The position numbers and the translations under genes were made by a program. A stretch of 64,000 nucleotides of DNA, from positions 9,726 through 73,725 of the IMG/VR virus record IMGVR_UViG_3300019360_000147; one strand, written 5' to 3'. Positions 1-64,000 of this stretch are shown here, one piece after another. Under the pieces are notes generated by a model that ran no database searches, had not been told where the DNA came from, and was given only the letters and a program-made list of their open reading frames with translations. The first letter of the stretch is position 1, and each line of letters opens with the position of its first letter. This DNA is from a virus.

Positions 1-2
1 TC

Positions 3-707
3 GTGCTGAGTTGCAAGCGCCCCAAGGAATTGGCGAGGCTCATGGATGGCTTGGTGCATATGCCATCGAACGAGCCGAAGATCTTTGCAACCCTGCTGGT
101 TGATAACGGCTCAGGCGAAGCAGTGAGGCGCATCGCCGAGTCCTACGGATTCTTTGGTGATATGATCCTGCATGAGGCGAATATTGGTATGGGGGCGGCG
201 CTCAATGGCGCACTCAGCAGTTTCCCGGCTGAGTTCATTCTCTTCATCGAGGACGATTTGGTTCTGGAGCGTCCGGGATTCCTGAGGGGCTGCTTGGACA
301 TCTTTCGCGAGTTCCAAGAGATCGGCCTCATCAAGCTCAAGCGCAAGGACGCCTGGGACGAGAAGCCCTACCGGCGCATCGGCCCCATGCAAACCACGAC
401 CACGGGCGTTCGGTTCCATCCGTGGCTGCCGTCCCCCCGGGGGTCCTTCCGGTGGGGCCAGCGCCCGTGGTATCCAGTCGGAGTGCACAACGTATGGAGC
501 CTCGGACCGGTGATGTTCCGCTGGTGTGCGTGGAAAGAGGCCGGACCGATCCAGACTGGGCAGGGCAGGGGACAGGCCGTGGCGGCGGAGGAGGTGTACG
601 CCCGCACATTCAATCAGCGGTGGCTGGCGGCGAGACCTGTTGATATTCAGCCGTTCTCGCAACCGGAGACGTTAGAGAGTCCGGGGTTCAGGGATGAGAT
701 CGCATAG
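3..707 (+). CDS. GT2-family glycosyltransferase (5' end probably outside window)
   Basis: LVDNGS motif, NIGMGAALN, FILFIEDD (DxD-like) typical of GT-A/GT2. Confidence 0.75.
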   Translation: MLSCKRPKELARLMDGLVHMPSNEPKIFATLLVDNGSGEAVRRIAESYGFFGDMILHEANIGMGAALNGALSSFPAEFILFIEDDLVLERPGFLRGCLDIFREFQEIGLIKLKRKDAWDEKPYRRIGPMQTTTTGVRFHPWLPSPRGSFRWGQRPWYPVGVHNVWSLGPVMFRWCAWKEAGPIQTGQGRGQAVAAEEVYARTFNQRWLAARPVDIQPFSQPETLESPGFRDEIA

Positions 708-763
708 GGCCAAGCGCATGGCGCAGAGCGGCGAATCTGCGGTGGCGGTAGAGAAGATAGAGA

Positions 764-816
764 TTGACGTCCTCCCCGGACTGAAGTCCGGGGCGTCCGC
801 GCCCATGGAGAATCTG
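764..816 (-). mobile_element. IS200/IS605-family minimal remnant (single end hairpin, PATE-like)
   Basis: Minus strand CAGATT...GCCCCGGACTTCAGTCCGGGGAGGACGTCAA; hairpin homologous, with compensatory changes, to the IS605 end at 60912-60958; ends in TCAA like IS605-group right ends. Confidence 0.65.
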
Positions 817-819
817 TGC

Positions 820-994
820 GGCACAATCGAGTCCGAAACTCAGAGGGGATTGCGAGCCAACCGGACCGTCTGCCCAGCCCCGCACGATCGGGCACAATCG
901 AATCCGAAACTCAGAGGGGATTGCGAGTTGACGTAGCGTGAGAGGTTCCCAACCAGGGTTGTGGCACAATCGAATCCGAAACTCAGAGGGGATT
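820..994 (+). CRISPR. CRISPR mini-array, 3 repeats and 2 spacers, no cas genes in window
   Basis: 37-nt repeat GGCACAATCGA(G/A)TCCGAAACTCAGAGGGGATTGCGAG at 820-856 and 891-927, 3'-degenerate copy 963-994; unique spacers of 34 nt (857-890) and 35 nt (928-962). Confidence 0.92.
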
Positions 995-1027
995 TCTGAT
1001 CAGAAAGGAGAGAGGAGACGAACCGCG

Positions 1028-1807
1028 ATGCGTCCTGACATCACGATCTGCATCCTCTCTGCCGTCGAGCCGCCGTTGCCAGAATGCGTGGAGGCAGTCC
1101 GAAAGATCCTGGCCTCGGACTCACGGATCGGAGGGATCATCTCCGTCACGGATGTATTCCCGATGTCAGCGGCCTTCAACGCGATGATCGAGCGGTGCCC
1201 GTCCCGCTTCATCGTCCAAGTGGACGGGGATGTGGTCCTCGAACCGTGGGCGGTTGAGCGGCTGTACAATTTCATCCACTGGACACCACTGGTGTACATG
1301 GCCTGGGGGCAGTTGTGGGAATCCTATGACGACGGCCTGCGGGCCGGTGGATCGGTACGGATCTGGCGCAGATGGCCCGTGAAACTGTTCCGGTTTCGCG
1401 ACGAGCGGTGCGTGGATCGGGGACTGCATTCGCGGATCAGACTGACGGGGATGCGTCGGGTCCAGGTCGAGGCGGGGTGGAAGTTTGGGACACACTACCC
1501 GCGGCAAACTCCCTTTGCCATATTCAGTAAGTCCCGTGGCGATGCGATGAAGTGGCGGGTGCTCGGCCGGAGCGATCTGATCAGGGCCCACCACACGCAG
1601 TTCCCGCCTGGGCTGTCTCTCGACGCCCTGGGCCGCCTGTCGGGATTGCAGGCGCCGCAGGATGAGGTGTGGCGGTCGAAGGATGCTCGGAAGGACTGGC
1701 ACGAATTCCTGCGGATCGGAGGGCGGTATGCGGGCAGTCAAGGCCAAGCGGCTGCGCAAGCAGGTGTACGGCGATTTCAGTCAGCGGGAGCGAAAATATT
1801 ACCGTGA
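1028..1807 (+). CDS. GT2-like glycosyltransferase
   Basis: Strong RBS (AAGGAG/GAGGAG) before ATG 1028; MSAAFNAMI and FIVQVDGD (DxD) motifs. Confidence 0.65.
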   Translation: MRPDITICILSAVEPPLPECVEAVRKILASDSRIGGIISVTDVFPMSAAFNAMIERCPSRFIVQVDGDVVLEPWAVERLYNFIHWTPLVYMAWGQLWESYDDGLRAGGSVRIWRRWPVKLFRFRDERCVDRGLHSRIRLTGMRRVQVEAGWKFGTHYPRQTPFAIFSKSRGDAMKWRVLGRSDLIRAHHTQFPPGLSLDALGRLSGLQAPQDEVWRSKDARKDWHEFLRIGGRYAGSQGQAAAQAGVRRFQSAGAKILP

Positions 1808-1871
1808 GGTCGGCGGGGTCATCCGCAACATGGGGAGGCGGGCGGAGTATCAGGAGCTGAAGCGGCGGTGA
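1728..1871 (+). CDS. small basic hypothetical protein (47 aa)
   Basis: GGAGG RBS; GTGA coupling to the next gene; typical phage small ORF. Confidence 0.5.
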   Translation: MRAVKAKRLRKQVYGDFSQRERKYYREVGGVIRNMGRRAEYQELKRR

Positions 1872-2968
1872 GAATCCTGTTTTCGGCGAGCCATCTTTTG
1901 CACTGGAGACCTCTGATTCCCGTGGCAATCGAACTCTCCCACCGCGGCCACCAGATCACGGTGCAGACGACACGGCCCAACTGGCTGGGGATGCCCACGT
2001 ACCAGATGGACTGGCGGCCGACGAACGTCACGGGGATCAACAAGGCGAGTCTGGCGTGGCTGGCGGGGAAGATCGGGTACGGGGAGGAGTGGCAGGCGGT
2101 GCAGGATTGGATCGTTTATGAGCGATGGTTTGTCCCTGAGGAGCAGGACGCAGCCGTAGCGACGACGAAGGACATGCGCTTCCTGCGGGACATGGGTTTG
2201 CGGATCAATGGCTACATGACAACCTACGCCGTGGGCTACCAGCACTTCCCGGCCGTGATCACAGTCGGGGACTCTGCGTGGACAGACAAATTGCTCAGCG
2301 TCAACCCACCTCCACTGATGCCCGAGGCGTTCACCGAAACCCACCCTTTCGGTGCTGCACACGGGTTCGGCGGCCTTCCGCTAAGCGATCGGGTCACTCC
2401 CTGCGGCTTCCCGCATCTTGACAAGGTTCGGATAGATTGTGGGTCACGAATGAACGCCGTTTTGATCCAGCATCCCGGGGGACACCGAGGCATCGACGGG
2501 CACGCCTGGCTAGCGAACATCTGCAAGACGCTCGACTTCGCGGGATTGCGCGTCTATGTCTGCCCGCACTTCATTCCCGGTCGTGGGTACGATGCTGGCA
2601 ACCTCGGCACAGCACTGGCCAGCCATGGGGGGCTCCAAGCGCATATGATCCGGAATTGGTGGGAGGTCGCTGGCGACTGCGACCTGATACTCACCGCTGG
2701 CTCCTCCGCCGCCTACGAGCTGTGGTCGGTCGGGCTGACGAATGTGTTTATCCTTGGGTACGTCGGCGGGAAACGCCATGAGAAGTTTGGCCTGTTCCAG
2801 GACCTGATGATCGAGTCACCGGAGGCACTGCGGAAGCTACTGCGAGGCCTGCCTGGATCTGCCCAAGCGACTGGGGCACTGACGAAGGACGTCATGGCCG
2901 CCTATCGCAGCCTCCACACCGGCCAGGGGGCGAAGACGGCGGCGGATGTGATGGAGGGCAAACGTTGA
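1868..2968 (+). CDS. GT-B-fold protein (capsule/glycerophosphotransferase/sialyltransferase-like)
   Basis: N-terminal RILF...ELSHRGHQI; CGFPHLD; CDLILTAGSSAAYE motif. Confidence 0.55.
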   Translation: MRILFSASHLLHWRPLIPVAIELSHRGHQITVQTTRPNWLGMPTYQMDWRPTNVTGINKASLAWLAGKIGYGEEWQAVQDWIVYERWFVPEEQDAAVATTKDMRFLRDMGLRINGYMTTYAVGYQHFPAVITVGDSAWTDKLLSVNPPPLMPEAFTETHPFGAAHGFGGLPLSDRVTPCGFPHLDKVRIDCGSRMNAVLIQHPGGHRGIDGHAWLANICKTLDFAGLRVYVCPHFIPGRGYDAGNLGTALASHGGLQAHMIRNWWEVAGDCDLILTAGSSAAYELWSVGLTNVFILGYVGGKRHEKFGLFQDLMIESPEALRKLLRGLPGSAQATGALTKDVMAAYRSLHTGQGAKTAADVMEGKR

Positions 2969-3948
2969 TAGACTGGAAGGATGCATCGGTCTTGGTGGTG
3001 GGTGGTGCTGGGATGCTCGGAGAGCCCCTTGTGCACTTGCTGCGTGACCGGGGTGCCACGGTCACGGTGTTCGATTGCCTCATTCGCGCCGGGCGATTCC
3101 CGTTTGAATGGCAGCCGCCAGAAAGAGTGCGGCTTGTCCGGGGGTCTGCGACGAGCTGGGAGGCCCTGCTGCCGCATGTGCACGGCAGCCGGGTCGTCTT
3201 CAATCTGGCCGCGAATCTTGGCGGCATCGTCCACAATCTCGAACGGCCGGTCGAGATGTTCCTGGACAACCTTGCGATCAAGCTCGGCATGTACCGGGCT
3301 CTGTGCGAAGCGTCCGGGGTGGAGACATGCGTGGACGCAAGTACCGCCTGCGTCTATTCGGCTGAGGCCGTGGTGCCCACGCCGGAGTCAGAGGTGCTGC
3401 CAGACCGCGGCCCCTGGTCCCCGGAGCGCAGCAACTTCGGCTATGGGATCGCGAAGCTCTGCGGGGAGTTCCTGACGCACTACCTCCCGGACAGAGTGCG
3501 AACGATCACGGTCCGGTTCTCGAACTGCTACGGCCCTCATGACTTTTTCGGGGCAGGCTGCCACGTCATCCCGGCCCTGATCCAGCGGATTGCCTCCGGC
3601 GAAGATCCGCTGATGCTGTGGGGCGGGGGGAGTCAGAGCCGGACCTTCCTCTACAGCGAGGATGCGGCGTTGGCCCTGATCGAGTTGGCCGAACGAGCCC
3701 CGACGAAGACGATCTGCAATGTCGGTGTGGCCGAAGAGGTCACGATTACCCGACTGGCCCGGATGATCGCGGACAGTCTTGGCGTCACCCTGACGCTGCA
3801 CGAGGATCACAGCAAGCCGCGGGGATACTGGAGGCGGGCGCCAGATTTGCGGACGGCAGAGGGACTGGGGCTGAGTTGCACGAAGGATTGGGTACGCTTG
3901 GAGGACGGGATCGGACGCACGGTGGCGTGGTGGAAAGCCCAGCGGTAA
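2965..3948 (+). CDS. NAD-dependent nucleotide-sugar epimerase/dehydratase (extended SDR)
   Basis: GGAGMLG Rossmann motif, NLAANLGG, YGIAK (YxxxK), RFSNCYGP. Confidence 0.9.
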   Translation: MIDWKDASVLVVGGAGMLGEPLVHLLRDRGATVTVFDCLIRAGRFPFEWQPPERVRLVRGSATSWEALLPHVHGSRVVFNLAANLGGIVHNLERPVEMFLDNLAIKLGMYRALCEASGVETCVDASTACVYSAEAVVPTPESEVLPDRGPWSPERSNFGYGIAKLCGEFLTHYLPDRVRTITVRFSNCYGPHDFFGAGCHVIPALIQRIASGEDPLMLWGGGSQSRTFLYSEDAALALIELAERAPTKTICNVGVAEEVTITRLARMIADSLGVTLTLHEDHSKPRGYWRRAPDLRTAEGLGLSCTKDWVRLEDGIGRTVAWWKAQR

Positions 3949-4097
3949 AGCGTAAGCCTGTCCGACTGGCCTGCCAGAAATGTCAGCGGACGGTGAGCCG
4001 GGAGTGGGCACGAGATCGGGGCTGGTGCCCCTGGTGCTATGCGGACGCCCCATATGATCTGCGACAGATTCGCCAGGCGCAGAGTCCGAGGCGCTGA
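3927..4097 (+). CDS. small Zn-ribbon protein (start uncertain)
   Basis: CQKC...CPWC. Confidence 0.4.
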   Translation: MVESPAVKRKPVRLACQKCQRTVSREWARDRGWCPWCYADAPYDLRQIRQAQSPRR

Positions 4098-4122
4098 GCG
4101 AGCAGAAAGGAGGTGGTACCGA

Positions 4123-4170
4123 GTGGCGAAGAAACCGAAGAAGAAGGGCAAGGGTCCGAAGCAACCGTAG
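4123..4170 (+). CDS. Lys-rich micro-ORF MAKKPKKKGKGPKQP
   Basis: Near-perfect RBS GAAAGGAGGT 8 nt before GTG. Confidence 0.5.
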   Translation: MAKKPKKKGKGPKQP

Positions 4171-4217
4171 TGGTCTGTCGGCCTCAAGACCTCTCCCTTG
4201 GGGCCGGGACTTGTGAT

Positions 4218-4937
4218 ATGATTGATTGCCTCGTGATGATCCCGGCAAAGGGCACCAGTCGGGGGCTACCTGGGAAGAATCTGCACGCACTGGCAGGTCG
4301 CCCGTTGGTCTCGTGGACGATCCAACAAGCCCTCGCCGCCGACATCGGGCCTGTCGTCGTGGTTACGGATGACAGGGACATCGCTGGAATCTCTGATGGG
4401 CTCGGCACTACGGTCTACGAAGAACCTGCCGAGATCGCTGAGGGCAGCGTCTCAATGGAATCTGTGATGTCGTGGTTCCTCGGCCAGTGCCGGGAGCGGT
4501 CGGGACACATGCCAGATTTCCTCATGGTCCTTCAGCCTACGAGCCCCCTCAAGCTCGCCAGCCATGTGCGGGACGCGGCCGCGATCGCCAAGACTGGTGC
4601 CTTCGACAGCGTGTTCTCGGCGGTTCCATCGGCTCATTGTTCGTGGCGGTATCAGGGGACGGACCTCTTGGGGGAGTGGCCGCAGGATTTGAAAGCAAAG
4701 TCGCGGCAGCGTATGCTTCGCCAGCACGCAGGCAGGCAGGTGACGGAGAATGGGGCGATCTACGCGGTGAGGACGGAGCGATTTTTGGTCGAGGAGACAC
4801 GGTTCTGTGGGCGGGTGTATGCGTACGAGATGCCCCTCTGGACCGCGACCGAGATCGACGGGTCGGAGGAGTTGGCGATTGTGGAGTTGATCATGCGGGC
4901 ACGATTGCAGTTGGGCTCAGACGGAGTCCGAACCTGA
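4218..4937 (+). CDS. neuA: CMP-nonulosonate (acylneuraminate) cytidylyltransferase
   Basis: IPAKGTSRGLPGKN, LQPTSPL, ENGAIY, EID motifs. Confidence 0.88.
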   Translation: MIDCLVMIPAKGTSRGLPGKNLHALAGRPLVSWTIQQALAADIGPVVVVTDDRDIAGISDGLGTTVYEEPAEIAEGSVSMESVMSWFLGQCRERSGHMPDFLMVLQPTSPLKLASHVRDAAAIAKTGAFDSVFSAVPSAHCSWRYQGTDLLGEWPQDLKAKSRQRMLRQHAGRQVTENGAIYAVRTERFLVEETRFCGRVYAYEMPLWTATEIDGSEELAIVELIMRARLQLGSDGVRT

Positions 4938-5830
4938 CCCCCATCACTATCGGCGGCATCCCTATCGGCGACGGGCATCCGTGTCGAATTGTCGCTGAGA
5001 TCGGGACAAATCACCAAGGGGATCTTGACCTCGCCAAGTGGCTGATCAAGATGGCGAAGGATGTTGGTGCCGATCTGGTCAAGGGGCAAAAACGCACACC
5101 GGAGCTGGCGGTACCAAAAGACGAATGGAACGAGCCGCGGGACACGCCGTGGGGATACCAACTATCGAAACTCGAGTATCGCCGGCGGGTCGAGTTCGAC
5201 GAGAGTCAGTGGGCCGAACTGCTCAGATTCGCAGCCGAAGTTGGCATTCCGCTGTTTGCCAGCGTCTGGGACGTGCCGTCCCTGGAGTGCATGGAACGGC
5301 TGGGATCTCCGTGTCACAAGATCCCGTCGGCGAGGCTGCAGGATAGGAACCTCCTTCTGGCTGCCGGATCGTATGACCGCCCGCTGGTTCTCAGCACGGG
5401 CATGAGTACGTTTGGAGACGTGAGCCGAGCCGTAGCATGGGCGGCGTCCCCAGCCCAAGCAGACCGACGAAGCCTGCGTCTAATCCTCCTGCAGGCGACG
5501 AGTGCATATCCCGCCAAGGCCGAGGAATCGAACTTGCGGGTCATGCGATACTACCGAGAGTCTTTTGCCTGCCCCGTGGGTTTCAGCTCCCATAAGATCG
5601 GGATCGCGACCTGCCTCTTGGCCGTGGCAGTCGGAGCGAATCTGATTGAGCGGCACATTACTTTTTCGCGGGAGGCCAAGGGATCGGATCATCGAATGAG
5701 CAGCACGAGTCAGGACCTGACGCGGCTGGTGCAGGAGGTCCGGTATGCGGAGGCGTGCCTTGGGGACGGACTGAAAAAGGCGGAAGCAAGTGAACTTGCA
5801 GAGGCGAAGAGGTTGCGGGGGGCGGCATGA
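4934..5830 (+). CDS. neuB: N-acetylneuraminate/nonulosonate synthase (short form, no C-terminal AFP/SAF domain)
   Basis: IVAEIGTNHQGD, KIPS, LSTGMS, SAYP, GFSSH, IERHIT, GSDH; probable CTG start overlapping the neuA stop. Confidence 0.9.
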   Translation: MTPITIGGIPIGDGHPCRIVAEIGTNHQGDLDLAKWLIKMAKDVGADLVKGQKRTPELAVPKDEWNEPRDTPWGYQLSKLEYRRRVEFDESQWAELLRFAAEVGIPLFASVWDVPSLECMERLGSPCHKIPSARLQDRNLLLAAGSYDRPLVLSTGMSTFGDVSRAVAWAASPAQADRRSLRLILLQATSAYPAKAEESNLRVMRYYRESFACPVGFSSHKIGIATCLLAVAVGANLIERHITFSREAKGSDHRMSSTSQDLTRLVQEVRYAEACLGDGLKKAEASELAEAKRLRGAA

Positions 5831-7557
5831 CCGCACAAGCCCACATCGACGCCTTGAAGCGGGAACGGGCTGGACCCTTGTCTGCCTGGGGAACACCTGA
5901 GCGGGATCTGACGTGGCGGGCCCTCCGTCGGCAGTGGCACAAGCTGACGTGGGTGATGGCGATGGCCTTCACCTCCTCCGGGTTGGAGCTCCTGCGCATG
6001 GGGCTGCTGCTGGCTTTTCTGGGCTCGGCGCCCTTCCGCATCGCGCAGTGGATTCCTCGGGTGGCGCTGGAGACCGGACCACTCCTCACCGCCCTAGTGT
6101 GCGTGTCCGTGGCTGCGGCCGGACTGGACTGGTGGCGTCGGCATGTGGCTCTGCTGGTCCAGCGGGATTTCACCGAGCGCTTGCGAGCGGACGTCTGTCT
6201 GGCCATGCTGCACCGGCCGCTCGACTGGTTCACAGCCAACCCGGCCGGGCACGCCTCGTATCTGCTCAATGGCCAAGTCGGGCGGTTCTCGACGCTGGTC
6301 CCGATGGCATCGGATGGGGTGGCGGCCATTCTCCAGGGGCTGGCCGTAATCGCCCTGATGCTGTGGATGTCGGTTCCGCTGACCGTGCTGGCACTGACTG
6401 GCTCAGCGATCCTGTGGCTCTCCGTGCATCCGCTGCAACGGCGCATCCGGACGCTCAGCGTCGAGGTCTCGGTGGAAAGCGGCAAGACGGCGGCCAAGGC
6501 GGAGGAGTGCGCCTACGCCATCAAGCTCATCAAATCCTGCCGGACGGAGGCATTTGAGCGAGATCGGTACGCCGTCATGGCCCGGGCATTGGCCGAGAAG
6601 CAGGTGCGGCTGTCGGATCTGCGGAATGCGGCAGGGGGCATCACGCTGATCGGGTTCGTGGGAATCTTGGTCGGGGCCGTCTGGGCGGCACCGAATGGGA
6701 CGATCCTCGCCGGCTTCGGCGTCCTGCTCCTGCGCCTGTACCCCTGCTTGACCAAACTCCTCGAAGCGAGGACGGCACTGGCGACGATGTCGGGGCATCT
6801 GGCGGCGGTGGCGGAGTTCCTGGATTCACCCACACCTCCCGGTGCTCCAAATTGGCAGGGTCGGGACGGGCTGTCTACAGATCGGATCCCACATGGCGGC
6901 ATCTCCACAAGGGCCTTGGATGCCTTCTATACACCTGACAAGCCAGTGCTCGACGGGATTACTCTACAGATTCCCCGAGGACAGGCAACGGCGTTGGTCG
7001 GGTTGACGGGGTCTGGGAAGACCACGCTTCTAGATATTTTGGCAGGGATACGACCATCGCAACGGGGGGCTGTGGCAACACCAAATCCCATCGGCTACGT
7101 GACGCAGGAGCCGATTGTTCTGGCGGGTACACTCGCCGAGAACGGACTGTACGGAGCGTTCCGCAAGGCATCGGATACCGTGCTTGGCAAGACAGCCAGC
7201 AACATTGGGATGAGGTTGGGCGATTCTCTCGCATCCAGAGGTGCGAATCTCTCGGGAGGTCAACGACAACTCGTCGCCCTTGGCCGTGTGGTGTGGCAAG
7301 GACCGGACGTATATCTCCTGGATGAACCGACGAGCGCCATGGACGCAGAAATCGAAGACCTGTCGATGGACATCATCCTGGGAATGGCGAGGACAGCCAT
7401 TGTTCTCATGGCCACACACAAGCTCTCCCTCGCTGCCCGCTTTGATCGCATCCTGGTCCTGCACCATGGGAAGATTGTCCAGGATGGGACGCATGAGGAG
7501 TTGGTGAAGGAGGATGGGTTGTATCAACGGCTGTGGAAGTTACAGGAGATCACATGA
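5827..7557 (+). CDS. ABC exporter, fused TMD-NBD (MsbA/PglK-like; candidate lipid-linked glycan flippase)
   Basis: N-terminal TM helices; Walker A GLTGSGKT, LSGGQ, YLLDE, H-loop. Confidence 0.85.
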   Translation: MTAQAHIDALKRERAGPLSAWGTPERDLTWRALRRQWHKLTWVMAMAFTSSGLELLRMGLLLAFLGSAPFRIAQWIPRVALETGPLLTALVCVSVAAAGLDWWRRHVALLVQRDFTERLRADVCLAMLHRPLDWFTANPAGHASYLLNGQVGRFSTLVPMASDGVAAILQGLAVIALMLWMSVPLTVLALTGSAILWLSVHPLQRRIRTLSVEVSVESGKTAAKAEECAYAIKLIKSCRTEAFERDRYAVMARALAEKQVRLSDLRNAAGGITLIGFVGILVGAVWAAPNGTILAGFGVLLLRLYPCLTKLLEARTALATMSGHLAAVAEFLDSPTPPGAPNWQGRDGLSTDRIPHGGISTRALDAFYTPDKPVLDGITLQIPRGQATALVGLTGSGKTTLLDILAGIRPSQRGAVATPNPIGYVTQEPIVLAGTLAENGLYGAFRKASDTVLGKTASNIGMRLGDSLASRGANLSGGQRQLVALGRVVWQGPDVYLLDEPTSAMDAEIEDLSMDIILGMARTAIVLMATHKLSLAARFDRILVLHHGKIVQDGTHEELVKEDGLYQRLWKLQEIT

Positions 7558-7886
7558 CGTTTCTTTTCGACGTGGACGGCACGATCTGCAGCACCGACGG
7601 GACCGACTACGGCGGTGCCACGCCGATCCCCGAGATGGTGGACATCATCCGCGACTTGTATGGCGCGGGGCATACGATCTACTTCATCACTGGGCGGGGC
7701 TTCATGGGGGGTGTCCACAAGGCGGAGACAATGCGACGGCGGACGCGGAAGCAGTTGGACGAATGGGGGGTGCCCTACCACGGGGTGTACAGCAAGCCCG
7801 CCGCGGACCTTGCGGTTGACGATACGGGCGTGAGTGCGGCAGACTTCAGGCTGCTCGTCCGGCTTCTGGGCAAGGAGCCAGTGTGA
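7554..7886 (+). CDS. small HAD-family phosphatase (capsule-biosynthesis type)
   Basis: FDVDGT (DxDGT), TGR, KP, VDD motifs. Confidence 0.8.
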   Translation: MTFLFDVDGTICSTDGTDYGGATPIPEMVDIIRDLYGAGHTIYFITGRGFMGGVHKAETMRRRTRKQLDEWGVPYHGVYSKPAADLAVDDTGVSAADFRLLVRLLGKEPV

Positions 7887-8590
7887 TCGAACGCCTGATA
7901 CGCCTCTTCAGGCCCAAGAAGATTCTGCGACCGCACCTGCACCCTCCAGACTACATCGGGCGACATGCGGGCCTTCCCTTTCTTGTGCTTGGGAGTGGCC
8001 CATCCATTCAGACCCACCGTGGCATTATCGATGCGTTCGTCCAGGATCGGAATCCCGTCGTACTGACGGCGAACGTGCCGCATCCTGTCTGGGGCCCGGC
8101 CATGAACCGAACCCAATACGTCGGCTTCACGAATCGGCGACGGCTGGGGCAAGCCCGAATCTTTCCGTCGCTTCAGGACACGCCTTGCCTGATCGGCCCC
8201 CATATCCGCAGCCGCCATATCTGGATGCGTTCGTGGGAGCGGATGCCGTTCGTGGATGATTCCGACGCCCCGTTCGATATCGTGGACGGGGTTGTCCAGT
8301 GCAGTTGCCATGAGTGTGGGTGGTTGCTCGTGGCCGTGGCCTGGATTATGGGATCGAGCGAGATCTGGATGGCGGGCGTGGACGGGTACAGTCGCGAGAA
8401 GGCGAACCACTTCTACGAGCAAGAGGACTACAGCATCAATCGTTCGTTGGCCAGACAGGCACGGATACAGTCCGAGCTGCTGCCGCAGATGCGACGGTGC
8501 TTTGAGAGTGCCCAGGTTCGGGGTCCATTCTTCCTCACGCCAACGCTCTATGGCCCGGTGGAGGCAGACGATGCGCGAGTGCCAGGCTGA
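7883..8590 (+). CDS. Maf/DUF115-like (GT42/CstII-like fold) candidate nonulosonate transferase
   Basis: LVLGSGPS and EIWMAGVDGY motifs. Confidence 0.6.
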   Translation: MIERLIRLFRPKKILRPHLHPPDYIGRHAGLPFLVLGSGPSIQTHRGIIDAFVQDRNPVVLTANVPHPVWGPAMNRTQYVGFTNRRRLGQARIFPSLQDTPCLIGPHIRSRHIWMRSWERMPFVDDSDAPFDIVDGVVQCSCHECGWLLVAVAWIMGSSEIWMAGVDGYSREKANHFYEQEDYSINRSLARQARIQSELLPQMRRCFESAQVRGPFFLTPTLYGPVEADDARVPG

Positions 8591-9323
8591 CGCATGCGAT
8601 TGGGAAAGGGCCAGGACCCTCGGCATTATCCCCGCCCGCTGGGGCAGTACCCGGTTCCCCGGCAAGGTCCTCGCCGACATCGGGGGAAAGCCAATGCTCT
8701 GGCACGTGTATCAGCGGTGCTTGGAAGCGAAATGCCTCCATGAGATCATGGTCGCGAGCGACGACGGGCGGGTCATGGAGGCCTGCCGCGAACTGGAGAT
8801 TCCCGCAGTCTTGACCTCACAGACTCATCGCGACTGCATTGATCGTGTGGCCGAGGTGGCGAGACGGGAGCCAGCGGCCTTGTATGTCTGTATCCAAGGC
8901 GATGAGCCGTGTATCTCCCCGGAAGCCATCCGGCGTGTGAAAGCAGTTGGTTTGACCGAATCGCTGCCCGTCTGCGGTTGTGCGGTCATCACCGATCCTG
9001 CCGATCTCGTGGACGTGACGGTCCCCAAGGTCGTCCTGGGATCGGGGGACAGGGCGATCTACCTCTCCCGCAGTCCGGTCCCCTATCTGCACTCTCGGTC
9101 AGTGCCCTACCGGAGTCAGGTGTGTGTGTACGCCTTTCATGCCGACGATCTCCTGTGGTTCGCCAACACCCCGGCGGGTCCGCTGGAGCAGGCCGAGCGT
9201 ATCGGCCTCCTGCGATTCTTAGAGCACCACGTCCCGGTCAAGATGGTGGACGTGCCAGCCTCGCCGGTCGCGGTGGATACCATGGCGGATCTGGAACGGG
9301 CACGGGAGATTTTGAAGACGTGA
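8571..9323 (+). CDS. kdsB: CMP-Kdo synthetase-like cytidylyltransferase
   Basis: IIPARWGSTRFPGK, IQGDEP, YLSRSPVP, LEQAE..LLRFLE, VDT..DLE. Confidence 0.85.
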   Translation: MRECQADACDWERARTLGIIPARWGSTRFPGKVLADIGGKPMLWHVYQRCLEAKCLHEIMVASDDGRVMEACRELEIPAVLTSQTHRDCIDRVAEVARREPAALYVCIQGDEPCISPEAIRRVKAVGLTESLPVCGCAVITDPADLVDVTVPKVVLGSGDRAIYLSRSPVPYLHSRSVPYRSQVCVYAFHADDLLWFANTPAGPLEQAERIGLLRFLEHHVPVKMVDVPASPVAVDTMADLERAREILKT

Positions 9324-10060
9324 TCCCGTTGCGTCGATTGACCCGCGAAGCCGCTCGCTGCGTCCTCGCTGGCCCGTCTCTTGGCAGTATGGGGCGCCGG
9401 CTGGCGTTCGCTCCGCTCAGACTGTGGCTGACGAACCCAAGACTGGCCTTGCTGTTCGTGGCGGTTCGACCGTACACGATGCTGCCGTATGCCCGGCTGA
9501 GCAAGTTGGCAGAGCTCGCAGACGAGTGCAATCGCAACGGGATTCCTGGAGCGTTTGTCCAGTGCGGGGTGTGGAAGGGGGGCAGTGCAGCCGTGCTGGT
9601 GGCTCTGGCCAACGGCCGACCCGTCGAGTTATTCGACACGTTTGCTGGTTGTCCAGCGCCTGAGCCGAAAGATATCTCCGTCCACGACCGGCCCGGTCAC
9701 GCCGGTGAGGCTGCGGCTGGGATGGAGTTCATCCTCCGCGTATTGGACAGGCTGGGCCTGAACGATCCCACGGTGCGGGTTTATCCTGGCCTGATCGAAA
9801 GAACCGTCCCGTTGGCGAAGGAGGGCATCGACCGAGTCGCCCTGCTACACCTTGATTGCGACTGGTACTCCGCTACACGAACTGCCATGGAGGAGTTGTA
9901 TCCCCGACTGGAGCACGGGGGATACGTCTTTGCCGACGACGCGGGATATTGGCCATCATCCCTAGAGGGAATCGAACAGTATTTCCTGATGCGGGCAAGT
10001 GATGTACCACCACTGACCTGGGTGGACCATACGGGAGCATATTGGCGAAAGACCGAGTAA
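9320..10060 (+). CDS. TylF/MycF-family sugar O-methyltransferase
   Basis: GAFVQCGVWKGG, FDTFAG, LLHLDCDWY. Confidence 0.85.
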   Translation: MIPLRRLTREAARCVLAGPSLGSMGRRLAFAPLRLWLTNPRLALLFVAVRPYTMLPYARLSKLAELADECNRNGIPGAFVQCGVWKGGSAAVLVALANGRPVELFDTFAGCPAPEPKDISVHDRPGHAGEAAAGMEFILRVLDRLGLNDPTVRVYPGLIERTVPLAKEGIDRVALLHLDCDWYSATRTAMEELYPRLEHGGYVFADDAGYWPSSLEGIEQYFLMRASDVPPLTWVDHTGAYWRKTE

Positions 10061-10078
10061 TCCGGTTCCGCCTGCGCT

Positions 10079-10633
10079 GTGCTGGGAACGGATCCCCGTA
10101 CTATACCGTCAGGCGAAAAGAGGACGACCACGGGCCAGGGGATCCTCTCGGCGTGTACGACAGATTTGAGGCGGTTGCTGGCCTTCCGCCGCAAGGTCCG
10201 GGCTGCTGGCCTGCGGATCGTCGGACCGGACTGGACGCCCATCGAGGCCATACGCATTCCTCGCCCCGATGCGTGGTTCGCGGGCCAGAGCGAGTCCCCG
10301 TGGCGGACCGTGTTTGATACCCCGCATTACAAGTTGCTGACGGTGCAGCATGGGACGTGGTGGAACCTGCGTGAAACAGATTACTGGGCGTGGCAGCGGT
10401 CGATTCGTGGACTGGATCACTCGCGGCCGGACGACTGGATAGCGGCGATGGCGGAGCGACTGAAACGCTTGCAATCTTCGATCCATGGTGAGGGCTATCG
10501 GCTGCGGTCGGTGGCGGACCGGATCGCGGTCATGGAGGGTGGCACGCTGTGGGACGGCGGGCATCGGCTGGCGTGTTTGGCGGCTGAGGGATGGGTGCTG
10601 GTGCCGGTGGTGGTGGTGCGGTCGAATGACTAA
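10079..10633 (+). CDS. ParB/Srx-domain-like protein (start uncertain)
   Basis: LQSSIHGEGY...LWDGGHRLACL...VPV pattern. Confidence 0.55.
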   Translation: MLGTDPRTIPSGEKRTTTGQGILSACTTDLRRLLAFRRKVRAAGLRIVGPDWTPIEAIRIPRPDAWFAGQSESPWRTVFDTPHYKLLTVQHGTWWNLRETDYWAWQRSIRGLDHSRPDDWIAAMAERLKRLQSSIHGEGYRLRSVADRIAVMEGGTLWDGGHRLACLAAEGWVLVPVVVVRSND

Positions 10634-10639
10634 ACCGCA

Positions 10640-12103
10640 ATGAAAGTCCTTTTTGTGTTACCGCAGGTCGGTGCCGCCGTGCCAAGTTACCATGCCATCT
10701 CCATTCTTTCTGCCGTGGCAAAAGCGAACGGCCACGAGACCGCCTTGCTGGAGATGCCGGAGATGCGGCTGCAGGCTGTGGCCGAGGCGATTGCACAGCA
10801 CGATCCCGCCGTGGTCGCGATTACGTCGGTGACACAACAGATCCCGTATAGCACGCACATCATCGCCCACGTCAAGCAAAAGTTCCCGCGCATCTACACG
10901 GTGTTAGGAGGGACCCATGCCATCGTCAGACCTCACGTCATTGACGACATTGCTGGACTGGATGCTCTGGCCACGAACGAATCAGAAGGTCCACTTGTTG
11001 ATCTCTTATCGGCGCTCGACGCGGGGCGGACCCCGACTGACATTCCGAACTTTGCCTTTCGGGTAGGCGGACAAGTGCTTCGCCCTGTCCGGACGTACTC
11101 CTGCACGGAAGAGGAAATGACCTCGTTGCCGTTCGAGGATCGAGAGCTGTTCCCCCGGTGGAGAAACACGCCCAAAGGGCTGCCGCTGGAGTCGCTGGGC
11201 ATCCGGCCAAGGTTCTGGATCAGCCGCGGGTGCATGTACCGTTGTGCCTTCTGCAGCCTCCCAACCCTTCGGGCCCAGTACCCCGTCAAGAACTTCGTCC
11301 GCTACCCCACGGCTGAGCGCGCGATCGCTGAGATCGAATCCGTAGCCGACCGCTGGACCTTCGGGACCTATCTCATAGACGACGACGTCTTCCTGCACCG
11401 TCCGAAGTGGGTGGTCGAGGAGTGGGCAGCGAAATACCCGGACAGGCTGAAGCATCTCCGGTACGAGGTCCAGGTGCGGGTGGAGGCCGCGACCGAGGAC
11501 GGCATCCGGGCCTTGAAGGACACCGGATGCAGCCTTGCCAAGTTCGGGCTGGAGAGCGGGGACTTCGCCTACCGGAAGCATGTCTATGATCGGAACGTGA
11601 CGGACGAGCGGATCCTGGACGTGTTCGAGATGTGCCGGAAGCACGGGCTGAAGGCGCACACGTTCAATATCCTCGCCGGCCCCGATGAGACCCGGCGCCA
11701 GGTGTGGAGGACGGTGCGGATGAACCAGCGCCTCAAGCCGGATCGCTGCCAGATTTCGATTTTTGCCCCCTACCCAGGCACACCGCTTGGGGACAAGATG
11801 GCGCGGGAGGGGCGGGTGCTGAAGCACGTCAATAACTACTTCGAGGAATCGCCATTGGATTTGCGGACGATGAAACCGTGGGAGGTCAAGCTGTACTTTC
11901 GCTTCTTCCGGCTGGCTGTCTATCTCGCCTACTCCCCCCGCCGAGCCTGGTCCGAGCTCGTCGGCCTTGTGAAGTGGCTGCGGGACAAGATCAGACGGCG
12001 GCGGACGCGGTACGACCTGGAGGCGGAAAGCACGCGGGTCGGGGGAGGTGCGGTGATCCTGCAAGGGGACGCACCGGTGCTCAACCAGCCGTGGACTCCA
12101 TGA
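10640..12103 (+). CDS. cobalamin-binding radical SAM enzyme
   Basis: N-terminal B12 domain (LGGTHA), SRGCMYRCAFC (CxxxCxxC), GLESG, PYPGT. Confidence 0.9.
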   Translation: MKVLFVLPQVGAAVPSYHAISILSAVAKANGHETALLEMPEMRLQAVAEAIAQHDPAVVAITSVTQQIPYSTHIIAHVKQKFPRIYTVLGGTHAIVRPHVIDDIAGLDALATNESEGPLVDLLSALDAGRTPTDIPNFAFRVGGQVLRPVRTYSCTEEEMTSLPFEDRELFPRWRNTPKGLPLESLGIRPRFWISRGCMYRCAFCSLPTLRAQYPVKNFVRYPTAERAIAEIESVADRWTFGTYLIDDDVFLHRPKWVVEEWAAKYPDRLKHLRYEVQVRVEAATEDGIRALKDTGCSLAKFGLESGDFAYRKHVYDRNVTDERILDVFEMCRKHGLKAHTFNILAGPDETRRQVWRTVRMNQRLKPDRCQISIFAPYPGTPLGDKMAREGRVLKHVNNYFEESPLDLRTMKPWEVKLYFRFFRLAVYLAYSPRRAWSELVGLVKWLRDKIRRRRTRYDLEAESTRVGGGAVILQGDAPVLNQPWTP

Positions 12104-12693
12104 ATCCCCATCTCCACTACTCCCGCGATACCAGCCAGGAGGGCCAGTTCGACCCGGCCATGCCCTGGTTTGGCCGCGTGGCTCCGCTTCTGACTTCGCT
12201 CCCTCCATGCACCGTGGCCCTGGATGTGGGTTGCAACAGCGGGGGGTTGGGAGAACGTCTGACCGCTCACGGCTGCTCGGTGGTTGGGGTAGACCTTGCC
12301 ATGCAATTCCTCCCCCGTGCCGTCAAGAAAGGCTACGTGGGTGCAATCCAGGCCGATGCCCAGGCGCTTCCCTTTCGAGACGGCAGCTTCCCCGTGGTCA
12401 TCCTGTCGGAGATCCTGGAGCATGTCCCGGATGCCGAGCGGTGCGTGGCGGAAGCGGCCCGGGTCCTGATGCCGCACGGGTGGCTACTCGGGGACGTCCC
12501 GACGTGGTTCGGGCGGTGGGGGCTGCGGAGCTTGCGTGGGCACAAGTGGCACGTACGAACCCTCTCCGAACGCAGATTGCGGGCATTGTTAGGGGCGCAT
12601 CTTGAGGTGGCCCACGTGTCGTACAGGCGGGCGTCATTGACTGCGGGGTACCTCCTGCCCCAGTGGGTGCACTTCAAGGCCACGAAGCGATGA
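12100..12693 (+). CDS. class I SAM-dependent methyltransferase
   Basis: ALDVGCNSG, LPFRDGSF, EILEHV. Confidence 0.85.
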   Translation: MNPHLHYSRDTSQEGQFDPAMPWFGRVAPLLTSLPPCTVALDVGCNSGGLGERLTAHGCSVVGVDLAMQFLPRAVKKGYVGAIQADAQALPFRDGSFPVVILSEILEHVPDAERCVAEAARVLMPHGWLLGDVPTWFGRWGLRSLRGHKWHVRTLSERRLRALLGAHLEVAHVSYRRASLTAGYLLPQWVHFKATKR

Positions 12694-13313
12694 CGACCGT
12701 GGGTCGTGCTGCCAAACGCTGGACCGGCAAAGAGCTGGCCCGGGGAGTCGATCGCTACCGCCGATACCTCGCCCTGTTCGGACTGACCGAGGACAGTTTC
12801 AAATACCAGACCGTTTGCCACGTGGGGTGCGGCCCCCTTGGTGGCGTCCTCTCCGTCCTCCGCGGTGTGCACTCCGCCTACCGGGTTGACCGCGATGTGG
12901 ATATCTACCGCGGGATGGGGTGCTGCCCCGACTGCGGGATCGTTCGAGACCTGCACCACTTCCGCATCCTCACACGGGAGGCGCCGCTCCTTCCGATCCA
13001 TCGGCGGACCGGCCGCTCGCCCGTTCCGTCGGAGAGTTGTGATGCCGTGTTCTGTCTTGGGGACATCAACGATACGCCGTGGCTCGTCACCCTCGAACAT
13101 GAGTTGCGGCGGATCTGCAAGGCGGGCGGGCGGCTGTATTTGTGGTGGCGGGTCGCGGACGGCAATGCTCCGGGCGTCCGGTCGGAGCGCGTTCGGCGGA
13201 TCTTTAAAGACAGCCGGTGGATGTGGGGCACGGTCAGTCAGGGAGCCGATCTGCCGAACCTGTTCCCGGCCGTGAAAGCGATGTGGACGGTGTTGACGCG
13301 GGTCAGGGAGTAA
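12690..13313 (+). CDS. divergent class I methyltransferase
   Basis: CHVGCGPLG, CDAVFC, ELRRICKAGG. Confidence 0.6.
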   Translation: MTTVGRAAKRWTGKELARGVDRYRRYLALFGLTEDSFKYQTVCHVGCGPLGGVLSVLRGVHSAYRVDRDVDIYRGMGCCPDCGIVRDLHHFRILTREAPLLPIHRRTGRSPVPSESCDAVFCLGDINDTPWLVTLEHELRRICKAGGRLYLWWRVADGNAPGVRSERVRRIFKDSRWMWGTVSQGADLPNLFPAVKAMWTVLTRVRE

Positions 13314-13337
13314 ACACGGTAGGAGGGTTGTGAGCAG

Positions 13338-14507
13338 TTGATGGAAAAGTTGAAAGCCTACAAGACCGAGCTTGACCCCAACAACGTCCAGCGAACCTTG
13401 CTGGCAAAACATGCTGGCGCTGCGCGGTTCGCCTGGAACTGGGCGCTCGGTCGCCGTATCGAGGAATACAAACCCACAGGCAAGTCAAGTAATGTCATCG
13501 AGCAGCATCGGCAGTTGAACGCGCTGAAATCGACCGAGTTCCCCTGGATGTACGAGGTCAGCAAGTGTGCCCCGCAAGAAGCACTGCGAGACTTGGACAA
13601 GGCGTTCAGGAACTTCTTTGCGAAGCGAGCCAAGTATCCAAGGTTCAAGAGCAAGAAGCGTGGCCTGGGCGGGTTTCGCCTGACAGGCAGCATCACCATC
13701 GAAGCAGATAGGATCAAGTTGCCTCGCCTTGGCTGGTTGCGCCTGAAGGAATCGGGATACCTGCCGACAGACGCCAAAATCAACAGCGTCACTGTCAAAG
13801 AACGGGCGGGGCGCTGGTTTGTTAGCGTCCAGGTTGAGGAGCGGTTTGCCGTCACCGAAAACCAAGGTCCGGCAATCGGCCTTGATCTGGGCCTGAAGTC
13901 GTTCGTGGTTGGTTCTGATGGATCGTCTCTTGAATCGCCGAAGCCTCTCCTGCGATCGCTCAGGCGATTGCAGAGGTTAGCCAGGCAACACTCTCGAAAA
14001 CAGAAAGGATCAATGAATCGTCGCAAGTCGGCGAAGCGACTTGCCACACTGCACTACCGGATCAGCTGCCAACGCGCTGACTTCATCCATAAGGCCACAA
14101 GTGAACTGGCAAAAACCAAGTCAGTTATCGTGGTTGAGGATTTGAATGTCGGCGGGATGCTCAAGAATCGCTGCCTTGCTAGGCCCATCGGCGATGCTGG
14201 ATGGTCTGAGTTCGTCAGGCAGCTTGAGTACAAGTCGGCGTGGAATGGCGGTAGCGTGGTCAAAGCTGGCAGGTTCTACCCGTCCACGAAAACATGTTCG
14301 GCTTGTGGCATGATCAAGGACGAAATGCCATTGTCCGTGAGGACATATTGTTGCGGCGGTTGCGGGCTAGTCATCGACCGGGACGTGAACGCCGCAAGGA
14401 ACCTTGTGAGACTGAGTACCGTCAGTTCGACGGGATTTCAAGCCTGTGGAGATTCGCCGTTGGGCGGGTCCGCGAAGCAGGAACCGAGCGTCATGAACAA
14501 TGAGTAA
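13338..14507 (+). CDS. tnpB: TnpB RNA-guided endonuclease, IS607-type, no tnpA nearby
   Basis: KAYKTEL..N HTH; RuvC D (GLDLG), E (VEDL), D (DRDVNAA); CSAC/CGGC zinc finger. Confidence 0.93.
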   Translation: MMEKLKAYKTELDPNNVQRTLLAKHAGAARFAWNWALGRRIEEYKPTGKSSNVIEQHRQLNALKSTEFPWMYEVSKCAPQEALRDLDKAFRNFFAKRAKYPRFKSKKRGLGGFRLTGSITIEADRIKLPRLGWLRLKESGYLPTDAKINSVTVKERAGRWFVSVQVEERFAVTENQGPAIGLDLGLKSFVVGSDGSSLESPKPLLRSLRRLQRLARQHSRKQKGSMNRRKSAKRLATLHYRISCQRADFIHKATSELAKTKSVIVVEDLNVGGMLKNRCLARPIGDAGWSEFVRQLEYKSAWNGGSVVKAGRFYPSTKTCSACGMIKDEMPLSVRTYCCGGCGLVIDRDVNAARNLVRLSTVSSTGFQACGDSPLGGSAKQEPSVMNNE

Positions 14508-14541
14508 GTTTCGGAGAACGGCGAGTCCATGATCTACGTCG
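14410..14541 (+). ncRNA. probable omega-RNA 3' part / IS607 right end (to about 14521) plus flanking guide
   Basis: GAAGCAGGAA...GTAAGTTTCGGAGAACGG resembles IS607-group right ends; 5' boundary unknown. Confidence 0.55.
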
Positions 14542-15020
14542 GCGTCGAGAACAGCCCGGTCAAGGTCCGTATTGCGACTCGGGCACCAGCCAGGACCCTC
14601 TCCGTGGATCCCGCCGATCTCGCCTGGGACTGTCAGCGGCATATCGAGTTCCTGCTGGATGCGGAGAGGCACCTGAAGGACGGGTGGAAGGAAGCGTGGA
14701 TGATCCGGACTGCCTACGCGGGCTGGATGCTGCAAGCGGGGAGGACGCACGGGGCGGTGCTGGCCCGGTGTCGGCGATTCTTGGAGCGGGTGGCGGAGAT
14801 CCGGTTGCATGGTTTGGATGGACCCTGGGCGGTGGTGACGGTGGACGGAATACGGCTGGACGGGTCGCATCGGGCGGCGATTGCGGTGGTGCTTGGAGAG
14901 GACGCGGTGCCTGTGGCCGAGGTGCCGTACCTGGATGACGACGCGCGGTGGCGTCGGGAAGCGGTGGCGTATCGGGCCAAGAGGATTCGGGACGGGAGTG
15001 CGGCGGGAGCGAACCCGTGA
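14529..15020 (+). CDS. ParB/Srx-domain-like protein
   Basis: IRLHG...RLDGSHRAAIAVVLG...VPV. Confidence 0.55.
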   Translation: MIYVGVENSPVKVRIATRAPARTLSVDPADLAWDCQRHIEFLLDAERHLKDGWKEAWMIRTAYAGWMLQAGRTHGAVLARCRRFLERVAEIRLHGLDGPWAVVTVDGIRLDGSHRAAIAVVLGEDAVPVAEVPYLDDDARWRREAVAYRAKRIRDGSAAGANP

Positions 15021-15262
15021 CATCGGGCGTTGAGCACCTCCCGATGACGCTGAAGGAATTGGCCACGAAATTGGGGTGGTCGCAGCGGAGGGTGCAGTAT
15101 TGGCGGGGATTGGGCCTGCCGTTCCATCGGATCGGCGAGCGGAGCATTATCTACTTTCTGGATGAGGTGACGACATGGTTACGGACGATGCCGGGAGCCG
15201 TCCGATGCGATCCCCCCGGCCGACGGGGAAGCACCTCCCGGAGAAGCGGAAAGGGTTCATGA
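15017..15262 (+). CDS. winged-HTH (excisionase/Nu1-like) DNA-binding protein
   Basis: MTLKELATKLGWSQRRVQYWRGLGLP...EVTTWL. Confidence 0.7.
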   Translation: MTSGVEHLPMTLKELATKLGWSQRRVQYWRGLGLPFHRIGERSIIYFLDEVTTWLRTMPGAVRCDPPGRRGSTSRRSGKGS

Positions 15263-15516
15263 TCTACCTGCCGCCCAGCCTCCATGCCAAACTGAAACTG
15301 GAGGCAATCAAGCGGGCAGTCTCCATGTCGGAGGTGGCCTCGACGGCCGTGGCACAGCTCCTCGCCGACGATACGGCGGCAGGGGTGACGGTCATCGCCT
15401 CGACGCCGGAACCGTTCGTTGGGAGATTTGGCGGGGAGCACCACACGCCAAAAGCGGCGGACCCGGTGCCGGAATCCCAGCCGGCAGCTGGGCCCGTGAC
15501 CTACGAAGTCGAGTAG
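15205..15516 (+). CDS. ribbon-helix-helix DNA-binding protein
   Basis: FMIYLPPSLHAKLKLEAIKRAVSMSEV. Confidence 0.7.
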   Translation: MRSPRPTGKHLPEKRKGFMIYLPPSLHAKLKLEAIKRAVSMSEVASTAVAQLLADDTAAGVTVIASTPEPFVGRFGGEHHTPKAADPVPESQPAAGPVTYEVE

Positions 15517-16040
15517 GTTAGTACCCTCGGTGAATCTCGATGAGGATGCCGATGACGAGGATGGACAGGACAGTAGCGTAGATTTTTGGTCATTTTTGAG
15601 GGGCGAGTTACGGTCAAAAAGGGAAAAAGGCCCTCCCGGGAGGGCAGGAGGGCGGCTGGAGAGGGCCGGGGATCAGGCTGAGCCGGCTCGGGCGTCGGGG
15701 GCGAGGAGAAGAAGATCCGACAGAAGGTTGCGAAGCCGCTCGGTCACTGCGGGAGAAAAACATTCTGCTTTCGTGGTGGTGGAGTCCCGGAAGAGAAAGG
15801 CGTACCCGCCTTGGGGGAGAGAGGCTGCGCATCGGAGGGAAGGGATGGAGTCCCAAGAATTCCAGCCGGGGCGGCCGAGGGGCCTACCCCCCAGGGGGGT
15901 GGTCTTTCAGATTCCGACCAGTCGGCCGCGGCTCGGCCGGGCGATCGCCGCCCACATCATCCTGGGCCTGACTGGCGACCAGGACGGCGACCAGACTTAA
16001 CGACCCCTCGTAACCTACTATCAACACACGGTCTCCATTA

Positions 16041-16142
16041 CCGTGAATTCGACTGCCTGTCGAATACCACAGATTGTGCCTCGCGCTGTACATTTTTCAA
16101 ATCAGAAGGCCAGACTCACAATCCATCTGAGTTTCTGATTCG
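16041..16142 (-). CRISPR. degenerate single-spacer CRISPR unit (crRNA-like RNA / solitary repeat unit)
   Basis: Minus strand CGAATCAGAAACTCAGATGGATTGTGAG (25/29 to the 3' part of the array repeat), 34-nt spacer 16114-16081, GGCACAATC (first 9 nt of the repeat), then hairpin ATTCGAC-AGGCA-GTCGAAT. Confidence 0.75.
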
Positions 16143-16815
16143 CCGGAGCTGCCGGCGGATTGAACCCGCACCAGTCGCACGACAGCACGATTCGACCCAC
16201 CCCGCTCAACGCCGGTTCCGACGCTATCACCTGAGGCGTGCCGACCCCGTTCAACGCAGCCGCGCATGGCCGCACACTGGCACACACAACTACACCCGCT
16301 TCAACCTCTTTCAACGTGGACACCCTGGGGCTTACTTCCACCGGATACTCTTACTCTCTCAGACGTACTTCGAGTCACTACAATCAAATCGGGTACTGTG
16401 TGCTGTATCGAGTACTTGGGACTTCAATCCGTCTCCGAGTACTCTATCCGATAGGTCGTACACTATACGTCCTACTACAGAGTACTTCGGACTCGGACGC
16501 TAACGCGCGCGCGAGGCTTGCCATTGGCAATGTCTGCGATCCGCGAGGGGGCGACGTATTGGTATACTTTACCGTACAAGATTGCACAAATAACTGTGCA
16601 AAAGTATTGTCATGTATCCAAAAATATTGTGCACTGTGTTTTCGCTGGCTTGGCGGATCTCCTACAGACAAAGTGCATGATTTACAGGGCAAGAGACATG
16701 GAGCAAAATACTACACGATAGTAATATCAGCCCTTTACGCCCTCAGCACCAATATTGCGCCGACAACGGTGCACTAATGAACGCCGTAGAAACAGATGAC
16801 TAAAGAGGGGAAACC

Positions 16816-17142
16816 ATGAAAACCTATTGGAGCAGCTCGGTAGCAGTAAATGGGCAGGTAAAGTGCCCAACCAGGGATGTGGATCTACCAAGGGCGCTTG
16901 GTAAGTCCATCAAAAGTGCCATTTACTATCTGGCCATCTATCCCAATGCAAGCATTACCATTGAAGAGACGAGAGAGCAGTGCTCGCTGTGCTGGAATGC
17001 TGGCACGGTGAAGGCCGGCAAGAACGGCCTCCGCGGAGGCCGTTGCCCAGAATGCAAGGGCAAGGGCGCAACTGGGAGGGTTGGGTCCATCCCGGTCTGC
17101 CTATCAGACGATTCAAAGTTACAGATCATCCAGACGGCATAA
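16816..17142 (+). CDS. hypothetical early protein with DnaJ-like Cys motifs
   Basis: RBS GAGGGG; CSLC..AG and CPECKGKG. Confidence 0.65.
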   Translation: MKTYWSSSVAVNGQVKCPTRDVDLPRALGKSIKSAIYYLAIYPNASITIEETREQCSLCWNAGTVKAGKNGLRGGRCPECKGKGATGRVGSIPVCLSDDSKLQIIQTA

Positions 17143-17233
17143 CGTCCTAAACCCCAGTCTGTGTCCGGCGGCAGGACAATAGAGAAGCGGCATATTGGGA
17201 TGTGCCACGGACAGCAGAAGGAAGGGGGGAGCC

Positions 17234-17818
17234 ATGTACCGATTAAATACCTCCGAAAAACGATTAGCCGCTCGATGGGTGCCGGAGGGCTATACGGTCA
17301 GCCTCGAATATCCGAGCGTGAATGCCGTCATTCATGCTGGCCAGACGCCCCGAGGGATCCTCGCGCTTGCCTATCGCGGGACCGCAAGTCGGCCTTCTTG
17401 GCACCTGTCGTTCCGGAGCCCTCAAGCATTCACGGATTACGCAGCCCAGTGGCTATCCAACCTTGAGGCGTGGCACGCCCGCAAGGTGGCAGACCGAGCA
17501 GAGCGCAAGGTAGGCCACACTCTCAAGGTGGGAAATGTCCTAGTGAGTACCTGGGGATATGACCAGACCAATGTTGATTTTTACGAAGTCATCGCCGTGC
17601 GCGGCAAAGTCGTTGATCTGCAAGAGATCGGGCAACACGCTACTGCCCAACGTGGACCGGCTGGCGATCTTGTGATCCCGATACGCGGAGGTCGAGGGAA
17701 AATCCTGAAAGGCAAAAGGCCCACGCCAGACAACTACATCCGGATTAACAGTTACTCACACGCCCATCCGTGGAATGGGAAGCAGATGTATCAGACAGAC
17801 CCAATGTTCGGACACTGA
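17234..17818 (+). CDS. hypothetical mobile-element protein
   Basis: RBS; WGYDQTNVDFYEV motif recalled from small phage/plasmid proteins. Confidence 0.65.
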   Translation: MYRLNTSEKRLAARWVPEGYTVSLEYPSVNAVIHAGQTPRGILALAYRGTASRPSWHLSFRSPQAFTDYAAQWLSNLEAWHARKVADRAERKVGHTLKVGNVLVSTWGYDQTNVDFYEVIAVRGKVVDLQEIGQHATAQRGPAGDLVIPIRGGRGKILKGKRPTPDNYIRINSYSHAHPWNGKQMYQTDPMFGH

Positions 17819-17966
17819 TGAGGCGCAGGGAATCATCTCCATCGGTTCCCAGGCCGGTTCCCGGGACGGGGCCTGGCGCCCGGAGCAGCCAGGGGACAGG
17901 ATCGGCCAATGAGCACCCCAGAGACTCCCGCCAGTATCACCATTACCCGGGACTAAGGAGGGCACC

Positions 17967-18680
17967 ATGGCCAAATACGACGTCGAGCATAGTTGCGGAC
18001 ACACCAGCGTGCAGCAGCTCTATGGCCCGGGCAAGGACCGCGAGAGCCGGATCGAGTGGCTGAGCGGGCGGCCCTGCGTGGATTGCTGGAAGGCCGCCAA
18101 GCGGGCCGAGGACGCGATCAAGCCCATCCGCGTTACCGCCGCTACCAACGGCCTGGACAAGGATGAGCAGGGCAACATCCTGGCCGAGATCTATCTCACG
18201 GGCGGGACGGAGCCGCACAAGGACCGCATCAAGGCTTTGGGCTACTCGTGGGGCGAGGTGCGGGGAGGCGTGCTCAATTTCCTGTCCACAGCCTCCGCGC
18301 AGTGGGCGTGGATCAAGCGCCTGCCACTCCTCAGCTTGGGCGAGCGGGCGCCGGCGCTCCTCGCCGAGATCCGGGCCATCGACCCGCGAGCGGAGGGCCG
18401 GGTGGAGATCAATCTCTTGGACATCGAAATGGCCCGCAAGAGTTTGGCGGATCGCGAGGCACGGGTGGCGGCCAACCCCAAGCCCGAGCGGCCGCCTTGG
18501 TACGCCACGCTGATGGCTGGCCCGGACGCGCGGTGGAATGGCAAGATCTACGGGAAGGAGCAGTACGGCTACCGGATCTATATCAGCAACGTCGAGCATC
18601 GGATCACCAAGGATCAGGCAGCCGAGCTCACAGCCTACAACGAGGCCCGGCTGGCCCACAAGGCGGCCAAGACCGCCTGA
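17967..18680 (+). CDS. hypothetical protein with N-terminal Zn-binding motif
   Basis: RBS AAGGAGG; HSCGH...CVDC. Confidence 0.7.
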   Translation: MAKYDVEHSCGHTSVQQLYGPGKDRESRIEWLSGRPCVDCWKAAKRAEDAIKPIRVTAATNGLDKDEQGNILAEIYLTGGTEPHKDRIKALGYSWGEVRGGVLNFLSTASAQWAWIKRLPLLSLGERAPALLAEIRAIDPRAEGRVEINLLDIEMARKSLADREARVAANPKPERPPWYATLMAGPDARWNGKIYGKEQYGYRIYISNVEHRITKDQAAELTAYNEARLAHKAAKTA

Positions 18681-18692
18681 CAGGAGGACGCT

Positions 18693-19088
18693 ATGCAACC
18701 AATTGCGATAACCCGGGGGAAGGACATCCTCGCGCATCACACCACGGATTCTCCGCACTCGCATTATGGCCAGACGGTCTGGCAGGTCGAGGACTCCGAC
18801 CCGGCCCGGGGCCCGGCCATGTGGACCCAGGGCGAGCACGTGCAGCCCCTGACGATCCTCGGTGTGGTTGGCGGCTGGCTCATCGCCCGCCAACGCGACG
18901 GTCTCCTGTGTGGTATCCTGTGGAGCGATGGATCGTACTATGCCAACGTGATCGAGGCGCGCCGCACCCAGCGCCCCACCAAGCGGGCGACGCTGGCCAC
19001 CCTGCGCTCTGCGCGCTACCAGGTGCGCGGGACCGTTGCCGCGGCCGCCTTTGACGCGGACAGCCCCTTGGGCTGTCTCCTCGCATGA
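18693..19088 (+). CDS. hypothetical protein
   Basis: RBS AGGAGG; ATGA coupling to the next gene. Confidence 0.65.
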   Translation: MQPIAITRGKDILAHHTTDSPHSHYGQTVWQVEDSDPARGPAMWTQGEHVQPLTILGVVGGWLIARQRDGLLCGILWSDGSYYANVIEARRTQRPTKRATLATLRSARYQVRGTVAAAAFDADSPLGCLLA

Positions 19089-19408
19089 CGCCCCGCCTTG
19101 TCCGCACAGACTTCGCCGTGAGCGGGCGCTGTGCTCGCTACTGGCTCCGCAGCGCCGCCGGCTCCGAGGCCGCCATAGCCGTGGCGGAGGATGGCACCGT
19201 GGCCGGGCTGGATTTAGCGGCCGCCATACGAGACACAGGCTATGGCCCTTGGACCGTGATTCGCCGCGACGGTCAGGCCGTCCGGTATCTCGGTGTTATT
19301 GACCGCAGCGTCATCAGCCAGTCGGGGGCACGGCTCTGCGACCTGGACCGACCGCACGGGATGCGGTTTCAACTGCTGGGCCAGGTCGTGCCAACCAGGG
19401 AGGCGTGA
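19085..19408 (+). CDS. hypothetical protein
   Basis: Coupled ORF in the operon. Confidence 0.55.
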   Translation: MTPRLVRTDFAVSGRCARYWLRSAAGSEAAIAVAEDGTVAGLDLAAAIRDTGYGPWTVIRRDGQAVRYLGVIDRSVISQSGARLCDLDRPHGMRFQLLGQVVPTREA

Positions 19409-19409
19409 C

Positions 19410-20447
19410 GTGAGGGGCGTCTTTCAGAAGGCCGGGAAGGGCGGGACCTGGTGGATTCGCTGGACCTGCCCCAAGGGACATCGGCACGAGGAAAAGGTCG
19501 GGCCGAAGGCTGCCGCAGTTCGCCTGGTCGAACGGCGCCGAGTGGCCGCGAAGCTCGACGCGTTCTGTCTGACCGAGCACCGGACTCGTGACGTTCCCCC
19601 CCTCTTCGGCGCGGCGACCAGGGACTACCTCGCCTGGGCAGCCCGGGACCGCCCCCGCTCCGTCCGATTCCGCCAGTCTGTCCTGGCCGCTGTCCTGCCA
19701 GTATTGGGCCCGCGCTCCGTCCCGGACATCACCGCACCCATGATCGAGCACTATCTGGCCGCCCGGCAGCACGCAGGGGCCACAGGCGCCACGACCAACC
19801 GGGATCGGGCGGTCCTCTCCCACCTCTTCGGCCAGCTCGTAGCCAAGGGCATCCTCCGAACGAACCCCGTCGCCCGCGTCCCGCGCCGACGAGAAGCACC
19901 CGAGGAACCCCGGCCCCTGACTCATGACGCAGAGGCCAGGCTGCTCATGGCCCTGGACCCCCTCGAGACGTCCATCGCCCAACTGGCCCTCAACACCGGA
20001 CTCAGGCTGGGAGAGATCACGGCCCAGGCCTGGCGGGACGTGGACTGGGAGGCCAGGGCACTGACCGTCACGGCCCCCAAAAGCGGCCAGCGGGAGGTGA
20101 TTCACCTCAATCGCGTGTCCTGGGACCTCCTCGCCCGTCTCCCAAAGGACGGTTCGACGCTGTTTCCAACACTGCGGGCCGACTTCTCCCGGGTGTTTGC
20201 CCGAAAGGCCCGGTCAGTCAACCTTGACGTGACGTTCCACTGCCTGCGGGATACGTTCATCTCCAGACTGGCCCCGCATGTCTCGGGGCCAGTGCTGATG
20301 CAACTGGCGAGGCACCGGGATTTCCGGACGACGAGACGGTATTTGAAGGTGGATGGTCAGCACTTACGGGAGGCCATCGAAAAACTTGTGGAGGCAGACT
20401 ATGATGGATCAAACGCTGGCCGACTTGTGCCGACCCGACTGGACTGA
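19410..20447 (+). CDS. int: tyrosine recombinase / phage integrase
   Basis: TGLRLGE (R), PKSG (K), FHCLR (HxxR), LARH...TRRY (H, Y). Confidence 0.9.
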   Translation: MRGVFQKAGKGGTWWIRWTCPKGHRHEEKVGPKAAAVRLVERRRVAAKLDAFCLTEHRTRDVPPLFGAATRDYLAWAARDRPRSVRFRQSVLAAVLPVLGPRSVPDITAPMIEHYLAARQHAGATGATTNRDRAVLSHLFGQLVAKGILRTNPVARVPRRREAPEEPRPLTHDAEARLLMALDPLETSIAQLALNTGLRLGEITAQAWRDVDWEARALTVTAPKSGQREVIHLNRVSWDLLARLPKDGSTLFPTLRADFSRVFARKARSVNLDVTFHCLRDTFISRLAPHVSGPVLMQLARHRDFRTTRRYLKVDGQHLREAIEKLVEADYDGSNAGRLVPTRLD

Positions 20448-20727
20448 GACGGAGGAATCTTCGGGGCGAGAAGGAGGACGATGATGAGCATGCAGCCAGC
20501 GCAGGTTGCAGAATCTCCATCCGCATTCGGATCCACTTCCCATCCTCCCGAGCACCAGATCCGCCTGCCCCCGTGGGCCAGAGATCAGGCGAACGCCGCC
20601 TTCCGGTCTCAGGATGGTGCGGTGCACGAGCAGGCTGGTGAGATCCCGGAAGGCATCGGCGGCGGCCGAACCGCCAGCCTTGTAGGCCTCCGTGAGCCTA
20701 CGGGCTTCCGCAAGGAGGGCGTCGCGT

Positions 20728-20934
20728 TCAGGCAGGGACAAAGAGCGGATCGCTCTCGGCGAGCAGGCTGGCGAGCGCGAGGAGATCCGCGACCGCACCG
20801 GGGTCTTCCAGGCGCCCCGAGCGGTAGGCCTGGACCAGGTCGCGGGCGGAGATATGCAGTCGGCGCTGTGCGCCCCGCTCAAGGCGCCGCGCAATGTCAT
20901 CCCGGGTCAACTGGAGGATGCCGTTCTCTTCCAT
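20728..20934 (-). CDS. small helical hypothetical protein (antitoxin-like)
   Basis: MEENGILQLTRDDIARRLERGAQRRL...; the only plausible non-IS minus-strand gene. Confidence 0.45.
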   Translation of the reverse strand: MEENGILQLTRDDIARRLERGAQRRLHISARDLVQAYRSGRLEDPGAVADLLALASLLAESDPLFVPA

Positions 20935-21125
20935 GGCTGGAACCCACTTCGGGGAGGGGACGCACCCCTCACGCCATACCACCCCCCCATTCGGAAATTG
21001 GGGGATTTCTAGGGGGAACGATAGAACCCCAGGCTTCACGGTGTCAAGGGATTTCTCTCAATAGAACCCTCTCCCCGGCCTAGCGCGACGGCGCGAAAAG
21101 CGGTTCCCACACCGCTTGGGACTCC

Positions 21126-21266
21126 CACTGCCTGAAATTCCTGCACGAAACGTCACCAATCTGCGCCTCACCGGTCTCCAGTGTCCGAAATTGCATCACA
21201 GTGTCTGAAATGACATGACCGATTCCAACACACCCGCTTGACATCTGCCTACGGATTGAGCAAGGT
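21126..21266 (+). promoter_or_regulatory. three 13-nt direct repeats followed by a sigma70-like promoter
   Basis: CACTGCCTGAAAT 21126, CAGTGTCCGAAAT 21179, CAGTGTCTGAAAT 21199; TTGACA 21238 - 17 nt - CAAGGT 21261. Confidence 0.5.
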
Positions 21267-21332
21267 GCGCCCGTGTGGAGTCCTGTCTGTCCTGACCCGC
21301 AACGGGTGGGGGATGTGACGTAGGAGAGCCCT

Positions 21333-21650
21333 ATGCCGTATGAAATCCTGATCGGGCACCCGCTGATCCTGGTCGCGAAGGGGAGCCTCACCGTGGGGAA
21401 CGCCGCCATCGGCATTCCTGCCAGCGACCTCGACAAAGCCATGGGCGGGGATATGGAAGTGCTGCTCGGGGTGGAGACGGATCAGGTCCGGCTGAGTCCG
21501 GATGGGGTGGCGGCCACGACGACCGACATGTTGTTCGATGTCGGGGATAAGCTCCGTCTGGCCGGGCCAACGCTCTGTCGACAGATGACCATGATTCGGG
21601 TCACCGGGAACGCCACCGTCCGCTACTGGGTGTTTGGGAAGGCGATCTGA
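21333..21650 (+). CDS. hypothetical protein, first gene of the late region
   Basis: RBS AGGAG; clean ORF. Confidence 0.65.
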   Translation: MPYEILIGHPLILVAKGSLTVGNAAIGIPASDLDKAMGGDMEVLLGVETDQVRLSPDGVAATTTDMLFDVGDKLRLAGPTLCRQMTMIRVTGNATVRYWVFGKAI

Positions 21651-21793
21651 TGCAGAGTGACTTACGTCGCCGGTCCTGGATCGGGAGACTGCTCGACATC
21701 CCACGACTGTTCTGGACTCATCGGAAGCTGGGTCTGCCGGTGGGTCCGGCAATTCGGCTTGCCCTGCAAATCCTTCGATAGGGAGGGTTCCAC

Positions 21794-22396
21794 GTGAAAC
21801 CGGTGCGGGCGTGGCACGTCGTGGGACTGCTGGCGGTCGCGTTCCTGGCGGGCCTGGGGGCGCGGGAGGTGGCCTCGCAGGTGTCGGTGGCGGCCTCCAG
21901 GCTGATCCTAGCCTACGTGCGGATCACGGGCGGCTCGGCCCTGTTGGCGCAGGAGGGGCTGTTCCTGCCGGCGGCCGGGCGGCTCGGGTTCGCCGTTGGG
22001 GGCACGAGCCAGTGGGAGATCGACCAGAGCGGCGACCTCGTGACCACGGCCGATAACACCGAGAATATCGGGAACATCGCGGGGCTGCGTCCGGCGAACG
22101 CGTACTTCGGGACCGCGGTGGCGGTCGGGAATGACCCGGCCAGCGCAGGAAGTTTCCGAATTGCCAGCGGGGGCAGTCTCCAGGCCCGGAACGGGACTGG
22201 CTCCGGCAACATCGTTTTGCTCCAGACGGACCTCGCCGACACCCTCATCATTGGCAGCGGCTCGCAGCTCACCATCAGCGTGGCCAGCGCCAGTCCGCCC
22301 GTCGAGACCGGCATACGACTCCTCTGCGTCAGCGCGACCACGGGAAAAATTTTCTTTGGCCGCACCTTCAGCGCCGTGGGCGGGTGCGGGTCATGA
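21794..22396 (+). CDS. signal-peptide-bearing Gly/beta-rich fibre-like protein
   Basis: MKPVRAWHVVGLLAVAFLAGLGA N-terminus; mature part resembles a tail fibre. Confidence 0.6.
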   Translation: MKPVRAWHVVGLLAVAFLAGLGAREVASQVSVAASRLILAYVRITGGSALLAQEGLFLPAAGRLGFAVGGTSQWEIDQSGDLVTTADNTENIGNIAGLRPANAYFGTAVAVGNDPASAGSFRIASGGSLQARNGTGSGNIVLLQTDLADTLIIGSGSQLTISVASASPPVETGIRLLCVSATTGKIFFGRTFSAVGGCGS

Positions 22397-22565
22397 GGGG
22401 CCATCCGAAGACGGTCGGCCGCACGGAGGTCCCGCTCTTCCGCCGCGCGGACATGCAGGACGTCTCTACCCGCGGGCGCCCACGCGGTGACGCCCGGTTC
22501 ACCCGCATCGGGACCGCCAAGCGGCTGGCTCGGGCCTGGCCGGAATGGGAGGCAGGAGGGACCCC

Positions 22566-23138
22566 ATGACCGATCTCCCGAAGGACGCCCTGGCCCCCGC
22601 CGATGCCCCCTGGCCGAGCAATCCCGCGTTCACGCGGAAGGAGGCCGGGGCGGCACGGGCGGCGGGGGGGGGCCCCATGACTGCCGAGATGGCGGAATTG
22701 GCGGCGGCCGCGACGAAACTGGGTGTGCCTCCCGAGGAGGCCTTCCGGCGTCTCGGCTACTCGGCGCGCGGGGCCAAGCAGGCGGTGCGCCACGAGCTCT
22801 TCAAAATGGCCTTTCTCCGTCTCTGCGAAGAGCACGGCTACACCAGCGGCGCGGTGGCGAAGCAGATGGTCGCGGGGCTTGGGGCCGACTACGTCGAGGT
22901 GGCGAAGCACGAGGGCAGCATCACCGACGAGAAGGCCTTCGCGGACCATCGAACGCGGCTCCAGTACGTGGACCGCTTCTTGGACCTGGAAGGCTTACGG
23001 ACTCCGCAGGGGCGCCGGGAGCGTCCGGAGGAGTCCGATGCCCGGCCCATCCTGAACGTGCAAGCGGGCGGGAACATTCAGTTGGTGTATTTTGGAGAGG
23101 CGATTGAACCCAGTACAGACAGCGATCCCCCGCGATAG
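22566..23138 (+). CDS. probable terminase small subunit
   Basis: Immediately upstream of TerL; helical N-terminus (AFRRLGYS); C-terminal beta tail (ILNVQAGGNIQLVY). Confidence 0.55.
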   Translation: MTDLPKDALAPADAPWPSNPAFTRKEAGAARAAGGGPMTAEMAELAAAATKLGVPPEEAFRRLGYSARGAKQAVRHELFKMAFLRLCEEHGYTSGAVAKQMVAGLGADYVEVAKHEGSITDEKAFADHRTRLQYVDRFLDLEGLRTPQGRRERPEESDARPILNVQAGGNIQLVYFGEAIEPSTDSDPPR

Positions 23139-23192
23139 GCTCCCGCAATTCGCCGAGACCTGCTGGAGCCACGGAGCTCGCGGACTCGGCTG

Positions 23193-24857
23193 GTGGCCGT
23201 GGATGGCCGAAGGATGCTCCTGACGCAGGCCGCTTCGAGTAAGTGGGCGACCAACCGGCCCGGTCCGACCGCCCAGCGCATTCTCCAGTGCCGGAAGCGG
23301 GTCATTGGCGTCGAGGGACCCGTCGGCACGGGCAAGTCCAGCATCTTCAGCCAGTATATCGCCGCCCATACGGCCGAGGCCCCGGGGGCGATCTGGATCG
23401 TCATCCGCCGCACCTACCGCATGCTCCGCGATAACACCGTGCCCACGTGGATGCAGTGGTTCCCCGACGGCTCGGCCGGCCGCTGGAGCGAGGCCACCGA
23501 GACCTTCTTCCTCGATTGCCGGTTCATGGGGAGATCCCTGAAAGGCGAGGTGCGGTTTCGGAGTGCCGAGCGTCCGGAGGACATTGATAAGTTCATGGGT
23601 GGGGAGTACGCGGGAGCAGTCCTTGAAGAGGTGACGGGGACCTACCAAGAGTCCGGCGGGCTCAAGGAGGACGTGTTCACCGGACTGGGCATGCGCCTGC
23701 GGCAGTCGGGAATCCCGTGGGCGTGCGAGGTCTGTCGGCGGCTGCTGCCGACCGGACTGATCCCGACGGATCCCGACATGGAGTACACCGACTGCCCTGC
23801 GTGCGGGGCCAGCCGCCGCGTCCGGACACGCTATCACCTCGTCCTCGTCTTCAACCCGCCGACCCCCGGCCACTGGGTGGACAAAGAGTTCCCGCTGCCA
23901 GAGCGGGAGACGGAGAGTTCCGCCCACTTCCGCATCGGGCGCCGGGAGAACGCCCACAACCTGCCTCCTGGCTACTACCAGGCCATCGCGACGCAGTTCA
24001 AGCTCAAGGGAGATTGGGCGGCCCGGTACCTGGACGGGGAGCGGGTGCCGATCGGGCGGGCCACGTCCATCTTCGACACCGAAGCGATCTACAAAGCGCT
24101 GGAGGAGTGGGTGCGGGAGCCGCTCTACTGCTGCACGCTGAAGCGGGACGAGCGCGGGAAGATTGTCCCAGACAAGACCGCGAATGGGCCGATCCGCGTC
24201 TGGGAGCCGCCCAAGCCGCCCGACGAAGAGCAGTATGTGATGGGGTCCGACTCCGCGGAGGGGTTGGACGAGGGGGATCCCTCCTGCGCCTACGTCCAGT
24301 CCCGGCTGACCGGCAATATCGTGGCCGAGATCCACGGGCATTTTGTCCCGCGGCGGTTCGCGAAGGAACAGGCCATGGTCGGATGGTGGTACAACGACGC
24401 CCTGATCTGCCCGGAGGTCGAGCCGTCGGCAGCGGGGCGATCAGCGTGCGACGCGCTGGAAAACCTCGGCTACGTGAACCTGTACCTCCAGCGGAAGGAG
24501 CAGCAGATCGGGGATCCGGTCGTGAAGCGGTACGGGTTGCCGATGACCCGGACGAACAAGAGCCGGACCGTGGGCAAAGCGCGCGAGGTCGTCGAGGAGC
24601 GGCAACTGAAGTCGCCTGTGCGGGAGTTCTGGCTGGAGTTGCTGAACTTCGTCAAGCATCCCGATGGCCGGATGGCCGCTGACATCGGGCTCAAAGACGA
24701 TCGCGTCATGGCGTATCTGTGTACCTTGGAGGCGTATGACCGCGCGGGCCCGTGGAAGCCGAAGCCGAAAATCGGGCCCGCCCCGGATTGGATGGGGAAA
24801 CTGCTCGGGTCCTATGCCGGTGGAGCTGCGGGGGACCGGGCGTGGATGGGAAATTGA
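23193..24857 (+). CDS. terL: terminase large subunit
   Basis: Walker A GPVGTGKS, Walker B VLEE, FNPP coupling motif, nuclease GSDSAEG..D..DDRVMA. Confidence 0.9.
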   Translation: MAVDGRRMLLTQAASSKWATNRPGPTAQRILQCRKRVIGVEGPVGTGKSSIFSQYIAAHTAEAPGAIWIVIRRTYRMLRDNTVPTWMQWFPDGSAGRWSEATETFFLDCRFMGRSLKGEVRFRSAERPEDIDKFMGGEYAGAVLEEVTGTYQESGGLKEDVFTGLGMRLRQSGIPWACEVCRRLLPTGLIPTDPDMEYTDCPACGASRRVRTRYHLVLVFNPPTPGHWVDKEFPLPERETESSAHFRIGRRENAHNLPPGYYQAIATQFKLKGDWAARYLDGERVPIGRATSIFDTEAIYKALEEWVREPLYCCTLKRDERGKIVPDKTANGPIRVWEPPKPPDEEQYVMGSDSAEGLDEGDPSCAYVQSRLTGNIVAEIHGHFVPRRFAKEQAMVGWWYNDALICPEVEPSAAGRSACDALENLGYVNLYLQRKEQQIGDPVVKRYGLPMTRTNKSRTVGKAREVVEERQLKSPVREFWLELLNFVKHPDGRMAADIGLKDDRVMAYLCTLEAYDRAGPWKPKPKIGPAPDWMGKLLGSYAGGAAGDRAWMGN

Positions 24858-25765
24858 CGCGCAGGGCGCCGCGCACGGAGCGCCAGGCGCACAGGGTGCA
24901 GCCCGCAGAGGGAAGAGTGCCGATTGCAGCGGGGCGGCTCTCCCAGCTCGCGGACCGGCCCGCCGTGTTTTGCAACGTCTGCGCATCGCCGTGGCCGTCC
25001 ATCCGATCCACGGCGCGGCATCAGGTCCAGAAGCATGGCTGGCGGAAGGCCGCTCTGGCGGGCGCCGCGATCCTCCTTCCTCTCATGGTCGGCCCTCTCT
25101 CCGAGGCGGCCGCCCCCACGGTCTCGCCAGCGAGCGTGACCTTCGCCCGCACGGTCGGCGGGCCCAACCCGCCCGCCCAGACGGTGCAGGTCACGGTCGC
25201 CCCGGCCCAGGCGTGGAAGATTTGCGACGGCATGCCGTGGGCGGACACCAGCATGCCCGGCGGCAGCGGGGCGAGCTGCCCGGCGGGCCAAGGCGGCTGG
25301 CAGCGGACCGGAGCCGGCTCGATCACGGTCACGCCGAACGCGACGATGGCGGGCCTCGCCGCCGGCACGTACCAGGAGACGATCACCCTGACCGCGGGCC
25401 CGGACGTGGTCCCGATCACGGTGACGGTCACCGTCAGCGCGGGGGCCAGACCGTCCGGTGGCGCGACGGGGCTGGGGATCTCGTTCCTCGCCGATCCCGT
25501 GGCCGGGCAGCCGGTCACGGTCCTGTGGAATGCGGCCACGGCCTACACCGACGGCAGTCCGCTGGCCAATCCAACCTACCTCGTGGAGCGGAGCGAGCCG
25601 CCCGGAGCCTATCAGGAGCGCGTCCGGGACATCGCGGCCCTGACCTGGACCGACGGGGCGGTCATCACCGGCCGCCAGTATTGTTACCGGGCATTCACCC
25701 GGGATCCCGCGGGGCTCCAGTCGGCCCCGAGCAACGAGGCCTGTACAACTGCGGAGGTGCCATGA
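24854..25765 (+). CDS. C2H2 zinc finger - signal/TM - BACON-like Ig - FN3 protein
   Basis: CNVC-x12-H-x4-H; hydrophobic AALAGAAILLPLMVG; VSPASVTF...LAAGTY..TIT; W..Y.VER..YCYRA..S..SNE. Confidence 0.7.
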   Translation: MTRRAPRTERQAHRVQPAEGRVPIAAGRLSQLADRPAVFCNVCASPWPSIRSTARHQVQKHGWRKAALAGAAILLPLMVGPLSEAAAPTVSPASVTFARTVGGPNPPAQTVQVTVAPAQAWKICDGMPWADTSMPGGSGASCPAGQGGWQRTGAGSITVTPNATMAGLAAGTYQETITLTAGPDVVPITVTVTVSAGARPSGGATGLGISFLADPVAGQPVTVLWNAATAYTDGSPLANPTYLVERSEPPGAYQERVRDIAALTWTDGAVITGRQYCYRAFTRDPAGLQSAPSNEACTTAEVP

Positions 25766-26118
25766 GACGAGCAAGGATCATCCTCGGCGTTCTGCTGGCT
25801 GCCAGCTTCCTGCTGCCCGCTGCCAGCTTCGCCCTCCAGGCGACCCTGAGCTGGACCGACGGGGCGACGGGGGAAGACGGCTACCGGGTCGAGCGGCGGG
25901 ACGGGCCGGACACTGCGCCCTGGGTGAGCCAGGGCACCGTGGCGTCGGGCGTCACGGCGTTCAATCAGGCGGGCCTGGCCCTCGGGACGCGCTATTGCTA
26001 CCGGGTCGTTGCCTTTAATGCCTTCGGCGACACGACGACTGCCCCCCCCGAAGGGTGCGGGACGCCGGATCGGCCCCAGGGCGGCGCCACGAATCTGACG
26101 ATTATCCTGGCGCCATAG
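25762..26118 (+). CDS. secreted fibronectin type III domain protein
   Basis: Sec signal MRRARIILGVLLAASFLLPAASFA; LSWTD..E.GYRVER..YCYRVVAFN. Confidence 0.8.
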   Translation: MRRARIILGVLLAASFLLPAASFALQATLSWTDGATGEDGYRVERRDGPDTAPWVSQGTVASGVTAFNQAGLALGTRYCYRVVAFNAFGDTTTAPPEGCGTPDRPQGGATNLTIILAP

Positions 26119-26220
26119 AGGTTCCATGCCCACGCGCACGACACTCGCTACTCCAGCGATCAGGCAACTCGTCGTTGAAGGCGGCATCCCGGCATTGCCG
26201 ACGAATCTGAGGATTGTGCC

Positions 26221-26586
26221 ATGGCTACCCTGATAGGCCGGACACGCGTTGCTCCGGATGTCCCGCTCGAAACCGCACCAGTCCTGATCGAAGGTCTGCG
26301 GGAGTTTCGGGTGCGCCTGAATCCGAATGTGATTGATTTTGACGACCCCGATCTGCGAATCACGGTGAGTATATGGCTCAGTACTGATGCGGGTGTGACC
26401 TGGGGGTACGAGACTCTTGCCACGATTGTAGGCGGGGCGCGAGGCAAGGACGGTAATTTCCCGTTCGTAGGCGTTGGTTTTATCAGTCCTGCCGGAGAAA
26501 TCCCATTTCCCGCAGGCACGTTAGCCAGGGTGCGATATCAACATAATCTCTCCAAGCGCATCGGACTAGATTCGGAGACGCGGTAG
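26221..26586 (+). CDS. hypothetical beta-rich protein
   Basis: RBS GAGGA; abuts the next gene. Confidence 0.55.
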   Translation: MATLIGRTRVAPDVPLETAPVLIEGLREFRVRLNPNVIDFDDPDLRITVSIWLSTDAGVTWGYETLATIVGGARGKDGNFPFVGVGFISPAGEIPFPAGTLARVRYQHNLSKRIGLDSETR

Positions 26587-27282
26587 ATGGCCCTCGCGTA
26601 TGACCAGCAAACTGTGCAGGCCCGTTCAGCGGGCGTGGACAGTCTCCAACAAACCACTGGCCAGGCGGTGGACGCGGGCGACTTGGTGGTGGTATGCGTC
26701 TCAACCTGGTTTGCAAACGGAACGCCTGGTACGTGGGTCGTCACCGACGACGCTTCGCAGACATATACTGAGGCCATTGATACTAGCAATCAGGCCCAGC
26801 AAGGCCAAGTAGCTATCTTCTATAAGGAGAATCACCCCGGCGGCACCATCAAGGTTACAGTTAATCCAGATGGTAGCAGCGCAGACATTGACTTCACAGT
26901 CAGCGAAGTGAGCGGGGCTGCCACATCGGGGGCGCTGGATAAAACGGCAGCGAATTCGAGTGCTGGCACTTCGGTTGCGACCGGGGTACTTTCGCAGGCT
27001 AACGAAATTATCTTCGGTATATATACTCACCAGGGTGCGACAAGTACCCTCAGTCCTGACACGGCCGGTGGCTACACAGAGATTGGCGAGAACGAAAATA
27101 ACGCCGGAGGTCAGTGTTATAACGCCCAGTATAAAATCGTGGCCAGCACGGCGTCTGACACGGCAGACTGGACGGGTCCGAGTGGCGAGTGCTGTGTTGC
27201 CACATTCAAAGAAGCGGCGGCGGGGGCGGCGGCGAAGGCGCATCCGGCATTGCTGGCCGGGCCGGCGGCGTGGTGCCCGTGA
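26587..27282 (+). CDS. putative virion beta-sandwich (fibre/decoration) protein
   Basis: A/G/S/T-rich; AGDLVVVCV...EVSG.AT pattern common in phage fibre heads. Confidence 0.6.
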   Translation: MALAYDQQTVQARSAGVDSLQQTTGQAVDAGDLVVVCVSTWFANGTPGTWVVTDDASQTYTEAIDTSNQAQQGQVAIFYKENHPGGTIKVTVNPDGSSADIDFTVSEVSGAATSGALDKTAANSSAGTSVATGVLSQANEIIFGIYTHQGATSTLSPDTAGGYTEIGENENNAGGQCYNAQYKIVASTASDTADWTGPSGECCVATFKEAAAGAAAKAHPALLAGPAAWCP

Positions 27283-27316
27283 TCTGACGGAGCCTAGCGA
27301 CGAACGAGGACCATGA

Positions 27317-35573: not shown

Positions 35574-37796
35574 GTGGCCGACACGCAGGTTCTCGAGCAG
35601 GACGTTTCCTACGAATCCAGGCAGCCGGCTGGTGCCGTGGAGGAGCAGCAGGACCTTCGCGTGCCGGATGATCGTGCTTCGTGGGCGATCGGACTCATCT
35701 ACGAGTGGGAGAACGGGAAGGGCAAGGAGCTGCGGGAACGCGCCAAGAAGATGTTCAAGTATTACAACGGGGACCAGTGGGATCCGACGGTGCGGTCCAA
35801 GATGGAGTCCTCGGACGATCCCCGGCCCGTGATGACGTTCAACGAGATCCGGCCAAAGATCGACATCCTGTCGGGCGAGGAGCGACGGAATCGCGAGGAC
35901 TGGGTCGCCAAGCCGCGGGAGGGGTCCGATGAGGAGGAGGCCCAGATCCGCACGGCCCTGCTCAAGTACAAGCGGGACCAGAACACGCTGGCGGTGGAGG
36001 AAAGCCGGGCGTTCGAGGAGGGCATTATCGGGGGGTATGCCGGCGTGGCCTGTGACCTCGTGGCCGATCCCGAGGGCGGGGCGCCGTTGATCCATGTCGA
36101 GGCGCGGGACTGGTCCGAGTTCCGGTGGGATCTGACCAGCCGCAAGCCCGATATGACGGACGCACACTGGATGGCCTTGTCCGTCATGGCCAGTCCCGAC
36201 CGGCTGTCCGAACTCTTTCCAAACTGGTCGGTCGAGATCAACGGCGAGTATGCGAGCCTTTGTCACGACCCCCTGATCGAGGAAGCGGATATCGGCGAGC
36301 GCATCGGCGTGACCCGCTATCTCGATGGCCGGATGCGGAAGACCCTCTTCGATACGAAGGAGAAGAAGATCCGCACGATCCAGTTCTACTACCGGACGAT
36401 GCGGAAGCGGGAGTACCTGACGATCCAGGGTCCGCAGGGCCTCGTGGAGCGGGAGGTTCCGGAGGGCGACAACAAAGAGTTGCGGGCACTGGCCGATCAA
36501 CTTCTCCTGACGGGACGCGCCCAGCGGAAGATTGTGGCCGAGAAGGCGATCCGGGGCCTTTTGATCGTCGGGCGGCGGACGCTGGCGCAATGGTGGTCGC
36601 CGTTCGACGGGCAGGATGCCTTCGGGACACCCTACTTTCCCCTGCATCTCTGGAAGGCCTCGGACACCGATGGCTACATCATGGGCCTGGTCGAGTCCTT
36701 GGTAAGTCCGCAGGATGAGGTGAACAAGCGCTGGACGATGATGGTCGAAAACTACCTCAAGACGGCGCGCTCCGGCGGGTTGTACGAGGAGAACGCGTTC
36801 GAGAACGAGGCGGAGGCGAAGCGGAAGTGGGGATCTCCCGGCTACTGGGCGAAAGTCCGTCAAAACGCCATCAGTCAGCAACGGATCAAGGAGCACACGG
36901 CGAAGCCCCCAGACACGGCCCTGATGATGCTGTTCCAGGCCGCCGAGGCCAGCGTGGACCGGATCAGCAACATGGACAAGGGCCGAATGGGGATGCTGAG
37001 CCGGGAGGAGAGCGGGGTCGCGATCCGGACGCGAGCGGTCCAGTCTGCGCTGGTCCAGGTCAAGGCGTTCGACAACTTCCGGAACTTCCAACTCCGACTG
37101 GGGCGATTCCTGAATGCCAATCTGCATCTGGAGTTCCCGGTGCGACGCACGATACGCCTCGTGATGCCGACCGGGGACACGAAGTCGGTCGTGCTGAACG
37201 AAGTCGTCCGGACGCAGACGGGGGCGACCCGGATCGCGAACAACACGCGGTCGGCTGGCCTCTACGACATCATCATGGATCTGACGCCTGGCAACGCGAC
37301 CTTCCGGGAAATGCAGGCGCAGAACCTGGGGAATCTGATCGGGCAGATCGGGCCGCCCATGAAGGAGTTGCCGTGGTTCCTGCCGGCCTACGCGGCCCTG
37401 TTGAAGGGACAGATTAAGATGATCGACGGGCTGCCGAATCGGGACGAGATCATCAAGGCCCTGGACGCGGCCACGCAGGCCGTCGCCCAGGGCGGTCCTG
37501 GGGCCCCCGGCCAGCCCCCGCCCCCGCCCGAGCCGAAGGTTTCCATTGCCCTCAAGGGCGACCTCTCGCCCGAGACGGCCGCAGACCTTGCGGATGGTCG
37601 GTTAGACAGCCAGCCGATCCCCGCACAGCCTGAGCCGCCCACTGGAGCATCCACCACGGTCCGCCCAAGTGTTCCGCGGGCCGTGCCCAGGCCTGCGCCT
37701 CCGGGACCCCCGGGGGGGCTACCCTTCACCCCGGCCGCACTGACGGTGCCGCGCGCCGGGCCAGTCGGGACACCGAACATCATGGGAGGTCCCTGA
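35574..37796 (+). CDS. portal protein (P22-like)
   Basis: YYNGDQWD, RPVMTFNEIRPKID, PQDEVNKR, SGVAI; size and position. Confidence 0.88.
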   Translation: MADTQVLEQDVSYESRQPAGAVEEQQDLRVPDDRASWAIGLIYEWENGKGKELRERAKKMFKYYNGDQWDPTVRSKMESSDDPRPVMTFNEIRPKIDILSGEERRNREDWVAKPREGSDEEEAQIRTALLKYKRDQNTLAVEESRAFEEGIIGGYAGVACDLVADPEGGAPLIHVEARDWSEFRWDLTSRKPDMTDAHWMALSVMASPDRLSELFPNWSVEINGEYASLCHDPLIEEADIGERIGVTRYLDGRMRKTLFDTKEKKIRTIQFYYRTMRKREYLTIQGPQGLVEREVPEGDNKELRALADQLLLTGRAQRKIVAEKAIRGLLIVGRRTLAQWWSPFDGQDAFGTPYFPLHLWKASDTDGYIMGLVESLVSPQDEVNKRWTMMVENYLKTARSGGLYEENAFENEAEAKRKWGSPGYWAKVRQNAISQQRIKEHTAKPPDTALMMLFQAAEASVDRISNMDKGRMGMLSREESGVAIRTRAVQSALVQVKAFDNFRNFQLRLGRFLNANLHLEFPVRRTIRLVMPTGDTKSVVLNEVVRTQTGATRIANNTRSAGLYDIIMDLTPGNATFREMQAQNLGNLIGQIGPPMKELPWFLPAYAALLKGQIKMIDGLPNRDEIIKALDAATQAVAQGGPGAPGQPPPPPEPKVSIALKGDLSPETAADLADGRLDSQPIPAQPEPPTGASTTVRPSVPRAVPRPAPPGPPGGLPFTPAALTVPRAGPVGTPNIMGGP

Positions 37797-37996
37797 TGGC
37801 GAGACGAGGACCGAAAGGATCGAGCCGGTCCGACTACGGGCCGATGCCGAGTGAGGCCAAGTTGCAGGCAGCGGGAAGCGAGATGAAGCAAAACCCGCCA
37901 AGCATCTTGGCGAGTACGCGGAGGAAATTCGGGGCCGAGCGGGCACTCGCTCAAGAGCGGGCAATCCTGTTTTCCAAAGCCAGGCGGGCAAAATGA
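37796..37996 (+). CDS. small basic protein
   Basis: Coupled to the portal stop; AILFSKARRA. Confidence 0.55.
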   Translation: MARRGPKGSSRSDYGPMPSEAKLQAAGSEMKQNPPSILASTRRKFGAERALAQERAILFSKARRAK

Positions 37997-38592
37997 CTGA
38001 TCCGTGGTCCGGTTATGATTCGCTGATGCCGAGCGAACACGATCTCGGCCAGGACTGGCGGAAGCAGCCGGTCCTGCCGCCCATGCACGCCGGACTGATC
38101 CTGCCCTATGACTACAGCCCCGGCAGGCAGCCGTCGGCCGCACGGTTGGATCTTACGGACGGGATGGTGGCCGAGGCCGTGGACATCCTCAAGGACGGGG
38201 GGGCGGTGGCCTTTCGCATGCTGCTGGGCTACGAGGACGCCTGCGGATGCATTCATACCTTCAACTGCTCCCACGACGATATCCGTCATGCCGTGGAAAC
38301 GGCCATCGCCCGACTGTCGCGGGCGGCGCGAACGAGGCTGGTCCTCGTAGCGGAGCCGGGCAAGTCCGATGGCATCATCCTCGACGACAAGGACGGTCGC
38401 GATATTCCCGACGTGCGGTTCTGGGTGGCCGCAGGGGCGCAATGCGACCGCTGTAGCAACCGCGTCTGCTCCTGCCCCCCGAACGAGGCAGAGGTGCACG
38501 CGATCACGATCCGAGACTCCTTGCGATCGGATCGGTCGGCGACGGCCGCCGAGAATGGCCGGCACGCTGGATCACCGGGCGAGAGCAGGTGA
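37993..38592 (+). CDS. hypothetical protein
   Basis: Coupled ORF with Cys clusters. Confidence 0.5.
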   Translation: MTDPWSGYDSLMPSEHDLGQDWRKQPVLPPMHAGLILPYDYSPGRQPSAARLDLTDGMVAEAVDILKDGGAVAFRMLLGYEDACGCIHTFNCSHDDIRHAVETAIARLSRAARTRLVLVAEPGKSDGIILDDKDGRDIPDVRFWVAAGAQCDRCSNRVCSCPPNEAEVHAITIRDSLRSDRSATAAENGRHAGSPGESR

Positions 38593-38677
38593 TGACCCTT
38601 CCGCAGGGCACGCGGGCGCTTACGCTGAGCGGATCAGCGGCCGCAGTCCGGGCGAGATACGGACACATGAGGTCGTC

Positions 38678-39535
38678 ATGCCGCAAGAGCCAGTGACACT
38701 GACCCCAGAGCAAGAAGCGGTCCAAGCCGAGGTCAAGAAACTCGGATTGGTCGAGGGAACGATCATCATCGGTGAAGGGGAGGACGCAGCTCCCGCCACA
38801 CCAGCCGCTCCAGTCGCTCCGGCGGCACCGGCCGCCCCCGCAGCGCCAGCAGGTCCGGCGGCTGCGGCTCCTGCTGCCCCGGCAACTCCGACGGAGGGGG
38901 AGCCGGGGACCCTGAAGGAGTGGGCCCAGCGGGAGAAGGAGCGGGCGGATTCGGAGCGGACGCGGGCCGAAGGGTTGGAGGCGGAGAACAAGCGTCTCCG
39001 GGTTGCCCTTGGAACTCCGTCCGGACCAGCGCCGACAGAGGCTGAGGGGAATGCCCGCAAGTGGATGCTGGATATTCTGACCTCCGGTGGCCTGCTTGCC
39101 GAGGCCTTTGAGAAGTTGCCGGAGGAATCGCTGGATAAGCATCCCTCCCTGCGGAAGCGGGACGTGGCGATCTACCTCACCCGGGATGACGTCGCCCAAA
39201 CCCAGTTCTTGGGCCGTTTCGAGCCGAAGCAGCGTCCAGTGGTCCAGAAGCGCATCCTGCCCATCCTGCAAACGCAGCGGCAGCAGTCCGGGTATCGAGA
39301 AACGTACGACGATCTGTACGACCGCTACGCGCAGGGAGTTCGGGAGCAGGCCGAGTTGGTCGGGTTGGTGGTGAGTGAGCCGAACGCCCCAGCGGCCCAA
39401 CCGCCGGGGCAGCCAGCCGCGCCTGCTGGGCCGATTCCCCCGAGCCTGTCCGGGGTCCGGGGTGGGGGATCGCCGGGGACCCCAAGTGCAGAACCGTTGA
39501 GTATCGAGGACGCCCGCGTTCTCGGTCTGGCGTAA
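38678..39535 (+). CDS. probable capsid scaffolding protein
   Basis: Directly before the major capsid gene; Pro/Ala linker, coiled coil, PPSLSGVRGG C-terminus. Confidence 0.7.
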   Translation: MPQEPVTLTPEQEAVQAEVKKLGLVEGTIIIGEGEDAAPATPAAPVAPAAPAAPAAPAGPAAAAPAAPATPTEGEPGTLKEWAQREKERADSERTRAEGLEAENKRLRVALGTPSGPAPTEAEGNARKWMLDILTSGGLLAEAFEKLPEESLDKHPSLRKRDVAIYLTRDDVAQTQFLGRFEPKQRPVVQKRILPILQTQRQQSGYRETYDDLYDRYAQGVREQAELVGLVVSEPNAPAAQPPGQPAAPAGPIPPSLSGVRGGGSPGTPSAEPLSIEDARVLGLA

Positions 39536-39565
39536 TCCGGCCGGGACGGGCAGAAGGAGAATTCA

Positions 39566-40558
39566 ATGGCTGACACCACAGTCGCGACGGGTGATGCCGT
39601 CGCGGTCAAGCGATGGGATCCCAAGTTCATCAGGCAGGCGAGCAAGAAGATCTTTTTCGCCGCCATGACGGGCAAGGATGAGAACAACATCGTCCAGAGC
39701 AAGCTCGACCTGACCAAGGGGCCGGGGGATCGGATCACGATGCCGCTCTTCCCGCGGTTCTCCGGGGCCGGCGTACAGGGCGATGTGGACATTGAGGGGA
39801 ATGAGGAGGCGATTACGCCGCAGAGTGACAACGTGTCCATCGACTTCTACGCCCAGGCCTTCCGGGTCAGCGGGCTGATGACGGAGCAGAGAAGCCCCGA
39901 CGATCTCCGGCGGGCGGCGCGGGAGCAGTTGTCGATCTGGCTGGGGGAGAAGGTGGACCAGCTTGGCTTCGATGCCATCGAGTCGAGCCCGACTCTGATC
40001 TATTCCGAGAACTCGGACACGCTGGTCAAGTCCGGCCCGACCACCTCGATCGTGGCCGCTGATCTGATCGAGCCGCACATGGCGAGCTTCCTGCGCCATG
40101 CCGCGAACACCCAGAGTCCCAAGATCAAGTGCATCAAGCAGGGCGGGCGGGATGTGTTCGTGCTCCTGATGCACCCGCACTGTGCCTACGACATGAAGAA
40201 TGACAGCACCTGGCAGAACTTCCACCGGGACGCGGACGTGCGCGACGCCAAGGACAACTACCTGTTCAAGGCCGGGATGGGGACGATCGACGACGTCCTG
40301 CTGTATGAGCATGAGAACGTCGCCGTCGCGACCACCTGGGGGGCGGGGGCGGTCTATGGGGCGCGGAACAAGTTCATGGGGGCGCAGGCTATGGCGCTCG
40401 CGTGGGCGCGGTTCCCGTTCCTGGTGGAGAAGCGTTTCCAGTATGGCACGAAGTGGGGGGCCATGGTGGGGGCGGTGCTCGGGTTCCGGAAGCTTGTTTA
40501 CGATAGCAAGGACTTTGGGCTGGCCGAATTGAGGACAGCACGAACGAATCTAAACTGA
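39566..40558 (+). CDS. major capsid protein (N4-gp56/DUF4043-like)
   Basis: DLTKGPGDRIT, EGNEE, LLMHP..YD, GAQA..LAW. Confidence 0.88.
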   Translation: MADTTVATGDAVAVKRWDPKFIRQASKKIFFAAMTGKDENNIVQSKLDLTKGPGDRITMPLFPRFSGAGVQGDVDIEGNEEAITPQSDNVSIDFYAQAFRVSGLMTEQRSPDDLRRAAREQLSIWLGEKVDQLGFDAIESSPTLIYSENSDTLVKSGPTTSIVAADLIEPHMASFLRHAANTQSPKIKCIKQGGRDVFVLLMHPHCAYDMKNDSTWQNFHRDADVRDAKDNYLFKAGMGTIDDVLLYEHENVAVATTWGAGAVYGARNKFMGAQAMALAWARFPFLVEKRFQYGTKWGAMVGAVLGFRKLVYDSKDFGLAELRTARTNLN

Positions 40559-40617
40559 GTTAACTCCATGAGAATAAAGTCGTTCCAGGGGTTAATTCTG
40601 ACTTGAAGGAGGAGGAC

Positions 40618-41322
40618 ATGCCAACGGAGGAGAAAGCGCGGCAACCTTCCACAGCGGCAACGGCGGTGGCGGACCCGCCGCCGTCAGATAGGAAACTGGT
40701 TCAAGTCGACGCCGATGTCTGGGCGGAGATCGTCCGAAGGCAGGGGGCCATGGAGCGGATGCTGGAGCAGATCCAGGCCGAGCGTGCCGCCGGTGGTCCG
40801 ACGCCGAACATCATCAGACCGCCCGTCGTCGCCAAGACCATGCCGCCGAACTACGTGGTCTGGCTGGGAACTGAGCCCCGCTCGGGCGATTTGTATCTGG
40901 GGGCCAAGGGCACGGTCACCACGGTCAACTCCGAGGAGACGACCGTGATGACGGACGGGGACGGCCACGGCAAGCCGCGGACGATCCGGGGGCAGCTCTG
41001 TGCGTTCCGGACGACCGAGTACTCGGATTCGGGGATGAAAAGCATCGATTTCATCCGCCGATGCCCCTCGGGGCACAAGTATGCCGGTCGGCTGTTCGCG
41101 GAGTTGGACTGTCCGGAGCATGCGGCGTACCTGCATCTGATCGCGCCGGACGGCAAAGGGCACGACAAGGATGGAAACAAGCTGTACGCGTTCCACCTCA
41201 TCGGGGACTGGATTCCCAAGTACCAGAACCTGGTGCGGTTCCGCATGAACGCGCGGAAAGCCGCCGAGGTGGATGTGGACTTTGTCGCCTCGGATGGCGT
41301 GGAGATGCCGTTCGAGGAGTAG
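40618..41322 (+). CDS. hypothetical protein
   Basis: RBS AAGGAGGAGG. Confidence 0.65.
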   Translation: MPTEEKARQPSTAATAVADPPPSDRKLVQVDADVWAEIVRRQGAMERMLEQIQAERAAGGPTPNIIRPPVVAKTMPPNYVVWLGTEPRSGDLYLGAKGTVTTVNSEETTVMTDGDGHGKPRTIRGQLCAFRTTEYSDSGMKSIDFIRRCPSGHKYAGRLFAELDCPEHAAYLHLIAPDGKGHDKDGNKLYAFHLIGDWIPKYQNLVRFRMNARKAAEVDVDFVASDGVEMPFEE

Positions 41323-41377
41323 CCCTGATGGAGTAGGCGCAGCCGCCACTCCACAGGGCGGGACAGGGAGGAGACAC

Positions 41378-41608
41378 ATGGGATACATGCCAGACTTTGA
41401 AGGCGAGGAGGCCAAGACCCTGAAGGAGGGGGACGGCGGGATCGTCGGTCCCGCCGGCCAGAAGGTGAAAAGTGCTGCCGCACCGGGCACGGAGCAGATC
41501 GCAGCCTGGGGCGGGTTTAGGGGTGGCGAGGAGTTGGTCGACCAGACCGAACCTCAGGCCCTGTCCACCAAAGAGACGGGAGCCCAAGGGGACGAGGCTG
41601 GGTCCTAG
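41378..41608 (+). CDS. small acidic hypothetical protein
   Basis: RBS GGAGGAG. Confidence 0.55.
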   Translation: MGYMPDFEGEEAKTLKEGDGGIVGPAGQKVKSAAAPGTEQIAAWGGFRGGEELVDQTEPQALSTKETGAQGDEAGS

Positions 41609-41657
41609 CCCAGTCAGAGCGCGCGGCAATGGGTGCCGGGCACACAAAGGAGAGACG

Positions 41658-42578
41658 ATGAAGCGAATCCTGACGCTGATCTTCGCCGTGGCGTTCGCGT
41701 GGGCACTCACTGCCCCGGCGGATGCCGGCTACTACTTCTTCCAGGTCCGCGACGAGCAGGGGCGGTCCGTCACGTCCGGCTTCAAGTGCCACGTGTACAC
41801 CCTGGCCTCTCGGACGCAGGACGCGGTGTTTACCGACACCAACTACGGCACGGCCAAGACGAATCCGGTCAATCCGGACAGCAACGGCGTGTGCACGTTC
41901 GCCACAAGCGCCTCGACGGTGGACGTGCTGGTCTACGCCGATAGCGGGAATGCCCGGGGGGCTGTGGCCCGCGTGGTGGGGCTGACGGACAAGGACCACA
42001 CGGTCATCCTCGACACGCAGAAGACGGAAAAGCAGATTCGATTCTACTTCGATGCCAACATCTCGCGAGGGGCCGAGACGGATACGGGGATCGACCTCCC
42101 GCTCGGGGCCGTCGTGTACGATGTGTGGGTTGAGGTGGCGACCGGATTCGCCCTGAGTTCCGTGTCTGTGGGACTGCTCTCGACCGAGGCCTCGGGCGTG
42201 ACCAACGGCTTCTGTAACTCCCAAGGCATTGATCAGACGTGGGGGACAGCCGCCAACCTCCCCGATCCGGCGTTCTTCCGGTGTGAGGCAAGTCGAACAA
42301 CCCGCCCAGCCGTGGAGGGCATGCTGGGGAGCGAAGGGTTCATCTACAGCAGCAACACGCGCGGTCGACTGCTGGCGTCCTTCGTGCGCGGGCAGACGAC
42401 CTTCCCGCTGGCACCCCTTGTGACCGTCACATCCCAGGGGCGGTACACCGAGTTTCCGCATCTGGTTCGGCCTGGCGCGGCAGGGAGTATTGTGTATCAG
42501 ACGAACGACCGGCACACGACCAGTCAAGGTGCGGCGGGATGGGTGACGATTTTTTACCGCGCCCTGAGGAACAAGTAG
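41658..42578 (+). CDS. signal-peptide-bearing capsid-decoration-like protein
   Basis: MKRILTLIFAVAFAWALTAPADA signal; TGIDLPLGAVVYDVWVEV..F...SVG pattern typical of jelly-roll decoration proteins. Confidence 0.65.
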   Translation: MKRILTLIFAVAFAWALTAPADAGYYFFQVRDEQGRSVTSGFKCHVYTLASRTQDAVFTDTNYGTAKTNPVNPDSNGVCTFATSASTVDVLVYADSGNARGAVARVVGLTDKDHTVILDTQKTEKQIRFYFDANISRGAETDTGIDLPLGAVVYDVWVEVATGFALSSVSVGLLSTEASGVTNGFCNSQGIDQTWGTAANLPDPAFFRCEASRTTRPAVEGMLGSEGFIYSSNTRGRLLASFVRGQTTFPLAPLVTVTSQGRYTEFPHLVRPGAAGSIVYQTNDRHTTSQGAAGWVTIFYRALRNK

Positions 42579-42599
42579 AACGGGCAGTACGGTCAACTC

Positions 42600-43961
42600 A
42601 TGAAAGGGTCCGGGTGGAAATTCGCGATCGGGGCCGGGACGGCGTTTCTGCTCGTCTCGGCCCCGATCTCCCGGCCGCTGTGGCCGCAGTTTGCGGGCAT
42701 CGTTCAGTCCAGCCGGGACGTGATGGCGGTCTGGTTCGCTTTGGGCGGTAGCCTTGCCATCGGGGCACTGGCCTGGCGAGTTTCCCCAGCCGTCACCTGG
42801 CTGGTCGGCGCCTATGCCCTGAGCGGTCTCGCCTACGGCTTTCAGGGACTCAGCATGATGAATCTCCAGTCCCTGCTGTGGGGGACGGCTCTGCTGGCCC
42901 TGCTCACGTATGCGTGGCCCGAGCACAAAGGGATCATTTTGTGGGCGTTGACGGCGGCGCTGACTGTCCACGTGGCCGTCGCCCTCAGCCAGTACTTTGT
43001 CGAGAACTACGGGTGGCCGACGCCAGCCGGCTTGGTATACCGCGACCCCTTTTTCATGACGGCCAAGGTCGTCCACGAGGTCGAAGGGCTCGCCTCGCAC
43101 TACTCCCTCTTGGGGGGCCTTTTGGCCGTGGCCATGCCGCTGCTGTATCTCAGACTCGGCTGGCCCGTCTGGGTGGCCACGCCCGCAGTCATCCTGGCGC
43201 TGCAGCACCGATCGAGCATGCTGGCGGCCGGTCTGGCCGCCTTCCTCATGATTCCTGGGAGGCGGAAGTGGCATGCGGCGTGGATCGGGGCCATTCTGAC
43301 TGGTCTCGTCGTGGTCATCCGCGGGGCGTTCTCGGATTTTGCGGGTCCGTCCCTGACAGCCTGGACCAGCACCCGAATCGACGTGTGGGTCATCACCCTC
43401 GCCAAGGCCCTCCAGAAGCCCTGGCTGGGCTGGTCCCCGGGATCCTTTTACCTCTGGAAGCCGACCTTTATCACGCCGCCAGCTAAGGCCGGTCTCACCT
43501 TCATTCAGGCCCACAACGAGTTCCTCCAGCTCTTTTTCGAGGTCGGGGTGATCGGCTTCGCGGCCGTCCTGATCTACTTCATTCACACGGGCTGGCGACT
43601 CAAGCGGGCGCGGCCGTGGACGCGGGAATTGCGGTGCGCCGTAGCGTCGGCGGCGGCCTTTGCCCTGATCGCGTTCGTGAGTTTCCCCTTGCGCATCGGC
43701 GTAACGGCGGTGGGGGCACTGCTCACGCTGGCGGCGTTGCACGGAGAACTGCTGGAGATCGAGGACACGCGGAAGGCAGCGGACGCAGTAGCACGGAGGG
43801 CCCATGAGGGTGGTCATCTGCCTCTCGTACGGCGTAAGCGTCGCCGACTGGCACCGCCAGGGGATTCTGGCCAGGGAAACGGCGGGGTATCGGAAACTGC
43901 CCGGACTGGTGATGCTGCTGGCACCCGATCTGGAGCAGAGCGCACACCGCATGGCACATAG
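42600..43961 (+). CDS. Wzy_C / O-antigen ligase-like (WaaL/PglL-type) membrane protein
   Basis: Many TM helices; TRIDVW......KPWLGWSPGSF and QAHNEFLQLFFEVGVIG signatures. Confidence 0.88.
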   Translation: MKGSGWKFAIGAGTAFLLVSAPISRPLWPQFAGIVQSSRDVMAVWFALGGSLAIGALAWRVSPAVTWLVGAYALSGLAYGFQGLSMMNLQSLLWGTALLALLTYAWPEHKGIILWALTAALTVHVAVALSQYFVENYGWPTPAGLVYRDPFFMTAKVVHEVEGLASHYSLLGGLLAVAMPLLYLRLGWPVWVATPAVILALQHRSSMLAAGLAAFLMIPGRRKWHAAWIGAILTGLVVVIRGAFSDFAGPSLTAWTSTRIDVWVITLAKALQKPWLGWSPGSFYLWKPTFITPPAKAGLTFIQAHNEFLQLFFEVGVIGFAAVLIYFIHTGWRLKRARPWTRELRCAVASAAAFALIAFVSFPLRIGVTAVGALLTLAALHGELLEIEDTRKAADAVARRAHEGGHLPLVRRKRRRLAPPGDSGQGNGGVSETARTGDAAGTRSGAERTPHGT

Positions 43962-44310
43962 CGTCGAGCCGTTGCGGATTCTGGCTCGCCCCGCCTGGTG
44001 TCCGATGACGCTCTACAGCCTGGTCGGGCCGTTGATCCATTGGAGGAGCTTAACTGGACTGGACGAGGTGCGGATGCACAACGGGCCAGCAGCCTGGACA
44101 GCAGTCATTACCCGCATCCTCTTCGGTAAGCGCTTCGTGGCGCGCTTTGGCTTCATCTGGTCCTGGGACATGATCCGACGGGGGGTGCCGCTGTGGAAGG
44201 TGTTGCCCGTGCTGGCCTCGGAGTGGCTTGCGTGTCGGCTGGCGGATCGGATCGAGGTGTCGGCGGCTTCGCAGGCGGCGTATCTGCGGGCAGTACACGG
44301 AGTGGTCTGA
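43804..44310 (+). CDS. GT4 N-terminal-domain-like protein (possibly truncated)
   Basis: GVSVADW...GILARE; EWLACRLADRIEV; no C-terminal Rossmann domain. Confidence 0.5.
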   Translation: MRVVICLSYGVSVADWHRQGILARETAGYRKLPGLVMLLAPDLEQSAHRMAHSVEPLRILARPAWCPMTLYSLVGPLIHWRSLTGLDEVRMHNGPAAWTAVITRILFGKRFVARFGFIWSWDMIRRGVPLWKVLPVLASEWLACRLADRIEVSAASQAAYLRAVHGVV

Positions 44311-44354
44311 CGCACAGTGCACAGCGCAGAGGGCAAAACAAAGGAGGGGACTCC

Positions 44355-44738
44355 ATGAGTGTGACGGGGAAGTTGCAGGGGATTTCCGCACGGGGGTACA
44401 GACTGCGGTGGTCGGTGGACCACACGCCTGAGCCGGACTACGACACTCTGACGCTGGCCCTCATCGATGCCGGGGGATCGGTCGTCCTCTCGAACAGCCA
44501 GCGGGTCAAGGCCCGAGGCGCCGTGGTGACGAAGGAGAGCGAGGAGGCGCAGAAGAATGCACTGATCACCTGGGCGGAGGAAGTCACGCGCTCACCGATT
44601 CAGCCGCCGCCGAACCCCACGGATGACGCACCGACTCCAGAGCCTGAGCCGATCGCCGCGCCGGAGCCGGTGGCGGCCCGCCCTGTGGGCCCGGTCCCGC
44701 AATCAGGTTTACAGGAGAGCGAGGTGGCCGATGGCTAA
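44355..44738 (+). CDS. hypothetical protein
   Basis: RBS AAGGAGG. Confidence 0.6.
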   Translation: MSVTGKLQGISARGYRLRWSVDHTPEPDYDTLTLALIDAGGSVVLSNSQRVKARGAVVTKESEEAQKNALITWAEEVTRSPIQPPPNPTDDAPTPEPEPIAAPEPVAARPVGPVPQSGLQESEVADG

Positions 44739-44970
44739 GACATCGGTGAAGCCATCCCCAACGTCTGGCCCACTGCGCCCCAAGCCGACGATTCGGTTTG
44801 ATCTCGGTGAAGGGCTCCCGTCGCGCCTGCCAGCCGTGAATTCCGAGGTCACGCTGACGGTCAAAGGAACCCTCGTGAAGATCGCGGCGAAGGACGCGGA
44901 CTTCAACGAGTACGCCACGATCACCGTGCGGCCGAGCAGTGTGGTCGTGAACGACGGCAAGAAGAAGTGA
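44731..44970 (+). CDS. hypothetical protein
   Basis: RBS GAGGT. Confidence 0.55.
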   Translation: MAKTSVKPSPTSGPLRPKPTIRFDLGEGLPSRLPAVNSEVTLTVKGTLVKIAAKDADFNEYATITVRPSSVVVNDGKKK

Positions 44971-45005
44971 CCACAGACCACTGACCACGGACGACAGGAG
45001 AGCCC

Positions 45006-45086
45006 ATGGCTGACACCACGATCCCGGCGGGGAGTCCAATGACGCCGGTCCGATGGCCGACGAAGAAGAAGGGGAAGGGGCGATAG
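45006..45086 (+). CDS. 26-aa basic micro-ORF MADTT...KKKGKGR
   Basis: RBS AGGAG; stop abuts the next ATG. Confidence 0.45.
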   Translation: MADTTIPAGSPMTPVRWPTKKKGKGR

Positions 45087-45506
45087 ATGCCGTTCGGGTT
45101 CACGCCTCCGACTCCGGCCCCGACGCCAGAGGAGTTTGAGGCCATGCGTCGGAGCCTCGGAGGCGGTCTCCTCGACATAATTCCCGCGACCGCCCCCTAC
45201 GCCACGGCCCTCTTCGGACCCCCGGAGACGAGAATGGCCGGACCGAGCACGATCAGCCGTGTTGGGCCCGTTGTGAGGTTACCGGAGATTCTGCAGCGCC
45301 TTTTCGGGAGTGCCATGCGGCCCAAGGCTACGCCGCCTCAACTGACGGGTCTGACGAGACCATGGCCCGGTGTGTATCGGGGGGCAGTAGAGCAGGGACG
45401 AATGCAACCGAAGTCCTTCGCCAATCCCCTGACGTTCGAGATGCCGCCGATTTCTGATGCTGAGCGCGCGGCCCTGTTGAGGAGCCTCGGCATGACGGGA
45501 CCGTAG
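45087..45506 (+). CDS. hypothetical protein
   Basis: Abutting ORF. Confidence 0.5.
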   Translation: MPFGFTPPTPAPTPEEFEAMRRSLGGGLLDIIPATAPYATALFGPPETRMAGPSTISRVGPVVRLPEILQRLFGSAMRPKATPPQLTGLTRPWPGVYRGAVEQGRMQPKSFANPLTFEMPPISDAERAALLRSLGMTGP

Positions 45507-46169
45507 ATGGGCCTCTTGACCGCAACCCTTATCATCGACCAGGCCATGCAGGCGGCGGGAAATACGCGCATCCAAGCGTGGTCCCTGGTCCAGCTCAACA
45601 CGATTCTGCGGGAGGTCTATCGGCGCCGGGAGTGGCCCTTCACCGTCATCAACGTCGAGACGCTGTCCACGACGGCCAGTCAGGCGTATACAGACTACTC
45701 CGGGTTGACCCTGACCCTCTGGAAGCCGACGGTGATTCAGATCCGGTCTGGCACGAGCCTGTTCCCCGTCACGCCGCGCAAGGGCGGACTCTCGGCCTAT
45801 TTCGCGGACACCAGCCGATTGGCGGGGACGGGCAGACCGAGCAAGTACGTCTTGGACCGCCGGAATTCGCGCATCTACTGGGCGGACAGCATTCCGACGG
45901 CGGCGGAGACGATCTCGCTAACGTACATGGTCGCCGTAGCGGATGTGGCCCTTGGTGGGACGCCCGACCTCGTCACCCACACGAAGAACGGGGAGCAGTA
46001 CCTGATCGCCAGGCTGACGATGGAGATTAAGAGTCTGTACATGGGGGAAATCACGGAAGGGTCTGCGATTGCGACGCTCGTCCGAGAGAAAGAGGGCGCA
46101 CTCCTCGACGAGCGGTTCGATGACTCGGACGCGGCGACAGAGATTCCGGACAATGTGAGGTACACCTGA
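45507..46169 (+). CDS. head-tail adaptor protein
   Basis: LN..LREVY...WPF, GRPSKY motifs; position. Confidence 0.7.
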   Translation: MGLLTATLIIDQAMQAAGNTRIQAWSLVQLNTILREVYRRREWPFTVINVETLSTTASQAYTDYSGLTLTLWKPTVIQIRSGTSLFPVTPRKGGLSAYFADTSRLAGTGRPSKYVLDRRNSRIYWADSIPTAAETISLTYMVAVADVALGGTPDLVTHTKNGEQYLIARLTMEIKSLYMGEITEGSAIATLVREKEGALLDERFDDSDAATEIPDNVRYT

Positions 46170-47743
46170 TGCCGCCAGCCAGACCGCTGGAAATCGCCGA
46201 CGCCTTCCGCGGCGTGAGTCATTTGGGGGATCAGCAGTCCATCTCCCGGCGACAGCTCTGGCAGGCGCAGAACTTCTGGGCCCCGGGGCGCGGTGTGGCA
46301 GAGACCCGGCTGGGTGCCGCCCGCTTCAACAGCAGTGAGGTGTCGGGGGGCAAGGGCCGGAACATCGCCCGGTATTACCCGGCAGGCGGGACTGCTCGCA
46401 AGATCGTTGCCTTCAATTTGGCTGGCGGGGACAAACTCTACTACGGGACGGACGCGACGGGGGCCTTGACCGAGATCACCGGGGCCACGGCCCTCAGTGC
46501 AAACAAGCAGTGGCTCTTCAGCCAGTTCTCCGGGAACTTTTACGGCGGGAATGCGACGGAGGCCATCCAAAAAAGCACCAATGGGACGACGCGGGCCAAC
46601 ATCGGCGGAAGTCCTGCCCCGCCTGTGGCGTATCCGGGTCCGGTCTATCGGTCGCGGCTGACCTTCTTCGGCAACCCTAGCTTCCCGAAGCGGTGGTACT
46701 ACACGGACACGTTCACCGAGAACGTCCCCGCCGACAACTACGTCACCATCGAGCATCCTGAGGACATCAGCGCGGGAGCCGTCTATGGACGCGACGACGA
46801 TCAGGGGGTGTTTGGGGACCTCGCCATCTTCACCCCCAGCAGTACCTGGATCGTGCGCGGAGACTTCAAGGATATCGGGGGCGGGTATAGGCTGGACCGG
46901 GCCACGGATCGGCTGGGGTGCCCCTCGCCCCTGACCTTGGTGGACACGCCCTACGGATTATTTGGACTCGGCTACGACGCCACGACGGACTTCGTCGCGT
47001 TTATGATCCCGGTGGGATACGGGCGGCCGGTGGTGGTCTCAGACGCCATTCGCAACTTGGAGACCATGCCGCGGGCCTCCCGCAACCTGGCCAGTGCGGT
47101 TTACATAGACGGCTGGGTGCGGATCGCGTTCGCACCCTCCGGGCAGACGGTCCCCACGAAGGAGTGGTGGGCGGATCTGCGGGGCTACAGTTCCAACAAG
47201 CCCGACTTCGGCATTGAGTGGTGGGGGCCGATGACGGGCCGGAACATCGGGGCCATGATGGTGCAGAGCGAGGGCAGCGATGCCAACGAACTGATCGCGG
47301 TGGATGCGAATGCGGGGTACGTGAATACGCTGGATCCGGCGGATACGTGGAAGGATTTCGGGACCGCGTACACGGCTGTCCTGGAGACGAAATCCCTCGA
47401 CGGCGGCAACCCCCTCTACGCCAAGACCTTCGCGGGCTTCATGGTGGGGGCGAAGCCGACGGCGGATGAGAATGTGGCCGTGCGGGTCCTGCTGGATGAT
47501 GCGATTGCCATTGCCACCGAAACCCTTCCCATGGTCACCAGTTCCCCGCTGGTCGGAGAGGCGACGGTCGTGGGTGATGACACGATCGTGGGCGGCCCGA
47601 GATTTGCCGAGTATCTGCAATTCCTCGGCAGTCCGCTCTTTGGGCATCGGGTCAGCTTGGAGTTGACCTACGGTGGCGGGAATCAATTGTCCGTCCGGAG
47701 AATGAGTGCAATCGGCAGCGTGTCGAGACGCCTGCGGATCTAA
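46169..47743 (+). CDS. tail tubular/nozzle (stabilisation) protein
   Basis: Beta-propeller-like; LGCPSP, LETKSLDGG..YAK; position. Confidence 0.7.
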   Translation: MPPARPLEIADAFRGVSHLGDQQSISRRQLWQAQNFWAPGRGVAETRLGAARFNSSEVSGGKGRNIARYYPAGGTARKIVAFNLAGGDKLYYGTDATGALTEITGATALSANKQWLFSQFSGNFYGGNATEAIQKSTNGTTRANIGGSPAPPVAYPGPVYRSRLTFFGNPSFPKRWYYTDTFTENVPADNYVTIEHPEDISAGAVYGRDDDQGVFGDLAIFTPSSTWIVRGDFKDIGGGYRLDRATDRLGCPSPLTLVDTPYGLFGLGYDATTDFVAFMIPVGYGRPVVVSDAIRNLETMPRASRNLASAVYIDGWVRIAFAPSGQTVPTKEWWADLRGYSSNKPDFGIEWWGPMTGRNIGAMMVQSEGSDANELIAVDANAGYVNTLDPADTWKDFGTAYTAVLETKSLDGGNPLYAKTFAGFMVGAKPTADENVAVRVLLDDAIAIATETLPMVTSSPLVGEATVVGDDTIVGGPRFAEYLQFLGSPLFGHRVSLELTYGGGNQLSVRRMSAIGSVSRRLRI

Positions 47744-47753
47744 GGAGAGATTC

Positions 47754-48965
47754 ATGCAAAGATTTCTTGCCGCCCTTCTCAGCCTTCTCTTGGTCCTTTC
47801 GTCACTGACTGCCTTCGCAGACTCTTTGTCGATCACGGCATGGCAGACGGGGGACGCCCTCAATAGCACAAATTTGAACGCCCGCATGAACAGCATCAGC
47901 ACCTGGGCCAACGGCCTAGTGGCAAATGACAACATCAAATCCACCGCCGCCATCGTCGGCAGCAAACTCGATCTCACCTCCGGCACGGGACGTATCTCTC
48001 ACACGACGTCCGTTACTGATGATGCTCCAGTGTTCACCAGTGCCCAGACCTGGAACGATGCCGCTGAAGTATTCTCGGCCTGGCGGCTGACGGTCACGAA
48101 CACGAACTCTGCCTCCACCTCACGGCTTATTGATCTGCGCGTGGGCAGCACGATCATTGCCAGTATCTCCCGCACGGGGCAATTCAGCCTGAATCCTCAG
48201 AATTTCTCCTCTGGGCCGACGACGATGATGGATGGGGCGTGGTTCAATGTGGCCAGCGCCACGATGACGGACAATATCACCGCTGCCTCTGGCACCGCAC
48301 CGATGTTCATCGCGTACGCCTTCCAGCGCCCCGCCGTGGCTGCCGCGAATTCCTCAGTCACGACGACCAACGCCGCCACCGTCTTCATCGCCAGCGCCCC
48401 GGTGGCTGGCGACAACATGACCCTGACGAATCGTTACGCGCTGTGGGCGGCGGATGGTAGCTTCCGTTTTGGCGCCGGTCCCCATGCCATCGGCGGGGCG
48501 ACGAATCCCACCGCGCAGCTTCTCTTGACAGGCTCATATACGCCTTCGTCGAGCGTTGATGCGGCAGGTATTGTTTTGACCAGTACCCTCACTCCCGGCG
48601 CCGTGAACCTGAATGCCCGTGGAGTGCTAATTCAAGCGACGTTCAATAAACTCGGGAGCGGTACTCACACGATCTTTGCGGGCGTTCAGGTTGACGCTCC
48701 TACGGTTGGCGCTGGTGCAGCAACGCTAACGAATGCAGCAACGGTGTACATCACGGGCGCCCCCACCGCCGCGACGAACAACTATGCGCTGTGGGTGGAG
48801 GGGGGCGACGTGCGTTGGGGTGCGCCGCTTGTCGCTCTCGGCGGCGGTGCCGCTCCAACCTTCGGCACGATCGGTGGCTCCGGACCCGCAACGGGGGCTC
48901 AGAACTCATGGATGCGTATAATCGACTCGACCGGGGCCACCTTCTGGGTGCCCGCGTGGAAATGA
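47754..48965 (+). CDS. tail-fibre-like protein with an N-terminal Sec signal peptide
   Basis: MQRFLAALLSLLLVLSSLTAFA; fibre N-terminus (LNARMNSI..WANG, AAIVGSKL); repeated TNAATV.I..AP...YALW; C-terminal WVPAW. Confidence 0.75.
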   Translation: MQRFLAALLSLLLVLSSLTAFADSLSITAWQTGDALNSTNLNARMNSISTWANGLVANDNIKSTAAIVGSKLDLTSGTGRISHTTSVTDDAPVFTSAQTWNDAAEVFSAWRLTVTNTNSASTSRLIDLRVGSTIIASISRTGQFSLNPQNFSSGPTTMMDGAWFNVASATMTDNITAASGTAPMFIAYAFQRPAVAAANSSVTTTNAATVFIASAPVAGDNMTLTNRYALWAADGSFRFGAGPHAIGGATNPTAQLLLTGSYTPSSSVDAAGIVLTSTLTPGAVNLNARGVLIQATFNKLGSGTHTIFAGVQVDAPTVGAGAATLTNAATVYITGAPTAATNNYALWVEGGDVRWGAPLVALGGGAAPTFGTIGGSGPATGAQNSWMRIIDSTGATFWVPAWK

Positions 48966-49086
48966 CATGGCGAAGCCTGATCTCCCCTCGGAAAGGGGCA
49001 AGCGGCACGAGTTGTTCCTAAGCGAGGTAAACCGATGGGGCGGGAAATAGTTTCTACGTCCCAGCTATGAATGCGTCGTGGTAGTT

Positions 49087-49536
49087 ATGCGCGACCTCAC
49101 GTGGTATCAGCCCTGGCCCTGGCCGGTCTATGACGAGCCGGAAGACGCCCCGGACGGCTGGCCCGGCTTCCTGGCGGCACACCAGCATGAGGAGATCGCC
49201 GTCGCCCACTGGGACATCGCCAAAGCGCAGCAGGCGGGTGTGTGGTCGGAGGGCCTGCCCAACCTCGCCGTACTCCTGTTCAATTGGTATCCGGCCTGCA
49301 GCGCCGTGCCTGTCTTGTTTCGATGGGCCTATGTGCCGTTCAAGACGCTGGAGTACCGGTTACGCTACTCAAAGCGCGATGTGCCGTGTTACTTGACACT
49401 CTGGCGTTTGGATCGAGCAGCCAGTGACGACGAGTACGGATACCACTACTGGCCCAGCCGTTTTTGGAACGCGTGGTCGTTTTTTTTCTTCAAGGTGCTG
49501 TTATGGCCAAGAGCCACTGGACGAGCGTTCTTCTAA
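49087..49536 (+). CDS. Trp-rich hypothetical protein
   Basis: ORF of about 150 aa. Confidence 0.45.
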   Translation: MRDLTWYQPWPWPVYDEPEDAPDGWPGFLAAHQHEEIAVAHWDIAKAQQAGVWSEGLPNLAVLLFNWYPACSAVPVLFRWAYVPFKTLEYRLRYSKRDVPCYLTLWRLDRAASDDEYGYHYWPSRFWNAWSFFFFKVLLWPRATGRAFF

Positions 49537-49805
49537 TCACAGGGATAGGGGTCTGGGCATTCCCGCCCCTGGCAGAGTCCCAAGACGCACTGGGGGCCTG
49601 TCAGGACCAACTCCGGGGCGTGCGGGTGTACGCCGAACGCCTAGCGAAATCCAAGCAGGCAGATGATCTGGACGCGGCGCAGGTGATTGCGAACCTCATC
49701 AAACAGATTGAGAGCCTTCAGGCCGAGATGCAGCGGATAAAGGCGAAGCCACCAGAGAGTCCTACGGTTCCGAAAGTCGCCCCACAGGGCGGGGAGACAC
49801 ACTGA
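49503..49805 (+). CDS. small coiled-coil protein with a signal peptide
   Basis: Hydrophobic N-terminus then heptads; follows the fibre gene (chaperone-like position). Confidence 0.55.
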   Translation: MAKSHWTSVLLITGIGVWAFPPLAESQDALGACQDQLRGVRVYAERLAKSKQADDLDAAQVIANLIKQIESLQAEMQRIKAKPPESPTVPKVAPQGGETH

Positions 49806-51472
49806 TGGCCATTGACCTCACCGGCATCTTCCAAGGCGGCCCCGGCGCGAAGGGCGAGGATTTCTACAAACAGTTCCCCTTCCTCAGGCCTCCGGCTCCC
49901 CCGGAGGAGTCGCTGATGCGGTACGCGACCGCCCCAAAGCCCACGCAGCCTCCGACCCTTCCCATGACGCAGAATGCGCAGGGAGTCTGGGAGCCGACCG
50001 GGCCCGCACCGACCACGGGGGCAGACCTCTCCGGACTGGCCCCGCTGCGGCAGGCAAGTCGGCAGACCCTAGCGAATGCCTACGATCCGGGCGGGGGGGT
50101 GGACCAGCAGGCCCTCCAAGATCTCATCAATCGGCAACTCTGGGGGACGGGGGAATCTGCGGGTGTGTACTCCGGCATGGCCAGCCGCGGCCTGAACGAG
50201 TTACAGCCCGAGACCCAGTACGCCACGAGCAGGGTCGTCAAGGATTCTCTCCAGCAGCTCGCCGATCAGTACGCCGCCCGCCAGCGGGCCGCGATCGAGA
50301 CCGGCCGTACGACGGAGATGACCGAGCCGAACTTCCGATTGACCGAGGCCGGCGTGACGGGGGCATATGGGGGGCAGCCGACGTTGGAGAATCTCCTCGG
50401 CACCCGGGCCCTCGACATCCGGGGTGAGGAAGCGGCGACGCGGTCAAAGCAGCTTGAGGAGGAGTTGAGTTTCCGGCGGCAGGCGCTGCTCGGGTCGATG
50501 ATCGGGGGATTGGCCGAGCGGAGCGGACTCCTGGATCTGATATTTGGCGGCCGTGCTGGCACGGCAGGCGGGGGACTGTTGGGAACGGCAACCGGTGCTG
50601 CGACACGGGGGCTATTGCCGCAGGCCGTGCGATGGATCGGGGAACAGCTTGGATTTGGCAGCGATATTGCGGCGTATACCCCGCAGCAGCGGGCCATCAT
50701 CGACTCCATGACCCGGCAGGATGCCATGGTGGAATCGATGAACATGGGTCAAGGCGGGGGCGGGGGCGGTGGTGCTGGCGGGGCGGTTGGCGGGGCGGCC
50801 AGTGGAGTCGGAGCCGCAAATACCGTCAGCGGTATGGCGGGCGGGCCGACGATCCAAGGTCTGTTGGCTGGCGTCGGGGCCTTAACTCCAGGGGGTGTCG
50901 GAGCAGCCGCGCCATCTATCGAGGCCGGGTTGGTTGAGATGTTGGGGCCGGAGCTGGCCGCCGAATTGGGGTATGGGGCTGGAGCCACTGCTGGCGGCGC
51001 AGCGGGCGGCGCTGCTGGCGGCGGTGGCGCGGGGGCCGGTGCAGCTGGCGCAACTCCGCTCGCCGCTTGGGCGCTTCCGGTTGCGGCGATTGGCTTGCCG
51101 GTGGCAGCTGGTCTAAGTGCCGGCTACGCGAACAAGAAACTTATGGGTGCGGAGTATGGAGCAAAGATGGCGTTCCAGGGTCAAATGGCCAAGAATCCAC
51201 AAATCGGGCAAACCCTCTTAGCGAACTTCCAAGATGAGGTGAACAGGGCCATCGCAGCCGACGTGGACGTGTATCCCGGCGATGTGATGACTCGGGCGAT
51301 CCAGCGGACCGGCATTCCCACGACGAATGACGTTTATACGGCTGGAATCAGTCAGGTACTAACGGGTGAACAGCCATACGCGCAAGTGTGGGCACAACTT
51401 CATGATTGGCTACGGCAGAAAGCTTACTCGATTTACGCCAATCCAGCCTGGGATATGGACCTCGGGAAGTAG
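49805..51472 (+). CDS. probable ejection (internal virion) protein
   Basis: Gly/Ala-rich hydrophobic stretches; podoviral position. Confidence 0.6.
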   Translation: MAIDLTGIFQGGPGAKGEDFYKQFPFLRPPAPPEESLMRYATAPKPTQPPTLPMTQNAQGVWEPTGPAPTTGADLSGLAPLRQASRQTLANAYDPGGGVDQQALQDLINRQLWGTGESAGVYSGMASRGLNELQPETQYATSRVVKDSLQQLADQYAARQRAAIETGRTTEMTEPNFRLTEAGVTGAYGGQPTLENLLGTRALDIRGEEAATRSKQLEEELSFRRQALLGSMIGGLAERSGLLDLIFGGRAGTAGGGLLGTATGAATRGLLPQAVRWIGEQLGFGSDIAAYTPQQRAIIDSMTRQDAMVESMNMGQGGGGGGGAGGAVGGAASGVGAANTVSGMAGGPTIQGLLAGVGALTPGGVGAAAPSIEAGLVEMLGPELAAELGYGAGATAGGAAGGAAGGGGAGAGAAGATPLAAWALPVAAIGLPVAAGLSAGYANKKLMGAEYGAKMAFQGQMAKNPQIGQTLLANFQDEVNRAIAADVDVYPGDVMTRAIQRTGIPTTNDVYTAGISQVLTGEQPYAQVWAQLHDWLRQKAYSIYANPAWDMDLGK

Positions 51473-51588
51473 TTGCGGCCGATGTTGTAAGCGGGGGGGC
51501 GGGCTGACTGCGGAAGAGTTAACACGATGGGGGGACATGTAGGGTCTGGTGTTCTGACCGAGGGCGAAAAGACGATTCGGAGAGTGCG

Positions 51589-52800
51589 ATGGCCAATTTC
51601 CTGAACGTCGGGATTCCCTCAGCTATCTTGGCGGCCGTCGGGTCGGCACCCGAGCAACGGGAGCGGGCGGACCGACTCGCCCAACTCGAGGCTCAGCGGC
51701 AATACCAGGCCGAACGGCTCGGACTGGATCGGGAGACGCTGGCGGAGACGCGCCGGCAGCACGATCTGCAGTACGGACCGAGCACGATCAACGTCCCCGG
51801 CGTCGGGGAGATCACCGGGCCACGCTGGGCCATCCCCTCCCTGATTCAAGCGGCGTCTGCTCGGGAGCGGGAGGTGAGTCCGACGGAACTCGGGGCACTG
51901 GCGACCATCCGGGAGCGCATCGTGAATCCCCAGGTGGGCGGCATGGTGGATCTTCCCCAAGACATCAGACTACCGCGGACCTCGGTGGAGAAGCTCTTCA
52001 CGGAGGCGGGGGCGCAGCGGAAAGAGGTCGATCTTGCCGCCGCCAAGCAGAAGCAGGGACTCGCGAATGCACGGTACCGGCAGGCATACTCTCTCGGGAT
52101 CGCTCAGGGAATTCCCCATCCGGTCGCCGATGCGATGGCAATCGAGACCGCGACGAAGGAATTCGGCGTGGCACCTGAGCGTGAGGCCTTTGCAACGGAG
52201 CCAAGGGAGGGGCGGCAACCCACCGAGGCGAGTCTTGCGTTCGATGCGGCTCGCGGAGATCCCGCCAAGGCCCTGGACATTCTCAAAAAGCAAAAGCGGG
52301 AGGTCGGACGGAGTAAGGTGGATCTGGCTCTTGAGGTGGCTGGCGGAGATCCCGCCAAGGCCATCGCCATCCTGGACCGGGATGAACAGCGGGAGCGTGA
52401 CTCCGCGTGGGCAAAGGCCAGCACTATCCTCACGCAGGCCCGGAACATACGATCCATGGAGCAGGGCCGATTCGGCAAGATCATCATGGATCCGGTCGAG
52501 GAGGAGAACGTGATCAGTCGCATCGCCAATCAACTGGCGGTGGGGACGCGCGATCCACTGGTCCAGGACATTGTTCGGACAATGATGGGGGGGCTTGGCG
52601 GGGGTGTCCAACCCCCTGGGGCACAGCCGCCCGTGGCTCCTCCAACTCAACCGCGTCCCGCGCCGGCCGTGCGGCCACCGGCACCAGCCGGGGCACCCGA
52701 GACGCTTAGTCGACGTGACACACGGTACAGCAAACTCCAGGGTCGTGGACTGTCCGACCAGCAGATCGAGACACAATTCGGGGTGAGGATCGTTCCATAG
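51589..52800 (+). CDS. probable ejection protein
   Basis: Helical, with a duplicated A.GDPAKA motif; position. Confidence 0.6.
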   Translation: MANFLNVGIPSAILAAVGSAPEQRERADRLAQLEAQRQYQAERLGLDRETLAETRRQHDLQYGPSTINVPGVGEITGPRWAIPSLIQAASAREREVSPTELGALATIRERIVNPQVGGMVDLPQDIRLPRTSVEKLFTEAGAQRKEVDLAAAKQKQGLANARYRQAYSLGIAQGIPHPVADAMAIETATKEFGVAPEREAFATEPREGRQPTEASLAFDAARGDPAKALDILKKQKREVGRSKVDLALEVAGGDPAKAIAILDRDEQRERDSAWAKASTILTQARNIRSMEQGRFGKIIMDPVEEENVISRIANQLAVGTRDPLVQDIVRTMMGGLGGGVQPPGAQPPVAPPTQPRPAPAVRPPAPAGAPETLSRRDTRYSKLQGRGLSDQQIETQFGVRIVP

Positions 52801-55800
52801 ATGGGGCTCGCTGAGATCGACAACTTTCTGAGTGCTGACACGCCACGCGCCGGAGGACTGGCGGCGATCGACGACTATCTGGAACAGCCACCTGCCTCCT
52901 CAACCTGGCGCGATCGCATGTTCAAGACCGGGCAGGAGACGCTGGCGGATCCGAACGCGACGACCGGGGAGCGGTTCTTGGCGGGGGTGACGACCGGGAT
53001 GCGGTCCGTGCCAAGTCCGTTCCGTCCCCTTCCAGGGCCACAGGCGACGCTTGAAGAGATCCAACAGGATCCGCTTCCGACCCGGATCGCCGAAGTGCCG
53101 ATGCTGCCATTTTCGATGGCGTTTTCCGGGGTCACGCGTGGGCTGGAAGAGGCCGGGGTCATCAGCCGGGAGACCACGGAGAATCTGGCGAAAATCCCCG
53201 TGGCGCTCGCCCCGATGTTCATGGCGCCGCCTCCACGGCCAGCACGATCCATCCCACCCCTGCGGGCGAAGCAGGCTATGACTGAGGCTCCACCGATCGT
53301 CCGACCGATTCCAGAGCCTGGGGGGCCACCGATGCAACCGGTGGAGCCCCCCGTTGCCCCCCGTGCCAGACCGATGGGTCCTGTCCCGGAGCCGACCGTG
53401 ACCCTGGGGAGTTTGGGCGGGGGCCTGCAAGATATCGCTGGCTACCTGCCTGAGTCAGTCCGGAATCTGCCTGCGACCTATTGGAAGGAGGTCCAGAAGG
53501 GCTTGGATTACATCTCCGCCAAGACGCCGAGTGTCCTCCCGATCGTCCGACCGATTCCAGAGCCTGGGGGGCCACCGATGCAACCGGTGGAGCCCCCCGT
53601 TGCCCCCCGTGCCAGACCGATGGGTCCTGTCCCGGAGCCGTTGACCACCGTCGCCCCGGAACTCGCTATGCCGGAGGTCATCCGCCGGGCGATTGAACCG
53701 ACCCGTCCAGCGAAACTGCCTGCGGTCGGGATCGGGGATGTGCAGGAAGTCCGGTTCGACGCCAAACAGGAGAAGGCCAAGATCGCCGGGTACCGGGCGG
53801 GGGCGGAGGAGCCGATTCCAGTACCGAGAGCCGAGAGCCGAGAGCCGAGCAAGATGGAGGGAGCGGCCCGGGAGCCATTCTTCGGGGAGGTGGACCGACT
53901 GGCGGCGGAAGAGGCTGGGCTCTTCCGGCGGGAGCCCGTGGGTGCGCCTATGCGCGTCGAGACGCCAGAAGGGGCTCGGGCGGTCACCGCCATGGATCCA
54001 CGCCTTATGAAGGTTTTGGGGGGGAACCTCTATTCGGGCGACCTTGGCGTTGTGGCCGTGAAAGAGATGCTGCAGAACGCCACGGACAGTCTGCGCGCCC
54101 TGGAGAAGCCCGGCACTGGAACCGTCCGGGCGTCGGTGGACTCCGTTAAGCGGACGATTACGGTCACGGATACTGGGGCGGGCATGACGCCGGAGGTGGC
54201 GACCAGGGAATTGGTGGATATCGGGGGATCGTCAAAGGCCGAAGGCTCGGCCGGGGGATTTGGAATCGCCAAGGTCGCGATCTTCTCCAACGCCGAAGAC
54301 ATCCGAATCGTGAGCGTGGCCAAGGACTCTCGGACTGGCAAGGTAGTGTCCACGACGCTGCACGGAACTGGTCTGGACTGGGCCGATCCGGCCAAGGGGC
54401 TCTCGGTCGAGAGCAAGCCCATGCCGCCGGATGCCCAGACCGGCACAACGATGACGATTCGCCTCAGCCAGGAGACCCCGTTTTCTCTCGGGCCCTCCCG
54501 AGACTTCCTTCAGGCGTTCGCAGACACCCATCGCCTCGAGGGGAAATTCACGTTGGAAGTGAATGGAAGTCCGGTGACACCCGGGGCAGGACCGCCGGTC
54601 GAGCGGATTGCCAGCCTGCCTATCCAGGAGGCGACGATCGATATCTACGCCTCGAAGGAGACCAAGCGCGTTCCGAGCATCGACTACGTCGTCCTGAACA
54701 AGGGTCTGCCGCAGTTTCGGGATGCCTTCTGGACCGGCAACGATCTCCCACTTCCGGAACGCGTCATCCTGGACGTGAAACCCACGGCAGGTCCGGAGTC
54801 GGCCGGATATCCCTTCCGGCCTGACCGACAGGGCTTTCGGGGTCACGTCACCGACTCCCTGAACAACTATTTCATGCAGCAACTGATGGCCGATGCGGCC
54901 CAGGCCGACCGAGCCATGTACGCCAAATCCTTCAAGGAAGGACGCCCCATCGGCCGGACCGGCATCCACCTCATTGACACGACGGGGGCCTTGCCGACCA
55001 AGTTCCTGGACGCTCTGGCGTCCGAACCGCATCTGGCCACGATCGCAGAGCAGATTAAGGTCGCCTTCCACCTCCTCCAGGCCGAACTGCCCGGTCTGCC
55101 CCAGGCCGAATTCGGAGGGATTGGTCTGAGCGAGCGGTTCCTCGCGACCAACGTGATGGGCAAGGCGGTCTTTGGGGAAGGGGCCAAGAACCTCATCCTT
55201 GTCAATCCGTACAGCGTCCTGGCCGAGGTCGAACAGGCGATCAGACTCGGGCAGGTGAAGCGGGCCCAGGCCCGTGAGCACTTCGGCGATCGCCTGGTCG
55301 CGGTCCTCATCCATGAGCTCAGCCATCAGGGGAGCCGGGCACACGGCGAGGAATTCGCTGGTATCCTGACCCGGAGTTATGCTACGCTATCTCGGACTGC
55401 GGTCAAGGTTGCGGATCGGATCGCGTATGGGCTCTCGCCACGCGATCTGTTCGGGAGGTCTACGGATGTCTACGACGGCGCCGCCAAAGCCCTCGGCCAG
55501 CTCCAGCCCCTCTGGCAGACTGCACCGGATATTTTTGGCAAGATTAGCACCGGCCTTGCAGAACCCAGCCGAGGCGGCCGCCCTACGGGCGGTCCTCGGA
55601 CTGGCCCAGCAGGCGGGACTGGACCCGAAGGCCCTGTACGAGGACGCAGTGAAGTCCAGGCCGGCAGGGTGGAGCCCAGCCCCACCGTACGGACTCGTCC
55701 GACCAGGGTCCGCGAGGAAGTTGCCCGCCCCGGAGGCCCCGAGTCCATCCCCGGCCCCGGCCCCGTTGCCCCCGGCGGAGTCCCCGAAGGCGCCAGCCGG

Positions 55801-58323
55801 GTTCCCGAACCCATCCGGAGCATAGTTTATGGCGGCCGACCGGCCGAATCTTCTGTACCTCCGCCTGCTGGTGAACCGCCCGTAACCCTCGGCAGTCTCG
55901 GCGGCGCCCTCCAAGAGGCCGCCCGGTATCTGCCGGAATCAATCAGGAATCTCAACGCAAAGCGCCTCGCATTCATGCAGAGAGGCATTGACGCCCTCGC
56001 GGCGAAGCTGCCGAAGGTGTTCCGTGAGGCCCGGGGGCTGGGCGAGGAGTACGTCGATGCCGTCCACGACCGCGGGGCGACGTTGGCAAATTACGTCGAG
56101 CGGGCGGTGGAACTGTCCGGCAAGCTCCAGCACGGACTGACAAATGCCGAGAAGGCCCGTGTAGATCAGGTCCTCCGCGGCGGAATCACGGTCAATCCGG
56201 CCATCCAGCGCATCGTCGAGCCCGTTCGCGGCCTCATCAACGAACTCCAGGGCAAACTGATCGAGTACGGCTATCTGACGCCGGAAGATGTCCAACTCTT
56301 CCAAGAAAGGTTCCGCTCCCACCCGGACTACCTGCGGCGCCTGTACGAGACCAAACTTGTCCCGCCTGAGCAACCCTTTCTGTCTGGGGAACTGACGGGG
56401 CCAGTCGGCCGCGGGGTGAAGTCTGAAGCCCTGATGATGCGGGGCGACATCCAGGAAGTAAAATTGCCCCCCATGGGAGGGGAGCCACTCGTGGGTGCCC
56501 AGCGGGCGGATTTTCTCCAACCATGGCTCAAGAAGGGCTACCGGCTGATCAAAGCCGAGGGCGACACGGCCACACTCTTCCGCGACATTCCTGAGCCAAT
56601 CCGCAAGGCCATGGGCGAGGTGCGGACGAAGCCAGGCTTTGTGGCGGCCAAGACGGCCGTGGAACAGGCCCGGATCGTGGCCAATCACGAGTTCCTGGCC
56701 AAGATTGCCGAGAACCCGGAGTGGGCGAAGGCCGGCCTGACCGATGCGGAATTGGCCAGCGGGGCATGGACGCGGCTGACCGGCGACAAGAAGAAGTGGG
56801 GGCCGCTGGCAGACTTCTTTGTCAAAAAGGACGTCGCCCTCGAGGTCCAGAACAGTATTCGGATTCGCCAGGACTGGGAGAAGGTGGTCGGACGACTGGT
56901 CGGCCTGTGGAAGTATGGCAAGGTCATCCTCAACCCGGCCGCCATGGGGCGGAATATCATTTCCAGCGGCATCCTGGCCGACTTCGGGGGCCTCCACCCG
57001 TGGATGGTGGATGAATGGGCGAAGGGGGCCAATCAGATCCGGAAGGGCGACGGCGTGTGGCCGGAAGCCAAGCAGATGGGTCTGTTCCGTTCCGGCTTCG
57101 CGCAGAATGAAATCCTGGCCCTGTCCGAGGGCATCGCCAAATCGACACAGCCAAATGGGATGCTCCGGATGCTGGATGCCGTGCACGAGATCGCGGAGGC
57201 GGCAGGCCAAAAGACCGGGGTCCGCCCCTCGCGTCTCTATGCGGCGATCGAGAACTTCTACCGATTCAACCTGTACCGCTATGCACGCGAGACACTGAAT
57301 CAATCTCCCAAGGATGCCCGGCGGTACGCCCTCAAGTACGCGATCGACTACGAGGTCGTGTCGCCAGCCGTTGCGGCACTCCGAGGAACCGGTGGTGGGT
57401 GGGCCGCCCCGTTAGCCGCCCTCGTCGGAGCGCCGTTCGCTACATTTTCCGCGAAGGCGATCCCGTTGACCCTGGAGACCCTGGCCCTGCATCCGATCCG
57501 CGTCTTGAAGTACCCAGCGATCATCTACGGGATCTCGAAGATGGCCGGGCCGATGATCGGGCAACGCGAGGAGGAGACGACGGCGCAAAGGGCTCTCGGG
57601 GGACTCAACTGGCTACGATATGCCCTGATTCCCTGGCGGGACAAGGACGAGCGCAGTCAATACTTTGATCTAGGCTATACCCTCCCCTTCGGGGATCTGA
57701 TCGAGACTTGGGACTGGGCAACTGGGGGTATGGGGCGGCGGGCAAACATTGCCTTTGCCCCCATCGTGGGGCATCCATCCTTTGCCATGTTCGAGGCCAT
57801 AGCGAACCGAGCCACTTTCACGGGGAAGGACATCTCGGAGCCCTCGGATACGGCGTTGCAGTCGCTGCAGAAGCGGGTCGGACACATCTACCAGAGTTGG
57901 GCACCTTCTCTGGCTCCGCCCCTTCCGGGTTTGCCGAAGGGTGGGTACGGGTATGAGGACCTGCGGCGGGCCTTTGCCGTCCCGCCGGAGACCGATTTCA
58001 TGGGCCGGACGCGGAGTCCTGTCGCCTCTGTCCTCGCCAACGTGGCTGGTCTCCGGGCACAAGGCGTGACGACGGCCGAGCTCGCCAACTTCAAGGCAAA
58101 GCAGTACGAGGCCATGCTGGATAGCCTCGATAAGGAGGCTCTGCAGATCGCGACCAAGTACCGGCTGAACCCGGAGGAGGCGAATCGGCGGATGGAGCAG
58201 TTGAAACAGCGGGCCATCGAGATCGCGACGGAGGCCAAGAGCCTGTTCAGTCTTGTCCCCCGCGGGGCCAGTCGGCCAGCGGTGCCAGCGCAAATTCAGC
58301 GGGCGGTGGGGGCGGGACGCTGA
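52801..58323 (+). CDS. large polyvalent ejection protein with GHKL ATPase and HExxH metallopeptidase-like domains
   Basis: KEMLQNATD, DTGAGM, GGFGIAK, TGTT; LIHELSH; helical C-terminal region. Confidence 0.75.
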   Translation: MGLAEIDNFLSADTPRAGGLAAIDDYLEQPPASSTWRDRMFKTGQETLADPNATTGERFLAGVTTGMRSVPSPFRPLPGPQATLEEIQQDPLPTRIAEVPMLPFSMAFSGVTRGLEEAGVISRETTENLAKIPVALAPMFMAPPPRPARSIPPLRAKQAMTEAPPIVRPIPEPGGPPMQPVEPPVAPRARPMGPVPEPTVTLGSLGGGLQDIAGYLPESVRNLPATYWKEVQKGLDYISAKTPSVLPIVRPIPEPGGPPMQPVEPPVAPRARPMGPVPEPLTTVAPELAMPEVIRRAIEPTRPAKLPAVGIGDVQEVRFDAKQEKAKIAGYRAGAEEPIPVPRAESREPSKMEGAAREPFFGEVDRLAAEEAGLFRREPVGAPMRVETPEGARAVTAMDPRLMKVLGGNLYSGDLGVVAVKEMLQNATDSLRALEKPGTGTVRASVDSVKRTITVTDTGAGMTPEVATRELVDIGGSSKAEGSAGGFGIAKVAIFSNAEDIRIVSVAKDSRTGKVVSTTLHGTGLDWADPAKGLSVESKPMPPDAQTGTTMTIRLSQETPFSLGPSRDFLQAFADTHRLEGKFTLEVNGSPVTPGAGPPVERIASLPIQEATIDIYASKETKRVPSIDYVVLNKGLPQFRDAFWTGNDLPLPERVILDVKPTAGPESAGYPFRPDRQGFRGHVTDSLNNYFMQQLMADAAQADRAMYAKSFKEGRPIGRTGIHLIDTTGALPTKFLDALASEPHLATIAEQIKVAFHLLQAELPGLPQAEFGGIGLSERFLATNVMGKAVFGEGAKNLILVNPYSVLAEVEQAIRLGQVKRAQAREHFGDRLVAVLIHELSHQGSRAHGEEFAGILTRSYATLSRTAVKVADRIAYGLSPRDLFGRSTDVYDGAAKALGQLQPLWQTAPDIFGKISTGLAEPSRGGRPTGGPRTGPAGGTGPEGPVRGRSEVQAGRVEPSPTVRTRPTRVREEVARPGGPESIPGPGPVAPGGVPEGASRVPEPIRSIVYGGRPAESSVPPPAGEPPVTLGSLGGALQEAARYLPESIRNLNAKRLAFMQRGIDALAAKLPKVFREARGLGEEYVDAVHDRGATLANYVERAVELSGKLQHGLTNAEKARVDQVLRGGITVNPAIQRIVEPVRGLINELQGKLIEYGYLTPEDVQLFQERFRSHPDYLRRLYETKLVPPEQPFLSGELTGPVGRGVKSEALMMRGDIQEVKLPPMGGEPLVGAQRADFLQPWLKKGYRLIKAEGDTATLFRDIPEPIRKAMGEVRTKPGFVAAKTAVEQARIVANHEFLAKIAENPEWAKAGLTDAELASGAWTRLTGDKKKWGPLADFFVKKDVALEVQNSIRIRQDWEKVVGRLVGLWKYGKVILNPAAMGRNIISSGILADFGGLHPWMVDEWAKGANQIRKGDGVWPEAKQMGLFRSGFAQNEILALSEGIAKSTQPNGMLRMLDAVHEIAEAAGQKTGVRPSRLYAAIENFYRFNLYRYARETLNQSPKDARRYALKYAIDYEVVSPAVAALRGTGGGWAAPLAALVGAPFATFSAKAIPLTLETLALHPIRVLKYPAIIYGISKMAGPMIGQREEETTAQRALGGLNWLRYALIPWRDKDERSQYFDLGYTLPFGDLIETWDWATGGMGRRANIAFAPIVGHPSFAMFEAIANRATFTGKDISEPSDTALQSLQKRVGHIYQSWAPSLAPPLPGLPKGGYGYEDLRRAFAVPPETDFMGRTRSPVASVLANVAGLRAQGVTTAELANFKAKQYEAMLDSLDKEALQIATKYRLNPEEANRRMEQLKQRAIEIATEAKSLFSLVPRGASRPAVPAQIQRAVGAGR
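53293..53640 (+). repeat. perfect 102-bp direct duplication
   Basis: 53293-53394 is identical to 53539-53640. Confidence 0.9.
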
Positions 58324-58646
58324 TGCCCCACGAGAAGCGACGGGCGGAGGACCGGATCCCGATGATGGGGTTGCTCGCCGGGGCGCCGTGGTGGTTCCGC
58401 GCACTCATCTTCGTCCTGTTCACGTTTCTTGGGCCGAGCGTCTTGGCCACGTTCCTGCTCCTGGCGGCTTTTGGCATGATCGACAGCCCGGTGACGAACA
58501 CCCATGATCTCGTGGAGCGGCTGCAGCGGGGCCAATCACGGCACTCGCGGATGCTCCGCTTGCTCTGCCGCCGCACCTCCAAGACGGAAACCCATATAAC
58601 CGAATGCGAGGAGGCGATGCGTGTGGACACTTCGACCGCCCGCTAG
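58323..58646 (+). CDS. small membrane protein (holin/antiholin-like)
   Basis: Long hydrophobic segment; start of the lysis block. Confidence 0.5.
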   Translation: MPHEKRRAEDRIPMMGLLAGAPWWFRALIFVLFTFLGPSVLATFLLLAAFGMIDSPVTNTHDLVERLQRGQSRHSRMLRLLCRRTSKTETHITECEEAMRVDTSTAR

Positions 58647-58649
58647 GAT

Positions 58650-58883
58650 ATGACCATCACCATTGATCTCGGCACGATCCTTACCAGCGTTCTTTCGGGA
58701 CTAGCCCTGATGGGGATTGTGGCGATTTTCCGGCAACTCAAAACGATGAACGGGAGCATCCGGGAACTCCAGACCTGGCGGCAAACGTACGAGAAATATG
58801 CCGATGAGCGGCACAAGGAACATGCCACCGAGCACGCGAGCATCTGGGGGGCCATCGAGTGGCTCCGGGACCGGCTCCGATGA
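58650..58883 (+). CDS. single-TM holin-like protein
   Basis: N-terminal TM, then MNGSI..L coiled coil. Confidence 0.55.
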   Translation: MTITIDLGTILTSVLSGLALMGIVAIFRQLKTMNGSIRELQTWRQTYEKYADERHKEHATEHASIWGAIEWLRDRLR

Positions 58884-59170
58884 CCGAGAGACCGACCGCC
58901 TATGTCTCGGAAACTTTGGTCGCGTGGATCTGGACCGCCTATCCACCCCAGACTGCCTGGGATGCGGTGCGGCGGCTGATGGCGTCGGCGGCACTGATGG
59001 ACCAGTGGCCGGAACGGTACGGGCGGCGGCACACGGTCGGGCCGATCTTCGACCCCACCGATCCCCATCAGCGTGAGACGTTAGCCAGGCCGTGGCCGGA
59101 ATTGCATCGCCTGCTGTATCTGCGGTACGGGCCGATTTCCGTAGTCCATAAGACAGGGAGAGCGTCGTGA
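58880..59170 (+). CDS. hypothetical protein
   Basis: ATGA/GTGA coupled. Confidence 0.5.
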   Translation: MTERPTAYVSETLVAWIWTAYPPQTAWDAVRRLMASAALMDQWPERYGRRHTVGPIFDPTDPHQRETLARPWPELHRLLYLRYGPISVVHKTGRAS

Positions 59171-59610
59171 CGCGTGAGGGCCTCTCGGGACTGATGGACG
59201 TGCAACTGCTGGCCCTGTGCGCCTGGGGGGAGGCCCGGGGCGAGCCAGTGCAGGGGCAGCTCGGCGTAATGTGGGTCATCCGCAATCGCGTGCACGATCG
59301 ACAGGGGCGGTATGGACGAGGATACGCGGGGGTCATCCTCCGGCCGTTGCAGTTTTCGTGCATGAATGCCGACGATCCCAACCTGGCGAAGATTCTTCTC
59401 TTGGCGGACCGGTTGGAGGATGCCACAGGGAAACAGGAGCAGCCGCTGACGCAGTTGATCTATCTCGGCCACGGGGTCCTGATGGGGGACCTCGTCGATA
59501 ACACGTGGTCAAGTAACCATTACCACTCGACGGGGATCCCCCGTCCGTCCTGGACCGGGACCCTGCAGGCAACATGCGTGCTCGGTGGCCACGCCTTCTA
59601 CCGGCTCTGA
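59167..59610 (+). CDS. endolysin, SleB/Hydrolase_2 family
   Basis: GEARGE..GQ..V..VIRNRV, QFSC, HYH, GGHAFY. Confidence 0.88.
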   Translation: MTREGLSGLMDVQLLALCAWGEARGEPVQGQLGVMWVIRNRVHDRQGRYGRGYAGVILRPLQFSCMNADDPNLAKILLLADRLEDATGKQEQPLTQLIYLGHGVLMGDLVDNTWSSNHYHSTGIPRPSWTGTLQATCVLGGHAFYRL

Positions 59611-59630
59611 GGAACCGTCGGGAGCTCTGG

Positions 59631-59753
59631 GTGGAATGGGTGCGCAGATGCCCTCGGTGCGGGTCCCTCTTGCGCAAGAAGGATCCGACGGAAGTGATCA
59701 CCTGCGGCTGTGGCTGGCGCTGGGGCGATAACATCGGGAAAGGCCGGTCGTAA
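59631..59753 (+). CDS. 40-aa Zn-ribbon protein
   Basis: RBS GGGAG; CPRC...CGCG; stop codon supplied by the IS end. Confidence 0.55.
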   Translation: MEWVRRCPRCGSLLRKKDPTEVITCGCGWRWGDNIGKGRS

Positions 59754-59765
59754 ACAACCACGGGC

Positions 59766-60866
59766 TCACGCCCGTGGCCTTGCAGAGACCTGCGAGGCAG
59801 GTTCCGCGTGCGGTCGGTTTACGGCGACCCTGCGGATGCACTCCGCAGCGACCCAATCGGCGAGTCCAGCGAACCCGCACGATTGGCAGGAGAAGAGCGC
59901 TTGCGACTTCCGATTCGCTTTATCCACGGACCCGCAGGCCGGGCACGTCCGGCTGGTGTTCTTCGGATCCACGAAGATCACGGGAACACCCGCCAGCCGT
60001 CCCTTGTAGTTGACGAAGGCCCCCAGTTGCCCGAAAGCCCAGCTATGCAATGTCGCCCGCTGGCCGCGACGAACCGTGAGCCGGTCGCGGATGCCCGTCA
60101 AATCCTCCAAGGCAAGCGCGCGTCCGGTGCCTTTCGCGGTGGCGACAAGGGCCTTGCTAATGCAGTGATTGGTATGGGTGGCAAATCGCTGTTCCTTGCG
60201 GGATCGCTTCCTGAGCAGCCGTTTCGCGGCCGTGGTGCCTTTCCTCTGAAGCCGCTGGCGCAGTCTCCGGTGCCGGTGTCGGACGCTATTCAGGGTCTCG
60301 GAGGAGTGGACCCGCCCATCCGAGTCCACGGCGATGTTTGTTATACCAAAATCCACGCCGAGCGCGTCGCGGAAATCTCCCGGCTCTGGTTCCTGGACTT
60401 CGCAGGTTGCCAGCAAGAGGAAGTGTTTCCCGGTCTGCACCAGGTCCGTTTCTCCCAGACGAGTCTGGAGCAGTGCTCGCTGCCTGGCACCGCAGGTGAA
60501 AGGAATCCATTGGCGCCCATCCACGGTCCAGATGGAGACGCGGCTTCTGGCAAGGTCCCACCGGAGGATGCGGTCGTCATAGGCGATCCCGGCGGTGGGT
60601 CGGAACCTCCGCAGTCCCTTGCGATCCAGCTTGTAGGCATCGGCGACTTTGGCGATCACCCGGACGGCCATCTGCGCGGTCAGAGCGAACCGCTCCCGAA
60701 TCGCCCGGTAGCAGAGGTGGTGCAGGCGGTACTGGCCGAAGATCTTCGTCTCCCAGGCGTGCCGACTGACGAAGGTACACGCGGCATTCGCCACGTCGAG
60801 CGTGCGACGCAGGGTGGCGCGCTGGTGGGCGGTCGGAAGCAGTTTGACCTGGGCAATCAGTTTCAT
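59766..60866 (-). CDS. tnpB: TnpB RNA-guided endonuclease
   Basis: GVDFG (D), LEDL (E), ADWVAA (D); CPAC/CQSC zinc finger. Confidence 0.92.
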   Translation of the reverse strand: MKLIAQVKLLPTAHQRATLRRTLDVANAACTFVSRHAWETKIFGQYRLHHLCYRAIRERFALTAQMAVRVIAKVADAYKLDRKGLRRFRPTAGIAYDDRILRWDLARSRVSIWTVDGRQWIPFTCGARQRALLQTRLGETDLVQTGKHFLLLATCEVQEPEPGDFRDALGVDFGITNIAVDSDGRVHSSETLNSVRHRHRRLRQRLQRKGTTAAKRLLRKRSRKEQRFATHTNHCISKALVATAKGTGRALALEDLTGIRDRLTVRRGQRATLHSWAFGQLGAFVNYKGRLAGVPVIFVDPKNTSRTCPACGSVDKANRKSQALFSCQSCGFAGLADWVAAECIRRVAVNRPHAEPASQVSARPRA

Positions 60867-60872
60867 GGGTCA

Positions 60873-60900
60873 AGTATAGATGTGCCAGTCTCCCAGTCAA
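60873..60900 (-). promoter_or_regulatory. sigma70 promoter for a leaderless tnpB mRNA
   Basis: TTGACT-16 nt-TATACT, 6 nt before the ATG. Confidence 0.65.
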
Positions 60901-60958
60901 GCACAATCGGCGCTCCTCCCCGCCCTGACGGACGAGGTCTCCGCGCCGGGAGGACCTG

Positions 60959-61099
60959 ATGAGTCTCTGCTTCGTAGCACCAACGCACTGGACCGCGCCC
61001 GATGTGTGCTGGGCCATCGGACACACCTGGCGCCTGTGGTTTGGCCTGGTCGCATCCTGCGACCGCTGCTGGGCCACCGTCCTGTTGGGCGGCGGCTAA
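60959..61099 (+). CDS. 46-aa Cys/His small protein
   Basis: C...GH.W...CDRC; RBS GGGAGG lies inside the IS left end. Confidence 0.5.
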   Translation: MSLCFVAPTHWTAPDVCWAIGHTWRLWFGLVASCDRCWATVLLGGG

Positions 61100-61109
61100 A
61101 GGAGATGCG

Positions 61110-61307
61110 ATGGGGACCTTCAACACGATGCTGGCGAACTACTGGACCACCCTGACCGGCTTCCTGAGTGGCTTCTTCTACTATGTGGCCACGAATGGGG
61201 CGACATTCCCAACGACGAAGGCGGAATGGATCAACCTTTTCGTCGCGGCGTCGTTTGCCGCCCTAGGGCTGACTGCCAAAAGTGCCACGACCGGCAGTAA
61301 GCCGTAG
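61110..61307 (+). CDS. two-TM holin
   Basis: RBS AAGGAG; NYWTTLTG...ALGL.AK pattern. Confidence 0.65.
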   Translation: MGTFNTMLANYWTTLTGFLSGFFYYVATNGATFPTTKAEWINLFVAASFAALGLTAKSATTGSKP

Positions 61308-61318
61308 GAGGAGGGGCG

Positions 61319-61591
61319 GTGGTGTCCAGTGCCTATGGCTGGGCGGTCATCGTTCTGGCGCTCATTGGCTTCGTTGTCTGGATCCGCTGGGCGATCCGGC
61401 GAGGGACCTTGGCCGAGGCCCAGGCGGAGCGGGAGACGCAGATTCGGCTGGATGCCCAGCGAAAGGCGGACGAGCATGCACGGACTGCTGAGGTGGAGCG
61501 GCGTGATCTGCCTCGTGGCGTTGGGGGGCCTCGGGTGCGCGAGGGTCCTCGGAAGCTCGGCGGTCCGCCACCCGATCCCGGCGGCGCTTGA
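61319..61591 (+). CDS. i-spanin (Rz-like)
   Basis: N-terminal TM plus coiled coil; overlaps the lipoprotein gene. Confidence 0.6.
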   Translation: MVSSAYGWAVIVLALIGFVVWIRWAIRRGTLAEAQAERETQIRLDAQRKADEHARTAEVERRDLPRGVGGPRVREGPRKLGGPPPDPGGA

Positions 61592-61829
61592 GTGGCCTGC
61601 GTTTGATGTCTTTCGGTCCGGGGGCGTGAGCGAGTGGAGCCTGCCGACGGAGACGGCGCAGACTGCGAAGGCCAGAGAGCTGTGGACGCAAGGGGCCGTC
61701 GACCTGCGGGATGCCTTTTGGCAACGGGTTTTGCGGGATCGGTGTGCCGCCCGGGAAGCCCTGCAGATCGCCAATGGGGACCGTCCGGAGGCCGATCCCG
61801 TCTGTCGCCCGGCTGAGCGGGTGCCATAG
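61476..61829 (+). CDS. o-spanin (Rz1-like lipoprotein)
   Basis: Lipobox LGGLG-C; overlaps the i-spanin in another frame. Confidence 0.6.
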   Translation: MHGLLRWSGVICLVALGGLGCARVLGSSAVRHPIPAALEWPAFDVFRSGGVSEWSLPTETAQTAKARELWTQGAVDLRDAFWQRVLRDRCAAREALQIANGDRPEADPVCRPAERVP

Positions 61830-61834
61830 CGTCG

Positions 61835-62032
61835 ATGGTGAAGTGCTGCCAGTTCTGCGGGGGAGAGTTGCGGCTCCCGACCGATCTCTTGGCCACGCCG
61901 CTCTCCCGCGTCTGCGCCATTTGTGGTCGCCTGACCGAGATCCCCGACGACCCCTGGCGGTACGGCGATGCGCAGGGGGAGTCGCCTTTGCTGCAGCGCC
62001 CGAGGGACTCATGTCCGCCCGGCATGCCCTAG
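61835..62032 (+). CDS. small Zn-ribbon protein
   Basis: CQFC...CAIC. Confidence 0.45.
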   Translation: MVKCCQFCGGELRLPTDLLATPLSRVCAICGRLTEIPDDPWRYGDAQGESPLLQRPRDSCPPGMP

Positions 62033-62267
62033 TCCTCGCGGCCGCGATCGCCTCGGCCCCGCTGCATCCTCAGTTGCCAGTGCCCAGCGATGACGGCTCA
62101 CTGGGTCCGGTGGCGTGCGGGATGCGGTACCGCAACTGTCTGTGCCGGTACGTCGATGCGCAGGGCTGGCGGTGCACGGGCTTCGTGATGCGACCAGCCA
62201 GCGAGGAGCCTCCGAAGTTTCAGGATCTGGAGCCCTCCCGGCCGCCCGAACCCTCCGAGTCGAGTCC

Positions 62268-62597
62268 GTGAGCAGCGGAGCAAAACGGGCGGGCTCCGAC
62301 CGCGTCGAGGGTGTCCCGCTGCGGCGCAAGCCCTACGGCACCTACAAGGAATTCCGGCGGAAGGACTATCTGCCAGCCGAGTTCCAGGTCCGGCGCTTCC
62401 TGGAGGAGGTCGCCTACACGGGGGACCTCCAACTCTCGTATCGGGCCCAGTGGCTCCTGGCGCGATTCTGGCGGGCCGTTCTCCCCGAGGCGGCGAAACG
62501 GCTGACCAGGGCGATGCGACACGATTTGAAGGGGTGGGTGGCTGGATCGAGTATCGAGGACGGAGAGGGTCCCCCGAGGCCATCTCCCGGGCGATGA
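62268..62597 (+). CDS. hypothetical protein
   Basis: GTGA-coupled ORF. Confidence 0.45.
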   Translation: MSSGAKRAGSDRVEGVPLRRKPYGTYKEFRRKDYLPAEFQVRRFLEEVAYTGDLQLSYRAQWLLARFWRAVLPEAAKRLTRAMRHDLKGWVAGSSIEDGEGPPRPSPGR

Positions 62598-62853
62598 GAT
62601 CGTACCCGTGCTGCCGTTCCCTCGGGGGGGCACCGCATGGGCGGCAGCACACCTTTCGACGGTGGCGCCGCCCCACCGATAACGATCTCAGGCGGCACCA
62701 CCAATTCTCGGTACGATCCTGGGTCGCTACGCTAGGCTGGTCCGGCCTCTCCCCCGTCAAACAGGCGGATCGCCTTCTGCCAATCACGCCGGCTCGTGTA
62801 ACGCTGTGATTTGCCTCGCGCCATACGCCACATAAAAACGTTGTAGAAAACCC

Positions 62854-62881
62854 TTGACTTTCTCAAAGGTCTCTATATACT
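62854..62881 (+). promoter_or_regulatory. sigma70 promoter of the early operon
   Basis: TTGACT-16 nt-TATACT in an AT-rich intergenic region. Confidence 0.7.
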
Positions 62882-62913
62882 TTCCATCGTAACCTTAACC
62901 CGACCTAACCTGG

Positions 62914-63132
62914 ATGCCTACCATGAAGCGCACAAAAGAGCAAGAGCGAATCGCGCTGTCGGTTCGTCGGTTGAAGGCGATGCGGGCCGCCAAGATCAGC
63001 AAGGCCGAACTCGCCCGCCTCGCAGGCGTCACCTGGACGATGGCCTACCTCTGGTGCCGGGGCCTCCGCACGAGTGCGAATCTCCAGCGGGCTTTTGAAA
63101 AGTTGGTCCACGATGGTAAGCAGCCAGGGTGA
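62914..63132 (+). CDS. Cro/XRE-like HTH regulator
   Basis: ISKAELARLAGVTWTMAYLWCRG. Confidence 0.75.
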   Translation: MPTMKRTKEQERIALSVRRLKAMRAAKISKAELARLAGVTWTMAYLWCRGLRTSANLQRAFEKLVHDGKQPG

Positions 63133-63400
63133 GGCGGAGAATGGCACGGAGACACCAGAAAGACCCGGTGACTGGATGAGCATGCGCTGTTCCGTCTGCG
63201 GAGGCTCCCTCCCGCTGGACCGGGGCACCGAGAACTTCCCCGGGAAGGCGCCGAAACTCTGTGGCGAGCGGTGCCTGCGTGTCGCTGTCGAAACCTACTG
63301 GCGGCGGTTCGGCATGGATGCGGTGGGCACCTTCCAAGACTACGGCAATGGCCTACGCTATCGGTTACTCCGAATCGTGCCGATTGAGAGGGAGACGTGA
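63113..63400 (+). CDS. Zn-finger hypothetical protein (start uncertain)
   Basis: CSVC...CGERC. Confidence 0.45.
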   Translation: MVSSQGEAENGTETPERPGDWMSMRCSVCGGSLPLDRGTENFPGKAPKLCGERCLRVAVETYWRRFGMDAVGTFQDYGNGLRYRLLRIVPIERET

Positions 63401-63633
63401 CGTACAGGGAAGCCCTTATGGTCGGCCTTCAACAGGCCAAGGCGACGTACTTCAAGCCGGCCACACTCGAAGATGGTCAGAGAGCCTTGGCTTTGCTCGC
63501 TGCTCAACGGAAGGCCCAGATGGCCAACCAGGCCGTCTATGCGGCCCTGATTAACTCTTGGAGAGATGAGGCACTTGGCAGGATAGACGACGAAGTGTTC
63601 TCCCTTCTCGATAAGTACGGCCTGCTAGAGTAG
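63397..63633 (+). CDS. hypothetical protein
   Basis: Coupled ORF. Confidence 0.5.
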   Translation: MTYREALMVGLQQAKATYFKPATLEDGQRALALLAAQRKAQMANQAVYAALINSWRDEALGRIDDEVFSLLDKYGLLE

Positions 63634-63641
63634 GGGAGGCC

Positions 63642-63854
63642 ATGACCCCTCCCCTCCTCACCGTCTCCGAGGTCGCCCAGGCCCTGCAGGTGAGCCCAAG
63701 AACGGTCCGGCGCCTGGTGGCCCTGCGGAAGATCGAGACGGTCCGCCCCGCCGGTCTCAAGGTGGTGCGCATCACGCGGGCCGAGGTGGAGCGGGTGATT
63801 GCGGAGGGGGTGCAGCCGACGGCGCGGTATTGGAAGGAGAGAAGGCGGGCATGA
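63642..63854 (+). CDS. excisionase-family HTH protein
   Basis: LLTVSEVAQALQVSPRTVRRLV...VRI...EVER. Confidence 0.8.
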   Translation: MTPPLLTVSEVAQALQVSPRTVRRLVALRKIETVRPAGLKVVRITRAEVERVIAEGVQPTARYWKERRRA

Positions 63855-63880
63855 TGAGCATCGCGCTTCTGGAAATCGGG

Positions 63881-64000
63881 TCGCGGTCGTGGTCGGGGTC
63901 GCGGTCGGGGTCGGGGTCGCGGTAGTGGTCGGGGGCGCGGTCGTGGTCGGGGTCGGGGGCGGGGTCGGGGTTGGGGGCGAGGCAGAGGGCGCCGGGGCGG
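63881..64000 (+). repeat. degenerate hexamer tandem repeat (TCGNGG)n, encoding Ser-(Gly/Arg/Trp)
   Basis: TCGCGG TCGTGG TCGGGG..., decaying toward the window end. Confidence 0.75.

Follow-up and report, generated by a model that had tools for sequence, protein, structure and literature searches.

Naturally occurring, nuclease-dead forms of Cas12f have been described in array-linked versions, with 'discontinuous' arrays and with single guide RNAs that resemble CRISPR repeats (Hoffmann, Wiegand et al., Nature 2026, PMC13472631). In these systems a stand-alone, repeat-like scaffold carries the guide at its 3' end, and the guides serve gene regulation and not cutting. Degenerate mini-CRISPRs are known to regulate cas genes (bioRxiv 10.1101/2023.03.10.532045). 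Such CreR/CreA-type loci (see also PMC10120712) consist of a pseudo-repeat, a fixed non-immune spacer and a second pseudo-repeat, adjoin cas genes and partly match a cas or toxin promoter. Racrs (PMC10651486) are lone repeat-like elements of viral genomes, located far from arrays, which copy the repeats of the host and usually come without a spacer. Hairpins that block extraneous crRNAs (PMC13187072 and work cited there) trap a repeat together with a would-be guide and are found where a working array begins or ends, at its first or last repeat. Finally, the tracrRNAs of type V-F (Cas12f) systems have a long, contiguous anti-repeat beside the effector or the array.

We analysed a window of 64,000 nt, which comprises bases 9726-73725 of a 73,725-bp IMG/VR virus record (coordinates are those of the window unless prefixed by L009), and in it a solitary repeat-like unit on the minus strand. 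Like the dead Cas12f systems, this phage has an effector with a Cas12f fold and a C-terminal truncation, arrays nearby, and a stand-alone repeat-like scaffold with a potential guide at its 3' end. Unlike those systems, it is phage-borne, has a conserved gene for a putative partner of ~115 aa and no sigma factor, and the unit is inverted, lies 25 kb from the effector gene and has half of its 34-nt 'guide' paired with its own scaffold. The order pseudo-repeat, spacer, pseudo-repeat and the fixed non-immune spacer are shared with the CreR/CreA type, and here, too, only the parts that a mature RNA would need remain repeat-like. However, the unit does not adjoin the effector gene, no promoter match of the CreR/CreA kind was seen in the 73.7-kb record, which lacks the promoter of the effector gene, and the RNA of the unit is self-complementary, which CreR/CreA-type RNAs are not. 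The unit resembles a Racr in its lone position in a viral genome, far from arrays, but its model is the repeat of the virus itself, and a spacer-length gap and the start of a next repeat are retained. It has the trapping hairpin of the crRNA-blocking elements, but is solitary and at no array end, and its hairpin is strong whereas the true array-end structures of this phage are weak. As in type V-F, there is a Cas12f-type effector and a long complementarity to the repeat on the plus strand, but this is not beside the effector or an array, was not found in relatives, and mirrors repeat-spacer-repeat instead of forming a contiguous anti-repeat. Hence the unit fails at least one defining feature of each of the closest systems, and in the way it would work it is most like the dead Cas12f guides and the CreR/CreA RNAs.

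Architecture and origin of the inverted unit

The unit lies on the strand opposite to the arrays and 15 kb from the nearest one. It has the following features.

16142-16115, minus strand: pseudo-repeat of 28 nt, a copy of repeat positions 9/10-37 (25/29 against the repeat's last 29 nt)
16114-16081, minus strand: 34-nt 'spacer' (gap) between the pseudo-repeat and the repeat-start stub
16080-16072, minus strand: stub of the next repeat, GGCACAATC, 9/9 identical to the first 9 nt of the repeat
16065-16047 and 16045-16027, minus strand: pair of hairpins directly 3' of the 9-nt stub (-15.2 kcal/mol, z -2.6)
16142-16156, minus strand: small GC hairpin with a 5-bp stem directly upstream of the pseudo-repeat, seen in predicted folds
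16098-16142, minus strand: 16-bp hairpin (10 + 6 bp with an internal loop), in which the pseudo-repeat pairs with the start of the 'spacer'; loop GGAUUGUGA

The initial annotation had placed here a 25/29 repeat match, an exact 34-nt gap, a 9/9 stub and a hairpin, and we found all four pieces at those coordinates. It was also right in describing a hidden, inverted, degenerate repeat-spacer-repeat unit, with two degenerate repeats around one spacer, that array finders would miss. The alignment of the pseudo-repeat to the last 29 nt of the repeat has three substitutions and one deletion. The lengths of the pseudo-repeat, the gap and the stub (28 + 34 + 9) add up to 71 nt, exactly one array period, and on both sides the similarity breaks off sharply at repeat position 9/10, the flanks matching at only 4/9 and 4/28 positions. 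When the repeat was aligned to both strands of the 73.7-kb genome, no further copies were found near the unit.

The claimed match to the repeat is significant. A Smith-Waterman comparison of the 37-nt repeat with both strands of the whole 73.7-kb genome gave a score of 20 at the unit and 12 or less elsewhere outside the arrays. In 200 simulated first-order Markov genomes the maxima per genome had a mean of 13.8 (sd 1.2), the largest was 18 and none reached 20. For the 9-mer of the stub, the composition-adjusted chance is 3.6e-6 at the fixed site and 1.8e-5 over five spacings, and outside the arrays the 73.7-kb genome has only one other copy of GGCACAATC, at 26212 on the minus strand. As the repeat match is far above chance and the 9-mer stands at the exact spacer distance, the descent of the unit from the phage's own CRISPR arrays is secure.

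The second GGCACAATC copy (26202-26220, minus strand) is directly followed by CTCAGA, which corresponds to the repeat minus its positions 10-19. It overlaps a plus-strand GAGGA ribosome-binding site with its ATG and is therefore probably a chance match.

We observed that the 'spacer' is only in part what its position suggests. Its 5' 17-18 nt (16114-16097) duplicate the middle of the repeat, or the 5' half of the pseudo-repeat, in inverted orientation. With the true repeat in reverse complement this stretch agrees at 13/18 positions, its pairing with the pseudo-repeat is better, and nowhere in the genome does it match anything better than the true repeats and the pseudo-repeat, each read as reverse complement. 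The 3' 16 nt had no match anywhere searched (the 73.7-kb genome and, with the core of the 34-mer, IMG/VR). What had been annotated as an AT-rich spacer is half anti-repeat and not a free guide. No boxA or leader meaning could be attached to the TTTGAAAAAT that had been called boxA/leader-like.

As RNA, the hairpin has a predicted stability of -17.0 kcal/mol on the minus strand (z -3.0; 2/200 shuffles) and of -12.0 kcal/mol on the plus strand (z -2.2). The difference of 5 kcal/mol is due to three G.U pairs that exist on the minus strand alone; that all three favour the same strand has a chance of about 1 in 4. Among the changes in the pseudo-repeat, the A that replaces C15 faces a U of the fold-back arm, and the U that replaces C34 leaves a G.U pair in the predicted stem of the normal repeat. 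Together with the three G.U pairs, these changes fit a minus-strand RNA. On neither strand did a 539-nt region around the site fold with unusual stability. What puzzles most about the unit is its strong fold-back, which may lock the guide or may make a decoy that displays the handle.

Arrays and Cas12f-like effector of the phage

The same 37-nt repeat occurs in three arrays of the 73.7-kb record, all on the plus strand. One of them is inside the window.

820-999, plus strand: array of three repeats and two spacers, the nearest true array to the unit

The other two, with eight repeats and two repeats, lie within the 9.7 kb preceding the window, and the eight-repeat array, which is the largest, adjoins the effector gene. 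Each array closes with a last repeat altered at its 3' end, the alteration being the same in all three, followed by TCTGATCAGAAAGGAGAG and then by the start codon of a glycan or methyl-transfer gene; this arrangement indicates that the arrays are embedded in operons. A short segment complementary to the repeat follows the altered last repeats of the three arrays. Since the array-end hairpins are weak in folds of the true arrays, the idea of a 'trapped last repeat' was not established for them. An identical 56-bp block, with the hairpin CCCCGGACT/AGTCCGGGG, stands ahead of arrays 2 and 3 (764-819; L009:6307-6362), which points to a recent duplication or shuffling of array modules.

In the leader of array 1, GATTGTGTC (L009:780-788) is complementary, with one G.U, to the 9 nt that open the repeat, and repeat 1 is preceded at 7 nt by a degenerate partial copy that ends in GATTGCGAG. 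A possible kinship of this leader with the DNA upstream of the unit, based on a shared GTCGGAAC island at a similar distance, was rejected (Smith-Waterman score 12, reached by 127/300 shuffles). Spacer 3 of array 1 (L009:1033-1067) is identical at 34/35 positions to a late gene of the phage itself (41161-41195, plus strand), with the single mismatch at spacer position 3 and AAAGGG as the 5' flank of the protospacer. This self-match could reflect self-regulation or the targeting of sibling phages. Against an isolate phage collection, the largest array gave chance-level matches only.

The record opens inside the effector gene (L009:3-671). It holds the C-terminal 222 aa of a protein of ~420 aa, the 5' half of the gene and its promoter being cut off by the record start. 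This 222-codon part has a weak match to the Cas12f TNB domain, to the first half of the TNB profile only. We found eight full-length relatives in metagenomes (407-453 aa, 47-53% identical). A structure model built from them (pLDDT 79) matched AsCas12f with an E-value of 4e-16 and a TM score of 0.6, and its further matches were structures of other Cas12f and TnpB proteins and that of a solved, nuclease-deactivated Cas12f; a sequence profile of the family recovered the same Cas12f-type proteins as the model. Identity to the solved Cas12f and dead Cas12f chains is ~15%. In the alignment, the family stops soon after a conserved L-x-Y-K...G-I...F-D-P segment, and the zinc-finger/RuvC-III region is absent. 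The effector is thus Cas12f-like and C-terminally truncated; with the zinc-finger/RuvC-III region missing, it is putatively nuclease-dead and probably a DNA binder rather than a cutter.

The effector is encoded in all of the 11 related loci fetched, nine of which have a recognisable array or repeat pair on its strand. The repeats of the relatives differ in sequence and have a common type of 3' end, (A/G)TTGAGRG, ACTGAAGG or CGTGAAGG. The pseudo-repeat keeps this end, conserved across the effector family (GATTGNGAG type), and its own end, GATTGTGAG, as well as its CAGATG-GATTG segment, are inside the natural variation of the relatives' repeats. The array of one relative (L013) likewise opens with a repeat that is missing its 5' ~10 nt, so that the 28 nt retained in the unit may be what matters in an RNA of the repeat-then-guide (type V) order. 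Directly after the effector, a gene for a conserved protein of ~90-115 aa was found in seven of the eight metagenome loci (L012-L019, with the exception of L016). The ~115-aa companion of the phage (L009:1405-1758) has no Pfam match; here the array stands between the effector and the companion, and in the relatives the companion comes before the array. This protein may be a partner of the effector. An inverted unit like the one described here was not found in the loci of the relatives. Inverted partial repeat matches in L018 (at 13909) and L020 (at 12337) are inside coding genes and were discarded, and a repeat-like stretch at 4060-4080 of L018 is a ribosome-binding site ahead of an ORF.

These observations take the repeat away from a host type I system, to which the initial annotation had linked it through Cascade, Cas6 and an 8-nt handle. 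The repeat is that of the phage's three arrays and goes with the phage's own Cas12f-like effector, and its conserved 3' end tracks the effector family, not type I. The further proposal, that the phage both exploits and subverts one and the same host system, is not supported either, as the record encodes its own effector beside the largest array.

The non-coding neighbourhood and searches for a target

The unit is located in a region with the following features.

15520-16815: non-coding region of ~1.3 kb with lower GC, which hosts the unit; its ORFs look non-coding
16073-16100, minus strand: sigma-70-like promoter match TTGAAA-16 nt-CACAAT inside the unit, which would fire away from the pseudo-repeat
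15621-15653, minus strand: intrinsic-terminator-like hairpin (9-bp stem, 7 GC) with a T-run, ~390 nt downstream of the unit

The region separates a plus-strand operon ending at 15516 from a plus-strand gene starting at 16816. The gene at 15175-15516 encodes a ribbon-helix-helix/HicB-like small protein and that at 16816-17142 a Cys-rich, zinc-ribbon-like protein with a weak Anti-TRAP match; both are plausible regulators. An integrase gene is located at 19293-20447. Oriented like the operon and 1.6 kb upstream of the region, a complete TnpB gene (13338-14507; HTH, OrfB_IS605 and TNB domains) seems to represent an independent insertion element; no sign of a link to the unit was found. The region has no tRNA or tmRNA, and Rfam searches gave no family in it, either at the gathering threshold or at E-values up to 5. 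A T-loop-like GGTTCAATCC beside the unit was ruled out as a tRNA arm, because the arm is not formed.

Two sigma-70-like sites were found in 2 kb against 1.0 expected, which is not significant by itself. The only promoter-like match is the one inside the unit, and no convincing promoter was found upstream of the pseudo-repeat. Neither the promoter nor the terminator counts exceeded those of shuffled sequences, and we take both matches as weak hints. Repeated motifs occupy 16196-16316, 16360-16500 and 16580-16640. They comprise CCSACCCCGYTCAACGC (13-17 nt; two or three copies at 45-60-nt spacing beside the unit), four or five copies containing GAGTACT, with one inverted pair, and TTGCACA-N7-TGTGCAA palindromes in an AT-rich stretch ahead of the gene at 16816. 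These motifs may be operators or an origin, and the region looks regulatory.

The proteins of two neighbouring genes (14529-15020 and 17967-18680) have no close relatives in IMG/VR, and no similar DNA was found in the isolate phage collection. The end of the record (63860-64000) is a GGGTCG-type repeat with an 18-nt period, which probably broke the assembly; the CheckV label 'complete' therefore does not mean joined ends.

A target for the 34-mer, proposed to lie in host cas promoters or leaders, did not emerge: the 34-mer had no other match in the 73.7-kb genome, where 10-mer matches occurred at the number expected by chance and which does not include the effector promoter, and its 20-nt core was absent from IMG/VR in an exact-pattern scan. 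The repeat core was likewise absent from IMG/VR in such a scan. The repeat did not lead to a host, as had been envisaged. An exact-pattern scan for its 19-nt core in 185,579 species genomes, one per prokaryotic species and blind to diverged repeats, revealed no array and two single-copy matches, about the chance expectation.

A proposed solitary guide RNA and the competing explanations

We consider it most probable, at roughly 40%, that the unit specifies a crRNA-like RNA, solitary and self-locked, that would serve the phage's own Cas12f-like effector; the crRNA-like nature proposed earlier survives as a reasonable reading. The minus-strand RNA would comprise a handle of 28 nt, a fixed 34-nt 'guide' and the 9-nt stub of the next repeat, and the first 17 nt of the guide would fold onto the handle, leaving the RNA locked by itself. 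A fixed, non-immune RNA of this kind may act on the phage's own effector in either of two ways, as a regulatory guide, similar to the single guide RNAs of dead Cas12f or to CreR-type RNAs, or through a handle that titrates the effector. We infer the minus-strand transcription, the effector binding and the regulatory effect that this reading entails.

Several observations argue for such a guide. The boundaries, one period apart, keep exactly the content of a repeat followed by a guide, and at a divergence of ~14% neutral decay would be unable to erase the flanks so fully. The handle has retained the repeat end of the effector family, and the structural changes of the pseudo-repeat are in favour of the minus strand. 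The terminator-like site downstream of the unit, on the same strand, counts in the same direction, and the stand-alone guides of dead Cas12f that resemble CRISPR repeats (PMC13472631) offer a precedent. Counted against it are the lack of a target, of a homologous unit in relatives and of a convincing promoter in the searches described above, and the fact that boundaries at the same repeat position may also stem from an event at the DNA level. In addition, the native-like stem of the handle is weak and would lose against the 16-bp fold-back (-17 kcal/mol), so that loading of the RNA may be poor.

It is nearly as likely that the unit is a non-functional scar, that is, a unit-length piece of an array which was re-inserted in inverted orientation during the rearrangements that scattered the arrays and has been decaying since. 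Such a piece could stem from two neighbouring repeats cut at the same position, from a recombination circle or from a copied processed crRNA, and the palindrome would then have arisen incidentally, for instance through snap-back synthesis. That the unit is unique to this genome and without counterpart in relatives fits a scar, as do its divergence of 14% against otherwise near-identical repeats, the missing target and clear promoter, a handle sequestered in a hairpin, and the 56-bp block ahead of arrays 2 and 3 as an instance of module shuffling. Useless DNA is rarely kept in phages, which speaks against a scar, yet the 1.3-kb non-coding region of the unit is rich in repeats. The one-period boundaries, the conserved end of the handle and the intactness of the 9-mer are as compatible with selection as with chance, and the three G.U pairs are all in favour of one strand, for which the chance is ~1 in 4.

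An RNA of the opposite strand is unlikely. The plus strand of 16115-16142 is complementary to the 3' 28 nt of the repeat and that of 16072-16080 to the first 9 nt of the next one, so an anti-repeat RNA could pair with the pre-crRNA on either side of a spacer and help in a tracrRNA-like manner, guide processing or act as a sponge. Genome-wide, no other site outside the arrays pairs as well with the repeat RNA as this one (-41 kcal/mol, z -6.0, the next being at z -5.2), the effector has the fold of Cas12f, whose solved nucleases use tracrRNAs, and the plus strand is the one generally transcribed, with nearly all genes and the arrays on it. However, within up to 10 kb on each side of eight related effector loci we found no long anti-repeat and no recurring short one (to the last 16 nt of the repeat), and the published dead Cas12f systems have no tracrRNA (PMC13472631). 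A distance of 25 kb separates the site from the effector gene and one of 15 kb from the nearest array; none of its mismatches to the true repeat is a G.U pair (they are C.A, C.U and a bulge), the plus-strand hairpin is the weaker one, and an anti-repeat would have no obvious use for the repeat-spacer-repeat order.

It seems improbable, too, that the self-locked RNA is a switch or decoy for Cas12f-type silencing, with the conserved end of the repeat shown in the loop of the hairpin. Such an RNA might titrate the dead-Cas12f effector of the phage itself or set the time of its action, or it might blunt the equivalent effectors of sibling phages. The arrays of sibling phages appear to aim at each other's late genes, and in this phage it is the late gene of its own that a spacer matches at 34/35 positions. 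If true, the unit would resemble an RNA anti-CRISPR that is employed against other phages or to control the phage itself, and not against a host.

Quite improbable is an element acting at the DNA level, in which the imperfect palindrome and the TTGAAA/CACAAT match form an operator, a promoter or a protein-binding site and the repeat ancestry is incidental. The neighbourhood does offer operator-like GAGTACT copies, TTGCACA/TGTGCAA palindromes and a 17-nt motif at 45-nt spacing, and a promoter-like match inside the unit is followed by a terminator-like site on the same strand. But the counts of such sites are at the level of shuffles, the palindrome is unlike the neighbouring motifs, and the one-period architecture would be left unexplained.

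A mimic of host CRISPR RNA (a Racr or solitary repeat unit, or a hijacked CreR- or crRNA-like RNA) that decoys host Cas proteins or guides host Cascade to a cas promoter of the host is highly improbable. Solitary repeat units and crRNA-like regulators do exist in phages (PMC10651486; bioRxiv 10.1101/2024.10.29.618823), but the repeat belongs to the phage's own arrays and effector, its 3' end follows that effector family, and the exact 19-nt core led to no array in the species genomes scanned, within the reach of a search that misses diverged repeats.

Thus, a solitary guide RNA for the phage's own effector is the reading we prefer. If the unit is a scar, it documents that array modules move and invert inside a phage genome, and even then it corrects the assumption that the mini-arrays depend on a host type I system. 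If the RNA is expressed and bound by the effector, the virus would have hard-wired one guide, with a built-in hairpin lock, beside its ordinary arrays. It would then represent a natural design for a conditional, self-inhibited guide RNA, and would support the emerging view of the dead relatives of Cas12f and TnpB as RNA-guided gene regulators.
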